A DNA stretch of 64,000 bases from an uncultured delta proteobacterium (GTDB lineage Bacteria; Desulfobacterota; Binatia; Binatales; Binataceae), in contig CAWCDG010000004.1 of NCBI GenBank assembly GCA_963794325.1, positions 1 through 64,000 on the forward strand. The letters run 5' to 3'. The notes beneath the pieces are model-generated. The model was not told the origin of the DNA, ran no database searches, and saw only the letters and a list, made by a program, of their open reading frames with translations. This document shows positions 1-64,000 of this stretch, one piece after another. The position numbers and the translations under genes were made by a program. Positions within the stretch are counted from its first letter, which is position 1, and every line of letters begins with the position of its first letter.

Positions 1-355
1 CCTCGGCTCAGTCCCGATCAACGCCGACGCGGCGGTGATCGCGCTAGTGGACCAGCCGCTGGTCGGGCCCGGTTCGGTGCGGCGGCTGATCGCCGCCTAC
101 CGGGCGGTACCGCGTCGCCGTAGCGGCCTCCACGGCAGGCCGCGTAACCCGGTCCTGCTCGCCCGGGAGCACTGGCCAGCGGCCATCGCTCTGGCCGTCG
201 GCGACGTCGGGGCTCGGCCGTTCCTGCGCGCCCATCCGGACCTGGTGACCTCGGTGGAGTGCGCGGACACCCGCCGGCCCGATGACGTCAACACCCCGGA
301 AGACTTGGCCCGCATCGCCGGGATCCTCGCGGCTGCCGAGCCGACCGCGAGCTGA
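1..355 (+). CDS. MocA/MobA-family nucleotidyltransferase, C-terminal part (5' end outside window; contains probable indel errors)
   Basis: Motifs ALVDQP, NPVL, GDVGAR and DDVNTPEDL match the molybdenum-cofactor cytidylyltransferase-like family. Confidence 0.7.
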   Translation, partial: LGSVPINADAAVIALVDQPLVGPGSVRRLIAAYRAVPRRRSGLHGRPRNPVLLAREHWPAAIALAVGDVGARPFLRAHPDLVTSVECADTRRPDDVNTPEDLARIAGILAAAEPTAS

Positions 356-369
356 TCCTCAGCGTGCCT

Positions 370-1285
370 TCAGCCAGCCACGCACACCTCGATGCCCCAG
401 GTGTGCGTCACGCTGTCGCCCGGCTCCAGCAGGAGAAGGTCCACACCCGAGTTGAAGGCGTTGGGGGGCAGGTCATCGGCTCTACGGCCAGGGCCCAGCG
501 GCGGTCCGGCGGGTCCGGCGTGTCGCCGGTGAACACCTGGAGCCACTGGTAGCCGGGGCCGACCCAGAGTGCCACCTGTTCCCTCCGCCGGTGAGCCGCG
601 CCCAGGCCCGGCCGCCAGCGTCGCGGGCCAGGCCGGTGAGCGTGTGATCGAGGCGCGTCGCGGCGATCGGCCGGGATTCGCGGAAGTCGTACGGGGTGCC
701 TGCTACGTCCTGCACGGATCCGGACGGGATGCCCCGCTCGTCGGCGGGCAGCCACAGCCCGCCGGGCAGCGTCAACTCGCAGTCATCGATGGCGGGCGTG
801 CCCGCGGCCAGGTACGGGTGCGACCCGGTGCCGTACGGCGCGGGCGTGGAACCGGCGTTTCCGCGGTGATGCTGACCTGCAGGCCGCTGCTGGCGGCGAG
901 CCGGTACTCCGCCTCGATATCCAGGCAGAACGGATAGCCCTGCTGGCCGAGCAGGATGTGGTGCAGGAGCCGGCCTCCGAGCTGCGGGCCACGACCTCCC
1001 AGCCGTCCCACCGGGTCAGCCCGTGAATGGCGTTGAGGTTGGCAGGCTCGCTCAGGTCCAGCTGGTGCTGGGCGCCATTGATGGTGTAGCGGCCGCCATC
1101 GACGCGGTTCGGCCACGGAGCGAGGAGCTGGCCGGAGGCACCTGGCGGCAGCACATCTGGGCCGTACTCGCCGATGACCGGCCGGCCAAGGTAATGCAGC
1201 ACCCGCAGCCCCGCGCCAAGTTCGGTAACCGTGGCCCGGTAGTCCCCGCTAAGATCTCGTGCTGTGTGCCGGTGAGCGGAACCAT
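370..1285 (-). pseudogene. Aldose 1-epimerase family protein, multiply frameshifted (sequence error or pseudogene)
   Basis: Pieces in different frames: MVPLTGTQHEI, GQLLAPWPNRVDGGRY, NAIHGL, GYPFCLD, PYDFRESRPI..LDH, WLQVFTGD, LAVEPMTCPP, THTWGIEV-stop at 370-372. Confidence 0.8.
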
Positions 1286-1579
1286 AATCAGCTTGCCTAT
1301 GTCTCCCGTCTCATCCGCCCCGGCGCTGTGCCGGTGACGTCGCAGCGATTGTGTCATTGCCACCGGAGCACAGTGCCGGCGGGGCTGCTTGGGGAGCGGG
1401 GGACCGTCAGCCCCGCCGGCTATTGCACCATAGCCGCCCGGGCGGCCCATCCGGGCGAAGTTCCTCAAGCCGCAAGGAGTCCACAAGATCTGTCCGCAGC
1501 TGTTCACCTGATCTATCCGGGGGGTCATCTTCCCTCGCCGGCCTCGCCAGCTTGTCACCCAGGCCGGTCCCCGTGCAGC

Positions 1580-1613
1580 CAGCCGGGGGGCGCAGCCGGG
1601 GGGCGCAGCCGGG
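1580..1613 (+). repeat. 13-bp tandem repeat CAGCCGGGGGGCG x2.6
   Basis: Direct reading; intergenic, upstream of the MerR-like gene. Confidence 0.85.
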
Positions 1614-1686
1614 AATCACCACTGGTGATTGAGCGCCTACTCTTCGTAGCTATTTCCCGGTAACCTAGGGCATCGGGGGTATTTGC

Positions 1687-2708
1687 ATGGCAGATGAGTC
1701 CGCGCTGACCACGGATGTGGTGGCAAGCCGCCTCGGCCTGGCTCCGTCGAAGCTGAGCTGGTGGCGTCAGCGCTACGGCGCCGCGATAGGGCAGAACAGC
1801 GTGGACGGCCACGTGCTCTACACGGTCGACGAAGTCGCGTACCTGACACAGATGCGAAGCCTCATCGCGGCCGGTACGCCGCCCCGCGAGGCTGCCCGGA
1901 TGGTCCTCGCCGAACAGGCAGCCGAGCCCGCCGGCCCCGGTGGCCGATCGGCGGTTCCCGCCGCTCGTCCTCGCCCGGCTATGCCTCAGTGGCGCGGGAC
2001 CTGGACATCCCGGGCGCCTCGGCCGCCGTGCGCGAGCTGGCTGACGCGGCGATGGCCCTGGACGCTCACCTGATCGTGGAGATCATCCGCGTGGCCGTGG
2101 CCTGCGACGGCGTGATCGGGACCTGGGAGGATCTCCTTATGCCGCTGGTAACGGGCATCAGCGACCAGCAGGGCAGGTCGGGGAGCCTCATCGATGTCGA
2201 GCACGTCCTGGTCACGGCCGCGTGCGATGTCCTGGCTGAAGCTTCGGCGGCGCTGTCCCGGCCAGCTCAGCACCCACCGGTGCTCCTGTCCTGCGCCGAG
2301 GACGAGCAGCACACCATGTCCCTGCATGGGCTGGCGGCTGCCTTGGCCGAGGAGGGGGTCGCCACCAGGATGCTCGGCGCCAGGGTGCCTCGGCACGCAC
2401 TCGCCGAGGCGATCTGGCGCAGCGATCCAGCCGTGGTCTTCCTCTGGTCGCAGACCCCAGCCACGGGCGATCCTGCTCCCGTTGCTGACCTCCGGAATCA
2501 TCCCAGCCACCCCAGGATCTTGGTGGGTGGCCCTGGGTGGGACGATGAGCTGATTCCGGACGCCGTCCAGTTCCTGCCCAACCTGCCCGCGGCCGTGTCC
2601 GAGGTGGTGGCGGCCCTGGGCCTGGGCTCCCCGGCGAAGCAGCCAGCCCAGCCGTCGCGTGCCCGGCCCGTCATCCATGGCCCGCCTCAAGAGCTACGCC
2701 TCAAGTAG
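1687..2708 (+). pseudogene. MerR-family HTH plus cobalamin-binding domain regulator (CarH/LitR-like), one frameshift near 1970
   Basis: HTH in ORF 1687-2073 (VASRLGLAPSKLSWWRQRYG). ORF 1761-2708 has IDVEH, LLSCAEDEQH, LGARVP, VFLWSQ, ILVGGPGW typical of B12-binding domains. Confidence 0.75.
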
Positions 2709-2723
2709 CTACGTACGACGTAG
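2709..2723. promoter_or_regulatory. Palindrome CTACGT-ACG-ACGTAG, candidate PadR autoregulatory operator
   Basis: Inverted repeat ending 12 nt before the PadR ATG (2736); function inferred from position only. Confidence 0.4.
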
Positions 2724-2735
2724 TACTCTTGAGGA

Positions 2736-3069
2736 ATGGCGCTCAGCCGTCAACGGATCGGCCTGCGGCGGCCGAACGACCCGCCCGTCTTGATCCTGAC
2801 CAGCCCGCCGGCCCTAAGCACGGGTATGCCCTCGCCAAGGACATCGAGGACTTCGCCGGAGTGGCCCTGGGTCCAGGTGCCCTGTACGGCGCCATCACCC
2901 GTCTTGAGAGGCGTGGTCTTATCGAGCCCCTCGGAATGAGGAAAGGCGGCGTCCCTATCAGATCACCGCCGCTGGCTCGGCCGCCCTCGCCGATGCGGTC
3001 GGCGCCATGCGGCGGATCGCCGATGTGGGAGCGACGCGCCTCGGGATGATCGCGGGACACGTCCGGTGA
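2736..3069 (+). pseudogene. PadR-family transcriptional regulator, frameshifted
   Basis: PPVLILTS / GPKHGYAL..LGPGALYGAITRLERRGLI / RRRPYQITAAG spread over three frames. Confidence 0.8.
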
Positions 3070-4154
3070 GTGCGCGCCGACCTGGGAACGGGGTGGGATC
3101 GTGATCACCGGGGGGCATCCCCGGAGCCCGCATACGTCCTGGCTGTCGGTGATCCGGGGCGGCCTGCCATTGGGCGGGCCGTCTTTGACACGCTGCTGGT
3201 CGCGGCCGTTTTCTCGGTCCTCACCGGCCCGTTCAAACAAATCGCGGCACTCTACGATCACGCGCCCTGGCTGAACGACCCGTTCGACACGGTTGTGTCT
3301 TTCGCAATGTTCTTCGTGCCGCTTATCGCCGCCTGCTGCATGGCACGGTTGGTTGTGCCGGCGCTCCGGCCATTGCCCTTCGCCCGGGTGCGGGACCTGC
3401 TACGCGGGTGCCGGGTCGTGCTCGGCGCGGCGGCGATTACGCTGCTGACCGAATGGGCCAGCATCGCCATCGGGGCTAACCGGGCCCAATGGAACAGGGC
3501 AACCTGGCTGCAAGTCGCCCTTCTCGCGCTGATGACTGCGCTGGCCGTCAGGGCCATCATCGATCTGCGCCGGGTCCCGGCCCTGTCTGGCCCGAAGAGG
3601 GCAGATGCGAGACCGGCTGCCGACTTGCTCACCGACGTAGTCACCATCGCCATGCTGCAGAGCCACTGGCTCGGCCCCTGCATGGCCCGGCGCTCAGCGC
3701 GCTGAGCTGGGCCGAACGGCACCTGCTGAGCGTCCTGCGCCGCCACCCGTTGTGGGCTGCGGCGATTACCGCCGCGGCGTTCGGCGCGGCGGTTGGCGGG
3801 GCCCAGGCGATCAGCGAAGGTTACATCGCGCTGGCCACACTGCTGGTAGTTACCTTGCTGAGCTGCGGCATGTTCGCCTTCCTGGTGGGTGCAGGGTCCT
3901 ACATCGGACTCATCCGGAGCAGCATGGCGCTGCACGGCGTCAGGCGCCGCGCGCTCGACGCGGGCGTCTTCGCATGCGTCGGCGTGCTCGTCGTCCTGGC
4001 ATTCCGGAACTCGCTGTGGTGGGTCGTCGGTAGCCGCGCAGATGTAGCCGGAATCCCGCAGGCTTACGCATTGCTCGGTCTTTCCGCGCCCGCGTTTTTG
4101 CCGTGTGTTCGCACTGGAGTCGCTGCTGCGCTCCCATTCAGAGCCGCGCGGTGA
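3070..4154 (+). pseudogene. Polytopic membrane protein of unknown function, frameshifted
   Basis: Hydrophobic helices continue from ORF 3070-3705 into ORF 3489-4154 (frame switch ~3680); PadR plus membrane protein is a common pairing. Confidence 0.6.
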
Positions 4155-4169
4155 TCGTGCACGGGCGGC

Positions 4170-4278
4170 CTAGTGTCACGTAATGGTTTGAGCTTTACAG
4201 CGTGCGCGGCATCACCGCAGGTAAGCCCTCGATCACCTTGATCTTGGGAGTAAGCGAGGCTGCATTACGCGACACTAG
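4170..4278. mobile_element. MITE-like element with 16-bp terminal inverted repeats bounded by CTAG
   Basis: CTAGTGTCACGTAATG (4170-4185) vs CATTACGCGACACTAG (4263-4278): 15/16 inverted match; no ORF; lies between convergent genes. Confidence 0.65.
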
Positions 4279-4295
4279 CGGCTTGATGGGGCACC

Positions 4296-4457
4296 CTAAT
4301 CGGGCGGCGGGACCAGGGATCCGTTCCGCACGGCCTCCGCGGCGAGCACCCCGAACAGGTAGAAGTACGCCGCCTCCTCATCGTCGAAAGTGCGCACCTC
4401 GTGCCGGGCACCGTCTGACGCGCTGAACACCTCGAAGCCGTCGGGGATCCGGATCAT
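4296..4457 (-). CDS. 3' fragment of a small hypothetical protein, cut at the junction with mutL
   Basis: IRIPDGFEVFSASDGARHEVRTFDDEEAAYFYLFGVLAAE reads as natural protein; upstream sequence becomes out-of-frame mutL. Confidence 0.5.
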   Translation of the reverse strand: MIRIPDGFEVFSASDGARHEVRTFDDEEAAYFYLFGVLAAEAVRNGSLVPPPD

Positions 4458-5082
4458 CGAGCACCGAGTTGGCGCGCGGCAGATCGAAAACGACGCGGCC
4501 GTCGGCGGACAGGCGGAATGCGATGTGATGATTGGCGAGCGCGACGCGCTGGAACGACTCCGCGATCGCACCCTGCTCGGTCGCGAGCGTCTTCAGAAAC
4601 TTGAGGCGCACCGGGGTATTGAAGAAAAGCTCGCGAACTTCGATTCGGGTGCCCGCGGCAATCGCGCAGGTGCGGGTGTCCTCGATGTTGCCGGCTTCGG
4701 CTGCGACCTCGACCCCGTGATCGTCGGCACTGCGGCGGGTTTGCATCCGCAGATGCGAGACGCTGGCAATCGAGGCGAGCGCCTCGCCGCGAAACCCGAG
4801 CGTGCGAATCGCGGTCAGGTCGGAAGCGCTGCGAATCTTCGAAGTGGCATGGCGGCGCAGCGAGAGGATCGCGTCGGCGCGGGTCATACCGGAGCCGTCG
4901 TCGGCGACTGCGATCAGCGCGGATCCGCCGCCGAGAATCTCGACACTGACCGAGCGCGCGCCCGCATCGAGCGAGTTCTCGACGAGCTCTTTTACCGCGG
5001 AGGCCGGCCGCTCGACGACTTCGCCGGCCGCGATCTGGCTGGCGACTTGCTCGGGCAATATGTGGACGATGTGGTCGGACAT
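4458..5082 (-). pseudogene. mutL: DNA mismatch repair protein MutL, N-terminal ~208 codons only
   Basis: QIAAGEVVERPASAVKELVENSLDAG, DDGSGM, RHATSKI, TLGFRGEALASI, LFFNTPVRLKFLK; similarity stops abruptly after RANSVL. Confidence 0.95.
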
Positions 5083-5258
5083 TTTTACCGGACGACTTAA
5101 CTGGGTATTGTAGCTTTCGCACCGGATAACTGGATACTCAAGCATCGCGGAATCGCGGCGTCAGGAGCAGGGGGATTGAATTGCACGGGTTGAAGATCGC
5201 GGCGGGTTTTGAAAAGCTCTCGGCGCGGCAAATTCGCGGTTTCGGTATCACTCAAGCG

Positions 5259-6491
5259 ATGAGAAAAATTACGGTAATGCTGATCGGCGCGGCAATCATG
5301 GTGGCCGCGGCTGCGGCGGGGGCGTCTGCGGAGATCAAGATCGGAGTCGGCGTGATTGGGCCGATCTCGCCGCAGACCGAGGCCGATATCGATCAGATTG
5401 TGGGCAAGCTGCCCAACGTGAAAGTGGTGCCGATTCAGCCGCCGGGGGGCGTCGATAAGTGCGTCAAGCGATTCGTCGCGGGCGACCCGGACGATCGGCT
5501 CGACGCGGTGATGATCGTGAGTCTGCCGACCGAGTCGTTTCAATCATCGCGCGACTCGAACGAGGCCAAGTTTACCGGCGCTTATGAAATCTGGACGCTC
5601 GATCTCTCGACGCTGGCCGAGGACCGCCATCGATTTACCTTCACCGACAGCGAGCACGTGATCGGCGGCTTGTCCGCGTTCCTGGCGCTGCCAGCGCAGG
5701 CGTTTGCCGAGCGCGCGACGGGCAAGAAACTTATCTCGAGCGATCAATGGCAGGCGTTCGAGGCGGTGCAGACGCGGGTCGAGGCCAAGCTGGTCGCGGC
5801 GACCAAGCTGTATCTCGCGACCGCGTCGATTCGCGATACCACTCCGCTCAATCCGCTGGAAACGGCGAAAGCGCTGCTCGATCGCGGCGACGGCGAGGAC
5901 GCGATGGCGGTGTTCAAGTCAGCGGGAATCAATAATCCCGACGTGCAGCGAATGATCGCAGCCGCGCAGAATCAGTTGAAGCGCAGCGCGGCAAATGCGC
6001 TGCTCGGACGCACGCTCGGAGCGATGGCGGGCGGGAATGCGAGCGAGGCGCGGGTGATTCTGGCCGACTACGAGAAAGCGCCGTCAGCCGAGGCGTCGCG
6101 CGCGGATTCGATTCGGCGGGTGCTGGCGTACGTGCCCGACCGCCACCCGGATTCGAGATATGACGGCGTGATGAAGACCGACGTGCCCGCGCTCGACCAT
6201 CAGGCGTTCGTCGCGATGATCAAGCAGCTCTTCAGCGAGCAGACCGGATCGCTTCCGAACGATGTGATCGTCAGCGCCAAGGACGTCACAATCGAGGACA
6301 AAGAGGCGCCCAAGGGACTGAAGGAACAGCTCGACAGCTATGCGGGAGCGCTCGGGCGCAGCGCATGGTTGATGAGCCTCAAGTGCGGATGCGACGCAAA
6401 TGCGGTGCTGACTTCGGAAGCGGTCGGCGACGCGCTGCTGAAGGCCTCGTATTCACCCTCTTTCACGCGGCCGCACGTCGGGCTACCCTAG
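5259..6491 (+). CDS. Secreted hypothetical protein (~410 aa), helical/TPR-like central region
   Basis: Signal peptide MRKITVMLIGAAIMVAAAAAGASA; long ORF with host-like codon usage. Confidence 0.7.
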   Translation: MRKITVMLIGAAIMVAAAAAGASAEIKIGVGVIGPISPQTEADIDQIVGKLPNVKVVPIQPPGGVDKCVKRFVAGDPDDRLDAVMIVSLPTESFQSSRDSNEAKFTGAYEIWTLDLSTLAEDRHRFTFTDSEHVIGGLSAFLALPAQAFAERATGKKLISSDQWQAFEAVQTRVEAKLVAATKLYLATASIRDTTPLNPLETAKALLDRGDGEDAMAVFKSAGINNPDVQRMIAAAQNQLKRSAANALLGRTLGAMAGGNASEARVILADYEKAPSAEASRADSIRRVLAYVPDRHPDSRYDGVMKTDVPALDHQAFVAMIKQLFSEQTGSLPNDVIVSAKDVTIEDKEAPKGLKEQLDSYAGALGRSAWLMSLKCGCDANAVLTSEAVGDALLKASYSPSFTRPHVGLP

Positions 6492-6536
6492 CAGGTTGTC
6501 CTTGCCCAAGATTTTCAAGGTTCAAACGGAAGACTC

Positions 6537-6725
6537 ATGAGACATTGCGCATACTGCAAAAAGCATCCGTCAGTCGGCAACAACGTCAGTCACGCCAACA
6601 ACAAGACCAAGCGGCGCTGGAATCCCAATCTGCAGGAAGTGCGTGCGGAGATAAACGGGAACGTGCAGCGAATCCTGGTCTGCACGCGATGTATCCGCTC
6701 GGGCAAGGTCAAGAAGAGCGCGTAG
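6537..6725 (+). CDS. rpmB: 50S ribosomal protein L28 (zinc-ribbon form)
   Basis: CAYC...[20 protein letters not shown]...VCTRCIRSG. Confidence 0.97.
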
Positions 6726-6746
6726 CGCGAATACACTTCATTTAAT

Positions 6747-6769
6747 GTGAAACCCGCGGTGGGTTTCAC
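6747..6769 (+). terminator. Hairpin after rpmB (GTGAAACCC/GGGTTTCAC), possible terminator
   Basis: Perfect 9-bp stem with 5-nt loop; U-tract weak. Confidence 0.45.
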
Positions 6770-6778
6770 GCTTCCTTC

Positions 6779-6800
6779 GGCAGGGGTGACCCCTGCACCC
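6779..6800. repeat. 22-bp REP-like palindrome GGCAGGGGTGACCCCTGCACCC, copy 1
   Basis: Identical copy at 48615-48636; internal hairpin GCAGGGG-TGA-CCCCTGC. Confidence 0.85.
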
Positions 6801-6855
6801 GGTACTAATCGCAAAATGGCGAGGACGCCCTTTTGCTCTCAGGTTCTTGATTTTG

Positions 6856-6929
6856 GTGGCACAGGCTTCAGCCTGTGATTTTCTGGTCCATGTATCGAGG
6901 AAGGAATCACAGGCTGAAGCCTGTGCTAC
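6856..6929. repeat. Inverted REP doublet (REPIN-like), unit GT[G/A]GCACAGGCTTCAGCCTGTGATT
   Basis: Arms 6856-6880 and 6905-6929 match 24/25 in inverted orientation; each is self-palindromic with a GTAG/GTGG 5' tetranucleotide typical of REPs. Confidence 0.85.
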
Positions 6930-6933
6930 GTAC

Positions 6934-7284
6934 TTACAATAACGCTTCGAGTTTTTCCGGGGGACGCGCGATGATTGCGCGCTTGCCGCGAATTACGATT
7001 GGACGCTGCATCAGCTCTGGATACTCGAGCAGGAGCGCGACCACCGTCTTCTTGTCGGCGTAGTCAGCGGGATTAAGGCCGAGTTCCTTGAAGCGTTTGT
7101 CTTTGCGGACCAGGTCGGCGACCGGACCGTCGAGCAGGTCGATGATTTTTTCGAGCCGCTCGCGGGTCGGATGGTCTTTAAGATATTCGATGATGTCGAA
7201 CTCGACATCGCGCGCGCGGAGTATCTCGAGCGCGCCGCGCGAATTGCCTCATCCGGGGTTGTGAAAAAGTGTTATGCGTTCCAT
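6934..7284 (-). CDS. arsC: Arsenate reductase (ArsC, glutaredoxin-type family), probable selenoprotein with Sec at codon 12
   Basis: Manual translation: MERITLFHNPG-TGA-GNSRGALEILRARDVEFDIIEYLKDHPTRERLEKIIDLLDGPVADLVRKDKRFKELGLNPADYADKKTVVALLLEYPELMQRPIVIRGKRAIIARPPEKLEALL. GAGG RBS upstream; 117 codons including stop. Confidence 0.9.
7204..7248 (-). promoter_or_regulatory. Candidate bacterial SECIS element immediately 3' of the arsC UGA
   Basis: mRNA GGCA-AU-UCGCGC-G-GCGCG-CUC-GAG-AUA-CUC-CGCGC-GCGCGA-UGUC folds into a long bulged stem-loop starting at the first base after UGA. Confidence 0.65.
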
Positions 7285-7392
7285 CGTGTCCTCGCCTGAT
7301 TTTTGGAGAGCATAGGCGATGTGCGGGCTTTGATGGAACCCCCGCCAGCGGCTACAATTCACCCGCGCGAAACCTATTGTCATGGAGTCGTT

Positions 7393-7986
7393 GTGAAAAA
7401 CATTTCCAAGCGCAAGTCGAGACGCTTCCTTAGTTTCACGGCGGTTGCTCTATCGGTTGCAGTCGGCGCGGGTCTCGCCCAGATTGCGCGCGCCGCGAAC
7501 GTGAGCGGGACGATGTCGTACCGCGACGGCAAGCCGGCCGACAAGCGCCAGCTCCATTACGAGAATCGGGTGACCAGCGATATCTTCGTCGCGCCGACCA
7601 AACCCGACGGCTCGTTCACGGCGGACCTGCCGCCGGGATTTTACGATCTCCGGGCAGAACGGGGACTGATTCTCGCCAGCAAGATTCGCGTCGATGACAA
7701 GGACGTGAACGTCGGCCATGTCGTCGAGCCTGCACCGCTCGACGTGCGCCGGCCGTTTGAGCGCGAAGGTGTGGCGGAGTCGCTGGTCGAGAGCCCAGCG
7801 CCCGCGACTGCGAACGTGACGACGGGACGTCCGCTCGAAGCGATGAGATATGGGCATGAAGCGGTGGCTCCGTTCGGCGCGCCGGTCGGTACGCCAGCGC
7901 CGGAATCCACCCCGCTCGGAGAGGCTACACCGGTCGCGGCAGCGTCACCGGGAGCGATGGAATCGCCGGGTATGGGTGGCTACTGA
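7393..7986 (+). CDS. Secreted protein with carboxypeptidase-regulatory-like (CnaB-type) beta-sandwich and Pro/Ala/Thr-rich tail
   Basis: GGAG RBS plus GTG; signal peptide with SRRFL and ARA cleavage; VSGT..DGKP...TKPDGSFTADLPPGFYDL pattern. Confidence 0.65.
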   Translation: MKNISKRKSRRFLSFTAVALSVAVGAGLAQIARAANVSGTMSYRDGKPADKRQLHYENRVTSDIFVAPTKPDGSFTADLPPGFYDLRAERGLILASKIRVDDKDVNVGHVVEPAPLDVRRPFEREGVAESLVESPAPATANVTTGRPLEAMRYGHEAVAPFGAPVGTPAPESTPLGEATPVAAASPGAMESPGMGGY

Positions 7987-7991
7987 GAGGA

Positions 7992-8258
7992 CTCCTGTGC
8001 CCTCTCCTTGTCCGAATCCAAGGGAGCTTTGCGTAAATGACGCCGGCCGCAGGAGCGTTCGTCGAGACTCTTCCCCTTCGGCTTCGCTCAGGGCTTCGGC
8101 TCAATCACAGCAGCTTTCGCTCAGAATGACACAAGGAGTCATCCTGTTCTTTGTGTCATCCTGAGCGCAGCGAAGGATCTCGCGCGCAGCGCGTCCCGCT
8201 TCGCGCCACCACTGTGAGGTTATCCAAAGGTCTCTCGGACGAGGAGAGGTGAGGGGAG
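7992..8258. repeat. Nested inverted-repeat cassette between convergent genes
   Basis: Outer IR CCTCTCCTTGTCCGA (8001-8015) / TCGGACGAGGAGAGG (8235-8249), 14/15. Inner IR CGCTCAGAATGACACAAGGA (8118-8137) / TCTTTGTGTCATCCTGAGCG (8148-8167), 18/20. Confidence 0.8.
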
Positions 8259-8277
8259 CCGACTAGCAAAGCGTCGA

Positions 8278-8667
8278 TCAGATGGCGGTTCGTTCTACGA
8301 ATTCCAGGCGGTTGCCCCAGGGGTCGCGGACGAAGAAGCGGTCCTGGCCGGGGAATCGGTTGCCTGCGATTATTTCTATGCCGGCGGTTTTCAGTTTCTG
8401 ACGGAGTGCTTCGAGATTGGCGACGCGGAAGGCGGGATGCCGGCGCGATTTTTTGTTGACCGTCGATGCGTCTTTCTCGGTAGTCAGATGCAGTTGCTGC
8501 ACGCCGCATTGGTACCATGCGCCGGGGTTGCCGCTGTCGGTGTTGGCGGGACGCTCGAGGGGTTCAAGGCCGAGCAGTTCCTGGTAAAATGCGCGCGCCC
8601 GCGAGAGCGCGTCGTCGCCGGCGTCGATGAGAAGGTTTACGTGATCGAGTCCAATAATCAGTCCCAT
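8278..8667 (-). CDS. VOC/glyoxalase family protein
   Basis: LDHVNL..ARAFYQELLGL..QLHL..HPAFRV..FFVRDPWGNRLEF. Confidence 0.9.
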   Translation of the reverse strand: MGLIIGLDHVNLLIDAGDDALSRARAFYQELLGLEPLERPANTDSGNPGAWYQCGVQQLHLTTEKDASTVNKKSRRHPAFRVANLEALRQKLKTAGIEIIAGNRFPGQDRFFVRDPWGNRLEFVERTAI

Positions 8668-8807
8668 CGCTAATCTCCCTGGCAGTCTTCGAGCCGATCA
8701 GTTTTTTTACTTTTTTACGGCGGCTGGTGGGAGTCAATCGGTTGAGGAGGCGGCCCCCGGGCACGGCGGCCCGCCCCACTGAAAAATGGTATATCGTGGC
8801 GACGCTT

Positions 8808-10760
8808 GTGAATTTTCGGTTGGCTCAAAAGATCGCGACGGCTGCATTGGCAATTGCGGCGATATACCTGCTCTCGATTCTGGTGACGGGCGGCTATGCG
8901 GTAAACCTCGCCGGCGTCCAGTTCGAGGCCAACAAGCTGTGGCCTGCGATCGTTGCGATGCTCGGATTCGCCCTTCTGCGGACTGTATTCGCGAATGGAT
9001 CGGTCGAGGGCGCGGTGAAATCGCATCCGGGATTTATCATTTTCTCGGTTGCACTGATCGTGTTTCTGGCAAATGGGCGCACGATATCCGGCGGCGATTC
9101 GGTGCCTGCGAAGAATCTGCCGCTCAGTATCCTGCGTCACGGGAATTTCTATCTGGATCAACTGGTCACTCCCGGTGCGAAGAAGATTCCCTATTACCTG
9201 CGCGAGAGCGGTGGGCATTACGTGTCCGACTATACGGTCGGCGCCGCGCTGATTGCGTTGCCGTTCTATGTGCCGTCGATCGTGTGCGGCGTCCTCCCGA
9301 GCAGCCGGGTTTTCGCGGAGCTCGAAAAAGTCTCGGCGGCGACGATCGTCGCATTGTCCGCCGTGCTGCTTTACATGGCCGCCGCGCGCGTCACCGCCAA
9401 CTGGATGGCGATGCTGCTCACGTTCATCTACGCCTTCGGCACCAGCAGTCTCAGCGTAAGCAGCCAGGCGCTATGGCAGCATGGTCCGGCTCAGCTCGCG
9501 CTCGCGTCGGCGATCTATTGTCTGATTCGCGCCCGCGACGATCCACGTTGGGCGGGCTACGCGGGCCTGCCGCTCGCGTTCGAGGTGATCACGCGCCAGG
9601 CCGATGCGCTTATCGCAGCGCCGCTCGGGTTGTACGTTATCGTCAGTTACCGCCGCGAGATTTGGAGGTTCGTCGCAGCTGCGATCGCCCCGCTACTTTT
9701 TCAAGTTTGGTACAGCACCGCCTACTTCGGATCGCCGTTTCGAATTCAATTTTTCACTGAGCCAACGTCGGTAGGCGGCCAAACCGTGGCGCCGAGCGGA
9801 TTGTGGACGACCTCGCTCGCGAATGGATTGGCAGTAGTAGTGCTGAGTCCCGGCCGCGGATTGTTCTTCTATTCGCCGATTTTCATTTTGTCATTCGTGG
9901 GATTGGCGCTGGCCTGGCGAAAAAATGGCGACGTGCTTTTGCGGTATCTGGGAGTCGGCGCGATTTTTACAATTTTGTTGATCGCGAAGTGGCACAAGAC
10001 TTCGGGCGGCGAGTCATTCGGCCCGCGCCTGCTTGCCGATCTCACACCGATAATGGCGCTTGCACTGTTTCCGCTCGCTGATTCGATTCGCACTCGCCGC
10101 ACGCTGGCGGTGGCGTTCGCAATGCTCGGCATCTGGTCGATAACCGCGAACGCGTCGGGCGCGTTCATCAGCTATCGAGGATGGAACCAGTGGGCGCTCA
10201 ACGACGCGGATAAGCGACTGTGGTTGTGGGGTGATAATCCCGTAGTGGATCCATTCCGATCGACTTTCGACGCGATGAGGATTGCGATTGGTCATCGCGC
10301 GACCAGCCGCAATTCTCCCGACCTGCTTGATGCCAGCCTGGTCGTGGTCAAGGCGCCTGCGCACGATCCCGCGCCGGACGCGCGCATTCACGTTGCCATC
10401 CGTGCCACAAATACCGGCAGGGCCGTGTGGCTCGGAGGACGTTCAGCCGATGAGCGGGGAATGGTCAGCCTGGGGTGGGTATGGAAGCGCGAGGGGAAGG
10501 TGGTCGGAGACGGTGAGGTTCGACGCGAACTTCACCTGGACGTGTTTCCGGGAGACTCTATGGATCTGGACGCATCGACCTTCGCGCCAAGCCCGCCGGG
10601 TCAATACGAACTCGAGATTTTGCTTGCGGCCGCGGTCGCGAACCAGGCTCCGCGCGTCGATCGGTCCGCCCTTGACGGTTCCGGTGAAAGTCGCCGCGCC
10701 GGCAATTTCATCCGGCGGGTCGCCGTAGACGAGAATCAGAGCTGGCGTTCTTGTTGCTGA
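8808..10760 (+). CDS. Polytopic GT-C-like membrane protein with C-terminal Ig-like domain; probable indel near 10650 (true stop possibly 10728)
   Basis: SGGDSVPA, SQALWQHG, SPGRGLFFYSP, ESFGPRLL in a multi-TM frame; C-terminal ATNTGRAVW...PGD...PPGQYEL. Confidence 0.65.
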   Translation: MNFRLAQKIATAALAIAAIYLLSILVTGGYAVNLAGVQFEANKLWPAIVAMLGFALLRTVFANGSVEGAVKSHPGFIIFSVALIVFLANGRTISGGDSVPAKNLPLSILRHGNFYLDQLVTPGAKKIPYYLRESGGHYVSDYTVGAALIALPFYVPSIVCGVLPSSRVFAELEKVSAATIVALSAVLLYMAAARVTANWMAMLLTFIYAFGTSSLSVSSQALWQHGPAQLALASAIYCLIRARDDPRWAGYAGLPLAFEVITRQADALIAAPLGLYVIVSYRREIWRFVAAAIAPLLFQVWYSTAYFGSPFRIQFFTEPTSVGGQTVAPSGLWTTSLANGLAVVVLSPGRGLFFYSPIFILSFVGLALAWRKNGDVLLRYLGVGAIFTILLIAKWHKTSGGESFGPRLLADLTPIMALALFPLADSIRTRRTLAVAFAMLGIWSITANASGAFISYRGWNQWALNDADKRLWLWGDNPVVDPFRSTFDAMRIAIGHRATSRNSPDLLDASLVVVKAPAHDPAPDARIHVAIRATNTGRAVWLGGRSADERGMVSLGWVWKREGKVVGDGEVRRELHLDVFPGDSMDLDASTFAPSPPGQYELEILLAAAVANQAPRVDRSALDGSGESRRAGNFIRRVAVDENQSWRSCC

Positions 10761-10770
10761 CGCGAGCCGA

Positions 10771-11502
10771 TCACTTGGTCTTCGACACCGGGGTCGGTCC
10801 TCCGCCAGGGCCGTTAAAAGCTCCGGCGCCAGCCGCAATACCAACGCCCACGCCGGCCGCTAAGCCTACTCCAAGGGCGCCAATACCTACCGCACCCAGG
10901 CCACCGCCCTCCCAGAAGGCGCCGCACCTGACCTCGGTATGCTCACCCTTGTGAACGTCCTTGCACACGGGGGGATTTTCGGTATTGCAGACCTGAACTG
11001 TGCCGTCGTCGACGCCCACCTTGGTGGTCTGGCGGCATCCGTTGTGATCCTGGGTGTCGTAATGTTCGTTCCAATCGGTCCCGCGAACCGCTCCGATTGC
11101 GTTCGGCGTATTGACCTCGAAGGTCGTGGAACTTCCACGCATCGCGCCCAAAATTACCGTGTGCAAATCGCCGTTCAGCAGCCCGACCCTGCTCGGCGCG
11201 CCGACGCCGTTAACCAATACGCTGTTGTCGATGGTGATAGTCGAGGATGCGCCCAATTGTAGGGAACTATTATCAACCAAGCCTATGGTGAGAGAGCCGT
11301 CGGCCCCGGTCGAAATCTCATCGTGCAGCATGACTGGCATGTTGGAAACTGCGGCGATCGTAGCCCCATTGCGCTGTATGTTCGCCGCACCCTGAACCTG
11401 GGTGATCGTACCGACAGTATTTTGCGCGTGAGCGGCCGGAACCGCTGCCGCAATTGTCAGCATCGCAAGTATGAAAAGCGATGCAATCCTTGAAAATTTC
11501 AT
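10771..11502 (-). CDS. Secreted FecR-domain protein with Gly-rich hydrophobic C-terminal tail
   Basis: Signal peptide ending AHA; ISTGADG, DNSSLQLG, FEVNTPNAIGAVRGT (FecR-like); tail GLGAVGIGALGVGLAAGVGVGIAAG...PVSKTK. Confidence 0.8.
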   Translation of the reverse strand: MKFSRIASLFILAMLTIAAAVPAAHAQNTVGTITQVQGAANIQRNGATIAAVSNMPVMLHDEISTGADGSLTIGLVDNSSLQLGASSTITIDNSVLVNGVGAPSRVGLLNGDLHTVILGAMRGSSTTFEVNTPNAIGAVRGTDWNEHYDTQDHNGCRQTTKVGVDDGTVQVCNTENPPVCKDVHKGEHTEVRCGAFWEGGGLGAVGIGALGVGLAAGVGVGIAAGAGAFNGPGGGPTPVSKTK

Positions 11503-11778
11503 TTGAATAGACCCCCGCATCTTAGCCTCGATGCCTCCCGAAAGCGCTTCTGTCACTGCTGAGCGCGAGCAGTATGGCAGAATATTGATGTTGACGAAAA
11601 CGTTCGCATACGGCGCAAATGAATATACCTTTTAAGCGTAGTAATGTCTAGAGTCGCTAAGGCGCGATTTGTTAAGCTTTCCTTCCCGATGCTAGTCTAA
11701 CGCAAAGTTTCAGATTTGATACAAAATCCTTTGGCCCAATCACGCGGCGGGCCGATTAGCACCCGGCGTGAGGTGGTG

Positions 11779-13023
11779 TCAGTCGCGCGATGCGCGAAGG
11801 GCGGCCTGTCGGCGAGCGGGCGCGTCCTCGTCGATAGCGGTCTCGGCGCGATCGTTCTTGAGCGCCGCCGGAAGAGTCAGAATGCGGTTGTTCTCTTCCC
11901 TGGCGAGCACGCTTCGATAGAGGTCTAGAGTTCGTGCCGCCATTTTAGCGATTCCGAATTCATTGACTACGCGATCGCGGCCAGCGCGTCCCATCTTTAT
12001 GCGCAGATCCGGGTTGTCCAACAACCGGTTGAGCGCCGCCGCCATCTCGTCGGAACTTCTGGGCGCGACGGTGAAGCCGGTGACGCCGTCCTGCGATACG
12101 AACGGAACGCCGGTATCGATCCGGGTATTCACCACCGGCACGCCGGAGGCCATGGCCTCCAACTGAACAATCCCGAAGGCTTCGCTGCGCTCACACGATG
12201 GCAGCGCGAAGATAGCAGACGCGTGGTAGTAATTAACCAGATTGTCGTCGACCTCACCGAGAAAAACGACGCGGTCCGGACGCCCGGCGCTCGCCGCCTC
12301 ACGCTCCAGGTCGGCTCGCAGTGGCCCGTCGCCAATAATGACCAGCTTGGCATCGACCTTTGCCATCGCGCGGATGAGGAACTTTATCCCCTTGTAATAG
12401 ACCAGGCGTCCGACTGACAGAATCGTCCTCGGGCCGAAGCGTTGGCGGAGTCTCTCGACAGTGGAACGATCAACCCGATCGTCGCCGAACTGGTCCGCGT
12501 CGATTCCGTAAGGAATCAAATGGCACTTGCCGGCATGCTCGTGGAGGACCGCCGAGCTTGCGCTGTAAGCCGGTGAGGTAGCGACAATCGCAGCACATCG
12601 ATTAAGCAACATGCGCTCGAGTGGTCGATAGAGGCGGAGCAATTTTCGCTGGCGCACGATGTCGCTATGCCAGGTGACGACGACCGCACCCGCAGGCCGA
12701 GCGAGCAGGCATGCAATCGCAGCCGCCGGGTTCGGCAGATGCAGATGCACGATGTCCGCCCTTTCGAGCCTGATGCTGGCGACCATCGTCGGGCATATCG
12801 GCGCCGATGCCAGCGTCATGACGCATGGGAGGCGGATCACGTCGATGCCGTCGATATTTTCGCGGGCGCGACGCAGACGATCGTTCGCGACGATTACTTT
12901 CACGTCGACTGACTTGCGCAGCTCCGCAGACAAGTCGCGCACGTGCGACTCGATGCCACCGCGGCTCGGTGCAAAATACTTTCCGATCTGCAGTACGCGG
13001 AGCCGGCTGCCGTTGGAGGTCAT
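11779..13023 (-). CDS. Glycosyltransferase family 4
   Basis: LQIGKYF..GGIE, VGRLVYYKG, SEAFGIVQLEAMASGVPVV. Confidence 0.92.
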   Translation of the reverse strand: MTSNGSRLRVLQIGKYFAPSRGGIESHVRDLSAELRKSVDVKVIVANDRLRRARENIDGIDVIRLPCVMTLASAPICPTMVASIRLERADIVHLHLPNPAAAIACLLARPAGAVVVTWHSDIVRQRKLLRLYRPLERMLLNRCAAIVATSPAYSASSAVLHEHAGKCHLIPYGIDADQFGDDRVDRSTVERLRQRFGPRTILSVGRLVYYKGIKFLIRAMAKVDAKLVIIGDGPLRADLEREAASAGRPDRVVFLGEVDDNLVNYYHASAIFALPSCERSEAFGIVQLEAMASGVPVVNTRIDTGVPFVSQDGVTGFTVAPRSSDEMAAALNRLLDNPDLRIKMGRAGRDRVVNEFGIAKMAARTLDLYRSVLAREENNRILTLPAALKNDRAETAIDEDAPARRQAALRASRD

Positions 13024-13862
13024 CGGTGTAAGTTTACCATGTAATTCGCACGAGGATTGGGTTGACTCGCATCAAATCGCAAAAGCGGCGAACAAACGAA
13101 CCAGACCTGGCTGGCAAACCATTTGCCGACGCCGTCGGGCGAGAAGTGGATTTTTCTGATGCGGAAACGGCGTCGGATCTTCGATTCGAGAGCTCTCCAG
13201 TTGAAACCCTTGTGGCCGTGGTACTTGAGATCAATATTCGGCGCCAAGGTGGTGCTGTAAAGCGGGCGCTCGATCTGGGTACTCTCGCTCGCCATCAGAC
13301 TCGTCCGGAATTCCGCGAAGCTGTACTTCTCCCGATGTTCGTAGTCGCCCAGGCGCTGCCATGCGGCAATCGAGCGGACCAACTGCTTGACCGCAAGCGC
13401 CGGCCCGATTTCGACCGGCACGCTGATTATCACCGTGCCGGTCGGGGAAACAGTCCGCGAGAAATCGTCAAGCGCAGCTTCCACCGCGATATCGAGGCAA
13501 TGCTCGAGCACTTCGGTGCAGAGGACGACGTCGTACGCGCCATCATGCTCGGGACGTGCGAGGTCGCTGGTCAAGGCGAAGTTGATTGAGGGAAAAGCGT
13601 CAAGACGGGTTCGGCACTCTTCTACACGCGCGGAGTCGATCTCGGCGCCGGTCGCGCGCGGAAAGAGGTCGTGAACCATCGCGAGAAACGTTCCGTCGCC
13701 ACAGCCGTAGTCGAGCAGCTTCCCGCCCGCATACGGTTCCACCATGCGGCGGGCCATTTCGAAGCGGCTGCGATGGCTCCACCGGAGAATCCGATTGCGC
13801 GAGAAGAGCTGCTTGCGCGCGTAGTGGCCGCTTTGCAGGCACTGGTCGAGTGATTCTGGCAT
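13020..13862 (-). CDS. Class I SAM-dependent methyltransferase
   Basis: LLDYGCGDG, YDVVLCTEVLEH; start placed at MPESL. Confidence 0.88.
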   Translation of the reverse strand: MPESLDQCLQSGHYARKQLFSRNRILRWSHRSRFEMARRMVEPYAGGKLLDYGCGDGTFLAMVHDLFPRATGAEIDSARVEECRTRLDAFPSINFALTSDLARPEHDGAYDVVLCTEVLEHCLDIAVEAALDDFSRTVSPTGTVIISVPVEIGPALAVKQLVRSIAAWQRLGDYEHREKYSFAEFRTSLMASESTQIERPLYSTTLAPNIDLKYHGHKGFNWRALESKIRRRFRIRKIHFSPDGVGKWFASQVWFVCSPLLRFDASQPNPRANYMVNLHR

Positions 13863-13884
13863 CGAGGATTGTCTCTGGCGCGAA

Positions 13885-15048
13885 TCAGGCGGCGATACGC
13901 CGGCGGTCCGCAAGGTTCCGATAGTAAGCGGCGTACTGTTTTGCAACCGCGGCGACCGAATATGGTTGCACACGCTCGAAGCCGCGGCGAGCCATGTCGG
14001 CGCGCATTGTTGTGCTGCCCAGCACTTCGATTATCGTTTTGGCCCATGCCGCGGCGTCATTCTCGGGCAAAGTCCTGCCGGCGTCTCCGATGACGTATGG
14101 GATTTCTCCGGAGTCGCTGCCAAGCACCGGCACGCCGCAGGCGAAAGCCTCGATTACCATGCGGCCGAACTGTTCCCGCCATCGGGGACCGGTTTGACTG
14201 GGAGCAAGCAGCAGGTCCGCTGCGCCCAGATATGCAGGGACGTCGCGATGCGGCACGAGACGGACCTGCACGCGATTGCTCCAGCCGCGTGCCGCCGCCC
14301 AGGTGCGAAGCTCGGCTTCCATCGGACCGGCGCCCATGACGAGCAAGCTCCAGGGAGTCGCGCCGCCGACCGCATCCATCGCGCGCATCATCAGATCGAT
14401 TCCCTTGGCGCGCGTCAGCCTGCCGACGTAGGCGACAATCGGGAGCTGCAAGCCGAGTTCGTGCGCAACCGTTTGCTTGCGTTCCGGCGCGAGCGGTTTG
14501 AATGCGTTGAGATCGACGGCGAGAGTCATGATGCGTCCCCGCTCTTCAGGATAGCCGCGACTGACCCGGGACTCGAACACGAGTTTGCCGCCGGCAATCC
14601 ATCCTTGCGCACGCTCGAGCGCGACGCGCTCGAAGTAAGAAAAAGGAAATGGATAGCGCTTGTTCATATTCTGCGCGGTGCGAAAGCAAAACGCGGCGCG
14701 CGACTTGGCCATCGCTCGCGCGATTTGATAGCCGGCGTAGATGTACGGCTCCTCCCAGGCGTGCACGACATCAAAGTCACCGTTTTCGATCAGCGTCCCG
14801 AGACCGCGGCTATCATAGGCAAATATTTGCGTCCACTGCGTCAGCCGCGCGGCCAGTGGCTTCAGCGTCAGAGGGGAATCTGGCGGTTCCGGCTGCAGCT
14901 CGATCCTGCCGAGACCGCTGCGGAAGGCGATCGGGGCTGCGACTGTAACGTCAAGCTGAGAATCGCGAGCGACCTGGCGAACCAGCGCGCGATTCTCCGC
15001 GACCACGTACGAGTGGCCAATCGTGAGCACTCGGGTGCGATCGTTCAA
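13885..15048 (-). CDS. Glycosyltransferase family 4
   Basis: YVGRLTRAKG, WREQFGRMVIEAFACGVPV. Confidence 0.92.
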   Translation of the reverse strand: MNDRTRVLTIGHSYVVAENRALVRQVARDSQLDVTVAAPIAFRSGLGRIELQPEPPDSPLTLKPLAARLTQWTQIFAYDSRGLGTLIENGDFDVVHAWEEPYIYAGYQIARAMAKSRAAFCFRTAQNMNKRYPFPFSYFERVALERAQGWIAGGKLVFESRVSRGYPEERGRIMTLAVDLNAFKPLAPERKQTVAHELGLQLPIVAYVGRLTRAKGIDLMMRAMDAVGGATPWSLLVMGAGPMEAELRTWAAARGWSNRVQVRLVPHRDVPAYLGAADLLLAPSQTGPRWREQFGRMVIEAFACGVPVLGSDSGEIPYVIGDAGRTLPENDAAAWAKTIIEVLGSTTMRADMARRGFERVQPYSVAAVAKQYAAYYRNLADRRRIAA

Positions 15049-15055
15049 GCGCTTT

Positions 15056-16198
15056 CTATCGTGGGCCTTGAGATGAGTTGTCCAGCACGGATCTGATTCT
15101 CGAACAGATGAACTCCACGTCCTCTCGCGTGAGCTTAACGCCGCAGGGGAAACTGATGCCCCTGCGCGACAGGTCTTCCGCGACTGGGAACGCCGCGCCG
15201 GAATCGTACTTTCGCATCGGCGGCAGCGTGTGCAGCGGCTTGAAGAAAGGGCGCGAGTCGATACCGCTGGCGCGCAGCTCCGACATCATCGAAGCAGGAT
15301 CGAGACGGCTGGGAAGCAGCGCGCAAACCATCCAGAAACTACTCTCCGCCCACGGCATCGACGGGTTGAGTCTCAAATCTTCGCGATCGCCCAGGAATTC
15401 GCGATACCAACCCATGATCTGACGCTTGCGCGCGATCAACTCCGGGGCGCGCCTGAGCTGCGCGAGGCCCAGCGCGGCCTGCAGATTGGTGATGCGGTAG
15501 TTGTAGCCGATCTCGGAATGGTAGTAGCGCGTCTCGGGACGCATCGCATGGTCGTGCAGAAAGTTGGCGCGATCGGCCAGCGCGGAATCGTTGGTCACAA
15601 TCATCCCGCCTTCGCCGCTGGTGATCAGCTTGTTGCCGTAGAAAGAAAAAATACCGGCGTTGCCGAGGCCGCCCGTCATGCGGCCCTTGTAAGTCGCGCC
15701 GTGAGATTCGGCAGCGTCTTCGATCACGATCAGGTTGTGACGCGACGCCGAATCCAGGATCGGATCCATCTCGGCCGGGTGACCATAAAGATGAACCGGA
15801 ATGATCGCGCGGGTGCGCGGTGTGATAGCGTGCTCGACACTGGCTGGATTCAGGCACCAGGTATGCGGCTCGGAGTCCACGAACACCGGGACGGCACCGG
15901 CGTAGATGACAGCGCTCGCAGTCGCGATAAATGTGAGCGTCGGCACGATGACTTCGTCGCCCGGCCCGATGCCGAGCGCGGCCAGAGTAAGATGAAGCGC
16001 GACGGTGCCGTTGGCGGTGCTGACGGCGTGGCGGGTGGCGCAGAACTCGGCGAATCCTCGCTCGAACTCCTCGACGTAGCGGCCCAACGACGAAACCCAT
16101 CCCGAGCGCACCGCGTCGGTGACGTACTCGATCTCGAGTTCACCGATGTCCGGTTCGGCGATCGGGTAGAATTTCCGCGCGTCTGTTTTCTCAGCCAA
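15056..16198 (-). CDS. DegT/DnrJ/EryC1/StrS aminotransferase (perosamine synthase-like)
   Basis: NGTVALHL, PVHLYGHP, IEDAAESHG, FSFYGNKLITSGEGG (PLP lysine), GYNYR. Confidence 0.93.
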   Translation of the reverse strand: MAEKTDARKFYPIAEPDIGELEIEYVTDAVRSGWVSSLGRYVEEFERGFAEFCATRHAVSTANGTVALHLTLAALGIGPGDEVIVPTLTFIATASAVIYAGAVPVFVDSEPHTWCLNPASVEHAITPRTRAIIPVHLYGHPAEMDPILDSASRHNLIVIEDAAESHGATYKGRMTGGLGNAGIFSFYGNKLITSGEGGMIVTNDSALADRANFLHDHAMRPETRYYHSEIGYNYRITNLQAALGLAQLRRAPELIARKRQIMGWYREFLGDREDLRLNPSMPWAESSFWMVCALLPSRLDPASMMSELRASGIDSRPFFKPLHTLPPMRKYDSGAAFPVAEDLSRRGISFPCGVKLTREDVEFICSRIRSVLDNSSQGPR

Positions 16199-16253
16199 TT
16201 TTTTTCAGCCTCTGATGTGATGTCCCACAAATACGGAAGCGCGCGTTGTTCGC

Positions 16254-17156
16254 TCACACTGTCGGCAGGGCTTTGGGGAGGTGGCGTTTGAGGGCGCGGG
16301 CGAACAGGCTGTCCAGCATGCGGTCTGAGACGCACTGAGCGAGGCGAACGATGATCGCAGCGTCGCGGCCGACGGTATAGCGAGTGCGAGGCCGCTTGCT
16401 GATGATCGCGTCGGCGATGACTCGTCCGGCCTCCTCGGCGGGCAGCCCTTGCCCTTCGCGCGTGAAGGTCTGGGCCTGTGCGATGACGGCTTGCATGAGC
16501 GCGTCGTAGCGACCGCGCTGTTCCGCGGTCATGCCGCTGGTGATGCGCTCGGCGGCGATGACAAGGCGACCAGTCATCTCGGTGTTGACCGCGCCCGGTT
16601 CGATGACGACGACTTTCACGCCGAAATCGGCGACCTCGCGGCGCAACGCATCGCTGACAGCCTCGAGGGCGAACTTGGAACCGGCGTAGGCTCCGTAGCC
16701 TGCCATCGCCACCTTGCCCCCGACCGAGGTCACGTTGACAACCGTCCCGCGGCTCTCGATGAGCGTGGGCAGGAGTGCTTGCGTCATCGCGACGTGGCCG
16801 AAGAGGTTGACGTCGAATAACTGGCGCCACTCGGAGAGCGGCAGCGCCTCCACAGGCGCGTTGACCTGGATTCCGGCGTTGTTGACGAGGGCGCGCAGCG
16901 GACGGCGGTCGGGGTCGTCGGCGATGCGCTTCACGAGCATCGCGATCTCGGCCTCGTTGGTGATGTCGAGTCGGCTCGGCTCGACATTCGCGGATCGGAT
17001 AGCGTCGGCGTCGGCCTCGCGACGTACGCCGGCGAGGACGTGAAAGCCGCGCTTGGCGAGTTCGCGGGCGGTGGCGGCGCCGATTCCCGTCGAGGCCCCG
17101 GTCACCACGACGAGCGCATGACGGAGGGGGATGTTTGTTTGAGCCGGGATTTCCAT
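16254..17156 (-). CDS. Classical short-chain dehydrogenase/reductase
   Basis: TGASTGIG, VNNAG, YAGSK. Confidence 0.93.
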   Translation of the reverse strand: MEIPAQTNIPLRHALVVVTGASTGIGAATARELAKRGFHVLAGVRREADADAIRSANVEPSRLDITNEAEIAMLVKRIADDPDRRPLRALVNNAGIQVNAPVEALPLSEWRQLFDVNLFGHVAMTQALLPTLIESRGTVVNVTSVGGKVAMAGYGAYAGSKFALEAVSDALRREVADFGVKVVVIEPGAVNTEMTGRLVIAAERITSGMTAEQRGRYDALMQAVIAQAQTFTREGQGLPAEEAGRVIADAIISKRPRTRYTVGRDAAIIVRLAQCVSDRMLDSLFARALKRHLPKALPTV

Positions 17157-17261
17157 TTTCAATTCTGATTCACGGTCGCACCGACACCTGGAGGCTTGCA
17201 AACGCGACGTAGCTGAAGCGCGGTGGGCGGATGTTCCAGAACGAACCGGACCATTTTAGAT

Positions 17262-18422
17262 TTATTTGTGGGACTCGACACTAGTGTCCTGCCTGGTCAG
17301 ATCGTTCAGAAGAAGAGCGATCTTTTGGCGGAAGCCTTCGTAGCTGAACTCGGCTTCGATTCGTGCGCGCGCTGCCAGCCCCATTCGTCGCCGATTTTCG
17401 TCATCGAGCATGACGGTTTCGATCGCGTCGCGCATCGCCGCCGGATCGCGCGGCGAAATGACGCGGCCGTTTTCGCCGTCGATCACCGCCTCCTGCGAGC
17501 CGTCTTCATTGCCGACTACGATCGGTTTGCCGCACGCTGCCGCCTCGAGCGGCGTCAGCGGCACGCCCTCGCCCTTGCCCTGTCCGCGCTCGCTCACCAG
17601 CGAAAACATGTCGCCCAGATTATATACGTCGGGGAGCATCGCCTCGGGCACCGAGCCGATGAAGAAGGCCTTGCGCTCGAGGCCCATCTCGCGGGCGCGG
17701 CGCTGGAGCCTTTCGCGGTCGCCGCCGTCGCCGGCGAAGATGCCAATCACGTTTGGATTTTCCTTGAACGTCGCGAGCGCATCGAGCAGCCGGTCGTAAC
17801 CTTTATACCTCGTCACCGGTTCCATCCTGCCGAGCGTCAGCACATAGCGAAAGCCGGGACCGCTCGGGATTCCGAATTGCTCGAGAAGATCAGTGCGGCG
17901 CGGCTGCGGACGGAAGCGCGACAGATCGACGCAATCCCAAATCACGCGCACACGCTCCGGCTTGATTCCGTAATCGTTGACGACGAAGTCGCCCGAGAAG
18001 TGACAGTCCGAAACTACAGCGTCGGCTCCGCGCAGCAACGGCCGATACGCCCACTGCCATCGGCTCCAGAGTTCACGCCCGTAAACGTTGGCGACAACTC
18101 GCGCACCAAGCGCACAGAGTCGCGCGGTCCACGCGGCGGGCAGCAGGCGAATGTGACTGGACCATACGACGTCCGGACGCATCGCGAACGCGCGATTCGC
18201 GCCGCTGGCAAGATATGCACTCTCGCCGCGAAGTCCGAGACCGCGTCCCTGGTAGTCGACGTAGAACAGCTCCTCGAAGTCGTTCGGTTGCGGCGGAAAG
18301 AGCGACATGACATTGACGTTTGAGGCGCCCGCAATCTCGCGCAGCGCGCGAATCTGGTAGCGGCAGTATCTAGAGATTCCGCCTTTGTCGAAAACTCCGA
18401 TCCCAAGAAATAAAATCCTCAA
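17262..18422 (-). CDS. Glycosyltransferase family 4
   Basis: RILFL..KGGISRY, LGRM..YKG, GEGVPLTPLEAAACGKP; TTG start inferred. Confidence 0.88.
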   Translation of the reverse strand: MRILFLGIGVFDKGGISRYCRYQIRALREIAGASNVNVMSLFPPQPNDFEELFYVDYQGRGLGLRGESAYLASGANRAFAMRPDVVWSSHIRLLPAAWTARLCALGARVVANVYGRELWSRWQWAYRPLLRGADAVVSDCHFSGDFVVNDYGIKPERVRVIWDCVDLSRFRPQPRRTDLLEQFGIPSGPGFRYVLTLGRMEPVTRYKGYDRLLDALATFKENPNVIGIFAGDGGDRERLQRRAREMGLERKAFFIGSVPEAMLPDVYNLGDMFSLVSERGQGKGEGVPLTPLEAAACGKPIVVGNEDGSQEAVIDGENGRVISPRDPAAMRDAIETVMLDDENRRRMGLAARARIEAEFSYEGFRQKIALLLNDLTRQDTSVESHK

Positions 18423-18439
18423 ATATTTTTCCCGGCGAG

Positions 18440-19252
18440 CTACGCTTCCAGAGTCATGATGCAATTTCGTAGCCGGACGGGGTCGCGCACCGTGGGTGTT
18501 CGGCGGACGTAGCCTGACGATTCGAGCAGCGTTACCGGATCGCCGCCTGACACGCCGTGCCAGCCGGGGTTGTCTTCCATGATCAGAAAGCGCGGGTACA
18601 ATTCGCGCCCGACCTGCGCCAGGTAGCGCTTGAGCACGCGGTATTCGGAGCCGCAGATGTCGATCCATGCGCCGTCAATTTTGCGAATCCGCTGATCGTG
18701 CACGACGGCTTCCAGAGGCCGTCCCATTATGGTGACGCCGTTGATCGAGTCCGACAGCAACGAGCTCGCCGCCCGTTCGCCGCTGGCCGGGACCCCAAGA
18801 TGCATCGTGCCTTCGTGATCCGACACGCCAAGATTGAGGGCGGTCACGTTGCGCGCGCCGTTGAGGCGTAGGTTGTGCTGGAGCCATTCGAAGCTGACAG
18901 GATTCGCCTCGACCGCGACCACCTCTCCGGCGGGGCCGACGAGTCTCGATGCGATCAGAGTCGAGAATCCGACGTGCGCGCCGATATCGAGGAAGACGTC
19001 GCCGGGGTGAAGGTTGCGAACCACGAAGCTGACCTCGGCGGCATCCCACAGTTGCGGTGCGAACAGCACGCCGCCCTCTACCCAATCAGCCGGGTCCAGG
19101 CACATCTCGAAATCGCGAACTGGAACCGTCGCACGCGCGCGCGGCTTGCGCAGGTAAGTGCGCTGCGCCAATCGCGCGACGCGGATACTGCCTCGGACCC
19201 GGGGCAACCTTCGCGTGACGCGCAGCCAGCGTTGCAACTCGGGATCAATCAT
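18440..19252 (-). CDS. FkbM-family methyltransferase
   Basis: FLDIGAHVG, VAVEANP, LGVSD; second motif atypical (WIDICGSE). Confidence 0.85.
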   Translation of the reverse strand: MIDPELQRWLRVTRRLPRVRGSIRVARLAQRTYLRKPRARATVPVRDFEMCLDPADWVEGGVLFAPQLWDAAEVSFVVRNLHPGDVFLDIGAHVGFSTLIASRLVGPAGEVVAVEANPVSFEWLQHNLRLNGARNVTALNLGVSDHEGTMHLGVPASGERAASSLLSDSINGVTIMGRPLEAVVHDQRIRKIDGAWIDICGSEYRVLKRYLAQVGRELYPRFLIMEDNPGWHGVSGGDPVTLLESSGYVRRTPTVRDPVRLRNCIMTLEA

Positions 19253-21005
19253 ATGGTTTGTAGCAATCGAGGGAGAGCTGCCACAGGACTTCCTCGCTCT
19301 CGCTGTTGCTGAGCGTTTCGACTGGCTTTGCGCAACGTCGCATTGCGTCGAGTGAATGGTATGGCAGGTGGCACCTGTTCTCCAGAAAGGGCTTCCAGTC
19401 GGCTTCGGGCATATCAAGCACGCCGATAAAAAACACTCGACCCCCATCATTCCGGACTTTCGAAACCTCGTCGTCGAGCATACGTAACGCCTTGGGACCA
19501 TTGACCGCGACAATCCCAGGGAGACCGAAAGGCTTTGCGGAATCACGCCAGAACGAACAGTAGAGAAGCGAGACCGGGTCCCAGTTCGATACCAGCAGGT
19601 CGGAAGGGCGCAAGGTCCTGGCCAATTGACCGGCGGCTCCGAGCCATGGCGTTGACGACCGGCTGGCTGTAAACGCGCCGGCGAAACCGAAGGTCACGAT
19701 GAGTGCGGTCAGGAGGGCGTCGGGGAGGAACATCAGTGGCGCGGAACTATCGAGAAGGAAAGGGCGGCGACCTGGCGCACTTCCATCTTGAATCGCAGGA
19801 CCCTCACCTGGCTGGCCGCGTTGCGGCCGGCCGCCTCCCCCGTAAAGTAACGGGCGAGGTAATATTCGCGGGTACAGCCGGCGCCATGCGGCAAATATCA
19901 CGCCCGATGCGAAAAACATCACGGCGAGCGGTTGCAGCCAGAGCTTGTCGTATAACGGGTCCCAGAAGATCAGCGGGAAGATGTCGAAGGCCAGGGCGAC
20001 TGCGCAGCATGTGAGGATGAGCCTCTGCATCCGTTCGAGTTCGGTCCAGACAGACACAAGGCGCCGCGACGTCCAAGCGAGCCATCCCACCAGCAGCAGA
20101 ACGGCGGCCGGGGTTAGCAGTATCCATCGGTCGCGATCGTGGGTTCGGAGCAACCAGCGGATACCCTGATAATTGATCGGCACGCTATGCACGATACTGT
20201 TGGCGAAGCCGATGGGAAGATTGAGCAGCTTGGAGACACCGGCCCCACCAAATACCTGCGACGCCTCACTCACCGCGAGGAAGCGACTCCACATCGCCAG
20301 CGGCGCGGTCGTGCCCGACAAGGCATAGACGGTCGCGTATGTAATGATTCCGCCCACCAGGCAGCCCGCTAGAAACAACAGCGCCAGATTGCGGTTGCGA
20401 GAAGTGCGAGGCGCATTCCAATTGTAGATTAGTACCAGCTCCGCCGGGCCTATCAGCGCCATGCTCTCATAGGTCGCCATCGCGAGCAGGAGTAATGCTC
20501 CGCCCGCGAACAGCCTGAGCCGCGAGAATGATTCCAGGCCCGATGCGACCATGGAGATTGAGGCGAAGCTCCAGAACAGACCCATCATCGGTTCGGCCGT
20601 GCTGGTCGCGTGCAGCAGAAACGCATTGGAGAACGCATAAGCACAGGTCGCGACCCAGGCGATGCCGATGCTCGCGGTCGCGCGCTGGCAAAGCAGCCAG
20701 AACATCGAGAGCGATCCGGCCGCAGCAAGCGCGTTCATCCAATGGGTCAGCCGGATAAAATCGAACGCGTTAGCCGGATTCACACCAGCGAGCGAGAGCG
20801 TTTTCATCCAGACGAAGACGTTTGCGAAATAGAGCAGGTGATTGTTTCCACCCGCAATCGGACGTCCGCGCGAATAGACAACGAGACACCGGGTGGCTCC
20901 GTCAACGGCGAGATACTGTTGCGTTCGAAGCAGAACGAACAACGAGACGGACGCGACAAAGATCCCAAGGCAGGTGACGAACTCGGAGCGACGTATCCGA
21001 ATCAT
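19245..21005 (-). CDS. Polytopic membrane protein (GT-C-like) containing an in-frame palindromic repeat
   Basis: Many TM helices; YLAVDG, NHLLY, AFSNAFLLHATSTAEPM; start overlaps the upstream stop. Confidence 0.7.
   Translation of the reverse strand: MIRIRRSEFVTCLGIFVASVSLFVLLRTQQYLAVDGATRCLVVYSRGRPIAGGNNHLLYFANVFVWMKTLSLAGVNPANAFDFIRLTHWMNALAAAGSLSMFWLLCQRATASIGIAWVATCAYAFSNAFLLHATSTAEPMMGLFWSFASISMVASGLESFSRLRLFAGGALLLLAMATYESMALIGPAELVLIYNWNAPRTSRNRNLALLFLAGCLVGGIITYATVYALSGTTAPLAMWSRFLAVSEASQVFGGAGVSKLLNLPIGFANSIVHSVPINYQGIRWLLRTHDRDRWILLTPAAVLLLVGWLAWTSRRLVSVWTELERMQRLILTCCAVALAFDIFPLIFWDPLYDKLWLQPLAVMFFASGVIFAAWRRLYPRILPRPLLYGGGGRPQRGQPGEGPAIQDGSAPGRRPFLLDSSAPLMFLPDALLTALIVTFGFAGAFTASRSSTPWLGAAGQLARTLRPSDLLVSNWDPVSLLYCSFWRDSAKPFGLPGIVAVNGPKALRMLDDEVSKVRNDGGRVFFIGVLDMPEADWKPFLENRCHLPYHSLDAMRRCAKPVETLSNSESEEVLWQLSLDCYKPYD
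19752..19869. repeat. 118-bp palindromic repeat, intragenic copy
   Basis: Ungapped alignment to 22200-22317, 92/118 identical by hand count. Confidence 0.9.
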
Positions 21006-22148
21006 TGCGCTCCGTTGAAGGACGCGCGCAGCGTCGCGACCGTGTGCCGGATATCGAAGCGGCGATCGTAAAGATCGCGCGCGGCGGTTCCGAGGCGCTG
21101 ACGTTCGTTGCCGTCGCCGATCAATCGATGCACCAGCCCGGCGACGGCGGGAATGTCGTTGGCGGGCGCCAGCGCCACTGCGCGCGATTCCTCCCACAGC
21201 GGTTCAGTCAGGCGGCCGGAGGTGGTCACGACCGGAACGCCATGTTCAAGCGGCGCCATGCAGCTGGTCTGCCGCGGGGAGACGCCATCGGGATAGTACT
21301 GGAGCATCAGGTCGCAGGCCGCGATCGAGCGCGAGACGTCGGCGGGCGGGAGCACTCCGGTGGCGACAATTCTGACTGGCGAATGAAGGACGCCGGCCAA
21401 TCATTCGATCGCGAAACTCGGTTCCGCGCTTTCCAATCAACAGAATGGACAAGTCCGCGTCTCGCTCCAGCGCAGCTGCGATCAATGCGGTAGTCCCGTC
21501 ATCGTAAACCGGGCCGTAGGCGCCGAAGTGCCCGGCAATCTTGCCGCCGGCGACTGCGACGCGACGCCGTATCGCGTTGGCACCGGCTTCGTCTTCGACC
21601 ACCGGGATAGTGCTGAAATTAGGAAGCCATTGGATTGTCTGCCGCGTCCTGCTGATCGAGCGCAACATCGGTTCCCACGCGGGAATCGTCACGAAGATGC
21701 GCTGCGCCGAGCGCGCCAGTATCGCGGCCATCGCACGCGTCACCAGCCCAAGAAAGTTGTGCCGCATCGACTGTTCGCGCGTCATCGGGAACGCGACTTC
21801 ATGAAACACCACGCCGAGCCGGCCGCGATAGCGCGACCCGAGCCAGACGCATAGCGGTATGTTCATCGCCTTCCATCTGAAAGCGTGCGGCACGTATTGG
21901 AGGAGGACATTGGAGTGCGAGGTTCGATCGATTCCGCGATCCATCGCCAATATCGAGCGCGGCCCGAAGTTGTCGGGCAGGCGATGCACACGAACTGGGC
22001 CGGCATCGTTGGTTGAACTGGAATTGCGCGGCGTCCAGACGTGAACTTCGTCATCGCATCGCGACAGGGCCTCGCCGACCTGACGCGTGTAGTCGCCGAC
22101 GCCGCCGATGTCGGGCGGGTACTCACCGGTTATCAGATGCCATATCAC
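21002..22148 (-). pseudogene. Glycosyltransferase family 4 with single frameshift near 21378
   Basis: TGEYPPDIGGVGDYT...QYVPHAF in one frame continues as RIVATGVLPP..ACDLMLQYYPDGVS..HGVPVVTT in another. Confidence 0.85.
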
Positions 22149-22199
22149 AGGTGCGATCGATTCCGTTCAGGGGTTTGGAACACAAGGACGGAAAGACAA

Positions 22200-22317
22200 G
22201 AGAAAGAAAGGGCAGCGTCGCGGCGCGCTTGCATCTTGAATCGCAGAACCCTCACCTACCGGCGGCTACGCCCGCCGGCCTCCTCTCCCGTAAAGTACCA
22301 GGCGAGGTAAGATTCGC
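22200..22317. repeat. 118-bp palindromic repeat, intergenic copy
   Basis: Homologous to 19752-19869; lies between the flippase and GT4 genes. Confidence 0.9.
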
Positions 22318-22359
22318 TGCGCTCAATTCATTCGCAGATTCTCTGAATGACACGGGGAA

Positions 22360-22393
22360 CCTAACCCCTAACCCCTTCCCGAGCGGGAAGGGG
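22360..22393. repeat. REP-like palindrome CCTAACCCCTAA-CCCCTTCCC-GAGC-GGGAAGGGG
   Basis: Perfect 9-bp stem after a pyrimidine-rich leader; similar architecture at 48690-48725. Confidence 0.7.
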
Positions 22394-22441
22394 AACCGGA
22401 TAAGAAGAGAACTCGCTAGTGCTGTCGTAGTGGCCGGCCGT

Positions 22442-23962
22442 TCACGCGGTCGCTGCACGGACCACCAGCCGGAAGCGGCTCATTAGACTGGCGCGATCTT
22501 CGGGATAGAAAACTAACAGCCATGCGAGCAGGAGATAGATCAATCCGGCGGCGGACATCTGGTAGGCGACTCCGATCCAGCCGGTGGCGCCGTAGGAGCG
22601 CACCAGCCAATCGACGACAGCCGCGTAGGGTATCGCGAGTACGAGCGGCGCGCCCACTGAAAACACCAGGCTCGAAGTCGACACCTCGAACATCTCGGAC
22701 ATCAGCCGCGGCATGTACCATACGCTGACGGCCAGGAATGCGGCGGTCGTCCCGAGCAGCGGGCCGGCGAGTCCGAACGCGAGAGTGAACACGATGCTCA
22801 GAGCGAGATTGAGCACCGTCTGAACGATGGTCATCGGGATGATTCTCTGAACCTGCCCGGTTCCCGTCACGCACCATCCCCACAGCGAGAAGATCGCCTG
22901 CATCAACGCGTTCGCTGCAGCCAGCGCGGTGATCAGGTCGCCGGCGTAACGTCCGCCTCCGACCCACAGCGAAACGAATTGGCGATTGAACGCCACGATT
23001 GGAATCAGCGCGGCCAGGCCGACTACTGACACCAGGCGGGTGAGCTCCAATAGCCGGCGGCTGAAGACGTCCGTGCGGCCTTGCGCGCTCAACTCAGCCA
23101 GCGCGGCCCAACTCGCGTTGCCGATTGTCTGCAACTCGCGCTGCGCCAGCGAGGTAAGGCGCTGGGTCAGCACGAAGGGCGTCACCAGCGCCGGCGACAG
23201 CAATCCCGACACCACGATGTTGTCGGTCACCAGCGAGATGCGGCCGCACAGGTTCATCACGAAGGTGGGGGCATTGAGTCTGCGCACGTCGGCGCGGGCG
23301 GTTTCAGCTGACGGGCCTTTGATGGCGTCAAGGAGAATCGCGGGGACTTCGCGGCGGCATAGCCAGAGCAGCGCGGCGTTGAATACTGCGGCGCCGGCGA
23401 CGACCGCGACGGATTGGCCGCTGATTCCCCATCCGGCCCACGCCAGGACCAGCGATCCTCCGGTGATGGTGACTGATTGCGCGGTCAGAAATGCGCTAAG
23501 CCAGTAGCCTTGCTGGCGGCCCTCGACGAGCGCGCGAAAGGGCAACAGCGGAGTCATCAGAACGCCGAGCCCACCGATCAGAAATGAGTATCGCAGGTCC
23601 GACGCATATTTCGGCTGCACCGGAATCAGGTGGGTTGCGAAGATCGCGAGGAGGACCACCGCGACGACGCTCGCCATTGCGACCTTGGAATACGCGCGGA
23701 CGCCGGTGACCATCAGATCATGCACGGATTTTTCGTCGCGGCGTGCTTCCGCGAGCGCGATCAGAGGCATCAGCGCGCCGCCGAGACCGAACTCGAGCAG
23801 GAACAGATAGGCCATCCAGTCGGTCGCGACCTGGAACGCGCCGAAGCGTTCGTCGCGCAGCCAGTGCAGAAGCAAAGGCGTCGCGAACAGGCCGACGACG
23901 ACCATGACGATCGTGTAGGCCTCGTGCGAAATGAGCGTCAGGATGAATCTTAGCGTTCGCAA
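22442..23962 (-). CDS. wzx: Wzx-like oligosaccharide flippase (MOP superfamily)
   Basis: ~500 aa, many TM helices, PLLLHWL..ERFG, LEFGLG, TDNIVV; locus context. Confidence 0.8.
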   Translation of the reverse strand: MRTLRFILTLISHEAYTIVMVVVGLFATPLLLHWLRDERFGAFQVATDWMAYLFLLEFGLGGALMPLIALAEARRDEKSVHDLMVTGVRAYSKVAMASVVAVVLLAIFATHLIPVQPKYASDLRYSFLIGGLGVLMTPLLPFRALVEGRQQGYWLSAFLTAQSVTITGGSLVLAWAGWGISGQSVAVVAGAAVFNAALLWLCRREVPAILLDAIKGPSAETARADVRRLNAPTFVMNLCGRISLVTDNIVVSGLLSPALVTPFVLTQRLTSLAQRELQTIGNASWAALAELSAQGRTDVFSRRLLELTRLVSVVGLAALIPIVAFNRQFVSLWVGGGRYAGDLITALAAANALMQAIFSLWGWCVTGTGQVQRIIPMTIVQTVLNLALSIVFTLAFGLAGPLLGTTAAFLAVSVWYMPRLMSEMFEVSTSSLVFSVGAPLVLAIPYAAVVDWLVRSYGATGWIGVAYQMSAAGLIYLLLAWLLVFYPEDRASLMSRFRLVVRAATA

Positions 23963-23980
23963 CGTTGAGTCAGCGCATCA

Positions 23981-24916
23981 TCAGATGCTGCGGGAACTTT
24001 TCAGCCCCTGCAGGAAGCCGGTATCGATCAAGTGGCGCATCCCTTCCTCGTACAGGAAATGCCGAAACTCTCCGGGGTAATGAGTACAAATCCGGTCGGG
24101 TGTGATTCCGACGCCTCCGCCAACCAGGTAGGTATCGGGCAGCAGTTCCACACCGGCCTTGGTCGAGCATAGGGCATGAAGCGTTTGCTCGAAGCACCAG
24201 CCGTCGGAGAACAAAGACTCGTTCTCGAGCCATCGCTCGATTGCCTCAAAATCGATAGTCGGCGGGCGGATCAGCGATAGACCGGAATTGATGAGCGGCG
24301 GCGGACGAACCCCGCAACTCGCTTCCAGGGCGTCGAGCGGCGCGGAGTAGTAGTAAGAGGAATCCTTGTTGTAACGGTTAGGGATGTGAGAATCGTCACC
24401 CGGAAGCAGCAAATCGGGACGGCGGAAGAACACAATGTCGGAGTCGATGCTGATGACGTAATCGGCGTTGGACATTGCGTAGAAATCGAACAGCTTGCGC
24501 GTCACTGGATTTCGCGAGCGCCAATCGATGCAGCGAGAGGCGTTCGCATCGCGCAGGCGCGCGGTCACTCGATCGTTGGCCTCTTCAACGGTGACGAGTC
24601 TTGCATTTGGAAAATGATCGAGCAGGCGATCGGCCTGGCCGGGTGCGAGCCCGCCGTCATGAATGAACAGAGGAAAATCGACGCCAGCGAAATGATAGAA
24701 ACTCTTTAGCGACCAGAGCAGACTTTGCCAGTCTCGGCGCCAAGTCAGGGCGCGCACCTCGACGCGTCCGTTGACGGCGGTTCTGATCGGCGGAGTCTTC
24801 AGGATAAGGCGCTGAGTCCGGTGCCTGCGGAGCGCGCGCCCGTAGCCCTCGCGACCTGCCGCACGAAGGTCTATCCATCGCGAACTTCTCCGGAGCCACG
24901 CCCTGGTCGCGTCCAC
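23981..24916 (-). CDS. Putative GT-A fold nucleotide-diphospho-sugar transferase
   Basis: LFIHDGG, RKLFD, SIDSDIVFF (DxD), INSGL, EQT. Confidence 0.65.
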   Translation of the reverse strand: MDATRAWLRRSSRWIDLRAAGREGYGRALRRHRTQRLILKTPPIRTAVNGRVEVRALTWRRDWQSLLWSLKSFYHFAGVDFPLFIHDGGLAPGQADRLLDHFPNARLVTVEEANDRVTARLRDANASRCIDWRSRNPVTRKLFDFYAMSNADYVISIDSDIVFFRRPDLLLPGDDSHIPNRYNKDSSYYYSAPLDALEASCGVRPPPLINSGLSLIRPPTIDFEAIERWLENESLFSDGWCFEQTLHALCSTKAGVELLPDTYLVGGGVGITPDRICTHYPGEFRHFLYEEGMRHLIDTGFLQGLKSSRSI

Positions 24917-24922
24917 CTTCGA

Positions 24923-26074
24923 TCACACCCTCGGCCGGCTGGCGCGAGCAAGTGGCTCCTGCGCAGCGGCAATATGACTTTGTCGAGTCCGAAGCCGCGC
25001 CGACAACGAATGCCCGAGCGCAACCAGCGGCCGCTCGAGCAAGTAGTAACTAGCCGACGCGCAGACGAATACCGCCAGGATGTTCAGCGGCCATTCCTGC
25101 ACGCGGCCGAACGGCAGCGGTCGCGGAATTCCCGATCTGACCAGAAATAGCTGCTGCCAGATGTAGAGGCTGTATGAAATCCTGCCGATCCAGCGCATCA
25201 GCGACACTTCGAGAATTCTGCTGAACAACATCGTGGGATTGAGCACTGTGCCGGCCAAAATGACCGGGACCAGGAAGCTCTCCCACGCCATCTGCAGCGG
25301 CGGGTTGAGCGCGATGCATGCGATCAGTGCCGCGATAAGGCAGGCGGTCACCGTCGCGGACAGGCGCCGCGTCAGTATCGCCCGGTAAGCGGGCCGGCTT
25401 ACGATCAGCGCGATCCAGCATCCCCAAAGCAGGCCGTCGAAGCGCGTGTCGGTTCTCTCGTAGATGTTGTCGTTCAGGACGCCCGGCCAGATTTGCCCAT
25501 GGAAAAAATGGAAGTCCACCACTCGCCAAACCGCAACGGCGATCGCGATGCCCGGCAAGTAGCGCCTCGCGCGATCGGACCCCATCATCAGTAATGCGGT
25601 GGGCCAGATGAGGTAGAAATGCTCCTCGACGGCGAGCGACCAGAAGTGTCCGGTGTACCATCCGGCTCCGTCCGGCATCACGATGTAATTGCGGGAAAAA
25701 AATACGCTGCTCAACCATTCGCGCGGACTGACGGCGATGACGCCGGCGATCGCGAGCAGTCCGACTATCGCCAGGTATGCAAATGCAGGCGGGAGAATCC
25801 TGAACACGCGGCGAATATAGAAACTGCCAAGGCTGAACCCGCCGGTTCTCTCACGCTCGTCGAGCAATCGCGCGCAGATGAGCAATCCGCTGATACCGAA
25901 AAACAGGTCAACCCCGAATCCTCCGCGCTGGCTCAGCGCGTACCAGGCCGGACTGGCGTATCGGCCTCCCGCGTCGAACAATGCGCTGCCGCCGTGCGCG
26001 AACATCACCATCAGGATGGCGATTGCGCGCCATCCGTCGAGCGTCGGGCGATAATCTTTCGATGGCCGGCTCAA
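24923..26074 (-). CDS. Acyltransferase-3 (OafA-like) membrane O-acyltransferase
   Basis: LDGWRAIAILMVMFAH, GVDLFFGISG, FYIRRVFRILP, HFWSLAVEEHFY, GRISYSLYIWQ; TTG start inferred. Confidence 0.92.
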   Translation of the reverse strand: MSRPSKDYRPTLDGWRAIAILMVMFAHGGSALFDAGGRYASPAWYALSQRGGFGVDLFFGISGLLICARLLDERERTGGFSLGSFYIRRVFRILPPAFAYLAIVGLLAIAGVIAVSPREWLSSVFFSRNYIVMPDGAGWYTGHFWSLAVEEHFYLIWPTALLMMGSDRARRYLPGIAIAVAVWRVVDFHFFHGQIWPGVLNDNIYERTDTRFDGLLWGCWIALIVSRPAYRAILTRRLSATVTACLIAALIACIALNPPLQMAWESFLVPVILAGTVLNPTMLFSRILEVSLMRWIGRISYSLYIWQQLFLVRSGIPRPLPFGRVQEWPLNILAVFVCASASYYLLERPLVALGHSLSARLRTRQSHIAAAQEPLARASRPRV

Positions 26075-27291
26075 GAGGCGAGCGTCACGCGGTTGGGTTC
26101 GCGACTGAGTCGCGCGAGTATGTCCCGGTAGCATCCTTCGACTGCATCAAGCGCGCGCGTCGGCGAGCATTGGGTTTCGATCAGTTGCCGCGCGGCGCGC
26201 CGCAAGCGCTCTTGATCGGGAACGTTTCGCAGGAGCGCCACCGTGCGCTCGATGATTGTGCCGTCGTCGTCGCTCACGATCAGATGTTCACCGTCGCGGA
26301 CCGGAAGTCCCTCGATTCCTTCGGTGTTGGTGACGACCGGGACCCCGAATGCCATCGCCTCGACGATCTTCACTTTGATTCCGCTGGCGTGATCGGCCGC
26401 ATGCACCAGCACGCTGCTGTTGAAGTACGGGCGGATGTCGGGAACGTCTTCGATGATTTCAACGTCGGGCATCGCGACGTATTCACGCAGCATCGAGCGC
26501 GCGCGCCATCCGACGATTCGCAGCCTGGCATCCGGGACCATCTGCTTGATGCCGGGCCATAGGCGCGTCAGCAACCGCACGGTGGCCGAGTATGACGGCC
26601 GCCAATTCATCGAGCCAATCGCGCTGACCAGCGGGCTGGTTGGGCGCTCCGACGCCGGGACGAATCGGTAAAGCGCAGAGTCAATCGCAAACGGAAACCG
26701 GAAGATCGACACTTTGTCGCCGATAATCTCGCGGGCTGCGCTTTCCAGGCGCGGAGTGATCGCGGCGACGTTGCCGAACCGGCGCAGGAGGTTTCGCTCG
26801 GCCCGCTTTCGAAGAGCATTTTGCAATCCGGTGCGGATATCCTCGAAGCTGCGATTGGCGTCGTCGATTGCGTACAGGTAGTGGAGGTTGACCAGCACCT
26901 TGGCGGGATCGACGTCGAGTGCGGTCCATCCGCTCCACAGCGTTTCGAGATGAACCAGGTCGTAGCTTTCGCGCAGGACGGCCGCCAGTTCGCGCCGGAC
27001 TTTATCGTGGAACAGGTATGAATGCGGTCTTCGAATCGTCTCGAGTTTTGCGGCGACTCCGTTGCGCCGATCGATTGGTGGATAGCAACGGAGATCGTAT
27101 TGCGGAGCGGGGAAAATCGCCGCCGCCTTCTCGACGTCCACTGGATTGCTGCACACCGCAAATGCCGTGACCCGATGGCCGCGCTGGACCAGCCCGCGGA
27201 GCAGCACGTAGTACCATCGCGCGGCCGCGTTTCCGAAAGGAAGCGGCGGTTCGATCATTACAATTACGACGCGGAGCGGCTTCACGCACAT
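26071..27291 (-). CDS. Glycosyltransferase family 4
   Basis: IGSMNWRP, SGIKVKIVEAMAFGVPVV. Confidence 0.88.
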   Translation of the reverse strand: MCVKPLRVVIVMIEPPLPFGNAAARWYYVLLRGLVQRGHRVTAFAVCSNPVDVEKAAAIFPAPQYDLRCYPPIDRRNGVAAKLETIRRPHSYLFHDKVRRELAAVLRESYDLVHLETLWSGWTALDVDPAKVLVNLHYLYAIDDANRSFEDIRTGLQNALRKRAERNLLRRFGNVAAITPRLESAAREIIGDKVSIFRFPFAIDSALYRFVPASERPTSPLVSAIGSMNWRPSYSATVRLLTRLWPGIKQMVPDARLRIVGWRARSMLREYVAMPDVEIIEDVPDIRPYFNSSVLVHAADHASGIKVKIVEAMAFGVPVVTNTEGIEGLPVRDGEHLIVSDDDGTIIERTVALLRNVPDQERLRRAARQLIETQCSPTRALDAVEGCYRDILARLSREPNRVTLAS

Positions 27292-28418
27292 TCCACTATG
27301 TCGATAAACTCGGAAGCCATGTCGGCCCATGAATGCTGCCGCAGTTTAGCAGAGACAATCGCGGCGGCGGCGGCAAAGTCCGCCCGGCGCGACCACCACA
27401 GACGGATTCGATCGACCAGGCCATCGACATTCTCGGGATCGGACAACATGAGCGCCTCGAGTCCGTCGCCCAAGCGCTCGGTGACCGGCGCCGCCTGGCT
27501 TACGATCACAGGCAATCCACAGCTCACCGCCTCCTGGACCGCCAGGCCGTAGCCTTCGTAACGGGTCGGAGAAACCAGCGCATCGGATGCCGCCATGACT
27601 TCGGGCAGGTCCTTGCAGAAACCCATAAAATTGATGCGTGACGCCAACCCTGCCTCGGCGGCCCGGGCTTTCCACGCCGGAAGCTCGGCGCCGGTGCCGA
27701 TGACGATCAACTTCGCGCACCAGTCGCTACTCGCGCATAGTTTCTGCCAGGCGCTGAACAGCGTATCGAAACCCTTGCGTCGATCGCCAAGCGCGCCGAC
27801 AAAGACCAGCACCGGAGTGCTCGGCGCCCAGCCGAGAGACGATCGGATGGCGGCGCGCTCGACAGGCGAGCGCGGACGAAACATTTCCCCGTCGACGCCG
27901 AGGTAGACCGTATGTATTCGATCCTCGGGCAGGCCAAGATCGCGAATCAGTTCATCCCGTGTCCGGTTGGAATCGCAAATGACAACGCGCGCCGCGGCGA
28001 ACGCTTTACGATCCGATGCGGCGGCGGACCTGAATGAAATCTCGGCCTTGAGTTTCCATAGCAGGTTCGCGGTTACCTGGGGTTTGTAGGAGACGTGAAG
28101 GTGATGAGCCCAGTTGATGTCGGGCCATACACAGTTGCCGCCGTTCACCACCACTCGCCCTCCGCGAGTGGCGATTTTCCGCGCCCATTTCAGGCCTGTG
28201 CGAGCCAGCAGTGGGCCTGCAAGAAAGTACGAGTTCAGTGGCTTCGGCACGCGGTGGAAGATCACATTCGGATAGTCGGCAAATTCGTCGTCAATCCGAT
28301 ACGCGACCAAATGAGTTTCGTAACCTCGTTCCGCCAGGTACTTCGCGAGGGCATAGTTGGCCCAGTCCATCCCTCCGGTCTTGACGAAGTCTCCGGTGAC
28401 AATCAGGTATGGCTTCAT
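27282..28418 (-). CDS. Glycosyltransferase family 4
   Basis: MKPYLIVTGDFVKTGGMD, FVGALGDRRKG, YEGYGLAVQEAVSCGLP. Confidence 0.9.
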   Translation of the reverse strand: MKPYLIVTGDFVKTGGMDWANYALAKYLAERGYETHLVAYRIDDEFADYPNVIFHRVPKPLNSYFLAGPLLARTGLKWARKIATRGGRVVVNGGNCVWPDINWAHHLHVSYKPQVTANLLWKLKAEISFRSAAASDRKAFAAARVVICDSNRTRDELIRDLGLPEDRIHTVYLGVDGEMFRPRSPVERAAIRSSLGWAPSTPVLVFVGALGDRRKGFDTLFSAWQKLCASSDWCAKLIVIGTGAELPAWKARAAEAGLASRINFMGFCKDLPEVMAASDALVSPTRYEGYGLAVQEAVSCGLPVIVSQAAPVTERLGDGLEALMLSDPENVDGLVDRIRLWWSRRADFAAAAAIVSAKLRQHSWADMASEFIDIVECA

Positions 28419-29836
28419 CGACCCGGCATCTGGTCGGGACTTGCCTGGGGGCTCAAGGACACGGCAAACAGAACCGCGTTGAGCATCCAGAATTCCATTC
28501 CCATCTGGCCGCCGAAGAAAGGATAGTCCAGGGAAAGCGCCAGCGCGCCGACGTCGTATGCGCAAATGACCGCCGCAAAGACGGCCAGTTCGGGATCAAC
28601 TGGTCTAAGCGCCAGCCGAAACGCAAACAGAGTCGTCACCGCGACGGCTAGCAGGTAAACAAAGATTAGAGGAACGCCGCCGTCCACCAGCCATGCGGTA
28701 AACTGCTCTTCCGACCAGATCATCGAGGTATTCGGATCGGAGTTATCGCCGAAGTAATGATTCATCATTCCCCAGCGCCCCAACCCAGCGCCCAGCGGAT
28801 ACTTGGGCAGAAGTTCCTGGATCGAGTACTCGATGAAATGGCCGCGATTTTCATGATAGACGGTCCCGGGGTCGGACGCCGTCAGCGTGGCGAATCGTTC
28901 GGCGACACTGTTGCCGCCAACCGCGATCGCCCAGGTGAAGCCGAAGAACGCCACCACTCCGAGCACCGCCAGCAGCCGGGTCAGCGTTCCCGCTTCGCGC
29001 CTGCGCCATGCAAGTTGGGTCGCGCGAACTCTCGCGCGCCGGATGGCCAGGACGGCGATCATCGTTGCCGCGCAGGCTACCAACATCACGAGCGACGCCC
29101 GCACGTGAGAGAGAAAAATGGCGGCCAAGCCGGCAACCATCGTTCCAGTCGCTAACGTCCTGCGCGACCATTTGTTCCAGACCAGCAAGAAGGCGGCGCC
29201 GAACATCACCGCGGAAACACCAGCCGTTCCGGCTCCGCCCGGGACGTCCGACAGCCCCATGGCGCGGAACACCGATTGTCCATAAGCGTTCTGGAACTGG
29301 AGGCCTTTTACGTACGACCGGCCCTCGTCCATGATGACGATGGAAATAGACGGGTCGAAACGACCCGGATAGTACACCTGCAGGATACCGATCAGGGCGC
29401 TAAGCGATTGGAAGATCCAAATCATGAGCAACACGCGGCGCAGATTGGACAGATCGATCTTAAGGCGCGGAACCCAGAACAGCGGAGCCAGTATGGCCAG
29501 GTACATCCCGATTTGCGCCGCGGCGGCGGCCAGGGTGTTGGTGCCGGGATTGAAAAAAGCCAGCGCGACAATTGCGATGATAAACTTCGCCGGCTTGACC
29601 GCAGGCGAAGGAAGTCCCTTGCCGCGTAGTCCGAACAGAAGCGCGAGACTCGCCCCAAATACCGCCATCCGCACGGGCACGCGGAGCTGTCCGATCGAGC
29701 CCGACAGCAGCGCGACCTGGCAGACGAATCCGAGCGCGAACATGAGCTCGACCGCATGCGTGCGCAAGCTGACCGAAGCGCGTCGGCGCTCCGTCGCGTA
29801 TCGGTTATCGGGATATGTAGCGGTGGCGGAAGTCAT
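28415..29836 (-). CDS. Wzy-like polysaccharide polymerase / O-antigen ligase-like membrane protein
   Basis: Multi-TM; LSHVRAS, periplasmic loop, PLGAGLGRWG; locus context. Confidence 0.65.
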   Translation of the reverse strand: MTSATATYPDNRYATERRRASVSLRTHAVELMFALGFVCQVALLSGSIGQLRVPVRMAVFGASLALLFGLRGKGLPSPAVKPAKFIIAIVALAFFNPGTNTLAAAAAQIGMYLAILAPLFWVPRLKIDLSNLRRVLLMIWIFQSLSALIGILQVYYPGRFDPSISIVIMDEGRSYVKGLQFQNAYGQSVFRAMGLSDVPGGAGTAGVSAVMFGAAFLLVWNKWSRRTLATGTMVAGLAAIFLSHVRASLVMLVACAATMIAVLAIRRARVRATQLAWRRREAGTLTRLLAVLGVVAFFGFTWAIAVGGNSVAERFATLTASDPGTVYHENRGHFIEYSIQELLPKYPLGAGLGRWGMMNHYFGDNSDPNTSMIWSEEQFTAWLVDGGVPLIFVYLLAVAVTTLFAFRLALRPVDPELAVFAAVICAYDVGALALSLDYPFFGGQMGMEFWMLNAVLFAVSLSPQASPDQMPGR

Positions 29837-29863
29837 TTCAGTTTAATTCTTCGGAAAGGAAAT

Positions 29864-30140
29864 TCACTGCTTTTCGAGCACTACCCAGGTAACGCCCCAA
29901 GCCGGCCAACATAGACGGTTTAGTCTGCCGCGGTCTCCCCACCATCGAATGGCCGTCGCCCGCCGGGTCTGCTGTGCCCAAAGGAGCAAGTCCATGGGAT
30001 TGCAGAAGTAGGAAGCATCGTAGTCAGCAATAGCCGGCGGCCGAACATCGGGCACCCGGGTCAAGAACTTCACCGGTCGTTCACCCAGCAGCTTCCTGGC
30101 GGTATGCGTAAACCGGCCGCATCCATTATGAGAGTCTCCG
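29864..30140 (-). pseudogene. Gene remnant, possibly the 3' end of a methyltransferase
   Basis: Protein-like FLTRVPDVRPPAIADYDASYFCNPMDL...WVVLEKQ with no intact 5' part; family is a guess. Confidence 0.3.
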
Positions 30141-30145
30141 GATTT

Positions 30146-31909
30146 TCACAGATGTGATGCCGTCGTCGATTTATTGGTGACGGCGTCGCGGCTCCAGATC
30201 TGCCAACACGGCCCCGCCTGTACGCGAGTCCATCCACGCGCCAGGTACTCGGGTGATGGCTGGTCCGCTCTGAGAGCCACGTAGCGCACATTGAACTGAT
30301 TCAGCGCGCGGACTGGATCCAATAGGACTCCGTCGTAATCGCGCAGCCTGTCGGCGAGCTGATCTGAACGGGCGCTCTCCGACCGCGCCCATGGTCCCCA
30401 GCGGCTCGTGCGGAGCAGTTCGCGCTCCGCTTGTGCGAACGAATTGCGGTCCTGGCCTAGAAGAAATGCGTTAAGCGCGATTCGATTCTCCCACTGACGA
30501 TCGTCCACGAACGCACTCAGCTCGAGCCAGTAGCCATCGAGCGGCGCGAGGTTGTCGAGGGCGCCGGCCAATGACGCGAATTCGGTATCTCCGCCGACGG
30601 TCGATCCGGCCTCGAAGCGAACGCCGCGCACGTCGCGCTGCGAACGGTAACAGTCGTACATCCGCGTCAAAGTAACGCTCTCGACGGTTTGTGTCGCCTC
30701 AACTGTTCGGAGAAAAAGCCCGCTGAGCATCATGAAGACCACGACCGCGGCCAACGCCACCCTGGTGAACCCCGGTCGTAGCTGAAGAAGAGCTTTCACG
30801 ACCAGCAGCACGACGAGGAGCCAGAGCATCGGACCCCAAACATAGTGCCAATGAAAGTTTTGGATCTGAAGGCCGGTTATCAACTGCGAATTCTCGAGAA
30901 TCAGCGCCGACGCCGCCAGCGCCCATAAAAAGAAAAGCTCCCGGCGCGTCGTCCACACGAAGTACAGAGTGGCGATAGCAAGCAGAATCGCCCATCTTCG
31001 AAACAACAGTTCGCCGAAATGCGAGATTGGCAGGAAGAAATCCGCCCGATGCATCCAGTCTGGTGAGGTATGCGTCGTAAACAGGAAATCAGCAATTAGG
31101 AACGGCGCTCCCACGAGGCATCCCAGCCACGCGATGTGAAAGTAAACGCGTCGATGCGGGCGGTCGAACAAAAGTGCTATCACCAGCGCCAGGCCAATCG
31201 CTGTCCACAGGTAGAAGTTCGTGAACGTCAGACCAAAGGCGACGCCGGCCACAAAGATTCTTCGATAGTTCGGCGTGTCGAGCGTGCGCGCGACCGACCA
31301 GATGTAAAGGCCTAGAAACGGCCATAGCAGTCCCGGGTCCATCACTCGCCATTGCGGGAAGATCTCCGGATGCTCCGCAGTCAGCGAGCGCGCGTGGTCG
31401 AAAGGATAGCGCGCAAGGATTGCTATCTGCCTGATGAGCGGCTTGGCATCGACGACGCCACAATCGAACATAAACAGAACTGACAACGCGCAAGCGATCC
31501 ATGGATCGACGAAATACCAGCGGAAAACCAGGAACCATGCCGTAGCCATCGCAAGCCCGGCCAGGATTCGCCAGATGAAGTTGATGTAGATAGGATCGAG
31601 GTGTGCGACCTTTGCAATGAGTATACCGGGCACCAACTGAAGAGACGGCAGATAGGTCTCGCCTCCGGGCCGTACCGGATCGGTCAACCGCCAAGCGTGA
31701 TCCAAATACGAATGACCGGCCACAAGGACATAGACATCCAGGTCATCATGGTCCGCGAGCCAGACTGGACGGCCGGTGCGCATCCAGTTTAGGAAGTGCG
31801 GCAGCGCAGAAATCAATACGCCCGCCAGGATGCAAGCGATCAGTGCCGGTAATTCGCTGCGCCAACTGACCCCGCGCGACCGGCCTCCCTGTTCAGTCGC
31901 GGGTTGCAC
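30146..31909 (-). CDS. Polytopic membrane protein (GT-C-like, unknown function)
   Basis: First TM followed by acidic ADHDDLDVY, many TMs, soluble C-terminal domain ending FNVRYV. Confidence 0.65.
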   Translation of the reverse strand: MQPATEQGGRSRGVSWRSELPALIACILAGVLISALPHFLNWMRTGRPVWLADHDDLDVYVLVAGHSYLDHAWRLTDPVRPGGETYLPSLQLVPGILIAKVAHLDPIYINFIWRILAGLAMATAWFLVFRWYFVDPWIACALSVLFMFDCGVVDAKPLIRQIAILARYPFDHARSLTAEHPEIFPQWRVMDPGLLWPFLGLYIWSVARTLDTPNYRRIFVAGVAFGLTFTNFYLWTAIGLALVIALLFDRPHRRVYFHIAWLGCLVGAPFLIADFLFTTHTSPDWMHRADFFLPISHFGELLFRRWAILLAIATLYFVWTTRRELFFLWALAASALILENSQLITGLQIQNFHWHYVWGPMLWLLVVLLVVKALLQLRPGFTRVALAAVVVFMMLSGLFLRTVEATQTVESVTLTRMYDCYRSQRDVRGVRFEAGSTVGGDTEFASLAGALDNLAPLDGYWLELSAFVDDRQWENRIALNAFLLGQDRNSFAQAERELLRTSRWGPWARSESARSDQLADRLRDYDGVLLDPVRALNQFNVRYVALRADQPSPEYLARGWTRVQAGPCWQIWSRDAVTNKSTTASHL

Positions 31910-31953
31910 AGCTCGCGCGATTCCCGATGTATGGAGCTGCTCTGTAGGTCATC

Positions 31954-32620
31954 TCAAATCAGACTTCGCTTCCTTAAAGGCTCGATGACCGGCTTCTGAC
32001 GAGCCTCGAATCTGGCCGCTATCGAGAAGCAGCAAGAGTAAGTTTGGAAAAAGTGGAAGTCTATCAATCGCCAAATCGCGACGGCGATAGCTACCATCGG
32101 TATAAAGCGTCTTCGGCGGGCGGATCCGAGAGCCAGCAGAGTGGCGGGCCATATCAGGTAGAAATGCTCCTCGACCGCCAGTGACCAGAAATGTTCGGTG
32201 TACCATCCTGCTGGAATCACAACGTAGTTGCGGGAAAAAAACAGGCTGCTTAGCCATTCGCAGGGAGTCACAACTATAAGGCCCGCGACCGCAAGCAGAC
32301 CGATTGTCACCAGGTACGCAATCGCGGGCGGAAGAATCCTGAACGCTCGGTGGATGTAGAAGCTGCCGAGATTTATGCCGCCGGTTTTCCTGATTTCGTC
32401 GAGCAGCCGGCCGCAAATTAGAAATCCGCTGATGCCAAAAAAGAGATCAACCCCGAATCTGCCATAAGTGCAAGCGGTGTATAGCGCGGGATTGGCGTAT
32501 CGGCCACCAACCTGAAACAGCCCGCCGCCCGCATGGGACACCATCACCATTAGAATGGCGATCGCGCGCCATCCGTCGAGTGTCGGACGGTACGCGTAAG
32601 AGCGTGTGTTATCCAGACAT
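31954..32620 (-). pseudogene. Truncated second copy of the acyltransferase-3 gene
   Basis: YRPTLDGWRAIAILMVM..GVDLFFGISG..HFWSLAVEEHFY..DFHFF closely matches 24923-26074, then diverges and stops; upstream ATG (32620) is out of frame. Confidence 0.85.
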
Positions 32621-32622
32621 CC

Positions 32623-33357
32623 TTATTGTCCTTCGGCTACAAAAGTGGCGTCGACTTGCAGGACTTCCCATCGGTCGCGATCGATAAAGCCGGGCGTAAT
32701 TCCTACACAGCGAAACCCCGAGCCTACAATCCGGGCATAGAGATCGATAAAGGCAGGTGAATTTTCATAGAGCGGACATAGCGACATCTCGGTGTAAATT
32801 ACGGTTACGCGAGGCAACGTCTGCGCCGCACCGTCCAGCACACTCCCTTCGAATCCCTGGACATCCATCTTTAGTGCGAACGCGCCATCGTATCCGGCGA
32901 GGCTTGTTTCGACGAAATCGTCGAGCTTCAAAACATGAACGCTTTCCATTCCCGTGTATGCGGAAATCGGCAATGCTTCAACGTGACGTCGGAGCATCGG
33001 GAGAAGAGAAGAACTTTCGGAGTTGCCGGCGATGTTCATATCCGCGACGCCTTCCGCCGCACCTAGTGCACAACGCGGCGCGACGGACCATTGCTGGTAG
33101 CCACGAGCAGCCTCGGTGAGCATGGCATAGGGACCCGAAAGGGGTTCGAACGATACTATCGACCGCGCGCCAGCGCGAAGCATTCGCTGTGCGAATTGAC
33201 CTGTATTGGCGCCGACATCGAGTATCATCGCGGCACCGTAACGATCGCAGAGCTTCACCAGACGCCGGTCCGGGTCGTTGACTGGATCGTAACGGATAAC
33301 GTCCAGTCCGCACTGCCTAAGGAACTTGTGGATTGAGTGACGAACCCTATTGGACAT
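32623..33357 (-). CDS. FkbM-family methyltransferase
   Basis: LDVGANTGQF, SFEP, LKMDVQGFE. Confidence 0.92.
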   Translation of the reverse strand: MSNRVRHSIHKFLRQCGLDVIRYDPVNDPDRRLVKLCDRYGAAMILDVGANTGQFAQRMLRAGARSIVSFEPLSGPYAMLTEAARGYQQWSVAPRCALGAAEGVADMNIAGNSESSSLLPMLRRHVEALPISAYTGMESVHVLKLDDFVETSLAGYDGAFALKMDVQGFEGSVLDGAAQTLPRVTVIYTEMSLCPLYENSPAFIDLYARIVGSGFRCVGITPGFIDRDRWEVLQVDATFVAEGQ

Positions 33358-34468
33358 AGCTCAGGGCATCGCGAAGCGCCATTACATGAGAGACGCCAAG
33401 AAGATCTGACCTCACTGCCTCATAACGCTCCCAACTGACATCTGTCCGACAACACTCATCTACTGCTTCGAGAATCTTGTTCTGATCCAGGGATGAGCAC
33501 ACCGTTCCAATGCCGTACTCTTTCACGACTCGCGCCAGGCCACTATCTACTGGAGAATGAGCGAGGATAGGCCTCTGCGATTGTATGTAGGTCGTGAGTT
33601 TCGTAGGCAGGCTGGTTTTTCTGAAGACTTCGTATCGTGAGCCGTGGGGATACATCGCATAAAGGAAGTCACATTCGGCCAGGGATTCGATGGCTGCCGA
33701 TTCACACAGATCGCCACGGTCGTCGATTATATCTCCGTGGTCCGCCTGTACCTTTTCAAACTCGCGCGATCGACCTATCTTCAAGACTCTGACAGTCTTA
33801 CCCACCTTCTCGCCGTATGCCTTTAGAGCTTCGATGAATCGTCGAAATTCAAGCTCCCTATACACAGTCCCTATATGGCCCACCAATAGCAGACCTTCCC
33901 TTTGCTGGTAGGCGCTGGCAAACTTCTTCAGTTGCTTCACGTAGCGGAAGACTACCAACGATTTGATATCGGCCTGCTGCTGATAGAACTCGCGCATCCC
34001 TTCGCTCACCACGTCCACTGAAACGGCGGCCTTCAACAGTTGCGAAAATGCTTTCGACATGAACGGGACCAGATGCCGATAGCGCTTGGTCCGGGAAAAC
34101 AAGCATACGGGGTCGTCGTGAACTGTAACGTGAACTGGTTTGCCGCTCGCGGCCAGGTTCAAGCCCACTAATACGCCTTCGTCGGCCGCCACCACCCAAT
34201 ATAAGTCCGCGCTCATGCTGCGCGCGATTCTCTCAACTGCAGAAGAGCCACGATGGATCCACAACGTGCAGCTTCTCACCGCATCCTGCAGCAGCGGGCC
34301 ACCCATTAGCCGCGTGCCGAGGCAGTTATTCGTGTTCGAGATCGCGCCGTGCTTTTGCAGGTAATACCATTGAATATCCAACTCGGACAGTTCGGGAAGC
34401 AGACTCTTCAGCAGTGTTGCGCCGCCCCCGATGGTCGGTGGAAACGGGGTAAAAAGCGCTATGCGCAT
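33347..34468 (-). CDS. Putative GT-B glycosyltransferase
   Basis: FTPFPPTIGGG, VHDD, GHIGTVY, SLPTKLTTY. Confidence 0.7.
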   Translation of the reverse strand: MRIALFTPFPPTIGGGATLLKSLLPELSELDIQWYYLQKHGAISNTNNCLGTRLMGGPLLQDAVRSCTLWIHRGSSAVERIARSMSADLYWVVAADEGVLVGLNLAASGKPVHVTVHDDPVCLFSRTKRYRHLVPFMSKAFSQLLKAAVSVDVVSEGMREFYQQQADIKSLVVFRYVKQLKKFASAYQQREGLLLVGHIGTVYRELEFRRFIEALKAYGEKVGKTVRVLKIGRSREFEKVQADHGDIIDDRGDLCESAAIESLAECDFLYAMYPHGSRYEVFRKTSLPTKLTTYIQSQRPILAHSPVDSGLARVVKEYGIGTVCSSLDQNKILEAVDECCRTDVSWERYEAVRSDLLGVSHVMALRDALSYVQ

Positions 34469-35517
34469 TGACCTTTATACCGCTCGACGATTTCTCGACA
34501 AATCCCACCTAGATCAGTACTTACATGCCATTTTGGGTAATGCGTCCTCGCTTTCGTAAGATCGCTGTAGTAGCAAATGTGATCGCCACTTCTAGCTTCT
34601 TCGACGTAGTGCGATTTCATTGGTCGGCCCGTGATGTCCTCGATTATTCGAAACGCTTCGAGGATCGAACATGCGTTATCTTTGCCTCCACCCAGGTTGT
34701 ACACTTCGCCGCTCCTGGGCGCTCGCGAAAACTCCAGCATGAACTTAACTACGTCTCTCGAATGGAGGTTATCTCTTACTTGCTTGCCCTTATAACCAAA
34801 GACGGTGTACTCGCGACCTTCCAGATTGCACTTGACCAGGTAATTGAGAAAGCCATGGAGCTCGACCGCCGAGTGATTGGGTCCGGTAAGACATCCACCG
34901 CGCAGGCAGCAGGTGGGCTGATTAAAGTAGCGGCCATACTCCTGAACCATTATGTCCGACGCGAGCTTCGAAGCACCAAAGAGAGAATGCTTGCTCTGAT
35001 CTATTGGAAAGTCTTCCGCAATTCCGCCTTCGAAGGATGGGTCATCGTAGTCATAGCGCGTGCTCAGTTCCTTCATTGGAATTGAGTTAGGCCGGTCCCC
35101 GTACACCTTGTTGGTGGACATATGGATAAACGGTGCTTCGGAGCAATAACGCCGTGCCGCCTCCAAGAGGTGTAACGTACCGAGCGCATTGACTTCGAAA
35201 TCGACAAATGGGATTGCCGCGGCTCGGTCATGCGAAGGCTGGGCAGCAGTGTGGATTATAAGATTCGGTTTGATTTCTTTCACCAGAGCTAACAACGCCT
35301 GGCGATCGCGGATATCGAAATTCTCGTGCCGGTAGCCTTTGATTCGGCTGTGTAGGACTTCGAGGGTTCGGGTGGTATCGCCTTCAGGCCCAAAAAAAAC
35401 GGCCCGCTGGTTGTTATCGATCCCAACGATTCGGAACCCGTCCCCTGCAAAGAACAGGGAGGCTTCCGATCCGATCAAGCCGCAAGAACCGGTTATTAAG
35501 GCTAACTGTTGGGGCAA
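34459..35517 (-). CDS. NAD-dependent epimerase/dehydratase (RfbE/CDP-paratose 2-epimerase-like)
   Basis: ITGSCGLIG, HTAAQPSHD, STNKVYG, GKQVRD, YNLGGG. Confidence 0.88.
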   Translation of the reverse strand: MPQQLALITGSCGLIGSEASLFFAGDGFRIVGIDNNQRAVFFGPEGDTTRTLEVLHSRIKGYRHENFDIRDRQALLALVKEIKPNLIIHTAAQPSHDRAAAIPFVDFEVNALGTLHLLEAARRYCSEAPFIHMSTNKVYGDRPNSIPMKELSTRYDYDDPSFEGGIAEDFPIDQSKHSLFGASKLASDIMVQEYGRYFNQPTCCLRGGCLTGPNHSAVELHGFLNYLVKCNLEGREYTVFGYKGKQVRDNLHSRDVVKFMLEFSRAPRSGEVYNLGGGKDNACSILEAFRIIEDITGRPMKSHYVEEARSGDHICYYSDLTKARTHYPKWHVSTDLGGICREIVERYKGQCA

Positions 35518-35518
35518 G

Positions 35519-37126
35519 TTAAGATTTCATCTCGGGCCGGCGAGTCACTCGCGCGACGAGTACGTCCGGCGAACTTCGCACTACATCGACTTGCATCCGG
35601 GAATCTCGGAGCAGCGCGGCCACCTGCGGGTCGCGAGGATCGACCACAAGATAGAACTCCCTATCCGGCGCGGCGTCCATCCACCACTGGATTCGTTCCC
35701 ATCGGCCATAGCGATGCATCAGCCAATCATCGTCTTCGAGCAACGGCACACTCTGTCGATGCGCGTAAATGCTAATCAGCTCCGGCATTCCGTTTATCAC
35801 CACCCCGCTCTGAGGAACCTCCTGCTCGGCCATCGCAATGTAGCTCGCCAGCTGTTCCTGGTCCTTTACGAATGCTGGATTTGCGCCGCGCATCAGCCGA
35901 TAGGAATAGCTCGCAAACGATGCGAGCGCGCTGATCGTCACGACCGCGAGCGCGGCGCGCGCCGGATGCGCTATCGACAAGCCGGCCGCGTGGACGACCT
36001 GCGTGAAGCCAACCAGGAACGCCATCACGATCAGCGGAAACAGCGGAAGCAACATCCGGGGTCCCAAATCGCGCAGATCCCAGGGCCAGATCAACATGAT
36101 CGCGAGACTCAGCGAGCCAAAGATCCACAGACATGCGTATCGGCGCAATCCCAGCCGCGCAAGCCGGACAATTCCCGCGATCAGCACCGCACAGACTGTC
36201 AGGTTGAAGGCCGCCGCCAACAGCGGAAACCGCGCATAGATACGCGCCGCCGGCGTGCTCCACAGTTCCGGCAGGACTATCGGAGGGAGCACATCGTTAA
36301 GTCCCCGGAAATTTTTCATCGTGCGCCAGATTCCCGCTTGAGGCGTGGACCATACGGCCGCGAACTCGCTGCGATACGATGCCGAATCGGCCGGGCCATG
36401 GGCGTGTCCGACGACGATACTGATTGAGACCATCAGCAGCAGAAATCCGGCGACTGAGGCGACGATCGCGGTCTTGCGCCGCGGCAGGAGTGCGGCCTGC
36501 GCGATCAGCGCGGGAAAAACTGCGATGCCGTTGCCGCGCACGCAGAAGCAGATCGCCGCGAGCGCGCCGCCGGCGAGAAATATCGGCGCCGGATAGCGCG
36601 TCGCAATCCTCCAACTGCTGATCGCGAGTAGCAGCACCGCCAGCGCCAGCGCGGAATACAAAGTGTCGCTCATTATCGTACTGGAAGACGCGATCATCGT
36701 CGGATGAAGCGAGATGGCCGCCACCGTTAACAGCGCGTAGACGGGCGGCATTTTGAGCTGCAGCAGCAGGAGCCACGAGAGATACAAGAAGACCGCGGCG
36801 GAGACTGCGACCAAAATTCGGGCGCTTTGGATGTCGGAAGCGAGACCGCTTTGCCCCGGTATCAGCTTCATCGCGACCGCCAGGGCGAGCGGGAAACCTG
36901 GAGGATATTTCCTCGCGATCGGATCGCCCGGCCTGCTCGGAAGCCGATAGCCGTGGCCGTCGCGAATTGATTGTGCGGTGACCAGGTAGATGCCGTCGTC
37001 ACGGACGCGCCCGACGTATCCCCGGTTCAGACGCGCGATCCCGAAGCTCCAAACCGCGAGGTACGCAAGCAGAACCCATCCAAGCCGACGCCTCGCTCGC
37101 ATCGACTCAGTTGCGTGCCACACCAA
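35519..37126 (-). CDS. ArnT/PMT-like (GT-C) polytopic membrane glycosyltransferase
   Basis: DDGIY after TM1, KYPPGFP, MSD, PRMLLP; multiple TMs. Confidence 0.7.
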   Translation of the reverse strand: MVWHATESMRARRRLGWVLLAYLAVWSFGIARLNRGYVGRVRDDGIYLVTAQSIRDGHGYRLPSRPGDPIARKYPPGFPLALAVAMKLIPGQSGLASDIQSARILVAVSAAVFLYLSWLLLLQLKMPPVYALLTVAAISLHPTMIASSSTIMSDTLYSALALAVLLLAISSWRIATRYPAPIFLAGGALAAICFCVRGNGIAVFPALIAQAALLPRRKTAIVASVAGFLLLMVSISIVVGHAHGPADSASYRSEFAAVWSTPQAGIWRTMKNFRGLNDVLPPIVLPELWSTPAARIYARFPLLAAAFNLTVCAVLIAGIVRLARLGLRRYACLWIFGSLSLAIMLIWPWDLRDLGPRMLLPLFPLIVMAFLVGFTQVVHAAGLSIAHPARAALAVVTISALASFASYSYRLMRGANPAFVKDQEQLASYIAMAEQEVPQSGVVINGMPELISIYAHRQSVPLLEDDDWLMHRYGRWERIQWWMDAAPDREFYLVVDPRDPQVAALLRDSRMQVDVVRSSPDVLVARVTRRPEMKS

Positions 37127-38345
37127 GCTGTTCGTAAATGGGAATCAGTTCGCGCGCCATCCGCGCACGAGCGAAGCGATTCTCCGCGGTCTTGCGCGCC
37201 GCCACACCGAGTTGCGCTCTTAGCGGAGCGGCGCTCGCAAGTTGACGGATCGAATCGGCCAGCGCAGCCGCGTCACCCGGCGCGATCGCGATTGCGTCCT
37301 GCCCCGGCGTCACGATTTCAAGCGCGCCGCCGGTCGCCGTCGTGATCACGGCTTTCCCGCACGCCATCGATTCCGCGATCACACGCCCGAAAGGTTCGGG
37401 ACTGGTGCTGGCGTGGACGACGATATCGAGTGCGCGAATGGCCGCCGCCGGATCGTCGACGAAGCCCGTGAACCCAACATTGCCGTTGAGCGAGAGCCCG
37501 TCGGCGACGCGTCGCAGCTGCGCTATGTCCGCCTGGCTCCCGCGCGTGCTGTAGAGGCTCCCGCCGATGACGTACCCGCGCACCGGCAACTCGCCCGGGA
37601 GCATCGCAAGCGCGCGAAGAAAAATTTCGTGGCCCTTCCACTGCGCCATCGTGGCGAGCAAACCGACTCGCACGACCGCGCCCTTTGGCCGGATCAGCGC
37701 CGCCAATGCGTCGAGATCGGCGGACGCGCCGGCAGGGTTGAACGCCTCGAGGTCGATGCCGTTGTGAATCGGCACGATCTTACGAATCCGCGGACACGCC
37801 GCGCGCAAGTCGTCGGCGACGCTACGCGAATTCGTCACCGCGACCGCACATCGCCGCGAGTGCATCGCGAGCAGCCGCGACATCGCCGGCCGCTGTCCCA
37901 CGTAGTCACGCACGTGCCAGATAATCGGCACCGATTTCGGCGCCGCCCACGCGGCCAGGATGTGCGTTTTGAACCCGTTGGAATGCACGAGGTCGGGATG
38001 CTCCGCCGAAATCGCCGAGCGCAGGGCCGGCACATGCGCCATCGCCGCGATTCCAGCGCGGCCAAGTCCCGCGACAAACCTCGCGGTGCGCATCGCGCCG
38101 CCCGACGTATTCGCCGACGTATTGGCGATTGCAGAATCGCCGAATTCCGCAAACGCCGCTGGATACTCGATTGCGCTGGCCGCGACTCCGATGTCCCGCG
38201 CAGCTTTAAGCAGAGGACCGTCTTCACCTGCTATCAGCGACAGTTGCCAATCCGGCCGGAGCGCGCGCATCTCGGTCATGAGGTCGAGGAGACTGCGCTC
38301 GGCACCGCCCAACTGCGCTTTCGGATTGAGGTAGAGAATCTTCAC
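37107..38345 (-). CDS. Glycosyltransferase family 4
   Basis: GGAERSL, WHVRD, QWKGH, PEPFGRVIAESMACGK. Confidence 0.92.
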   Translation of the reverse strand: MKILYLNPKAQLGGAERSLLDLMTEMRALRPDWQLSLIAGEDGPLLKAARDIGVAASAIEYPAAFAEFGDSAIANTSANTSGGAMRTARFVAGLGRAGIAAMAHVPALRSAISAEHPDLVHSNGFKTHILAAWAAPKSVPIIWHVRDYVGQRPAMSRLLAMHSRRCAVAVTNSRSVADDLRAACPRIRKIVPIHNGIDLEAFNPAGASADLDALAALIRPKGAVVRVGLLATMAQWKGHEIFLRALAMLPGELPVRGYVIGGSLYSTRGSQADIAQLRRVADGLSLNGNVGFTGFVDDPAAAIRALDIVVHASTSPEPFGRVIAESMACGKAVITTATGGALEIVTPGQDAIAIAPGDAAALADSIRQLASAAPLRAQLGVAARKTAENRFARARMARELIPIYEQLGVARN

Positions 38346-38365
38346 GCGCGGCGTATGCGTTTGCG

Positions 38366-41236
38366 CTATTGAGACTGACTTCCCGCTTGCGCCGGGACGG
38401 CATTGGCGAATTTTTTGTGGAAATCATCGGCGGTGGTTCTGTACGTCTCGTTGCCCGGCTCGAGTTTCGCCGCTCGCGCGTACGCCTTGTCGGCGCCGGC
38501 GTAGTCGTATGCATGCTCGTCCGCGTTGGCCAGCGAGTAGTATGCGAGCGCGGAATCCGGCCGCAACTGGATCGCTTTGGTCAGCATGATCACCTGTTGA
38601 TTGAAGTCGCCATTCTCGCCGTAGAGATTGCCGAGACGCATCGTCAGGTCGAAAGAGTCCGGATGCTCGACGGCGATTTTTTTGATTGCGTCGATCGCAG
38701 ACGGCAAGTCGCCCATGGTTTGCGCCGCGCCCGCCAGCAGTGACTGCATCTCGTAGCTGTCGATTCCGTTGTCGATCGCCTGCGCGACCGTACGTTTGAT
38801 GCCGGCGATGTCCTTCTGCGGCGCATACACATTCAACGCCAATGCGTAATACGCGCCCGGTTGGTCGGACTCGACTGCGATCGCCTGTTCGAGCAGGGAC
38901 TGCGCGCGTTTGAAATCGCGGCCTCGCGACGCAGCCGCCGCCGCGCTCAGCAGATACTGATACTGCTGATGAGAATCGCGCGCGTGTTGCGCCGCGCCGG
39001 CGTAGATCGAGGCTTCGTCGGAATATTTTCCAACCCCGTCGTAGAAGGCCGCCGCCGCCGACAGCGCGCCGGGCACCTGCTCCGCCGTAGCCCGCGCGAT
39101 CCCCCGTTCGATCGCGCCGCGTTCATCCGGCGACAACCACACCATGACGCGATCCGACATATAAGGATGGGTATTCGGCGCCGGCGAATTGTACACCGAC
39201 AGCTCAATCTGCTTGAGCGCGTCGCCGTCCATCCCAGCTCCGGCGAGTTCGCGCATGTAAGCGTCGCGCGTGTACGGACTCATCGGGTCGAGCACAAGCG
39301 CGATTCCTCTCTCGCGCAGGCGGTCTGCCAGCGTCATGCGAGCGCCTAGGGAGTCCGCCGTCGCTTCATGCGAATAGGTGTTGGCGGGATATAGCAGCAG
39401 CATCGATTTCGCCTGCGCGGCCGAAGTCGGCGGCACCAGATTGTACGGATACGCGATCGAGGGCTGTATGAACGTCGCCATCAGCAGGCAGACCGCCGCA
39501 ATCGGCACCCACATTCGCGCATACCAGGCGCGCGGGCGCTGGAATTCGTCGGCGTCGTCGTCGACAGTCCAGGCCCACGAAACCCTGACCGCCAGCCCGA
39601 GGATTATCGCGAAGAAAAAAGCGATCGCCGGAATCTGCAAATCGAAATCGAAAAACTCAATGACGCACATCACCGCGAGCCCCGTCACCAGCCCGGCCTC
39701 TATCGGTACGATTCCCGCCGGCAGTTGCACGAACCTGCGATAGATGAAAGTGCAGGCGCGCAGAAGGAACCACGCGGCCAACACCACCCCGACTATCCCG
39801 GTCTCAGCGATCAGTTGCAGGTAGTCGTTGTGCGCTTCTGAAAAATACAGCTCCGACCACGGCCGCGCGCGGTATCGCGTGAACAGCTCGGGCCAGGTGC
39901 GTAGTCCGATGCCCGCCACCGGAAAATCCTCGGCCATCTTGAGTCCGTCCGACCACGCGCTAATCCGGTTCGGGTTGCCGGCATCGAGGTCAAGAGAATT
40001 CTGGACGCGCTCGGTCACCTGGCCCCGCCCGCTGGCGCCGATGAACAGCATCGCGAGCACCAGCATGCACGCCGCTCCGGCCAGCGCGATTTGTCGCGAG
40101 CGCGCCGGACGCTCGATGCCCTCCCCTCTGCGCGAGGTCAGAATCATCACCAGCGCGACGCCGAGCGCAAGGCCGATCCAGCCGGCGCGTGACTGGCTCA
40201 GAATAATCGCGGCCATCAGCACGAACGAGGTTACGCCGCATCCGATCCGGTACCCGTTCGACCATCGCGCAGATACCAGCGGGCTGCCGAAGAACGTCCC
40301 GGAAATCGCCAGCGGAAAAATCATCGCGAGGAAGCCGGCGAAATGATCGGGATCGACAAAGGGACCGCTGGCGCGCGGCACGACGTCGAGCATCGGCGCG
40401 CCCCAATCGAGCGGCACGAAGAACCAGAGAATCCTGCCGTTCCAGGTTGCCTGCTGAAGCAATCCAATGGTCGCGATGCCCAATCCCACCGCGAGAAAAA
40501 CCGTCACCAATCCGCCGACCAACCAATCGCGCTCGACCTTCGAAGCGAACGGGCCGATCGGGACGAACGCAACCAGCATGAAAAGCGCCGCGCATGCCGC
40601 AAACAATAGCAGTCCCGACCACGACAGTACCGGCGCGATAGAAAGGGGCCGCCATCGCGTCGAGTAAATTTTCGAGAGCCACTCCGAGCTTCGATCCGGA
40701 TAACTGGCGCCGGCATTGTTACCCTCTTCGACGGCCGCGGTCGGCGGTTTCGGCGCGAATGGAATCGCCGCTCCTGCTTTCACCTCAGCGAGCGTCGGCA
40801 GCACGACGGCGCCGGCGTGGGTCAACGCAGGCTCAGCGGTTTCCGGCTTGATCGAGCCTTCCAGTCCGGTGTACGGCGCGCTTTCAGGCCATCCGGGAAA
40901 AACCTGCTCGTACAGTCTGTACGTCGAAGGCGACAGAACATGAATCGCCGCCGGCGGGAGTGGCAGCAACTGCAGCAGCGCAAACGCGAGAAACGCCACG
41001 ATCGGAATAGCAAACGTTCGAATCTGCAATCCGAGTTCCGCGGGGTACCCGTCGCGCGATGCGCGCCCGAACGGCCACATCAGCAGGAGCGCGAACGCCT
41101 CCGCTTCGCCGATTTTGTAGGCCCACGGATGTACCGCGCCGAACGCCAGCGGCATGAACACCGCAAGGAAGACGATGCCGCCCACCAGCAGCACTCGGCG
41201 CCTGCGGTGATCGTGCACGCGACTCGATTCGCTCAT
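38366..41236 (-). CDS. O-antigen ligase (Wzy_C) domain protein fused to C-terminal TPR repeats
   Basis: GPFVDPDHFAG, SQSRAGW, PVAGIG, AHNDYLQ..ETG, then TPR-like helices (KAIQLRPDSALAYYSLA). Confidence 0.88.
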   Translation of the reverse strand: MSESSRVHDHRRRRVLLVGGIVFLAVFMPLAFGAVHPWAYKIGEAEAFALLLMWPFGRASRDGYPAELGLQIRTFAIPIVAFLAFALLQLLPLPPAAIHVLSPSTYRLYEQVFPGWPESAPYTGLEGSIKPETAEPALTHAGAVVLPTLAEVKAGAAIPFAPKPPTAAVEEGNNAGASYPDRSSEWLSKIYSTRWRPLSIAPVLSWSGLLLFAACAALFMLVAFVPIGPFASKVERDWLVGGLVTVFLAVGLGIATIGLLQQATWNGRILWFFVPLDWGAPMLDVVPRASGPFVDPDHFAGFLAMIFPLAISGTFFGSPLVSARWSNGYRIGCGVTSFVLMAAIILSQSRAGWIGLALGVALVMILTSRRGEGIERPARSRQIALAGAACMLVLAMLFIGASGRGQVTERVQNSLDLDAGNPNRISAWSDGLKMAEDFPVAGIGLRTWPELFTRYRARPWSELYFSEAHNDYLQLIAETGIVGVVLAAWFLLRACTFIYRRFVQLPAGIVPIEAGLVTGLAVMCVIEFFDFDLQIPAIAFFFAIILGLAVRVSWAWTVDDDADEFQRPRAWYARMWVPIAAVCLLMATFIQPSIAYPYNLVPPTSAAQAKSMLLLYPANTYSHEATADSLGARMTLADRLRERGIALVLDPMSPYTRDAYMRELAGAGMDGDALKQIELSVYNSPAPNTHPYMSDRVMVWLSPDERGAIERGIARATAEQVPGALSAAAAFYDGVGKYSDEASIYAGAAQHARDSHQQYQYLLSAAAAASRGRDFKRAQSLLEQAIAVESDQPGAYYALALNVYAPQKDIAGIKRTVAQAIDNGIDSYEMQSLLAGAAQTMGDLPSAIDAIKKIAVEHPDSFDLTMRLGNLYGENGDFNQQVIMLTKAIQLRPDSALAYYSLANADEHAYDYAGADKAYARAAKLEPGNETYRTTADDFHKKFANAVPAQAGSQSQ

Positions 41237-41296
41237 TGAATTTTCGCGCAGGATGCTCGAACCAATCGAGCGGCGACGGCCTTTTAAATCCGGACG

Positions 41297-43672
41297 CTAG
41301 GCGCTGTCAGGACCGCTGGAATCCTTGAACGGCATCTCCATATCGGAATCAGGCCGCGTGTAATGATTGTAGTAGTGCGAGTAGTGCCCGTAGCCGGGAT
41401 GCTTGATGTCGATCTCGTTGAGCAGCACACCGAAAATTTTCGCGCGCGCATATTCGAGCTTCGCGCACGTCATCTTCACGTGATGCTTGGAGGTCTTGAG
41501 GCTGTTCACCACCAGCACCACCCCATCGACCACCGTCGCCAGCAGCAGCGCGTCGCTCACCGGCATCACCGGCGGCGAATCGATGATCACCACGTCATGC
41601 TCATGAGCCACCATCGCGAGCACCTGGCTCATCCGTTCCGAGCCGAGCAGTTCGGTGGGATTCGGCGGCAGCGAGCCCGCGCACATAAACGAAAGGCCGT
41701 CGACGATCGTCGTTCTGATCACGTCCTGCACTTCACAAGTCCCGGTCAGCACTTCGGTGAGCCCAGCAGTATTCTCGAGCGCCAGAACGCGATGGCATCG
41801 GGGCTTCCTTAGATCGGCGTCAATCAGCAGCACGCGAGCCCCGGTCTGCGCGAACATCGCGGCCGTGTTGGTGGCGGATACGGTCTTGCCCTCGGAGCTG
41901 TGAGCGCTGGTGAACAGGATCGTCTTCGGCGGCGCTCCCGCCCGCGACAGCATCAGCGCGGTCCTGAAGGTGCGATACGCCTCGCCGACCAGCGAATACG
42001 GATTTGCAACGCCGAGCAGCTCGCGCCCGTAGCCGATTTTCTTGATGCCGTTGTCTTCCGGCAGCAGCGTTGCTCCTTTCGCCTTGAGCCGAAGGTTGGC
42101 GAACGAAGGAATCGCTCCGATGTTCGGCACGCGCAGGTAGCGCTCGACTTGTTCCGGCGTCTTGAGCGTGGTGTCCAGGTATTCGAGTCCGAAGACCAAC
42201 CCGATAACTGCGATCAGCGCCAGCATCGAGTTGCGCGCGACCATGTTGAATTTTCTCGGACTCGACGGCCCGCCCGGCGTCTCCGCCGGATCGACGATTA
42301 CGATGTTCGAGGTTTGCGACTCCGCCGCGAGCGCAATTCCCTTCATGCGCTCGAGCACGCTCTCGTATAGTTCGCGGTTGGTATCGACCTCGCGCTGCAG
42401 AATCGCGTATTCAACCGCCGCATCGTTGAGCCCGAGCGCCTGCTGCCGCTCCTTGTTCATCTCGTTCTGCAGCTTCTGTTCCTTGTCCGATGCGGCCTGG
42501 TAAGAGCCCTGGATTCCCGCGATGACGCGCGAAATCTCGGCCTCGAGCCTCTGCTGTAACTCCGCTCGCTTCGCCGCCATTTGCATCATGGGCGGATAAT
42601 CGGGCTTGAACTTTCTCCCCATGCTCGCGTAGTCGCCGTCGATTGAGTTCAACTGCGCCTGCACCGTTTGAACCCCGGGGTCGCCCATCACGGCCGGCAT
42701 CGAATCGTATTTGCGGCTGTCGATCAGCTGCATCTGCGCCTCGAGGCCGATTCGATCGACCTGCGCGGTAGTCAAGTCCTTGCTCAGTTCGGAGACGCGA
42801 TCGAGGACCACCGTCTCCTTGCCGTCCAGCGACATCAGTCCCGGGATAATTCCTTTCGCGCGGCGGTAGTCATTGAGCGCGACTTCGGACTTTTCGAGGC
42901 TGTCCTTCAGCTCGCCGAGCCTCTCCTTCAGAAAATTCTCGGCTTCCTCGTTGGACTGGCTGCGCAGCTCGATTCCGAGCCTGATGTATCCGTGCGCGTG
43001 CGCGTTGGCGAGTCTGGAGGCGAGCAGCCGGTCGGTCGAAACGTATTCGATCGTCACTAAATCAGTGTCAGTGACCGGCGAAACCTTCAGCCCGCTCAGG
43101 TAGTGACTAATCAGCGCCGGCGGAACCCCGTTGTGCTCGGTAGGGTCGTCCACAGGATGCGGCCGCGCCTTGCGCCCGTTGGTGTGATTGAGCCAATGAC
43201 TGACCGAGGACAGCGCCGACGCGATCAGGCCGGGCTGCGGCTTGGGCCCGAGGAACGCCGGGTTGTGTTCCAGGTTCTCCGCACGAACTACGTACGCGCC
43301 CAGGGTTCTGCTGCGCAGAATTTCCAGCTGAGTTTTCTGGAAGTTCTCGTACATGTCGGAATCGTAGATGTTCTGATCATCCTGCGTGGCGTCCTTGCCC
43401 TGCATGATCTGAGGACTTCCCGGCTTGAGCAGTATCGTCCCCTTCGCGGTGTAGAGCGGCGTCTGCATGTATGCGTAGATCGTCGTCAGCACCAGCACCG
43501 CGAATACCACGCCTATAACCAGCGACAGCCGCTTCCTGATCACATGCCAGTAGCCGAGCAGATCGATCCGGCCCTCCTCTTCGTCGAAGGCGCCGGGGCC
43601 GAATCCGATTCCGCGCGGCGGCTCTTCGAGCTGGCTGGTGCGGCGGATGAAATATGGCGATGGTTGGGTCAT
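41297..43672 (-). CDS. wzc: Wzc-like polysaccharide co-polymerase / BY-kinase
   Basis: Two TMs, coiled coil, EAYRTFRT, Walker A SSEGKT, IDADLRKP, IIDSPP, Tyr cluster GYGHYSHYYNHY. Confidence 0.95.
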   Translation of the reverse strand: MTQPSPYFIRRTSQLEEPPRGIGFGPGAFDEEEGRIDLLGYWHVIRKRLSLVIGVVFAVLVLTTIYAYMQTPLYTAKGTILLKPGSPQIMQGKDATQDDQNIYDSDMYENFQKTQLEILRSRTLGAYVVRAENLEHNPAFLGPKPQPGLIASALSSVSHWLNHTNGRKARPHPVDDPTEHNGVPPALISHYLSGLKVSPVTDTDLVTIEYVSTDRLLASRLANAHAHGYIRLGIELRSQSNEEAENFLKERLGELKDSLEKSEVALNDYRRAKGIIPGLMSLDGKETVVLDRVSELSKDLTTAQVDRIGLEAQMQLIDSRKYDSMPAVMGDPGVQTVQAQLNSIDGDYASMGRKFKPDYPPMMQMAAKRAELQQRLEAEISRVIAGIQGSYQAASDKEQKLQNEMNKERQQALGLNDAAVEYAILQREVDTNRELYESVLERMKGIALAAESQTSNIVIVDPAETPGGPSSPRKFNMVARNSMLALIAVIGLVFGLEYLDTTLKTPEQVERYLRVPNIGAIPSFANLRLKAKGATLLPEDNGIKKIGYGRELLGVANPYSLVGEAYRTFRTALMLSRAGAPPKTILFTSAHSSEGKTVSATNTAAMFAQTGARVLLIDADLRKPRCHRVLALENTAGLTEVLTGTCEVQDVIRTTIVDGLSFMCAGSLPPNPTELLGSERMSQVLAMVAHEHDVVIIDSPPVMPVSDALLLATVVDGVVLVVNSLKTSKHHVKMTCAKLEYARAKIFGVLLNEIDIKHPGYGHYSHYYNHYTRPDSDMEMPFKDSSGPDSA

Positions 43673-43684
43673 ATCACGCGTGCA

Positions 43685-44926
43685 CTAGAACGTCGGCAGC
43701 GGGATCGCCATGCGGGTAAGTACGTTGTACACAACATAGGGACCAATCTTGGCGTCCGAGTATGGAACGTCGATTACGTCATTCGCACGGACCGGAATGT
43801 CGGGATTCTCACCTTTCGCGATCTTTACCAGGTCGATCGGTATCGCGACTTTGTTGCCATTGCCGTCACTGCGCATCAGCGTCGCGTCCGAAGGATCGGC
43901 TGCGTACATCGCTCCGCCCGCCGATCCTACCGCACCCAGCGCAGTAAGTCCCGATCCGACCGTGAAGTAGCCCGGCCGATAAACCCATCCGGTGACCATC
44001 ACATTGCCGCCGCCCGGAACCACGATGATGTCCCCCGGCTCAACCGGCATGTTCATGTAATGCGCACTGCCGGTCAGCGCAGTTGCTTTGAGCGGAATCA
44101 CGACCGCCGGCCCATTGGAGACGCTCTTCTGTAGATCCTCCATCGTCGGCGCGTCCTTCGGCGGCGGCACAGTCAGCACGTTGGCGGGAGGGCCGGCATG
44201 CGGATCGCCGTTGTTCGCGACGCTGACGGGCCGACCCGCCTGGTCGCCCGGGTCCGACATCGACAGGGCCACGCGCTGCAGTTTCAGTCCCTCGCTGCTG
44301 ACCTGCGGCATGATAACGACTTCGTCAGCCGCGTCCGCGGTCACGCCGCCGGCCTGCGTCAGGACGTCGAGCACCGATTCGCCAGCGCCACTGAGCGTAA
44401 TCAGCCCCGGCGCGTGCACCGCCCCGACCACCGCGACCTGCCGGCTTTTGTATTCCTTGACGAACAGATCGACCTGCGGATCGTACATGTATTTTTCCAG
44501 CGCCTTCGAAATCTTGTCGCGCAGCTCCGACTCCGGGATTCCCGCCGCGTGGACCGTGCCGATTAGCGGCAAGTCGATATTGCCTTCGCTGCCAACCCTC
44601 ACCGTGCGCTCTTTGAACTCATCCACTCCGGGTACTGAGATCTGGAGCATGTCGCCGATGCCAATTGGATAGTCGGTCGTGCTGGCTTGCGATCGCGCGG
44701 TCCAAAGCGTTTCCAGGCGCTCGAGGTTCTTGGGTGAGCTCGCCACGCTTGGAACGCGATCTTCCGCCGATGGCGCGGGGGCATTCGGCGATTGAACATC
44801 AGCGGCCGATGCCGCCGTTGCCGGCGGCGCCGCCTGAGGGGCGGGCGCACTGGCGCAACCTATCAGCGATACGGCCGCAATCGCGGCAATTCCATACAAT
44901 GAATGTCGAGTCGCGTACTTACTCAT
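43685..44926 (-). CDS. wza: Wza-like polysaccharide export lipoprotein with SLBB domains
   Basis: Lipobox LIGC; YPIGIGD, GNIDLPLIG, VVGAVHAPG, EPGDIIVVP. Confidence 0.9.
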   Translation of the reverse strand: MSKYATRHSLYGIAAIAAVSLIGCASAPAPQAAPPATAASAADVQSPNAPAPSAEDRVPSVASSPKNLERLETLWTARSQASTTDYPIGIGDMLQISVPGVDEFKERTVRVGSEGNIDLPLIGTVHAAGIPESELRDKISKALEKYMYDPQVDLFVKEYKSRQVAVVGAVHAPGLITLSGAGESVLDVLTQAGGVTADAADEVVIMPQVSSEGLKLQRVALSMSDPGDQAGRPVSVANNGDPHAGPPANVLTVPPPKDAPTMEDLQKSVSNGPAVVIPLKATALTGSAHYMNMPVEPGDIIVVPGGGNVMVTGWVYRPGYFTVGSGLTALGAVGSAGGAMYAADPSDATLMRSDGNGNKVAIPIDLVKIAKGENPDIPVRANDVIDVPYSDAKIGPYVVYNVLTRMAIPLPTF

Positions 44927-45408
44927 TTCGATTTAGAAACCTTCGTGTCTGTTGACGAGGCTCCGAGCTTTGCAACCGCCAGTGGAGGCGCTGTTTTCGA
45001 TAGCCCCCAATTCACAGTCAGCCCTTCCGCGGGCACATAGGATACCACCGTCTCACCCTTCAGCATCAGTCTGTAGGCTCCCGCCCGGAGACCGCGTATC
45101 TCGTACGATCCCTCGGCGTCGGAAACGGCCGACCCTGCACCAGCCCCGGTCGAAGCGAGCACCGAAACCTGAACGCCGGCCACCGGTTGTCCCATCTCAT
45201 TGGCGACATGGCCGACGAGATCAGCACTCGACGCGGCGGTGGCCGGTATTATTACGAACATTCCAGCCGTGGCCAATGCAGACAGCACTCTTGACCGGGT
45301 ATGCGTCCGCCCTCCCATCAGGCGGGCATTGCGATGAAAACCGTTGGAATCCATGGCGCTCAGCCTTCGCAGTCTCGAAGTTGAACGATCCTCAACGTCA
45401 CACGACAC
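44923..45408 (-). CDS. Small secreted carboxypeptidase-regulatory-like domain protein (start probably internal)
   Basis: Hydrophobic signal, then LVGHV..GQPVAGVQV..SDAEGSYEIRGLRAGAYRL; stop overlaps wza start (ATGA). Confidence 0.7.
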   Translation of the reverse strand: MSCDVEDRSTSRLRRLSAMDSNGFHRNARLMGGRTHTRSRVLSALATAGMFVIIPATAASSADLVGHVANEMGQPVAGVQVSVLASTGAGAGSAVSDAEGSYEIRGLRAGAYRLMLKGETVVSYVPAEGLTVNWGLSKTAPPLAVAKLGASSTDTKVSKSK

Positions 45409-45836
45409 CGTCTCCGCGCTCTTTAAGCCGCATGCCGCGATTCGCTCGGGGTCTGGTTGATTGATCGCGTATCGCTGTCGCCGGTGATTTTGTACGAAGA
45501 TTAACCTTGAAGACAGCGAAAGTCAGCCCGAACCTCAGGGCAGTTCCCAACCCTTCGCGCCGCTGCATGAAAAACCAGCGCCCGCCGTGCCTGTCGTGTA
45601 AAATGTATGAGTCCCGATCGTGCTCGGGATGCTAGCAACTTCACTGACGCTAAAGCAAGTGAAGAGTTCCTATGAAAAGTAGTAATATCGTACGAGGCGT
45701 AAACACCCGCAACTAGGCCAACTCAGGCAGCGATAGGCTATCAGTGCCCTTCCAGCGCAGAATATCAGCAAAGGGATTCGAAGATCGATTTCCTTTTAGA
45801 TCGACGCGCTTTGTCGCTTCAAACCAATCGACGCGA

Positions 45837-48467
45837 TTATTGACAATTTATGCTCACTACGTCCGCGCCCGTTCCGGTGAGTGTGACGCTGCCGGCCGCC
45901 GGCGTTCCTGTCGTAACTGCGTGAGCTGCACTTGCCCCGCAGACGCTGTTGGCGCGAACGCAAATATTGGTGAAAGTCCCCGAGCCTGACGTTAGTGTGA
46001 CCGATCCGTTGCATGGCGTGGCCGTCACAGCACCAGGCGTACTGGACCACGGCACGCTGCCCCATCCCTGCAGCGTTGCGTTTGCGACAGCCACCGGACT
46101 CAGTGCGCCGCTCTCGGCAATGATCTGAGTCGGCGAATGGTCGGCGTACATATTCACGCCGGTGAAGGTGACTCTGGCGCCATTGTCGAGGACCGCTGCG
46201 GAAGCGTTGTTCGACCCGGCAATCGCACCGCCCTGAATGCTGACGTTCTCCGGTCCCGTCACAAACAGATGGGAGAACGCGCCGCTTCCTTCGGCGTCGT
46301 CCTGCGGATTTATCTCGGCTATGGTTCCACCGATGCCGGATGAAACAGCCAGGCCATACCTGGGCGCCGTGATTGAGGACTGGGTACACAAAGGATCGGT
46401 CAGAGTGGCGTTTGAATTGATAGCTTCACAAGCCCAGGCATTTGTCACTTGAGTGTTGTAGAAATAAACATCGTTGGCGTTGCTCGCGACAATCCCATAG
46501 CGACCCGGCACACCTATATAGTAGAGGTTGGAAAAGATGAAATTGTTATAGGCCAGGTTCCATAGTTCAAAGCCTATTTCGCAACCCTTAAATCCGAATC
46601 CTTGTCCACATGAGATATGATCAGCGGTCGCGTTGTGGGTTCCGTCGAACAGCAATCCCGACACGTCCGGGCCGCTTGGGTTGATAACGATATTCTGCAC
46701 AGTGTTGTAGGTCTGGTTGAGTCCGGGCACGGTACTTCCAGAAAAATACTCGTAAAGCCATCCGAAACCCCATGAGCCTGAAGCCAGGCTGTTGTCGTAG
46801 GCCTTGATAAACGGTGCGCCGCCCGGCGCGGTCTCACCGTTGGTCAGTATTAGAGTATTGGAGTCGGCGCTAAACTTCGCGCTAGGAACTGTTCCGATAG
46901 TGCCAGTCCAACGAGCCGAGTTGGATATGCGCACCGAATCGACGTAGCCGTTGATTGCCCCCGCATAACTGCCTCCATTGGGCCATGCGGTACCCATCGA
47001 AGGGCCGATGGTCACGTCCTCAGTAGGGTCTTGAACTATAGTGCCCGACGCGGCCGCTGTTCCAGCAGGAGAGCAATTAGTACTTCCGGGAATACAGACG
47101 TACATTCGAGCGGTCGTGCCGTCGTAAGTCAAAGCATAGTAGTACACAGTTCCGGTAGTAACTGCGCCGCCATTGTTACCGACGTTTCCACCCGTCGTAT
47201 GCAATTGAAAATTCCACTGTCCACCGGAGATTCTGGTTTGGAACGCCGCGACTTGCCCTATCGTCTGTGACGGAACGGAATTACTGGTAACCATGTTGCC
47301 ATCGCCTGCGGTTACATCCTTGACGTACATCTCAACGGTGAAGGCGCTTAGACCGTTCAGATTCATGCCGCTCGGCGATCCTAGTGGACCGTTAACGCCG
47401 TCCCACTCACGCAGATTCAGCCAATAGTTATTGCGCGATGCGTTCGTGAAATCGAAGGCGTTGCCCGCGCCGCTGACCAGAGACGCACGAAGCGGGATGC
47501 CGGTAAAAGCAGAACCAACGAACACCAGCGTCTTGCCGAAGTCATAGAAGGGCTCGATAGGACCGGCGATGCCCGTGCCGCTGAGATTAGCGCCGTTACA
47601 CTTGCCCCATAATGGATAGTTGATCCTGTAGCCGGTCGCAGAAGGTAAGAATCCTTGGCCGGGAGTTGTGCATTCGGCATTTAGAACGTTCTGTATGCTT
47701 GCAGTGTCGTCGGTCGCGGCGTCGCCCTTCGCGCCGTAAGCCTTTGCGTTATAAGCCCCGTTGATGTTGAACCCGCTGAGCGCGTCTGAGCCGTCGTGCT
47801 TCGCACCCGCCATCGTGTTGACCTGCGCGCCCGTCTGCCCGGAATAGATCGGAGCTTTGCCGCCCAGCACGGTCTGCACAGTAGCCGCGGGCAGCGTCCC
47901 GGAGAGATCGCCCCCGGTCATCGTAGTCGAGGTAGTGACCGGGACCTGGCCGCCGAGGACGGTAGCTACAGTAGGATTTGGTAGTGAGCCGCCTAAGTCT
48001 CCCCCGCTCGTCTGCCCGAACGAAAGCGCGTCGCCGCTAGCTGTTCCGTTGGCCAGCGATGTGACCTTGTTGCCATTCGCGTTAAGAGTCGATTCGAGGG
48101 TGCTGATTGAGCAGGACCACTGGCCGCGGGCTCCGAGTGCCCATGCACCGCCTCCTCCACTCCCGCACGGCGTCGTGCGCTTGCAGTCTTTGCAGTAGAG
48201 GATCAAGCCGTCCTGCTCGGCCGGCAGATTTGCGAAGGTAGGACTGACAACCATCGGCAAGATGGGTTGGCCGCCGGACAAGCGGCTGTTGATAGCCTCG
48301 CGGAACTGGAGTCCTGCGCCGACGCCGGTGAAATTTGGAATCGGTTGATAGGCGCCGGGGGGCGGCAAGTTCTGCGCATCGGCGCTCGACAGCGAAATCA
48401 TTACAAGCGCTAATGCGGAGACTGAAAAGACTGAAAGAACCGGCCACGAAGTCCGTTTCGAGTACAT
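45837..48467 (-). CDS. Large secreted tailspike/pectin-lyase-like protein with inserted LamG-like domain
   Basis: Signal peptide ..SSADA; two GGDL(G/S)G.LP..TV.TVLGG repeats; NAKAYGAKGD..TDDTASIQ; FTVEMYVK..YYALTYDGT..INGYVDSVRISN; Asn/Gly/Ser/Thr-rich C-terminal half. Confidence 0.7.
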   Translation of the reverse strand: MYSKRTSWPVLSVFSVSALALVMISLSSADAQNLPPPGAYQPIPNFTGVGAGLQFREAINSRLSGGQPILPMVVSPTFANLPAEQDGLILYCKDCKRTTPCGSGGGGAWALGARGQWSCSISTLESTLNANGNKVTSLANGTASGDALSFGQTSGGDLGGSLPNPTVATVLGGQVPVTTSTTMTGGDLSGTLPAATVQTVLGGKAPIYSGQTGAQVNTMAGAKHDGSDALSGFNINGAYNAKAYGAKGDAATDDTASIQNVLNAECTTPGQGFLPSATGYRINYPLWGKCNGANLSGTGIAGPIEPFYDFGKTLVFVGSAFTGIPLRASLVSGAGNAFDFTNASRNNYWLNLREWDGVNGPLGSPSGMNLNGLSAFTVEMYVKDVTAGDGNMVTSNSVPSQTIGQVAAFQTRISGGQWNFQLHTTGGNVGNNGGAVTTGTVYYYALTYDGTTARMYVCIPGSTNCSPAGTAAASGTIVQDPTEDVTIGPSMGTAWPNGGSYAGAINGYVDSVRISNSARWTGTIGTVPSAKFSADSNTLILTNGETAPGGAPFIKAYDNSLASGSWGFGWLYEYFSGSTVPGLNQTYNTVQNIVINPSGPDVSGLLFDGTHNATADHISCGQGFGFKGCEIGFELWNLAYNNFIFSNLYYIGVPGRYGIVASNANDVYFYNTQVTNAWACEAINSNATLTDPLCTQSSITAPRYGLAVSSGIGGTIAEINPQDDAEGSGAFSHLFVTGPENVSIQGGAIAGSNNASAAVLDNGARVTFTGVNMYADHSPTQIIAESGALSPVAVANATLQGWGSVPWSSTPGAVTATPCNGSVTLTSGSGTFTNICVRANSVCGASAAHAVTTGTPAAGSVTLTGTGADVVSINCQ

Positions 48468-48614
48468 TTCTGACACCTTGCCGCGGACGGTCGGGCGTTT
48501 ATCGCGAGATTTCAAGCAGTGATCGTAAATAGCGCGGGCGGTAATCGAAGATAGACGAACATCAGCAATAGTCTGCCATCAAAATTCGAAAAGCGTAAGG
48601 CTAAAAAGTTCAGG

Positions 48615-48636
48615 GGCAGGGGTGACCCCTGCACCC
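48615..48636. repeat. 22-bp REP-like palindrome, copy 2
   Basis: Identical to 6779-6800; downstream of trxB. Confidence 0.85.
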
Positions 48637-48656
48637 AGTGCTTTTGGCTGTTCGTG

Positions 48657-48725
48657 GCGGCGCTCCTTCGTCGCGCCGCGCGATTCGATCCTCCACCCTA
48701 ACCGTCCTCCGATGTTGGAGGAGGG
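48657..48725. repeat. Further palindromes downstream of trxB: GCGGCGC..GCGCCGC and CCTCCACCCTAACCGTCCTCC..GGAGGAGGG
   Basis: Two hairpins; the second resembles 22360-22393 in architecture. Confidence 0.6.
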
Positions 48726-48752
48726 AATCAAGGCGGGAAAACAGTCTCGTTC

Positions 48753-49691
48753 CTACTCGCCCTTGGCTTCGAGCCAGCGTTCGGCGTCGATGGCGGCCAT
48801 GCATCCGGTGCCGGCGGCGGTTACTGCCTGGCGATAGACGCTGTCGACGACGTCGCCGCAGGCGAAGACGCCGTCGATGTTGGTGTAGGTCGAGCCTGGC
48901 TTCACTTTGAGGTAGCCGATCTCGTCCATCTCGAGCTGGCCCTTGAACAGCGCGCTGTTGGGATTGTGACCGATCGCGACGAACACGGCGTCAGTCTTGT
49001 GGTCGGTGAGTTTACCGGTCTTGAGATTTTTCAACGTGACGCCGCTGACCCCTTCTTTCTGCTCGCCGTGGATTTTTTCGATGGCGGAATCCCAGATGAA
49101 TCCAATCTTGGGATTCTTGCGCGCGCGATCCTGCATGATCTTCGACGCCCGCAGCGAATCGCGGCGATGCACGACCGTGGCTTTGTTGACGAAGCGGGTC
49201 AGGAAGGTTGCTTCTTCCATCGCGGTGTCGCCGCCGCCGACCACGATCGCATCCTTGTTCTTGAAGAATGCGCCGTCGCAGGTGGCGCATGCGCTGACCC
49301 CATAGCCCATCAATCGTTTTTCAGAATCTATTCCCAGAAGTTTCGCGGTCGCGCCGGTCGCGATGATCACGGCTTCGGCCTGGATCACTTTGTCGTCGGC
49401 GACCAGCTCGAAGGGCCGCTTGCCGAAACGCACCTCGGTAACCGCGCCGCTTATGAAACGCGTGCCGAACCGGGTCACTTGGCGACGGAACACGTCCATC
49501 ATCTCGGGACCCTGGATGCCGTGCTCGAAGCCGGGATAGTTCTCGACCTCGGTGGTGATAGTGAGCTGGCCGCCGGGTTCATAGCCCTCGATCAAGAGGG
49601 GATTCAGATTGGCGCGGGCAGTATAGAGCGCCGCGGTGAGTCCGGCGGGGCCGGAGCCGAGAATTACGACCTTGTTGATTTGATCAGCCAT
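48753..49691 (-). CDS. trxB: Thioredoxin-disulfide reductase
   Basis: GSGPAG, GGQLTITTEVENYPG, ACATCDG, VGGGDTAMEEA, YRQAVTAAGTGC. Confidence 0.98.
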   Translation of the reverse strand: MADQINKVVILGSGPAGLTAALYTARANLNPLLIEGYEPGGQLTITTEVENYPGFEHGIQGPEMMDVFRRQVTRFGTRFISGAVTEVRFGKRPFELVADDKVIQAEAVIIATGATAKLLGIDSEKRLMGYGVSACATCDGAFFKNKDAIVVGGGDTAMEEATFLTRFVNKATVVHRRDSLRASKIMQDRARKNPKIGFIWDSAIEKIHGEQKEGVSGVTLKNLKTGKLTDHKTDAVFVAIGHNPNSALFKGQLEMDEIGYLKVKPGSTYTNIDGVFACGDVVDSVYRQAVTAAGTGCMAAIDAERWLEAKGE

Positions 49692-49792
49692 ATTATTCGT
49701 TTGCGTGATGGTTGAGATGTTCGGGCGAACCGAGAATCAAGAGTTTATTGTATCTGCGCGGGCGGTCAACATAAGCTCTAACCACTCCTTCG

Positions 49793-50332
49793 ATGGCGGG
49801 CAAGAAACAATCCTTAAAGCGGGGCGCCGTATCCACGCGCCTGACGCATCTTGATGCGCGCGGGCGGATTCGGATGGTTGATGTCGGCGAGAAGCCGGTG
49901 ACGCGCCGCGAGGCAGTGGCGCGCGGCGAGGTCCGGATGGCGCGCGCGACGTTGGATGCGATCGTCGGCGGGCGCCTCAAGAAGGGCGAAGCGCTCGCGG
50001 CGGCGCGGATTGCTGGAATCATGGCGGCGAAACGCACGCATGAGATGATTCCGCTATGCCATCAGATACCGCTGGAAGTGGTCGAGGTCGATTTCAATCC
50101 CGATGCCACCCACTCGACGCTGCAAATACAAGCGCGCGCGGTGACGGACGCGCGCACCGGCGTCGAGATGGAAGCGCTGGTCGCGGTGAGTGCGGCGGCG
50201 CTGACGATTTACGACATGGCCAAGGCAATCGATCGCGCGATGGAAATCGGCGCGATTCGGCTGATCGCGAAGCGCGGCGGCCGCAGCGGCGACATTGCTC
50301 GCGACGGCGAGCCGCCATGGCCGATACGGTGA
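49793..50332 (+). CDS. moaC: Cyclic pyranopterin monophosphate synthase MoaC
   Basis: [33 protein letters not shown]. Confidence 0.97.
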
Positions 50333-51513
50333 ACGCGCCGCTCGCGCGCGCGATTCTTAAGCGCGGGAGGGAGGGGCCGGTCCGCGGCGGAAATCCGTGG
50401 ATTTTCTCGCAAGCAATCGACCGGATTGAACCGCCGTCGCCTGAGGCGGGTGCGCTGATCAGCGTGCATGACGCCTCGGGCGCGTTGATTGGGATGGGTT
50501 ACTGCAACCTCGCGACGACGATCGCGATTCGGATGCTGGCGTGGGGCGAGACTCCCGGTATCGACGAGTTGGTCGCGCGGCGGTTGAAGAGCGCGATCGC
50601 GCTGAGAAAGCGATTCATCGATGACGATACGAATGCGTACCGACTCGTCAATGGCGATGGCGATGGGCTGTCGGGGGTCGTCGTCGATCGATTCGGAGAT
50701 GTGATCGTCGTGCAAATCCTGACTGCGGGCGCGGACCGGATGCGCGCGGCGATGGTCGATGCGCTGAGCGAGCTGCTGCATCCGCAGGCGATCATCGAAC
50801 GGAGCCATGGCGCGGTGCGGAAGCAGGAGGGCCTCGACGATCATATCGCGGTTCTCGCCGGCGAGGCGGTGACAGAAACGATCGCGGTCGAGAATGGAAT
50901 CAAGCTCAAGATTGATTTCGAGCATGGACAGAAGACCGGGTACTTCCTCGATCAACGCGACAACCGCGCGGTTGCGGGCCGAATCGCGGCCGGCGGGCGG
51001 GTGCTCGACGCATTCTGCTACCAGGGTGGATTTTCGCTGGCGGCGCTTGCAGGACGCGCCAGTAAAGTCGTCGCGGTTGATACGTCGGCGCGGGCGCTCG
51101 AAGTCGCGCGGCAGAATCTCGAGCTGAACGAGCATCCTGCGAGCGCCGTCGAGTTTGTTCACGGCGAGGCAGGCAAGTTCATGGCGGAGACCGCGAATCG
51201 GTTCGACCTGATCGTTCTCGATCCGCCGCCGCTGGCGCGCAGCCGGGGCGATGCGGAGCGCGCAGGACGGCTTTACGTCGAGCTCAACACGGTCGCGATG
51301 CGGGCGTTGGCGCCGGGCGGGCGTCTGATGACGTTCTCGTGCTCGACGCATTTTCGCGGCGAGGATGTTGTCCGTGCGGTGCGATTCGCCGGGTCCAACG
51401 CGGGCCGCACGCTTCGCTTGATTGCGCATCTCGGGCCGGGCGCGGACCATCCTGTGCTGCTCGGTCATGGCGAGGGCGAGTACCTGACCGGCCTGCTGCT
51501 GGCGGACTTGTAG
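50317..51513 (+). CDS. rlmI: RlmI-like SAM-dependent rRNA methyltransferase (PUA domain)
   Basis: [56 protein letters not shown]. Confidence 0.85.
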
Positions 51514-51694
51514 TTTCTGGCTGACGCTCAGTGATGGAGGTATCTCGATGGCCGCCAAAGTCGCGGCGCTGGTGCGCGGCGAAACTGGAGGCTAAGGCAG
51601 TCGCACCGGTTCGATCACTCGCACCAAAAATACGACTTGCTAAGCTTGCGGGTTTGCTTGAGTATAGAGCAAATTTTTCGACGGGATCGGGCGA

Positions 51695-52831
51695 ATGGAG
51701 CGAAAAGTCCACGCATACCGCATAATCAAGGCGCTCTTTGTTGTAGTCGCGCTGGCGATCGCCGCGTGCCATCGCGAAGTTGCGATGCCGCCGCTGCCGC
51801 TGCGCAATATCACGCTCACCGACAAATTTTTCGACGTATGGCCGACCAGTCCAACGCGCGCGTTTGTGGTCGGCGATCGAGGCAAGGTGCTGCTGACCGA
51901 AGACAGCGGCCGCACCTGGAAGCGAATCGACATCGGCACCCAGCTCGGCATCTTCGGAATCCAGATGACCGACGATCAGAACGGCTACCTGTGCGGGCAG
52001 GACGGGCTGGTGATGCGCACACGCGACGGCGGCAAGACGTGGAAGCGTCTCGAGTCGCGGACGCATCTGTTCATTTTTGGACTGTCGTTCCCGGACACCA
52101 ATCACGGCTTTTTTGTCGGCGACCGAGCGCTGGTGGAGAGTACGACCAACGGCGGCGAGACTTTCACCAAGCGCCAGTTGCAGCGATTGTTCCCGCCGGA
52201 GATCGCCGACTACGCGCTGCCGTACGACGAGCCGGTTCTCTACAGCGCGAGCTTTATCGATGTCGATCACGGATGGGTGGTTGGCGAGCTGGGACGAATC
52301 TGGGCGACTGAAAATGCCGGCAAGAGCTGGAAAGAGCAGCAGCAAATGCTGGTGCCGCAATATAAGTATCCGCTTGGACCAAACGACGATCCGCGCTTCG
52401 CCGATTTTCTGCTGCCGACCTTTTTCAGCGTCTCGTTTCGCGATCAAAAGCATGGCGCGGCGTGCGGGCTCGAGGGCTGGGTGATCCAGACCGACGACGG
52501 CGGTACGACCTGGCGCTTTGCGCATCAGGCGGACAAGCCGGGCGGGCCGCCGGACACGCTGGTTCCGGGAGCGCCGCATATTCCGGCGCGCGATCCGCTG
52601 TTCTCGATCGATCTGTTCGGCGGCGACCAGGGAATCACGACCGGATTGACCGGCACTGTGCTACGCCTTCAGCCCAACGGCGCATGGGCGCACGATCCGT
52701 CGGTGCCGGCGATACCGTTTCCGCTGAGCCAGGCGCGTTTCTTCGACGCACAGCACGGATGGATCGTCGGCTACGGCACCATCCTTTACACCGAGGACGG
52801 CGGCAAGACCTGGCGCTTCTGTCAGGGTTGA
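51695..52831 (+). CDS. YCF48-related BNR/Asp-box beta-propeller lipoprotein
   Basis: Lipobox AIAAC; six Asp-box repeats (TEDSGRTW, TRDGGKTW, TTNGGETF, TENAGKSW, TDDGGTTW, TEDGGKTW). Confidence 0.88.
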   Translation: MERKVHAYRIIKALFVVVALAIAACHREVAMPPLPLRNITLTDKFFDVWPTSPTRAFVVGDRGKVLLTEDSGRTWKRIDIGTQLGIFGIQMTDDQNGYLCGQDGLVMRTRDGGKTWKRLESRTHLFIFGLSFPDTNHGFFVGDRALVESTTNGGETFTKRQLQRLFPPEIADYALPYDEPVLYSASFIDVDHGWVVGELGRIWATENAGKSWKEQQQMLVPQYKYPLGPNDDPRFADFLLPTFFSVSFRDQKHGAACGLEGWVIQTDDGGTTWRFAHQADKPGGPPDTLVPGAPHIPARDPLFSIDLFGGDQGITTGLTGTVLRLQPNGAWAHDPSVPAIPFPLSQARFFDAQHGWIVGYGTILYTEDGGKTWRFCQG

Positions 52832-52868
52832 GCGCGCACGCGCGAGCAAAGGGAATTCGGAGAACGCA

Positions 52869-55259
52869 ATGACCTGGTACCGTTTTGGTGAATGGATTCT
52901 GCGCCGCCGCTTCATCGTGCTGGCCGTGGTCGGCGCGCTGACTGCGTTCTTCGGCTACTACGCGGCGCAGACCCAGCTGGTCACCAGCTTCGGCGACTTG
53001 CTTCCGCAGAACCATCCGTTCATCCAGGTCGCGCACAAATACGACCAGTACTTTGGCAGCGTCAACAACGTCACGATCATGATCGAGGCGAGAGAGGGGA
53101 CGATCTACAACACAGAGATCATCAAGAAGATCGCCCACATGACGCAGAACATGGATCTGGTTTACGGGATCCAGCACGGATCGGTGCGATCGCTCACGAC
53201 CCAGAGCTATTTCCGTCCGTTGGCCGGCGGCGTGATTCTCAACACTCCGGTGCTGCCCAACGGCGACATTCCCAAGACCCAGGCCGATCTCAACGAACTC
53301 GAAAGCAACGTCCACAAAAATCCCGGCGTGATCTTCGGGCGCTTCGTCTCGCTTGACGATAGGGCGGCGGTGATCGAAGGCAGCTTTCTGGAATCGCGGC
53401 TCGACTACACGCGCATCTTCAACGAGATTCGCCGCATCGTCGTCAATCCCGAAAAAGACTCGACGGTGCACATCTACTACGGCGGTCAGCCGATCCTGTA
53501 CGGCTGGGTCTATCACTACACGCCGGAATTTCTGTGGATCTTTGTCGCGACGGTGCTCGCCGTGTGGATCCTGCTCTATCTTTATTTCCACGACTGGCGC
53601 GGTGCGCTGCGGCCGACGATCTCCGGCGTCATCTGCGCCATCTGGGGGCTCGGCTTCATCCGGCTGCTCGGTTACGGACTCGACCCGCTGGTGCTGGTCA
53701 TCCCGTTCCTGATAACCGCGCGCGCCGTCAGCCATTCGGTGCAAATGCACGATCGGTATTACGAGGAATTCTACCGCCTGCGCGACAAGGAAAAGGCCAT
53801 CCTGTCGTCGTTCGCCGAGTTGTTCGTGCCGTCGCTGTCGGGAATTCTGGCGGACGCGTTCGGCGTGCTGGTCATCCTGCTGGTGCCGGTGCTGTTTCTG
53901 CAAAAGCTGGCGGTCACGGCCAGTTTCTGGATCGCCGCGATCATTGTGAGCGAGCTGATTCTTAATCCGATCGTGTACTACTACCTCGACCCGCCGCAGA
54001 TCGACGTGATCGAGCGCCGCGAGCATGGCTCTTTCAAAAGAATGCTGGAGTCGATCGCCAAGCCGATGCTGGAGCGGACGGGTCGCATCGCGACGTTCGC
54101 AGGTACCATCGCGGTGATCTTGCTGTGCGCATTCTTCTGGACCGGCCTCAAAGTCGGCGACCCGTCCTCGGAATCGCCGATCCTGTGGCCGACGTCGCCG
54201 TACAACCGATCGATGGCTGCGATCCAGGAGGAGTTCGGCGCGATCGAGCAGTTCGTGGTCGTCGCGGAGCTGGCCAACCGCAGCTCGCTGGATGATCCCA
54301 AACTGTACCACGTGATGGACGAGTACGAACGTTACATGGAGCGCGATCCAGCGGTGGGGCGCACCTTCTCGATCGCCGATCTGCTCTCGAACGGCGGATC
54401 CGCGCTAAAAGAGTTCTACCCCAAGTGGAACGTGCTGCCGACCACGGCGCGCGGCACCGGACAACTACTCGGCGGACTGCTGGCGGGAGCGTCTCCGCTA
54501 TCGACCGCGTACATCATTACGCCGCGGCGCGACGCGACCCAGATTACCGTGTACACGAAGGATCGCGAGGGTGAAAACGTCCAGCGCGTGGTCCTGCGCA
54601 CGCAGCGGTTCTTCGCCGAGCCCAAGCATCAGGTGCCCGGGGTCCACTTTGCGCTTGCCGCCGGAATAATCGGCGAGCTCGCGGCCGCCAACCAGGAAAT
54701 TATCGACAACGATCTTCTGCTCAACGTGCTCGCGTTCGCGACGATCTACCTGATACTGCTTGCAACCTATCGATCGTTCATGGCCGGTATCTATTTGCTA
54801 TTCCCACTTGCATTAGCCAATGCAGCAATCAATGCGTACATGGGCGCTCACGATATAGGTATCAACATCAATACTCTGCCGGTAGTCACTGTCGGTGTCG
54901 GATTCGGAATTGACTACTCTATTTACATAGTCAGCCGGATTATCGAGGAGCTCGCCGAGGGCCACGACCTCAAGCTCAGCACCTACACTGCGCTGGTCAC
55001 TTCGGGGAAGGCGGTCGCGTTCACCGCGCTGACGCTGGTCGCGTCGGTCCTGTTCTGGTACTGGTCCAGCATCCGCTTCGACGCCGAGATGGGCCTGCTG
55101 CTGGCAGTCTGGATGTTCGTTTCGATGCTTGGCGCGATGACCATATTGCCGGTGATGATCGTGACGTTCGATCCGGCCTTCATTCGCCGCGAGAAGGAGC
55201 GAGTGGTCGCGTCGAAGCTGCTCGACCTCGAGGGTCACACGGTGGCCGCATCTTCCTAA
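52869..55259 (+). CDS. MMPL/RND-family transporter
   Basis: ~800 aa two-repeat topology; ARAVSHSVQ, GVGFGIDYSIY, TSGKAV. Confidence 0.9.
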   Translation: MTWYRFGEWILRRRFIVLAVVGALTAFFGYYAAQTQLVTSFGDLLPQNHPFIQVAHKYDQYFGSVNNVTIMIEAREGTIYNTEIIKKIAHMTQNMDLVYGIQHGSVRSLTTQSYFRPLAGGVILNTPVLPNGDIPKTQADLNELESNVHKNPGVIFGRFVSLDDRAAVIEGSFLESRLDYTRIFNEIRRIVVNPEKDSTVHIYYGGQPILYGWVYHYTPEFLWIFVATVLAVWILLYLYFHDWRGALRPTISGVICAIWGLGFIRLLGYGLDPLVLVIPFLITARAVSHSVQMHDRYYEEFYRLRDKEKAILSSFAELFVPSLSGILADAFGVLVILLVPVLFLQKLAVTASFWIAAIIVSELILNPIVYYYLDPPQIDVIERREHGSFKRMLESIAKPMLERTGRIATFAGTIAVILLCAFFWTGLKVGDPSSESPILWPTSPYNRSMAAIQEEFGAIEQFVVVAELANRSSLDDPKLYHVMDEYERYMERDPAVGRTFSIADLLSNGGSALKEFYPKWNVLPTTARGTGQLLGGLLAGASPLSTAYIITPRRDATQITVYTKDREGENVQRVVLRTQRFFAEPKHQVPGVHFALAAGIIGELAAANQEIIDNDLLLNVLAFATIYLILLATYRSFMAGIYLLFPLALANAAINAYMGAHDIGININTLPVVTVGVGFGIDYSIYIVSRIIEELAEGHDLKLSTYTALVTSGKAVAFTALTLVASVLFWYWSSIRFDAEMGLLLAVWMFVSMLGAMTILPVMIVTFDPAFIRREKERVVASKLLDLEGHTVAASS

Positions 55260-55297
55260 TCATTGACGCTCGTGGATAATCTGATCCGGTACCCGCG

Positions 55298-55681
55298 ATG
55301 AAACTGGAGCGGCTGGATCATTTTGGTCTCGAGGTGGCGGACCTCGCGCGCGCGGAGCGTTTCTACACCAGCGTTCTGGGGCTTCAGGTCGTCAACCGTT
55401 TCGGCGACCAGGTTTTGCTCGATTGCGGAGGCCAAAACCTTGCGCTGTTCGAGGTGGCGCGATCGCCGCTCGACGACGCGTCGCGGCAATCGATCATCGA
55501 GCATCCGCTCGGCCGCGGTCATCATGCGTTCACGGTAAAGGCGGGCGATTTCGCGGTCGCGCGCGAGCGTCTCGCGGCGGCAGGAGTCGAAAGCGCGGCG
55601 CCGATCGATTGGGGCGATCACGACTGCATCTACTTTCTCGATCCCGACGGCAATCTGCTCGAGATGGTGAGCTACCGCTGA
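55298..55681 (+). CDS. VOC/glyoxalase family protein
   Basis: LDHFGLEVADL, HHAF, IYFLDPDGNLLE. Confidence 0.9.
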   Translation: MKLERLDHFGLEVADLARAERFYTSVLGLQVVNRFGDQVLLDCGGQNLALFEVARSPLDDASRQSIIEHPLGRGHHAFTVKAGDFAVARERLAAAGVESAAPIDWGDHDCIYFLDPDGNLLEMVSYR

Positions 55682-55721
55682 AGGCCGAGCTGAAATCGCG
55701 CGCGTCCGTGGTTCACCGTCG

Positions 55722-56678
55722 ATGAACTCGGGCCCGATGATTCGTGCGGAAGAGCTCCGCAAGCGCTACGGCGACCGGGTGGCGCTCGACGGCGTGTCGT
55801 TTACCGTCAATGCCGGCGAGATTGTCGGCCTGCTCGGCCCCAACGGCGCGGGCAAAACGACCACGCTCTCGATTCTGTCGGGCGTGATCGATCCCGACTC
55901 CGGCCGCGCCTCGATCGCCACTCACGATCTCGCTACCGAGCCGCGCGTGGCACGTCGATGCCTCGGCCTGGTGCCGCAGTCGCTTGCGTTGTATCCAACG
56001 CTCACCGCGCTCGAGAATCTTTTGTTCTGGGGACGAATCCAGGGGATGACGGCGGGCGACGCTCTGACTCGCGCGCGCGGCTTGCTCGACGAAGTCGGGC
56101 TTGGCGATCGCGCCGACGATGTGGTCCACGAATTTTCCGGGGGCATGATGCGCCGGCTGAACATCGCGTGCGGCATGATACATTTTCCGGCGGCGATCAT
56201 GCTCGACGAGCCGACCGTCGGCGTCGATCCGCAATCGCGCGGACGAATTTTCGCGGTCGTCGAGGCGGCCGCGCAAGCCGGCGGCGCGATCCTCTACAGC
56301 ACGCATTACATGGAAGAGGCCGAACGGCTGTGCGATCGAATCGTGCTGATCGATCACGGAAAAATCGTTGCGCAAGGCACCGACCGCGAACTGATTGCGC
56401 TGGCGGGGACCGAGCCTCGAATCGAAATCATGACGAAAAAAGCACTGCCGCGGGGATGGTCGGACGGGATCCCCGGGGTTGGCGAATTGCCGTGGGAGGT
56501 GGTCGACGGGTTCGCCGTGGCGCTGACCCTGCATACGCTCGACCAGGTGCCCGACGTTATCAAGCGGGCCGGCGAGATGGGCGACGAGGTAATCGAATTC
56601 CACGTTCATCGCCCGAATCTGCAGGACGCATTCCTGAAACTGACCGGCCACGCGCTGCGCGACGCGCCGGGACAATGA
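55722..56678 (+). CDS. ABC transporter ATP-binding protein
   Basis: GPNGAGKTT, FSGGM, LDEPTVGVD, STHYMEEAERLCD. Confidence 0.95.
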   Translation: MNSGPMIRAEELRKRYGDRVALDGVSFTVNAGEIVGLLGPNGAGKTTTLSILSGVIDPDSGRASIATHDLATEPRVARRCLGLVPQSLALYPTLTALENLLFWGRIQGMTAGDALTRARGLLDEVGLGDRADDVVHEFSGGMMRRLNIACGMIHFPAAIMLDEPTVGVDPQSRGRIFAVVEAAAQAGGAILYSTHYMEEAERLCDRIVLIDHGKIVAQGTDRELIALAGTEPRIEIMTKKALPRGWSDGIPGVGELPWEVVDGFAVALTLHTLDQVPDVIKRAGEMGDEVIEFHVHRPNLQDAFLKLTGHALRDAPGQ

Positions 56679-56694
56679 TGCTTTTGCAGAGGCG

Positions 56695-58422
56695 ATGATG
56701 CTGCGCGCGGTGTGGCTGACGATCGGCAAGGAATTCCTGCTCATCCGGCGCGACCGGGTCGGCTTGTTCATGCTGCTGGTGGCGCCGATCGCCGTGATTG
56801 CCGCCGCCGGCTTCTCGCTGGCAAAAATTTACGGCGGTCAAAACGCTCCTCGCGGCGAGTACTCGGTGGCCGTGCTCGACGAAGATCAAGGCAGAGTCGG
56901 CCGCGCGATTGTTGACGCGCTCGCTCATCAGCCCGACCTGTCCGTGATTGATTCGACGAGCCGGCGCGACGCCGAGCGGACCGTCCGCGAAAAAAAATTG
57001 GCGGTGGTGGGAATAATCATTCCTCCGGGAACCACCGACGCAATCGAACACGGCCGTAGCGCGCAGCTGATTCTCTACACCGATCCGGTCAAGTATCTGC
57101 AGACGATTAAGGTTGAACTGGCGCTGTCGGAATTGTGCAGAAAAATTACCGCCGGCGCCGGCGACGAGGCGCGCAGCCAGACCGCGGAACAAACCCGCAA
57201 CTTTACCCTCAAGCTCGACCGCGCTCGCGAGTCCGCCGAGCAGGCCCGCGCGCAGGCCGCTCGCCTGGCCGAGCAGGCGGACGCATCGCGCGCCGCGATC
57301 GCGCCGAAGATTCGCGCGCACCTCGAGTCGGCGCTGACCGCCGCCCGCGACCAGACCAAAATTGCGCTGGACACCGAGATGGATCGCATTCAGCGCAAGC
57401 TCGACGCTGACACCGCGGCGCAGCAGGCGAAGCTCGTCGAGCTCAAGGATTACCTGGGCCGTCTGGAAATCGCGCACGGCCAGTTCGAGAGCTGGTTCGG
57501 CCAACTGAAGCAGCTCGCCGGCAGCCACGCATCCGACATCCCGCCGCCGCCGGCTATTCCAAGTCCGCCAGCTGATCTGAATCTTGGTGGAATCAATCTG
57601 GCGCCGGTCGGGGAGCTTCGGGACGCGCGGGCACGGCTCGAAAATGCGCTCACGATTCCGCCGATTGATCTCAAGCTGCCGGAGTTGCCGCCGGCGCCAA
57701 AAATTCCGCTGCTCGATATCCCCGAGATGCCGGCGATCGATCCTAACCTCTCGATTCCGGGCACGCTCGGATTCAGCGAGGTCGACCTGAGCGGCAAAAA
57801 AATCGGCCAGTTCGCCGGATTCAACGCGTTCGATCTCCAGGTGCCCGGTTTCGCCGTCACGTTTCTACTTATCGGCATGCTGATGGGCGTATCGCTGGCG
57901 CTGATCGACGAGCACGATTGGGGCACGCTCGAACGGCTGCGCTCGGCGTCGGCGCCGTTGTGGGCCACGCTCACCGGCAAGCTGCTCGCGCGCTTCGTCG
58001 TCGGCTTCGTTCAGATGGCGGTGCTGTTCGCCGCCGGATACATCCTGTTCGGGATTTCGCTCGGCCGCACGCCGGCCGCGCTGATGTTACCCGCGGCGGC
58101 GATCGCGTTCGCGGGGGCGGCCTTCGGCTTGATCGTCGCCGGGGTGGGCAAGACGCGCGACGCCGTTCTGCCGGTTGGTGCAATCGTGATCATGACGATG
58201 GCGGCGATAGGCGGATGCTGGTGGCCGATCGATTTCGAGCCGGCCTGGATGCAGCAGGTCGCGCTCGCGCTGCCGACGACGTGGGCGATGCGCGCGTTCA
58301 ATGATTTGATGATCCGCGACCTGGCCGCGTCGAGCGCAATAGTGCCGTCGGCGGTCAATTTCGGCTTCGGGATCGTCTACTCGGTGATCGGAGTCGCAAT
58401 CGCGCGCCGGCGCTTCGGCTGA
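56695..58422 (+). CDS. ABC-2 type permease with enlarged extracytoplasmic coiled-coil/Pro-rich region
   Basis: KEFLLIRRDR, VPGFAV, EHDWGTLERL, GGCWWP, LPTTWAM. Confidence 0.9.
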   Translation: MMLRAVWLTIGKEFLLIRRDRVGLFMLLVAPIAVIAAAGFSLAKIYGGQNAPRGEYSVAVLDEDQGRVGRAIVDALAHQPDLSVIDSTSRRDAERTVREKKLAVVGIIIPPGTTDAIEHGRSAQLILYTDPVKYLQTIKVELALSELCRKITAGAGDEARSQTAEQTRNFTLKLDRARESAEQARAQAARLAEQADASRAAIAPKIRAHLESALTAARDQTKIALDTEMDRIQRKLDADTAAQQAKLVELKDYLGRLEIAHGQFESWFGQLKQLAGSHASDIPPPPAIPSPPADLNLGGINLAPVGELRDARARLENALTIPPIDLKLPELPPAPKIPLLDIPEMPAIDPNLSIPGTLGFSEVDLSGKKIGQFAGFNAFDLQVPGFAVTFLLIGMLMGVSLALIDEHDWGTLERLRSASAPLWATLTGKLLARFVVGFVQMAVLFAAGYILFGISLGRTPAALMLPAAAIAFAGAAFGLIVAGVGKTRDAVLPVGAIVIMTMAAIGGCWWPIDFEPAWMQQVALALPTTWAMRAFNDLMIRDLAASSAIVPSAVNFGFGIVYSVIGVAIARRRFG

Positions 58423-58448
58423 TCGTGCTAGACAAGGGAACTTGCCAT

Positions 58449-59102
58449 TTGAAAAAGTCCGTAAATGATTTTTACCGCGTCCTGTCGCATGCGCTGATCG
58501 CGATGGCCGGCGCATTCGCACTGATCGCTTTCGATCCATGCGCGGCAAATGCGGCGATGATGAGATTCAAGATAGACGCCGAGCGCAGCACGATCGGCGT
58601 GGAGGTTGCGCAACCCGCCGCATGGATCAGCGGCAGCGCAACCGGGACGTTTCGGATAATCGATGGCGCGGTGAGTTTCGATCCGGTCAACGTGCCGGCC
58701 AGCGCCAAGGTGAGAATCCTGATCGACGCGACCAGCTACAGCAGCGGCAACGCGTCGCGCGATCGAAACGTCATCGATAAATCGCTCGAGGCGAACAAAT
58801 TTCCGGTCATCGGATTCGAGAGCAGCAGCGTGGTCGGCGTCGTCATGCCTCGCCCTGATGAAGGTACCGCGATCGTCACCGGCTACCTGACCCTCCACGG
58901 CGAATCGCACGCGATGACGATGTCGGTGCACGCGACGCTCGGCGCCGACGGCATTTTCACCGGAGACGGCGAAGTGAAATTCAACTACGAGGATTTCGAC
59001 GTCGCGGTTCCCACCGTTCTGTTGCACACGCTGCTCGCCGGCGACGAGGCAACGGTTCGGTTTCACATTGTCGCGGTCAGTGACACCGCCGCGCAGCACT
59101 AA
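58449..59102 (+). CDS. YceI-family (polyisoprenoid-binding) protein
   Basis: Signal peptide; IDAERSTI, SGNASRD, KFPVIGFES, VTGYLTLHG. Confidence 0.85.
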   Translation: MKKSVNDFYRVLSHALIAMAGAFALIAFDPCAANAAMMRFKIDAERSTIGVEVAQPAAWISGSATGTFRIIDGAVSFDPVNVPASAKVRILIDATSYSSGNASRDRNVIDKSLEANKFPVIGFESSSVVGVVMPRPDEGTAIVTGYLTLHGESHAMTMSVHATLGADGIFTGDGEVKFNYEDFDVAVPTVLLHTLLAGDEATVRFHIVAVSDTAAQH

Positions 59103-59146
59103 GCTCCGGTTGTCCGCGAGGCTGTCCATCAACTACAAACTTGAGC

Positions 59147-60067
59147 ATGGTGGAATTAGCGATTTCTCCGCGCGACGCGAAAGTTCCTGCGGCGGTAACC
59201 GAGCTGGCAACGGCGATCGAAGCCGACGGCGGTGCGGCGCTCGCTGCGTATCAGGAACCGGTCGGCGATCACTGGCATCTGTTCGCGATGCTGCCGCTGG
59301 CGAAAGTCGAGGCGACGCCGTATCAGCGCGACCTTTCGCCGGCGCATCTGAAGCGAATGATCGAAGTGATGAAGAAGCTCGATCGTTTCACCGAGCCGAT
59401 TGTCGCGGTTTACACCGCAGGTACTTACTGGACTCCCAACGGCAATCATCGCCGCGCCGCTGCGATGAAGTCCGGGGCCAAGATGATTCCGGCCATCGTG
59501 ATACCCGATCCGGAGGTAGCGTTTCAGATTCTTGCGCTCAACACCGAGAAGGCGCACAACTTGCGCGACAAGGCGCTCGAGGTGATCAGGATGTATCGCG
59601 CGCGTCTCGAGGATCGGCCCAAATCCGCCGAGAAGGATTTCGCCTTCGAGTTCGAGCGCGCGCACTACATCACGCTCGGCTTGCTATACGAAAAGAAATC
59701 GCGGTTTTCAGGCGGCGTGTACGCTCCATTGTTGAGCCGCGTCGACACTTTCATGACCAAGCCGCTCAAGGATGCGCTCGAAGATCGCGAGGAGCGCGCG
59801 GCCCAGGTCGAGCGCGCCGACGATTTGGCGGTCGCGCTGGTAGCAGCGGGCAAGAAGCGCGGCCTGATGCATCCTTATCTGAAGAATTTCATCATCGCGC
59901 GATCAAACCCGCTGACGCGCGCGCGAAAAAACCTTCCGACCTGCAAAGCGGCGCTGAACAGCATGATCAAAGCGCTCGAGGAATTCGATCTGGGCGCAAT
60001 CCATTTCGGCCAGATTCGCGCCGCCGCTCAAATCGCCGCCGCCACTTCGGTCGCCGACTCGAACTGA
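59147..60067 (+). CDS. ParB/Sulfiredoxin N-terminal domain protein
   Basis: PYQRDLS, EPIVAV, TPNGNHR, ALNTEK; no adjacent parA. Confidence 0.75.
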   Translation: MVELAISPRDAKVPAAVTELATAIEADGGAALAAYQEPVGDHWHLFAMLPLAKVEATPYQRDLSPAHLKRMIEVMKKLDRFTEPIVAVYTAGTYWTPNGNHRRAAAMKSGAKMIPAIVIPDPEVAFQILALNTEKAHNLRDKALEVIRMYRARLEDRPKSAEKDFAFEFERAHYITLGLLYEKKSRFSGGVYAPLLSRVDTFMTKPLKDALEDREERAAQVERADDLAVALVAAGKKRGLMHPYLKNFIIARSNPLTRARKNLPTCKAALNSMIKALEEFDLGAIHFGQIRAAAQIAAATSVADSN

Positions 60068-60087
60068 AAATAGAAGGGATGGACAAC

Positions 60088-60882
60088 ATGGCGGATCAGA
60101 TCGTTCTGTACGAAGCTCGATATCCGGCGGCGATAATCACGCTCAACAACCCCGACCATCGCAACGCGCTCGGCGCCGCGATGATCGACGCGCTCATGGC
60201 TGCGATTGCGCGCGCCGAACAGGATCGTGCCGTCCGCGCGCTCATTTTTACCGGTGCCGGGTCTGCGTTTTCCGCCGGCATGGATCTCGGCGAACTGCGC
60301 GGCATGCTCGACCAGTTACGGGTCGACGAAGCTGGATCGGTCTGGGACGGTGCGCTGCGCGGCGAGGCGTTGATCGAGCGCGTCTATCGCCTCGGCAAAC
60401 CTTCGATCGCCGCGGTCAACGGAGTTGCGGTCGGCAACGGCGCGGGCTTCCTGAGCGCGTGCGATTTGGTGGTCGCCGCCGACAGCGCGCGAATCGGGTA
60501 CACCGAAATGAAGCACGGCATCCAGGCAGGAATGGTAATCCTCCACCTGATGCGATTAGTGGGCGAGCGCGTCGCGAGATATCTGCTGCTTACGGGAGAG
60601 CTTGTCTCAGCCGATCAAGCAAAGGCTCTAGGACTGATCAACAAGGTCGTGCCCGCCGGCGAACTCATGGAGACAGCGCTGGCCTGGGCAGAAGCGATCT
60701 CGATGAACGCACCAAAAGCAGAGGCGGTTACCAAATCGTTGATGTGCAAATTTTCCGGTCAGGCGATCGCGATGAGCATGACCGAATACACCGCTGCTCC
60801 GCACATCACCGACGAAACCCGTTCAGGGCTGGAATCGTTTTTCGACAAGAAGCCGGTGCCCTGGTCGGTCAAACCATCATGA
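60088..60882 (+). CDS. Enoyl-CoA hydratase/isomerase (crotonase) family, methylglutaconyl-CoA hydratase-like
   Basis: ITLNNPDHRNAL, AFSAGMDL, IAAVNG, GAGFLSACD, YTE, LLTGE. Confidence 0.9.
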   Translation: MADQIVLYEARYPAAIITLNNPDHRNALGAAMIDALMAAIARAEQDRAVRALIFTGAGSAFSAGMDLGELRGMLDQLRVDEAGSVWDGALRGEALIERVYRLGKPSIAAVNGVAVGNGAGFLSACDLVVAADSARIGYTEMKHGIQAGMVILHLMRLVGERVARYLLLTGELVSADQAKALGLINKVVPAGELMETALAWAEAISMNAPKAEAVTKSLMCKFSGQAIAMSMTEYTAAPHITDETRSGLESFFDKKPVPWSVKPS

Positions 60883-61537
60883 TTTCTGGTAGCGCGTAGC
60901 CACTCGCAGTTGAAAGCCGGAATATTGGGCGGGCATCTGAGAGGGGGGAGTCTCCCGATGCCCGCCGTTCGTCCATCACCTGGCGGTGAGCGTCGTGAAA
61001 CGCCGCTTGGCTACTGGAAGGCTGATCTCTTTTCGGCCGTTTGGTTTGATAACCCGGCAATCGGGATAAATAGTCACTATTGCCAAACCAGCTAAGGCCA
61101 TGATTACTGCTTATTGACGAATGCGATCCGAAGCGCTCTTAGACGCTTTCACTATTTTTTGGACTATCGCGGCGAAGTTGTAAGATACGCCGCCGAACGG
61201 CCTAACGTCCATTCCATCGCCGTGCGATTCGGTTATATCGATAACCAAACATGACGAACGTAATTAATGCGTGTTTTCGAATCCAAACCAGATATGTCTT
61301 CTTCACTCATTGGTTAGATTCAGTACGCTGATTCGTAGGTCATAGTAGTGCGCTTCTGCACGGTTCCTTGATTCGCGTCGGGGTCGTTACTCACAAGTAC
61401 GTGCTGCGCGGCACGTCTTTGGGTGAATGCCGATAGAATGTTCGCCAAGGTTGGGTGAGACTGGCATAGGTCCCCGAATTCAGCCGCGCTCAAGTCTCAA
61501 CGTCCCCAACAAAAGCAACTGACAGGAGTTAGATCAC

Positions 61538-62032
61538 ATGATTACTTTCACACATCGGACCGTCCGCGCAGCCGGCGCAGCGGCAACTCTACTCGGCGCT
61601 ATCGTTCTCGCCAGCCCCGTGTTTGCGGCCTCGACGCAGTCGCCCGCGCAGCAGGCGATGGCCGCGCCAGGCGATTCTTCCGCGATGGCGCCGGTCGAGG
61701 CGCGGATCAAGACTCTGCACAAGCAGCTCCACATCACCGAGGCTCAGAAGCCGCAATGGGACGCCCTGGCCACGGTGATGCGCGACAACGCGCAAGCGAT
61801 GGTGGACTTGCAGAAGCAGCGCGCCGCAGACTCGCCGTCGATGAGCGCGGTCGAAGTGATCAAGTCCTATGAGTCGGTCATCGAAGCGCACCAAGATGGA
61901 ATGAAGAAATTCGTTCCGCCGTTCGAAACTCTCTACAACTCGATGTCGGATGCTCAGAAGAAGACTGCCGACTCCCTGTTCCGCAACCGTGAAAAGGCCT
62001 CGGCCGCCAAACAGACCGCAGCCAATAAGTGA
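61538..62032 (+). CDS. Spy/CpxP (LTXXQ) family periplasmic protein
   Basis: AGGAG RBS; signal peptide; LHITEAQ and LYNSMSDAQKKTAD motifs. Confidence 0.85.
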   Translation: MITFTHRTVRAAGAAATLLGAIVLASPVFAASTQSPAQQAMAAPGDSSAMAPVEARIKTLHKQLHITEAQKPQWDALATVMRDNAQAMVDLQKQRAADSPSMSAVEVIKSYESVIEAHQDGMKKFVPPFETLYNSMSDAQKKTADSLFRNREKASAAKQTAANK

Positions 62033-62064
62033 AGCGGGAATCGATCCCGCGAGGTAGTATCGCT

Positions 62065-62397
62065 ATGCAAGTATCGCTCAAACCGAGAACGGAATTGCGC
62101 TCAAGGATAAGCAGGATCGCGGCTGCGGTCGGGTTTGTTCTCGTGATTGGCAGCTTCGCGGTCGGGCCGGCTCGCGCCGACAACGATCACCACGGTCACG
62201 ATAATGATCGCGGCGCCTATCGACATCGCGACAACGACGATCGCGGCTACCGCGGCAGCTATGCCTATCAGCAGCCTGACTACAATTACTACACGCCTCA
62301 GCCGAACTACTACTCCGCGCCTGATCCCTACTACTATGGTCCGGGACCCGGATACGAAGCACCGCCCCGCGGCGTCAACCTGTTCTTCGGCCTGTGA
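62065..62397 (+). CDS. Small secreted low-complexity protein (His/Arg/Asp then Tyr/Pro-rich)
   Basis: GAGG RBS; signal ending ARA; repeats YNYYTPQP, NYYSAPDPYYY; terminal GVNLFFGL. Confidence 0.7.
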   Translation: MQVSLKPRTELRSRISRIAAAVGFVLVIGSFAVGPARADNDHHGHDNDRGAYRHRDNDDRGYRGSYAYQQPDYNYYTPQPNYYSAPDPYYYGPGPGYEAPPRGVNLFFGL

Positions 62398-62472
62398 TCT
62401 CGAACCCCGCTCGCCGGTAGTGTCCTGATTCGAAATCAGGGCACTACCTCGCGCGGTCGCGGACGTTACCAA

Positions 62473-62670
62473 TCACTTCAAGGGCGGTATCTTGAGTCCG
62501 GGGATCGCTCCGATCAACCCGAACGTCTGCAACACCCAGATCAGCACCACCACGAACACCACTATATTGAGTAAGCTCTTTATGGCTCCGGCCATCGGGA
62601 TGTAGGTATTGATTAGCCACATCACCAAACCGATGACGACCAGGATTACTACGATATTGACCAGGGTCAT
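62473..62670 (-). CDS. Small two-TM membrane protein (Thivi_2564-like)
   Basis: GGAG RBS; LMWLINTYIPM..IKSLLNIVV pattern. Confidence 0.75.
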   Translation of the reverse strand: MTLVNIVVILVVIGLVMWLINTYIPMAGAIKSLLNIVVFVVVLIWVLQTFGLIGAIPGLKIPPLK

Positions 62671-62754
62671 AGGACACTCCTTGGGGACTGTCGCGACACC
62701 GCACGCTGTCTTAGCTTACATCGGCCTGAAGATAAGGTCCAACCGGCGTGAGTC

Positions 62755-63450
62755 CTAGACCCCGGCTAATAAGACTGCGACGATTCCCGTAAGAAATACG
62801 CCATCGTAAGTTCCCATCCCGCCGATTGACGCGACCGGCGCGCCGAGGTGCGTGATTGCATGCAAGTTGCTCAGGTCGGCGCCTATGAGAGTGCCGACGA
62901 CGCCGCTCACATATGCAATTACGTTAGTGCTATGCCGCGCTCTTATAACACGAGCGAGCAAAATGGCGACGAATGCGGCGGCAAGCGGTGGAACGAATAG
63001 CGGAAGGGCAATTCCAACCCCGGGCATCAGGTAGGCGGTCCTATGCGCCACCAACGCGACGACCGCTGTGCCCAGTATCGATGGAAGAATCGCGGCAGGT
63101 GTGCTCAGTAGCGCGTAGATCACGATGAGAAGTGGAATTACTGCGCCGCCGACGTTGATCGCAACCGTGGTCGTTCCCGGTGAGCCGTACTGGAGCGGAA
63201 CCGAATAGGTCACTCCGAAATTGTCGACTGTGGTTGTGGGTGGCGGCGGACCTGACTCGACGGTATATAGCGGGATGTTGACATAGCTACCGATCAGACT
63301 CAGCAGCAGAACAAAAAGCGCCGCGGTTGGGGATAGGCCTAGGACTACAAACGCGGCTCTTATCACCTCGATTTGGATAAGCAGGAAGAGCATACCCAGG
63401 AAGGCCAGGCAGATGAGTAGGTATATGAAGAGGAAGGGGGCGAATAGCAT
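62755..63450 (-). CDS. DUF1614-domain membrane protein
   Basis: GSYVNIP, AINVGGAVIP, GTLIGADL, SIGGMGTYDGVFLTG. Confidence 0.85.
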   Translation of the reverse strand: MLFAPFLFIYLLICLAFLGMLFLLIQIEVIRAAFVVLGLSPTAALFVLLLSLIGSYVNIPLYTVESGPPPPTTTVDNFGVTYSVPLQYGSPGTTTVAINVGGAVIPLLIVIYALLSTPAAILPSILGTAVVALVAHRTAYLMPGVGIALPLFVPPLAAAFVAILLARVIRARHSTNVIAYVSGVVGTLIGADLSNLHAITHLGAPVASIGGMGTYDGVFLTGIVAVLLAGV

Positions 63451-63512
63451 TTTGACCCTCGTGAAGTTTCCGGAATACCTAGAGGACTCTTAGCGGGCCG
63501 AAAAAGCCATGA

Positions 63513-64000
63513 CTACGGCATCGAGCTTGACGCCGATTCCGTCGCGGGATTCGGCGACTCTTTTTTCGCCGGCTTTGAATCGACGCGCTTGATCATTACC
63601 CGCGCGACACCTTTCCCAGTGATCCCGATCTCTTCCGCCGCGCGCTTGGACAGATCCAGGTTCCGGCCGGGAACGAACGGTCCGCGATCGTTGATCCTCA
63701 CCGTCACCGATTTTCCGGTCTTGAGATTGGTTACCAGGACCGTGGAACCAAGCGGCAGAGTTTTGGATGCGGCGGTCAATGCGTGAGGGTCGAAGCGCTC
63801 GCCGCTGGCGGTGATATTGCCGGCTTCCTCCTCGCCCATGAATGACGCCCGGGCCGTTCCCGACGATCGCGCCCTGCTTTGGGGAACCGGCGTGGGCAAC
63901 GGCGTAGGCAGCGCGATCGCTGGTGCGAACACAGATTCCTGACGCGTCGAGCACGAGGCCACGAGCAACAAGCTCATCAGCGCAAGCGATCTGCCCAGAT
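63513..64000 (-). CDS. rlpA: Septal ring lytic transglycosylase RlpA-family lipoprotein (start probably beyond window)
   Basis: Lipobox LVASC; TASGERFD, LTAA..TLPLG, VRINDRGPF, DLSKRAA; frame open to the window end. Confidence 0.88.
   Translation of the reverse strand, partial: LGRSLALMSLLLVASCSTRQESVFAPAIALPTPLPTPVPQSRARSSGTARASFMGEEEAGNITASGERFDPHALTAASKTLPLGSTVLVTNLKTGKSVTVRINDRGPFVPGRNLDLSKRAAEEIGITGKGVARVMIKRVDSKPAKKESPNPATESASSSMP

What the first reader, a model, noticed from the sequence alone, without database searches (positions are those of the whole stretch)
6934..7284. Hidden selenoprotein: arsenate reductase with UGA at the catalytic Cys12
Seen: an RBS-led 117-codon frame absent from the ORF track has a single in-frame TGA (7249-7251) at codon 12, in HNPG-[TGA]-GNSR. 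Established: glutaredoxin-type ArsC (R773/E. coli) has HNPAC12GTSR with Cys12 as nucleophile and needs Arg60, Arg94 and Arg107. Matching motifs LVRK, MQRPIV and ARPPE are intact here, and the protein has no other Cys. A stop exactly at the catalytic Cys of an otherwise undecayed gene, followed by a hairpin, is the signature of selenocysteine recoding. Sec-ArsC-like proteins have been noted in metagenome surveys, so the family is probably not new, but gene callers miss this gene. It also stands outside any ars operon, so its substrate may not be arsenate.
Basis: partly seen in the sequence, partly recalled or inferred. Interest (0 to 1): 0.8.

Follow-up and report, generated by a model that had tools for sequence, protein, structure and literature searches.

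The report
Selenocysteine ArsC-type reductase gene, known family
This is a real, intact gene for a small arsenate-reductase-type enzyme whose catalytic cysteine is replaced by selenocysteine. This kind of selenoprotein has been predicted since 2005, so the find is correct but fairly ordinary, apart from an unusually distant recoding hairpin.

Summary
Window 6934-7284 (-) is a 117-codon frame (116 residues plus a TAA stop) with one TGA (7249-7251) at codon 12, in HNPG-U-GNSR.

It is almost certainly read as selenocysteine:
- The genome has selA, selB, a selD that itself carries a TGA, and tRNA-Sec.
- In 90 orthologs of the same class that I fetched, codon 12 is TGA in 54 and TGC/TGT in 36.
- Codons after the TGA are under purifying selection, dN/dS 0.09-0.20.
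- Contigs of four public runs keep the TGA.

The protein is a glutaredoxin-type ArsC: PF03960, and Arg60, Arg94 and Arg107 align to R773 ArsC. The 'arsenate reductase, UxxS' selenoprotein family has been in print since 2005 (PMC1088965), and this scan has met it before on other DNA.

The added point concerns the hairpins. The one right after the UGA is not Sec-specific. The next one (7192-7209, loop AGUU) is kept in 53 of 54 Sec forms and 2 of 36 Cys forms, with compensatory changes. Its loop starts 46 nt after the UGA, outside the published 16-37 nt range.

The substrate is unproven: a canonical ars operon lies elsewhere in the genome.

The parts
6934..7284 (-). Coding sequence of the Sec-containing ArsC-family reductase: 116 residues, TAA stop at 6934-6936.
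   Evidence: Searches give the frame. Pfam PF03960 scores 46.8 bits (cut-off 24) and TIGR00014 scores 101.4 bits (cut-off 106.05) with C written for U. The best solved relative is R773 ArsC, 1i9d/1jzw, E 1e-16.
7289..7293 (-). Shine-Dalgarno-like GAGGA, 4 nt before the ATG at 7284-7282.
   Evidence: Read directly.
7249..7251 (-). In-frame UGA, codon 12, read as selenocysteine at the place of the catalytic Cys12 of ArsC.
   Evidence: TGA stands at this codon in 54 of the 90 orthologs fetched and TGC/TGT in the other 36. No other letter was listed here in the contigs of 4 runs.
7210..7240 (-). Hairpin 1. It starts about 8 nt after the UGA and is built from the GAL and RAR codons. I propose it is a structured spacer, not the SelB site.
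   Evidence: It is in the MFE fold. Some hairpin forms here in all 54 Sec forms (mean -16.6 kcal/mol) but also in many Cys forms (mean -13.6). Its register differs between lineages, so it is not in the RNAalifold consensus. In this gene its loop is AUA, with no G.
7192..7209 (-). Hairpin 2: a 7-bp stem (GAUGUCG / CGACAUC) with loop AGUU (7199-7202). This is the proposed SelB-binding part of the SECIS.
   Evidence: The six inner pairs are intact and the loop holds GU in 53 of 54 Sec forms, against 2 of 36 Cys forms. 97.0% of cells are paired, 24 cells changed on both sides, and 0 of 500 shuffles reach this. Cys forms are 67.9% paired, reached by 32 of 500 shuffles. It is the only helix in the RNAalifold consensus of the 54 Sec forms.

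Best explanation
The gene encodes a 116-residue glutaredoxin-type ArsC-family reductase. UGA at codon 12 is decoded as selenocysteine by the organism's own Sec system: SelA and SelD make Sec-tRNA(Sec), and SelB delivers it. Selenocysteine takes the place of the nucleophilic Cys12 of R773 ArsC, and the three arginines that hold the oxyanion (R60, R94, R107) are kept. By analogy the selenolate attacks arsenate or a similar oxyanion, and the adduct is resolved by glutathione and glutaredoxin. The recoding signal is most likely the second hairpin after the UGA (7192-7209, loop AGUU). Hairpin 1 folds between it and the UGA and may bring it into SelB's reach.

Shown here: the frame, the TGA/Cys alternation, the Sec machinery, purifying selection, and Sec-linked conservation of hairpin 2.

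Inferred: that Sec is inserted, that hairpin 2 binds SelB, that hairpin 1 acts as a spacer, and that arsenate is the substrate.
For: Frame and motif:
-.

Sec machinery in the same genome:
- selB scores 375 bits and selA 570 bits.
- selD scores 377 bits and has one in-frame TGA, in AAG-U-AGK.
- tRNA-SeC with anticodon TCA.

Orthologs:
- Among 41 relatives, 30 hold a full-length ortholog: TGA in 14, TGC/TGT in 16.
- After fetching 60 more loci the tally is 54 TGA and 36 Cys, all at codon 12.
- In the class-wide search my hand count of the 150 listed rows is 99 with one TGA and 51 with none; 96 further matches were not listed.

Link to selA:
- selA is over its cut-off in 13 of the 14 Sec-form genomes. 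The exception, G021, is 64% complete.
- The 3 genomes that hold an ortholog but gave no selA match (G010, G019, G032) all carry Cys.

Selection and reads:
- dN/dS of codons 13-116 is 0.09-0.20 against the 11 other Sec forms of the genus (median 0.17 over 66 pairs).
- Contigs of 4 runs cover 7249-7251 with no listed difference.

Family:
- PF03960, and TIGR00014 just under its cut-off. 5 of 5 Cys orthologs tested pass it (107.7-138.4 bits). Of the 2 other Sec forms tested with C for U, one passes (107.7) and one does not (105.5).
- R60, R94 and R107 align with R773 ArsC.

Hairpin 2:
-.
- On a tree built without its columns, Sec/Cys changed at least 6 times on well-supported branches. Hairpin 2 went the same way in 5.6 of 6 independent pairs and the other way in 0 (median sign-test p 0.03).
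- The loop variant CGUG changes two residues (EF to AC) yet keeps the stem and the GU.
- Ten other selenoprotein genes of this genome carry 5-7 bp hairpins with GUU, GUC, AGUU, GGC and similar loops.
Against: No protein or selenium data exist for this gene.

SECIS:
- Hairpin 2 fails the published spacing rule. Its loop starts 46 nt after the UGA, against 16-37 nt (PMC13188914, passages).
- In the 10 other selenoprotein genes of this genome the loops start 16-25 nt after the UGA. That is my reading of the sequences printed; some of these hairpins are not in the MFE fold.
- Rfam gave no SECIS match.
- The fold of the region is not significantly more stable than shuffles.
- Two Cys forms (L021, L042) keep hairpin 2 intact.

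Family and substrate:
- The protein scores 101.4 bits, under the TIGR00014 cut-off of 106.05.
- The gene is not in an ars operon. The genome has ArsR, a glyoxalase-like gene, an LMW-PTP-type ArsC and ACR3 about 1.84 Mb away on the same contig, so arsenate reduction may not be this gene's job.

Expression:
- The one RNA-library contig over the gene is from a relative (12 differences) and does not prove transcription.
Confidence: 0.9

Rival explanations
1. The gene is a pseudogene: an ArsC gene killed by a nonsense mutation at the Cys12 codon.
For: The TGA is a standard stop in this lineage: 25 of the 30 orthologs end in TGA. Gene callers would truncate the gene, and sees only a 104-aa open frame.
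Against: The same TGA stands at the same codon in 54 of the 90 orthologs fetched, across several families of the class. dN/dS downstream is 0.09-0.20. The RBS, the start and all catalytic arginines are intact. Sec forms occur where selA is found.
Confidence: 0.02
2. Sec is inserted, but the functional SECIS is hairpin 1 (7210-7240), which sits at the canonical spacing. Hairpin 2 is conserved for another reason, such as translational pausing, mRNA stability or protein constraints on the VEFD residues.
For: Hairpin 1 starts about 8 nt after the UGA, so its apical region lies within the published 16-37 nt range (PMC13188914, passages). Some hairpin forms there in all 54 Sec forms, and it is on average more stable than in Cys forms: -16.6 against -13.6 kcal/mol, Mann-Whitney p 0.002, not corrected for kinship.
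Against: Its loop is not conserved and in this gene is AUA, without the G that the model requires. Its register shifts between lineages, so RNAalifold finds no consensus helix. Many Cys forms have it equally well, because GCGCTC (Ala-Leu) and GAGCGC (Glu-Arg) are reverse complements. Hairpin 2 alone decays when Sec is lost. Residues 26 and 31 covary at the nucleotide level so as to keep hairpin 2 paired.
Confidence: 0.2
3. The protein is a genuine selenoprotein but not an arsenate reductase. It would be a stand-alone ArsC-fold thiol/selenol oxidoreductase acting on another substrate, such as another oxyanion or a disulfide or selenylsulfide.
For: No ars genes are adjacent. The conserved neighbours in the genus are a 436-aa protein of no family, rpmB (my reading of the translation), a 227-aa protein with only a language-model lead to a CarboxypepD_reg-like fold, and a glyoxalase/FosA-like gene. 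A complete ars operon with its own LMW-PTP-type ArsC lies elsewhere. The protein is 116 aa, like the short stand-alone homologs 3f0i and 3rdw rather than the 141-aa R773 enzyme. The 2026 review says the functions of these predicted selenoproteins remain largely uncharacterized (PMC13188914, passage).
Against: All residues known to matter for arsenate chemistry in R773 ArsC are kept: position 12, R60, R94 and R107. Cys orthologs pass NCBI's equivalog model for glutaredoxin-type arsenate reductase.
Confidence: 0.35
4. The TGA is an assembly or sequencing error, or the organism reads TGA as an ordinary amino acid under another genetic code.
For: The genome is a draft of 10 contigs, 85% complete.
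Against: Contigs of 4 runs from 3 studies agree (one of them may be the source sample). 53 other genomes carry the same TGA. TGA ends most orthologs of this very gene. A dedicated tRNA-SeC is present.
Confidence: 0.01

Closest known systems
Predicted selenoprotein family 'Arsenate reductase' / 'ArsC 1' (COG1393, pfam03960, TIGR00014; motif UxxS). Sources: Zhang, Fomenko and Gladyshev 2005, Sargasso Sea (PMC1088965, passages and tables); GOS 2008 (PMC2398784, table: 77 Sec and 784 Cys sequences); reviews PMC9312934 and PMC13188914 (tables).
   Same: It has the same Pfam family and the same U-x-x-S motif (U-G-N-S) at the catalytic Cys position, and Cys homologs are widespread. It was likewise found by Sec/Cys homology, and gene callers miss it.
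   Different: The published members come mostly from marine metagenomes. This one is from a soil bacterium; soil metagenome runs hold the stretch. In the passages I read, the papers show a SECIS figure for one member but do not describe a loop 46 nt from the UGA. I could not see the figures.
R773 / E. coli glutaredoxin-coupled arsenate reductase ArsC (PDB 1i9d, 1jzw, 1j9b).
   Same: The first 111 residues align at E 1e-16. HNPxC12GxSR, R60, R94 and R107 are all in register.
   Different: It has Sec instead of Cys12, Gly instead of Ala at position 11, and 116 rather than 141 residues. It is not in an ars operon. Its activity has not been tested.
Canonical bacterial SECIS: the fdhF type and the bSECISearch consensus (PMC13188914 section 5, passages; PMC4605307 section 15, passage: 6-8 bp stem, conserved loop G about 20 nt after the UGA).
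   Same: Hairpin 2 has a 6-7 bp stem, a 4-nt loop with G then U at positions 2-3, and an MFE of -8.5 kcal/mol. It has the same form as the hairpins behind the UGA of 10 other selenoprotein genes of this genome, two of which have the same AGUU loop.
   Different: The loop starts 46 nt after the UGA instead of 16-37 nt, and a roughly 30-nt hairpin lies in between.
Spx/MgsR regulators and other ArsC-fold proteins (TIGR01617).
   Same: They share the ArsC/thioredoxin-like fold family (PF03960).
   Different: There is no CxxC motif, and the score of 55.1 bits is under the cut-off of 75.05.

Membership tests
Bacterial selenoprotein gene (SelB-dependent UGA recoding) | An in-frame UGA aligned with Cys in homologs, with the frame conserved on both sides. 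| tested here: met
   54 TGA against 36 TGC/TGT at codon 12; dN/dS 0.09-0.20 downstream.
Bacterial selenoprotein gene (SelB-dependent UGA recoding) | selA, selB, selD and tRNA-Sec are present in the genome. | tested here: met
   All are over their curated cut-offs, and ARAGORN calls tRNA-SeC (tca).
Bacterial selenoprotein gene (SelB-dependent UGA recoding) | A SECIS hairpin with a G in a small apical loop 16-37 nt after the UGA (consensus model, PMC13188914). | tested here: inconclusive
   Hairpin 2 meets the loop, stem and energy criteria but its loop starts 46 nt after the UGA. Hairpin 1 meets the spacing but has no loop G in this gene. Rfam gave no SECIS match.
Bacterial selenoprotein gene (SelB-dependent UGA recoding) | Selenium is found in the protein. 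| not testable with these tools
   This needs 75Se labelling or mass spectrometry.
'Arsenate reductase / ArsC 1' selenoprotein family (UxxS) | A PF03960 protein with Sec in a U-x-x-S motif at the catalytic Cys position. | tested here: met
   U12-G-N-S15. The family definition is from PMC1088965 table 3 and the PMC2398784 table.
Glutaredoxin-type arsenate reductase (TIGR00014 equivalog) | A score over the curated cut-off of 106.05 bits. | tested here: not met
   101.4 bits with C written for U; 5 of 5 Cys orthologs pass (107.7-138.4 bits); of 2 other Sec forms tested one passes (107.7) and one does not (105.5). The shortfall is small and the orthologous group straddles the line.
Glutaredoxin-type arsenate reductase (TIGR00014 equivalog) | A nucleophile at position 12 plus Arg60, Arg94 and Arg107. 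| tested here: met
   alignment to 1i9d/1jzw, all in register, with Sec at position 12.
Glutaredoxin-type arsenate reductase (TIGR00014 equivalog) | Genomic link to arsenic resistance genes (arsR, arsB or acr3). | tested here: not met
   no ars gene is among the neighbours; the ars operon lies at C4:~1849800-1852240.
Glutaredoxin-type arsenate reductase (TIGR00014 equivalog) | Arsenate reductase activity coupled to glutathione and glutaredoxin. | not testable with these tools
   This needs an enzyme assay.
Spx/MgsR family | A CxxC motif and a TIGR01617 score over 75.05 bits. | tested here: not met
   the motif is U-G-N-S and the score is 55.1 bits.

The most novel reading that the evidence does not exclude
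ArsC-type selenoprotein mRNAs use a distinct class of bacterial SECIS. The SelB-binding hairpin (stem plus an xGUx loop) lies 40 nt behind the UGA. A structured spacer hairpin folds out of the way, so the unpaired path from the UGA to the SelB site shrinks to roughly the canonical 11 nt. This architecture is conserved in 53 of the 54 Sec forms examined from this bacterial class and decays each time Sec is replaced by Cys. If true, spacing rules used by SECIS finders (16-37 nt) miss a whole family, and through-space distance rather than linear distance would be what SelB needs.
Probability: 0.5. Interest if true: 0.5.

Novelty: new member of a known kind. Interest (0 to 1): 0.3.

Why it matters
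The gene is an annotation blind spot. Standard callers drop it or keep a dead fragment, so selenium use and ArsC-type chemistry are under-counted in soil bacteria. In this bacterial class the Sec form is the commoner one: 99 of the 150 listed matches by my hand count.

The family itself is not new, and its biochemical role, Sec against Cys and arsenate or not, has never been tested.

The one point beyond routine is the recoding signal. The hairpin that tracks Sec lies 46 nt from the UGA, outside the published model, and a second hairpin lies in between. That makes a simple and testable case for how far, and by what geometry, a bacterial SECIS can act.

The genome is also selenoprotein-rich, with at least 11 such genes counting this one. 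That gives an internal reference set of canonical SECIS elements read by the same SelB.

Tried and rejected
- **Rfam scan** of 6700-7500 at E up to 10: no SECIS or other credible family. The only hits were sub-threshold miRNA models on the long inverted repeat at 6855-6930, which is part of a dispersed repeat.
- **Single-sequence folding** of the region behind the UGA: z = -1.21, not informative in this G+C-rich DNA.
- **RNAalifold on Cys forms**: no consensus structure.
- **My own genome scan for in-frame TGA**: it gave 837 candidates, mostly adjacent genes in one frame. The ArsC gene itself fell out of the filtered list, probably because its 11-codon N-terminal part scores too low. Two picked candidates (HUGRVC, NUPRC) turned out on reading to be a pair of adjacent genes and an SDR with a spurious upstream frame, and I dropped them. 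Nine others were kept after Pfam.
- **Neighbour annotation:** Pfam and NCBIfam gave nothing for the 436-aa and 227-aa neighbours. The protein atlas gave only a CarboxypepD_reg lead (0.92) and an unnamed cluster, so there is no functional link.
- **ARAGORN on 6500-7000**, to explain the very high contig depth at 6727-6900: no tRNA. The depth comes from the dispersed repeat.
- **RNA expression:** only one RNA-library contig, from a relative, lies on the gene. That does not show transcription.
- **Earlier notes on this genome**: none on this topic.
- **Not used:** The search for homologous proteins, structure prediction, fold search, complex prediction.

Full report
**Observation**

On the minus strand an ATG at 7284-7282 follows a GAGGA (7293-7289) after a 4-nt spacer. 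It opens a frame of 116 sense codons that ends at TAA (6936-6934). The only internal stop is TGA at 7251-7249, codon 12, in HNPG-[TGA]-GNSR. The translation holds no cysteine. The ORF list shows only the short frame that ends at this TGA, and no in-frame ORF of 40 aa or more behind it.

**What the protein is**

With C written for U, the protein matches Pfam ArsC (PF03960, 46.8 bits, cut-off 24). Its best NCBIfam match is TIGR00014, arsenate reductase (glutaredoxin), at 101.4 bits, just under the cut-off of 106.05. The Spx/MgsR models score far under theirs.

Against solved structures the best matches are R773 ArsC entries (1jzw, 1i9d; E 1e-16 over residues 1-111). The short stand-alone homologs 3f0i and 3rdw come close behind. 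In the printed alignment the UGA codon faces Cys12 of HNPACGTSR, and R60, R94 and R107 are in register.

Five Cys-form orthologs all pass TIGR00014 (107.7-138.4 bits). Of two other Sec forms read with C, one passes (107.7) and one does not (105.5). The orthologous group is therefore what NCBI would name a glutaredoxin-type arsenate reductase, and this member sits just under the line.

**Is the UGA read as Sec?**

The genome is 4.45 Mb in 10 contigs and 85% complete; the window is the start of contig C4. It holds:
- selB (375 bits) and selA (570 bits);
- selD (377 bits), which itself has one in-frame TGA in AAG-U-AGK;
- a tRNA-SeC with anticodon TCA.

In 41 relatives, 30 full-length orthologs were found. 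Codon 12 is TGA in 14 and TGC/TGT in 16.

selA is over its cut-off in 13 of the 14 Sec-form genomes; the exception is 64% complete. Of the 16 Cys-form genomes, 12 have selA over the cut-off, one has a fragment at a contig end, and three (G010, G019, G032) gave no match. Sec forms are thus seen only where the machinery is.

A search of 401 genomes of the class found a match at E <= 1e-15 in 241. Of the 150 rows listed, I counted by hand 99 with one TGA and 51 with none; 96 further matches were not listed.

I fetched 40 more TGA rows and 20 more rows without a stop, chosen to spread over genera and families and leaving out unpublished genomes. Together with the first 30 loci this makes 90 orthologs, and all 54 Sec forms have the TGA at codon 12. 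53 of the 54 have Gly just before it, against 2 of 36 Cys forms.

Further support:
- Codons 13-116 give dN/dS of 0.09-0.20 between this gene and the 11 other Sec forms of its genus (median 0.17 over 66 pairs). The part behind the stop is under purifying selection.
- Contigs of four public soil-metagenome runs (3 studies; one may be the source sample) cover 7249-7251, and no other letter is listed there (24 weaker differences were not shown).

A pseudogene, a sequencing error and another genetic code are therefore very unlikely. TGA also ends 25 of the first 30 orthologs.

Two of the 90 loci come from unpublished genomes: L030 from G024 and L039 from G019. No conclusion depends on them; without them the counts are 53 and 35.

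**The recoding signal**

The MFE fold behind the UGA has two adjacent hairpins: hairpin 1 at 7240-7210 and hairpin 2 at 7209-7192.

Hairpin 1:
- It is built from the codons for G-A-L and R-A-R (in other lineages A-L and E-R, whose codons GCGCTC and GAGCGC are reverse complements).
- Some hairpin forms there in all 54 Sec forms but also in many Cys forms. Mean MFE is -16.6 against -13.6 kcal/mol, p 0.002 without correction for kinship.
- Its register shifts between lineages, so RNAalifold finds no consensus helix.
- In this gene its loop is AUA, without a G.

Hairpin 2 behaves differently:
- In 53 of 54 Sec forms all six inner pairs are intact and the loop is AGUU, CGUG or AGGU. Among the 36 Cys forms only 6 keep the six pairs and only 2 (L021, L042) also keep a GU loop.
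- On the 54 Sec forms it is the only consensus helix. 97.0% of cells are paired, 24 cells changed on both sides, and 0 of 500 shuffles reach this; slid registers give 10-68%.
- Pair 45-58 is C-G in 30, U-A in 18 and G-C in 3 distinct rows. These columns lie in the codons of residues 26 and 31, so two protein positions covary to keep the RNA paired.
- The CGUG loop variant changes residues EF to AC but keeps the stem and the GU.
- On the 36 Cys forms the same helix is 67.9% paired, which 32 of 500 shuffles reach.
- On a DNA tree built without codon 12 and without the hairpin's columns, Sec/Cys changed 18 times on the best tree and at least 6 times on well-supported branches. Hairpin 2 changed the same way in 5.6 of 6 independent pairs on average and never the other way (median p 0.03).

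**Comparison with other selenoprotein genes of the same genome**

My own scan for in-frame TGA, followed by Pfam with TGA read as U, gave nine further genes in which a domain spans the TGA:
- six AhpC/TSA-type (motifs WUGC twice, WUPYC twice, WUPFC, GUIFC);
- one CMD/AhpD-like (CHYU);
- one rhodanese;
- one UGSC-family protein.

With selD that makes ten, all from families already known to include selenoproteins. Behind each UGA I read a 5-7 bp hairpin with a 3-5 nt loop (GUU, GUC, AGUU twice, AGUCU, CGGGU, GGC twice, GUG) whose loop starts 16-25 nt after the UGA. I read these from the sequences printed; some are not the MFE fold.

[quoted passage not shown] It also fits a loop G about 20 nt downstream (PMC4605307 section 15, passage).

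Hairpin 2 of the ArsC gene has the same form, at -8.5 kcal/mol, but its loop starts 46 nt after the UGA. If hairpin 1 is folded, the unpaired path from the UGA to the foot of hairpin 2 is about 8-11 nt, close to the canonical spacer. That hairpin 2 binds SelB and that hairpin 1 acts as a structured spacer are inferences; nothing here tests them.

The 2026 review states that a subset of putative bacterial SECIS elements fails the consensus model. In the passages I read I found no description of this arrangement (literature searches). I could not see figures 3 and 4 of PMC1088965, which draw a SECIS for one arsenate reductase member. An earlier report of this scan on another genome (e1-4662060) reached the same reading of a distant second hairpin. 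I found it after my own analysis, and it is not independent evidence.

**Surroundings and function**

Within the genus the gene is monocistronic. It is flanked the same way in Sec and Cys forms:
- downstream and convergent, a 436-aa gene of no family (5181-6491, +) and a 62-codon frame (6537-6725, +) that I read as ribosomal protein L28 from its translation (family not searched);
- upstream and divergent, a 227-aa gene (7303-7986, +) with only a language-model lead to a CarboxypepD_reg-like fold;
- then a glyoxalase/FosA-like gene (8278-8667, -).

None of these relates to arsenic. A canonical cluster of ArsR, a glyoxalase-like gene, an LMW-PTP-type ArsC and ACR3 lies at about C4:1849800-1852240.

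The catalytic set for arsenate chemistry is intact, but the physiological substrate is open. I put about one chance in three on a substrate other than arsenate.

**Comparison with what is known, and verdict**

'Arsenate reductase, UXXS' was reported as a new selenoprotein family in the Sargasso Sea study of 2005, with 14 sequences (PMC1088965, passages and tables). It was counted as 'ArsC 1' in GOS, with 77 Sec and 784 Cys sequences (PMC2398784, table). ArsC-like selenoproteins are listed for Deltaproteobacteria in PMC1794560 (tables), and the family is in the reviews PMC9312934 and PMC13188914 (tables). I read only the passages and tables that the search returned, and no supplements.

This scan holds 34 earlier notes matching all my search words. 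The 8 shown are all on ArsC-family genes with this UGA in other genomes.

The gene is therefore a new member of a known kind: real, mis-called by gene finders, and biochemically untested like the rest of its family. The distant, Sec-linked hairpin is the only feature that goes beyond routine.

Noticed in passing
window 6730-6933: The spacer between the L28-like gene and the 3' end of the ArsC gene is made of a dispersed repeat. 6730-6855 has 134 matches of 50 nt or more (47 of 90 nt or more) on all 10 contigs of the genome. 6856-6933, a long inverted repeat, has 27 matches of 50 nt or more. The element looks MITE/REP-like. It explains the summed contig depths in the thousands at 6727-6900 in soil runs and the sub-threshold miRNA hits in Rfam.
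   Followed up: partly
G000 contigs: C2:78959-78961, C4:1177758-1177760, C4:561467-561469, C9:63351-63353, C7:136188-136190, C4:388424-388426, C4:213038-213040, C4:997333-997335, C7:71417-71419, C4:1159440-1159442: Ten further selenoprotein genes lie in the same genome, outside the window. Each has a Pfam or NCBIfam domain spanning an in-frame TGA: six AhpC/TSA-type, one CMD/AhpD-like (CxxU), one rhodanese, one UGSC family and SelD. All belong to known selenoprotein families, and most would be truncated by gene callers. My scan was crude, so more may exist; formate dehydrogenase, for instance, was not searched.
   Followed up: partly
codon 11 of the gene (window 7252-7254) and orthologs: 53 of 54 Sec forms have Gly directly before the Sec codon, against 2 of 36 Cys forms, which have Ala, Val, Lys, Arg, Gln or Ser. 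52 of 54 Sec forms have G directly after the UGA. The cause could be active-site packing around selenium or codon context for recoding.
   Followed up: no
window 6537-6725 (+) and 6365-6745 (+): The 126-aa ORF at 6365-6745 seems spurious. The conserved gene there is a 62-codon frame that reads like ribosomal protein L28 (rpmB). This is my reading of the translation, not a family search.
   Followed up: no
window 4378-5145 (-): The N-terminal 200 or so residues of MutL (TIGR00585, 302 bits, profile positions 1-203 of 555) lie in a 255-aa ORF. The rest of the gene must lie in another frame or ORF downstream, which suggests a frameshift or an ORF-listing effect. I did not check.
   Followed up: no
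G012:C10:934646-935975 (relative, Cys form): In this relative selA matches in two pieces (profile positions 2-344 and 333-443), so it is possibly frameshifted, and the genome carries the Cys form of the ArsC gene. This could be a lineage in the course of losing Sec use.
   Followed up: no
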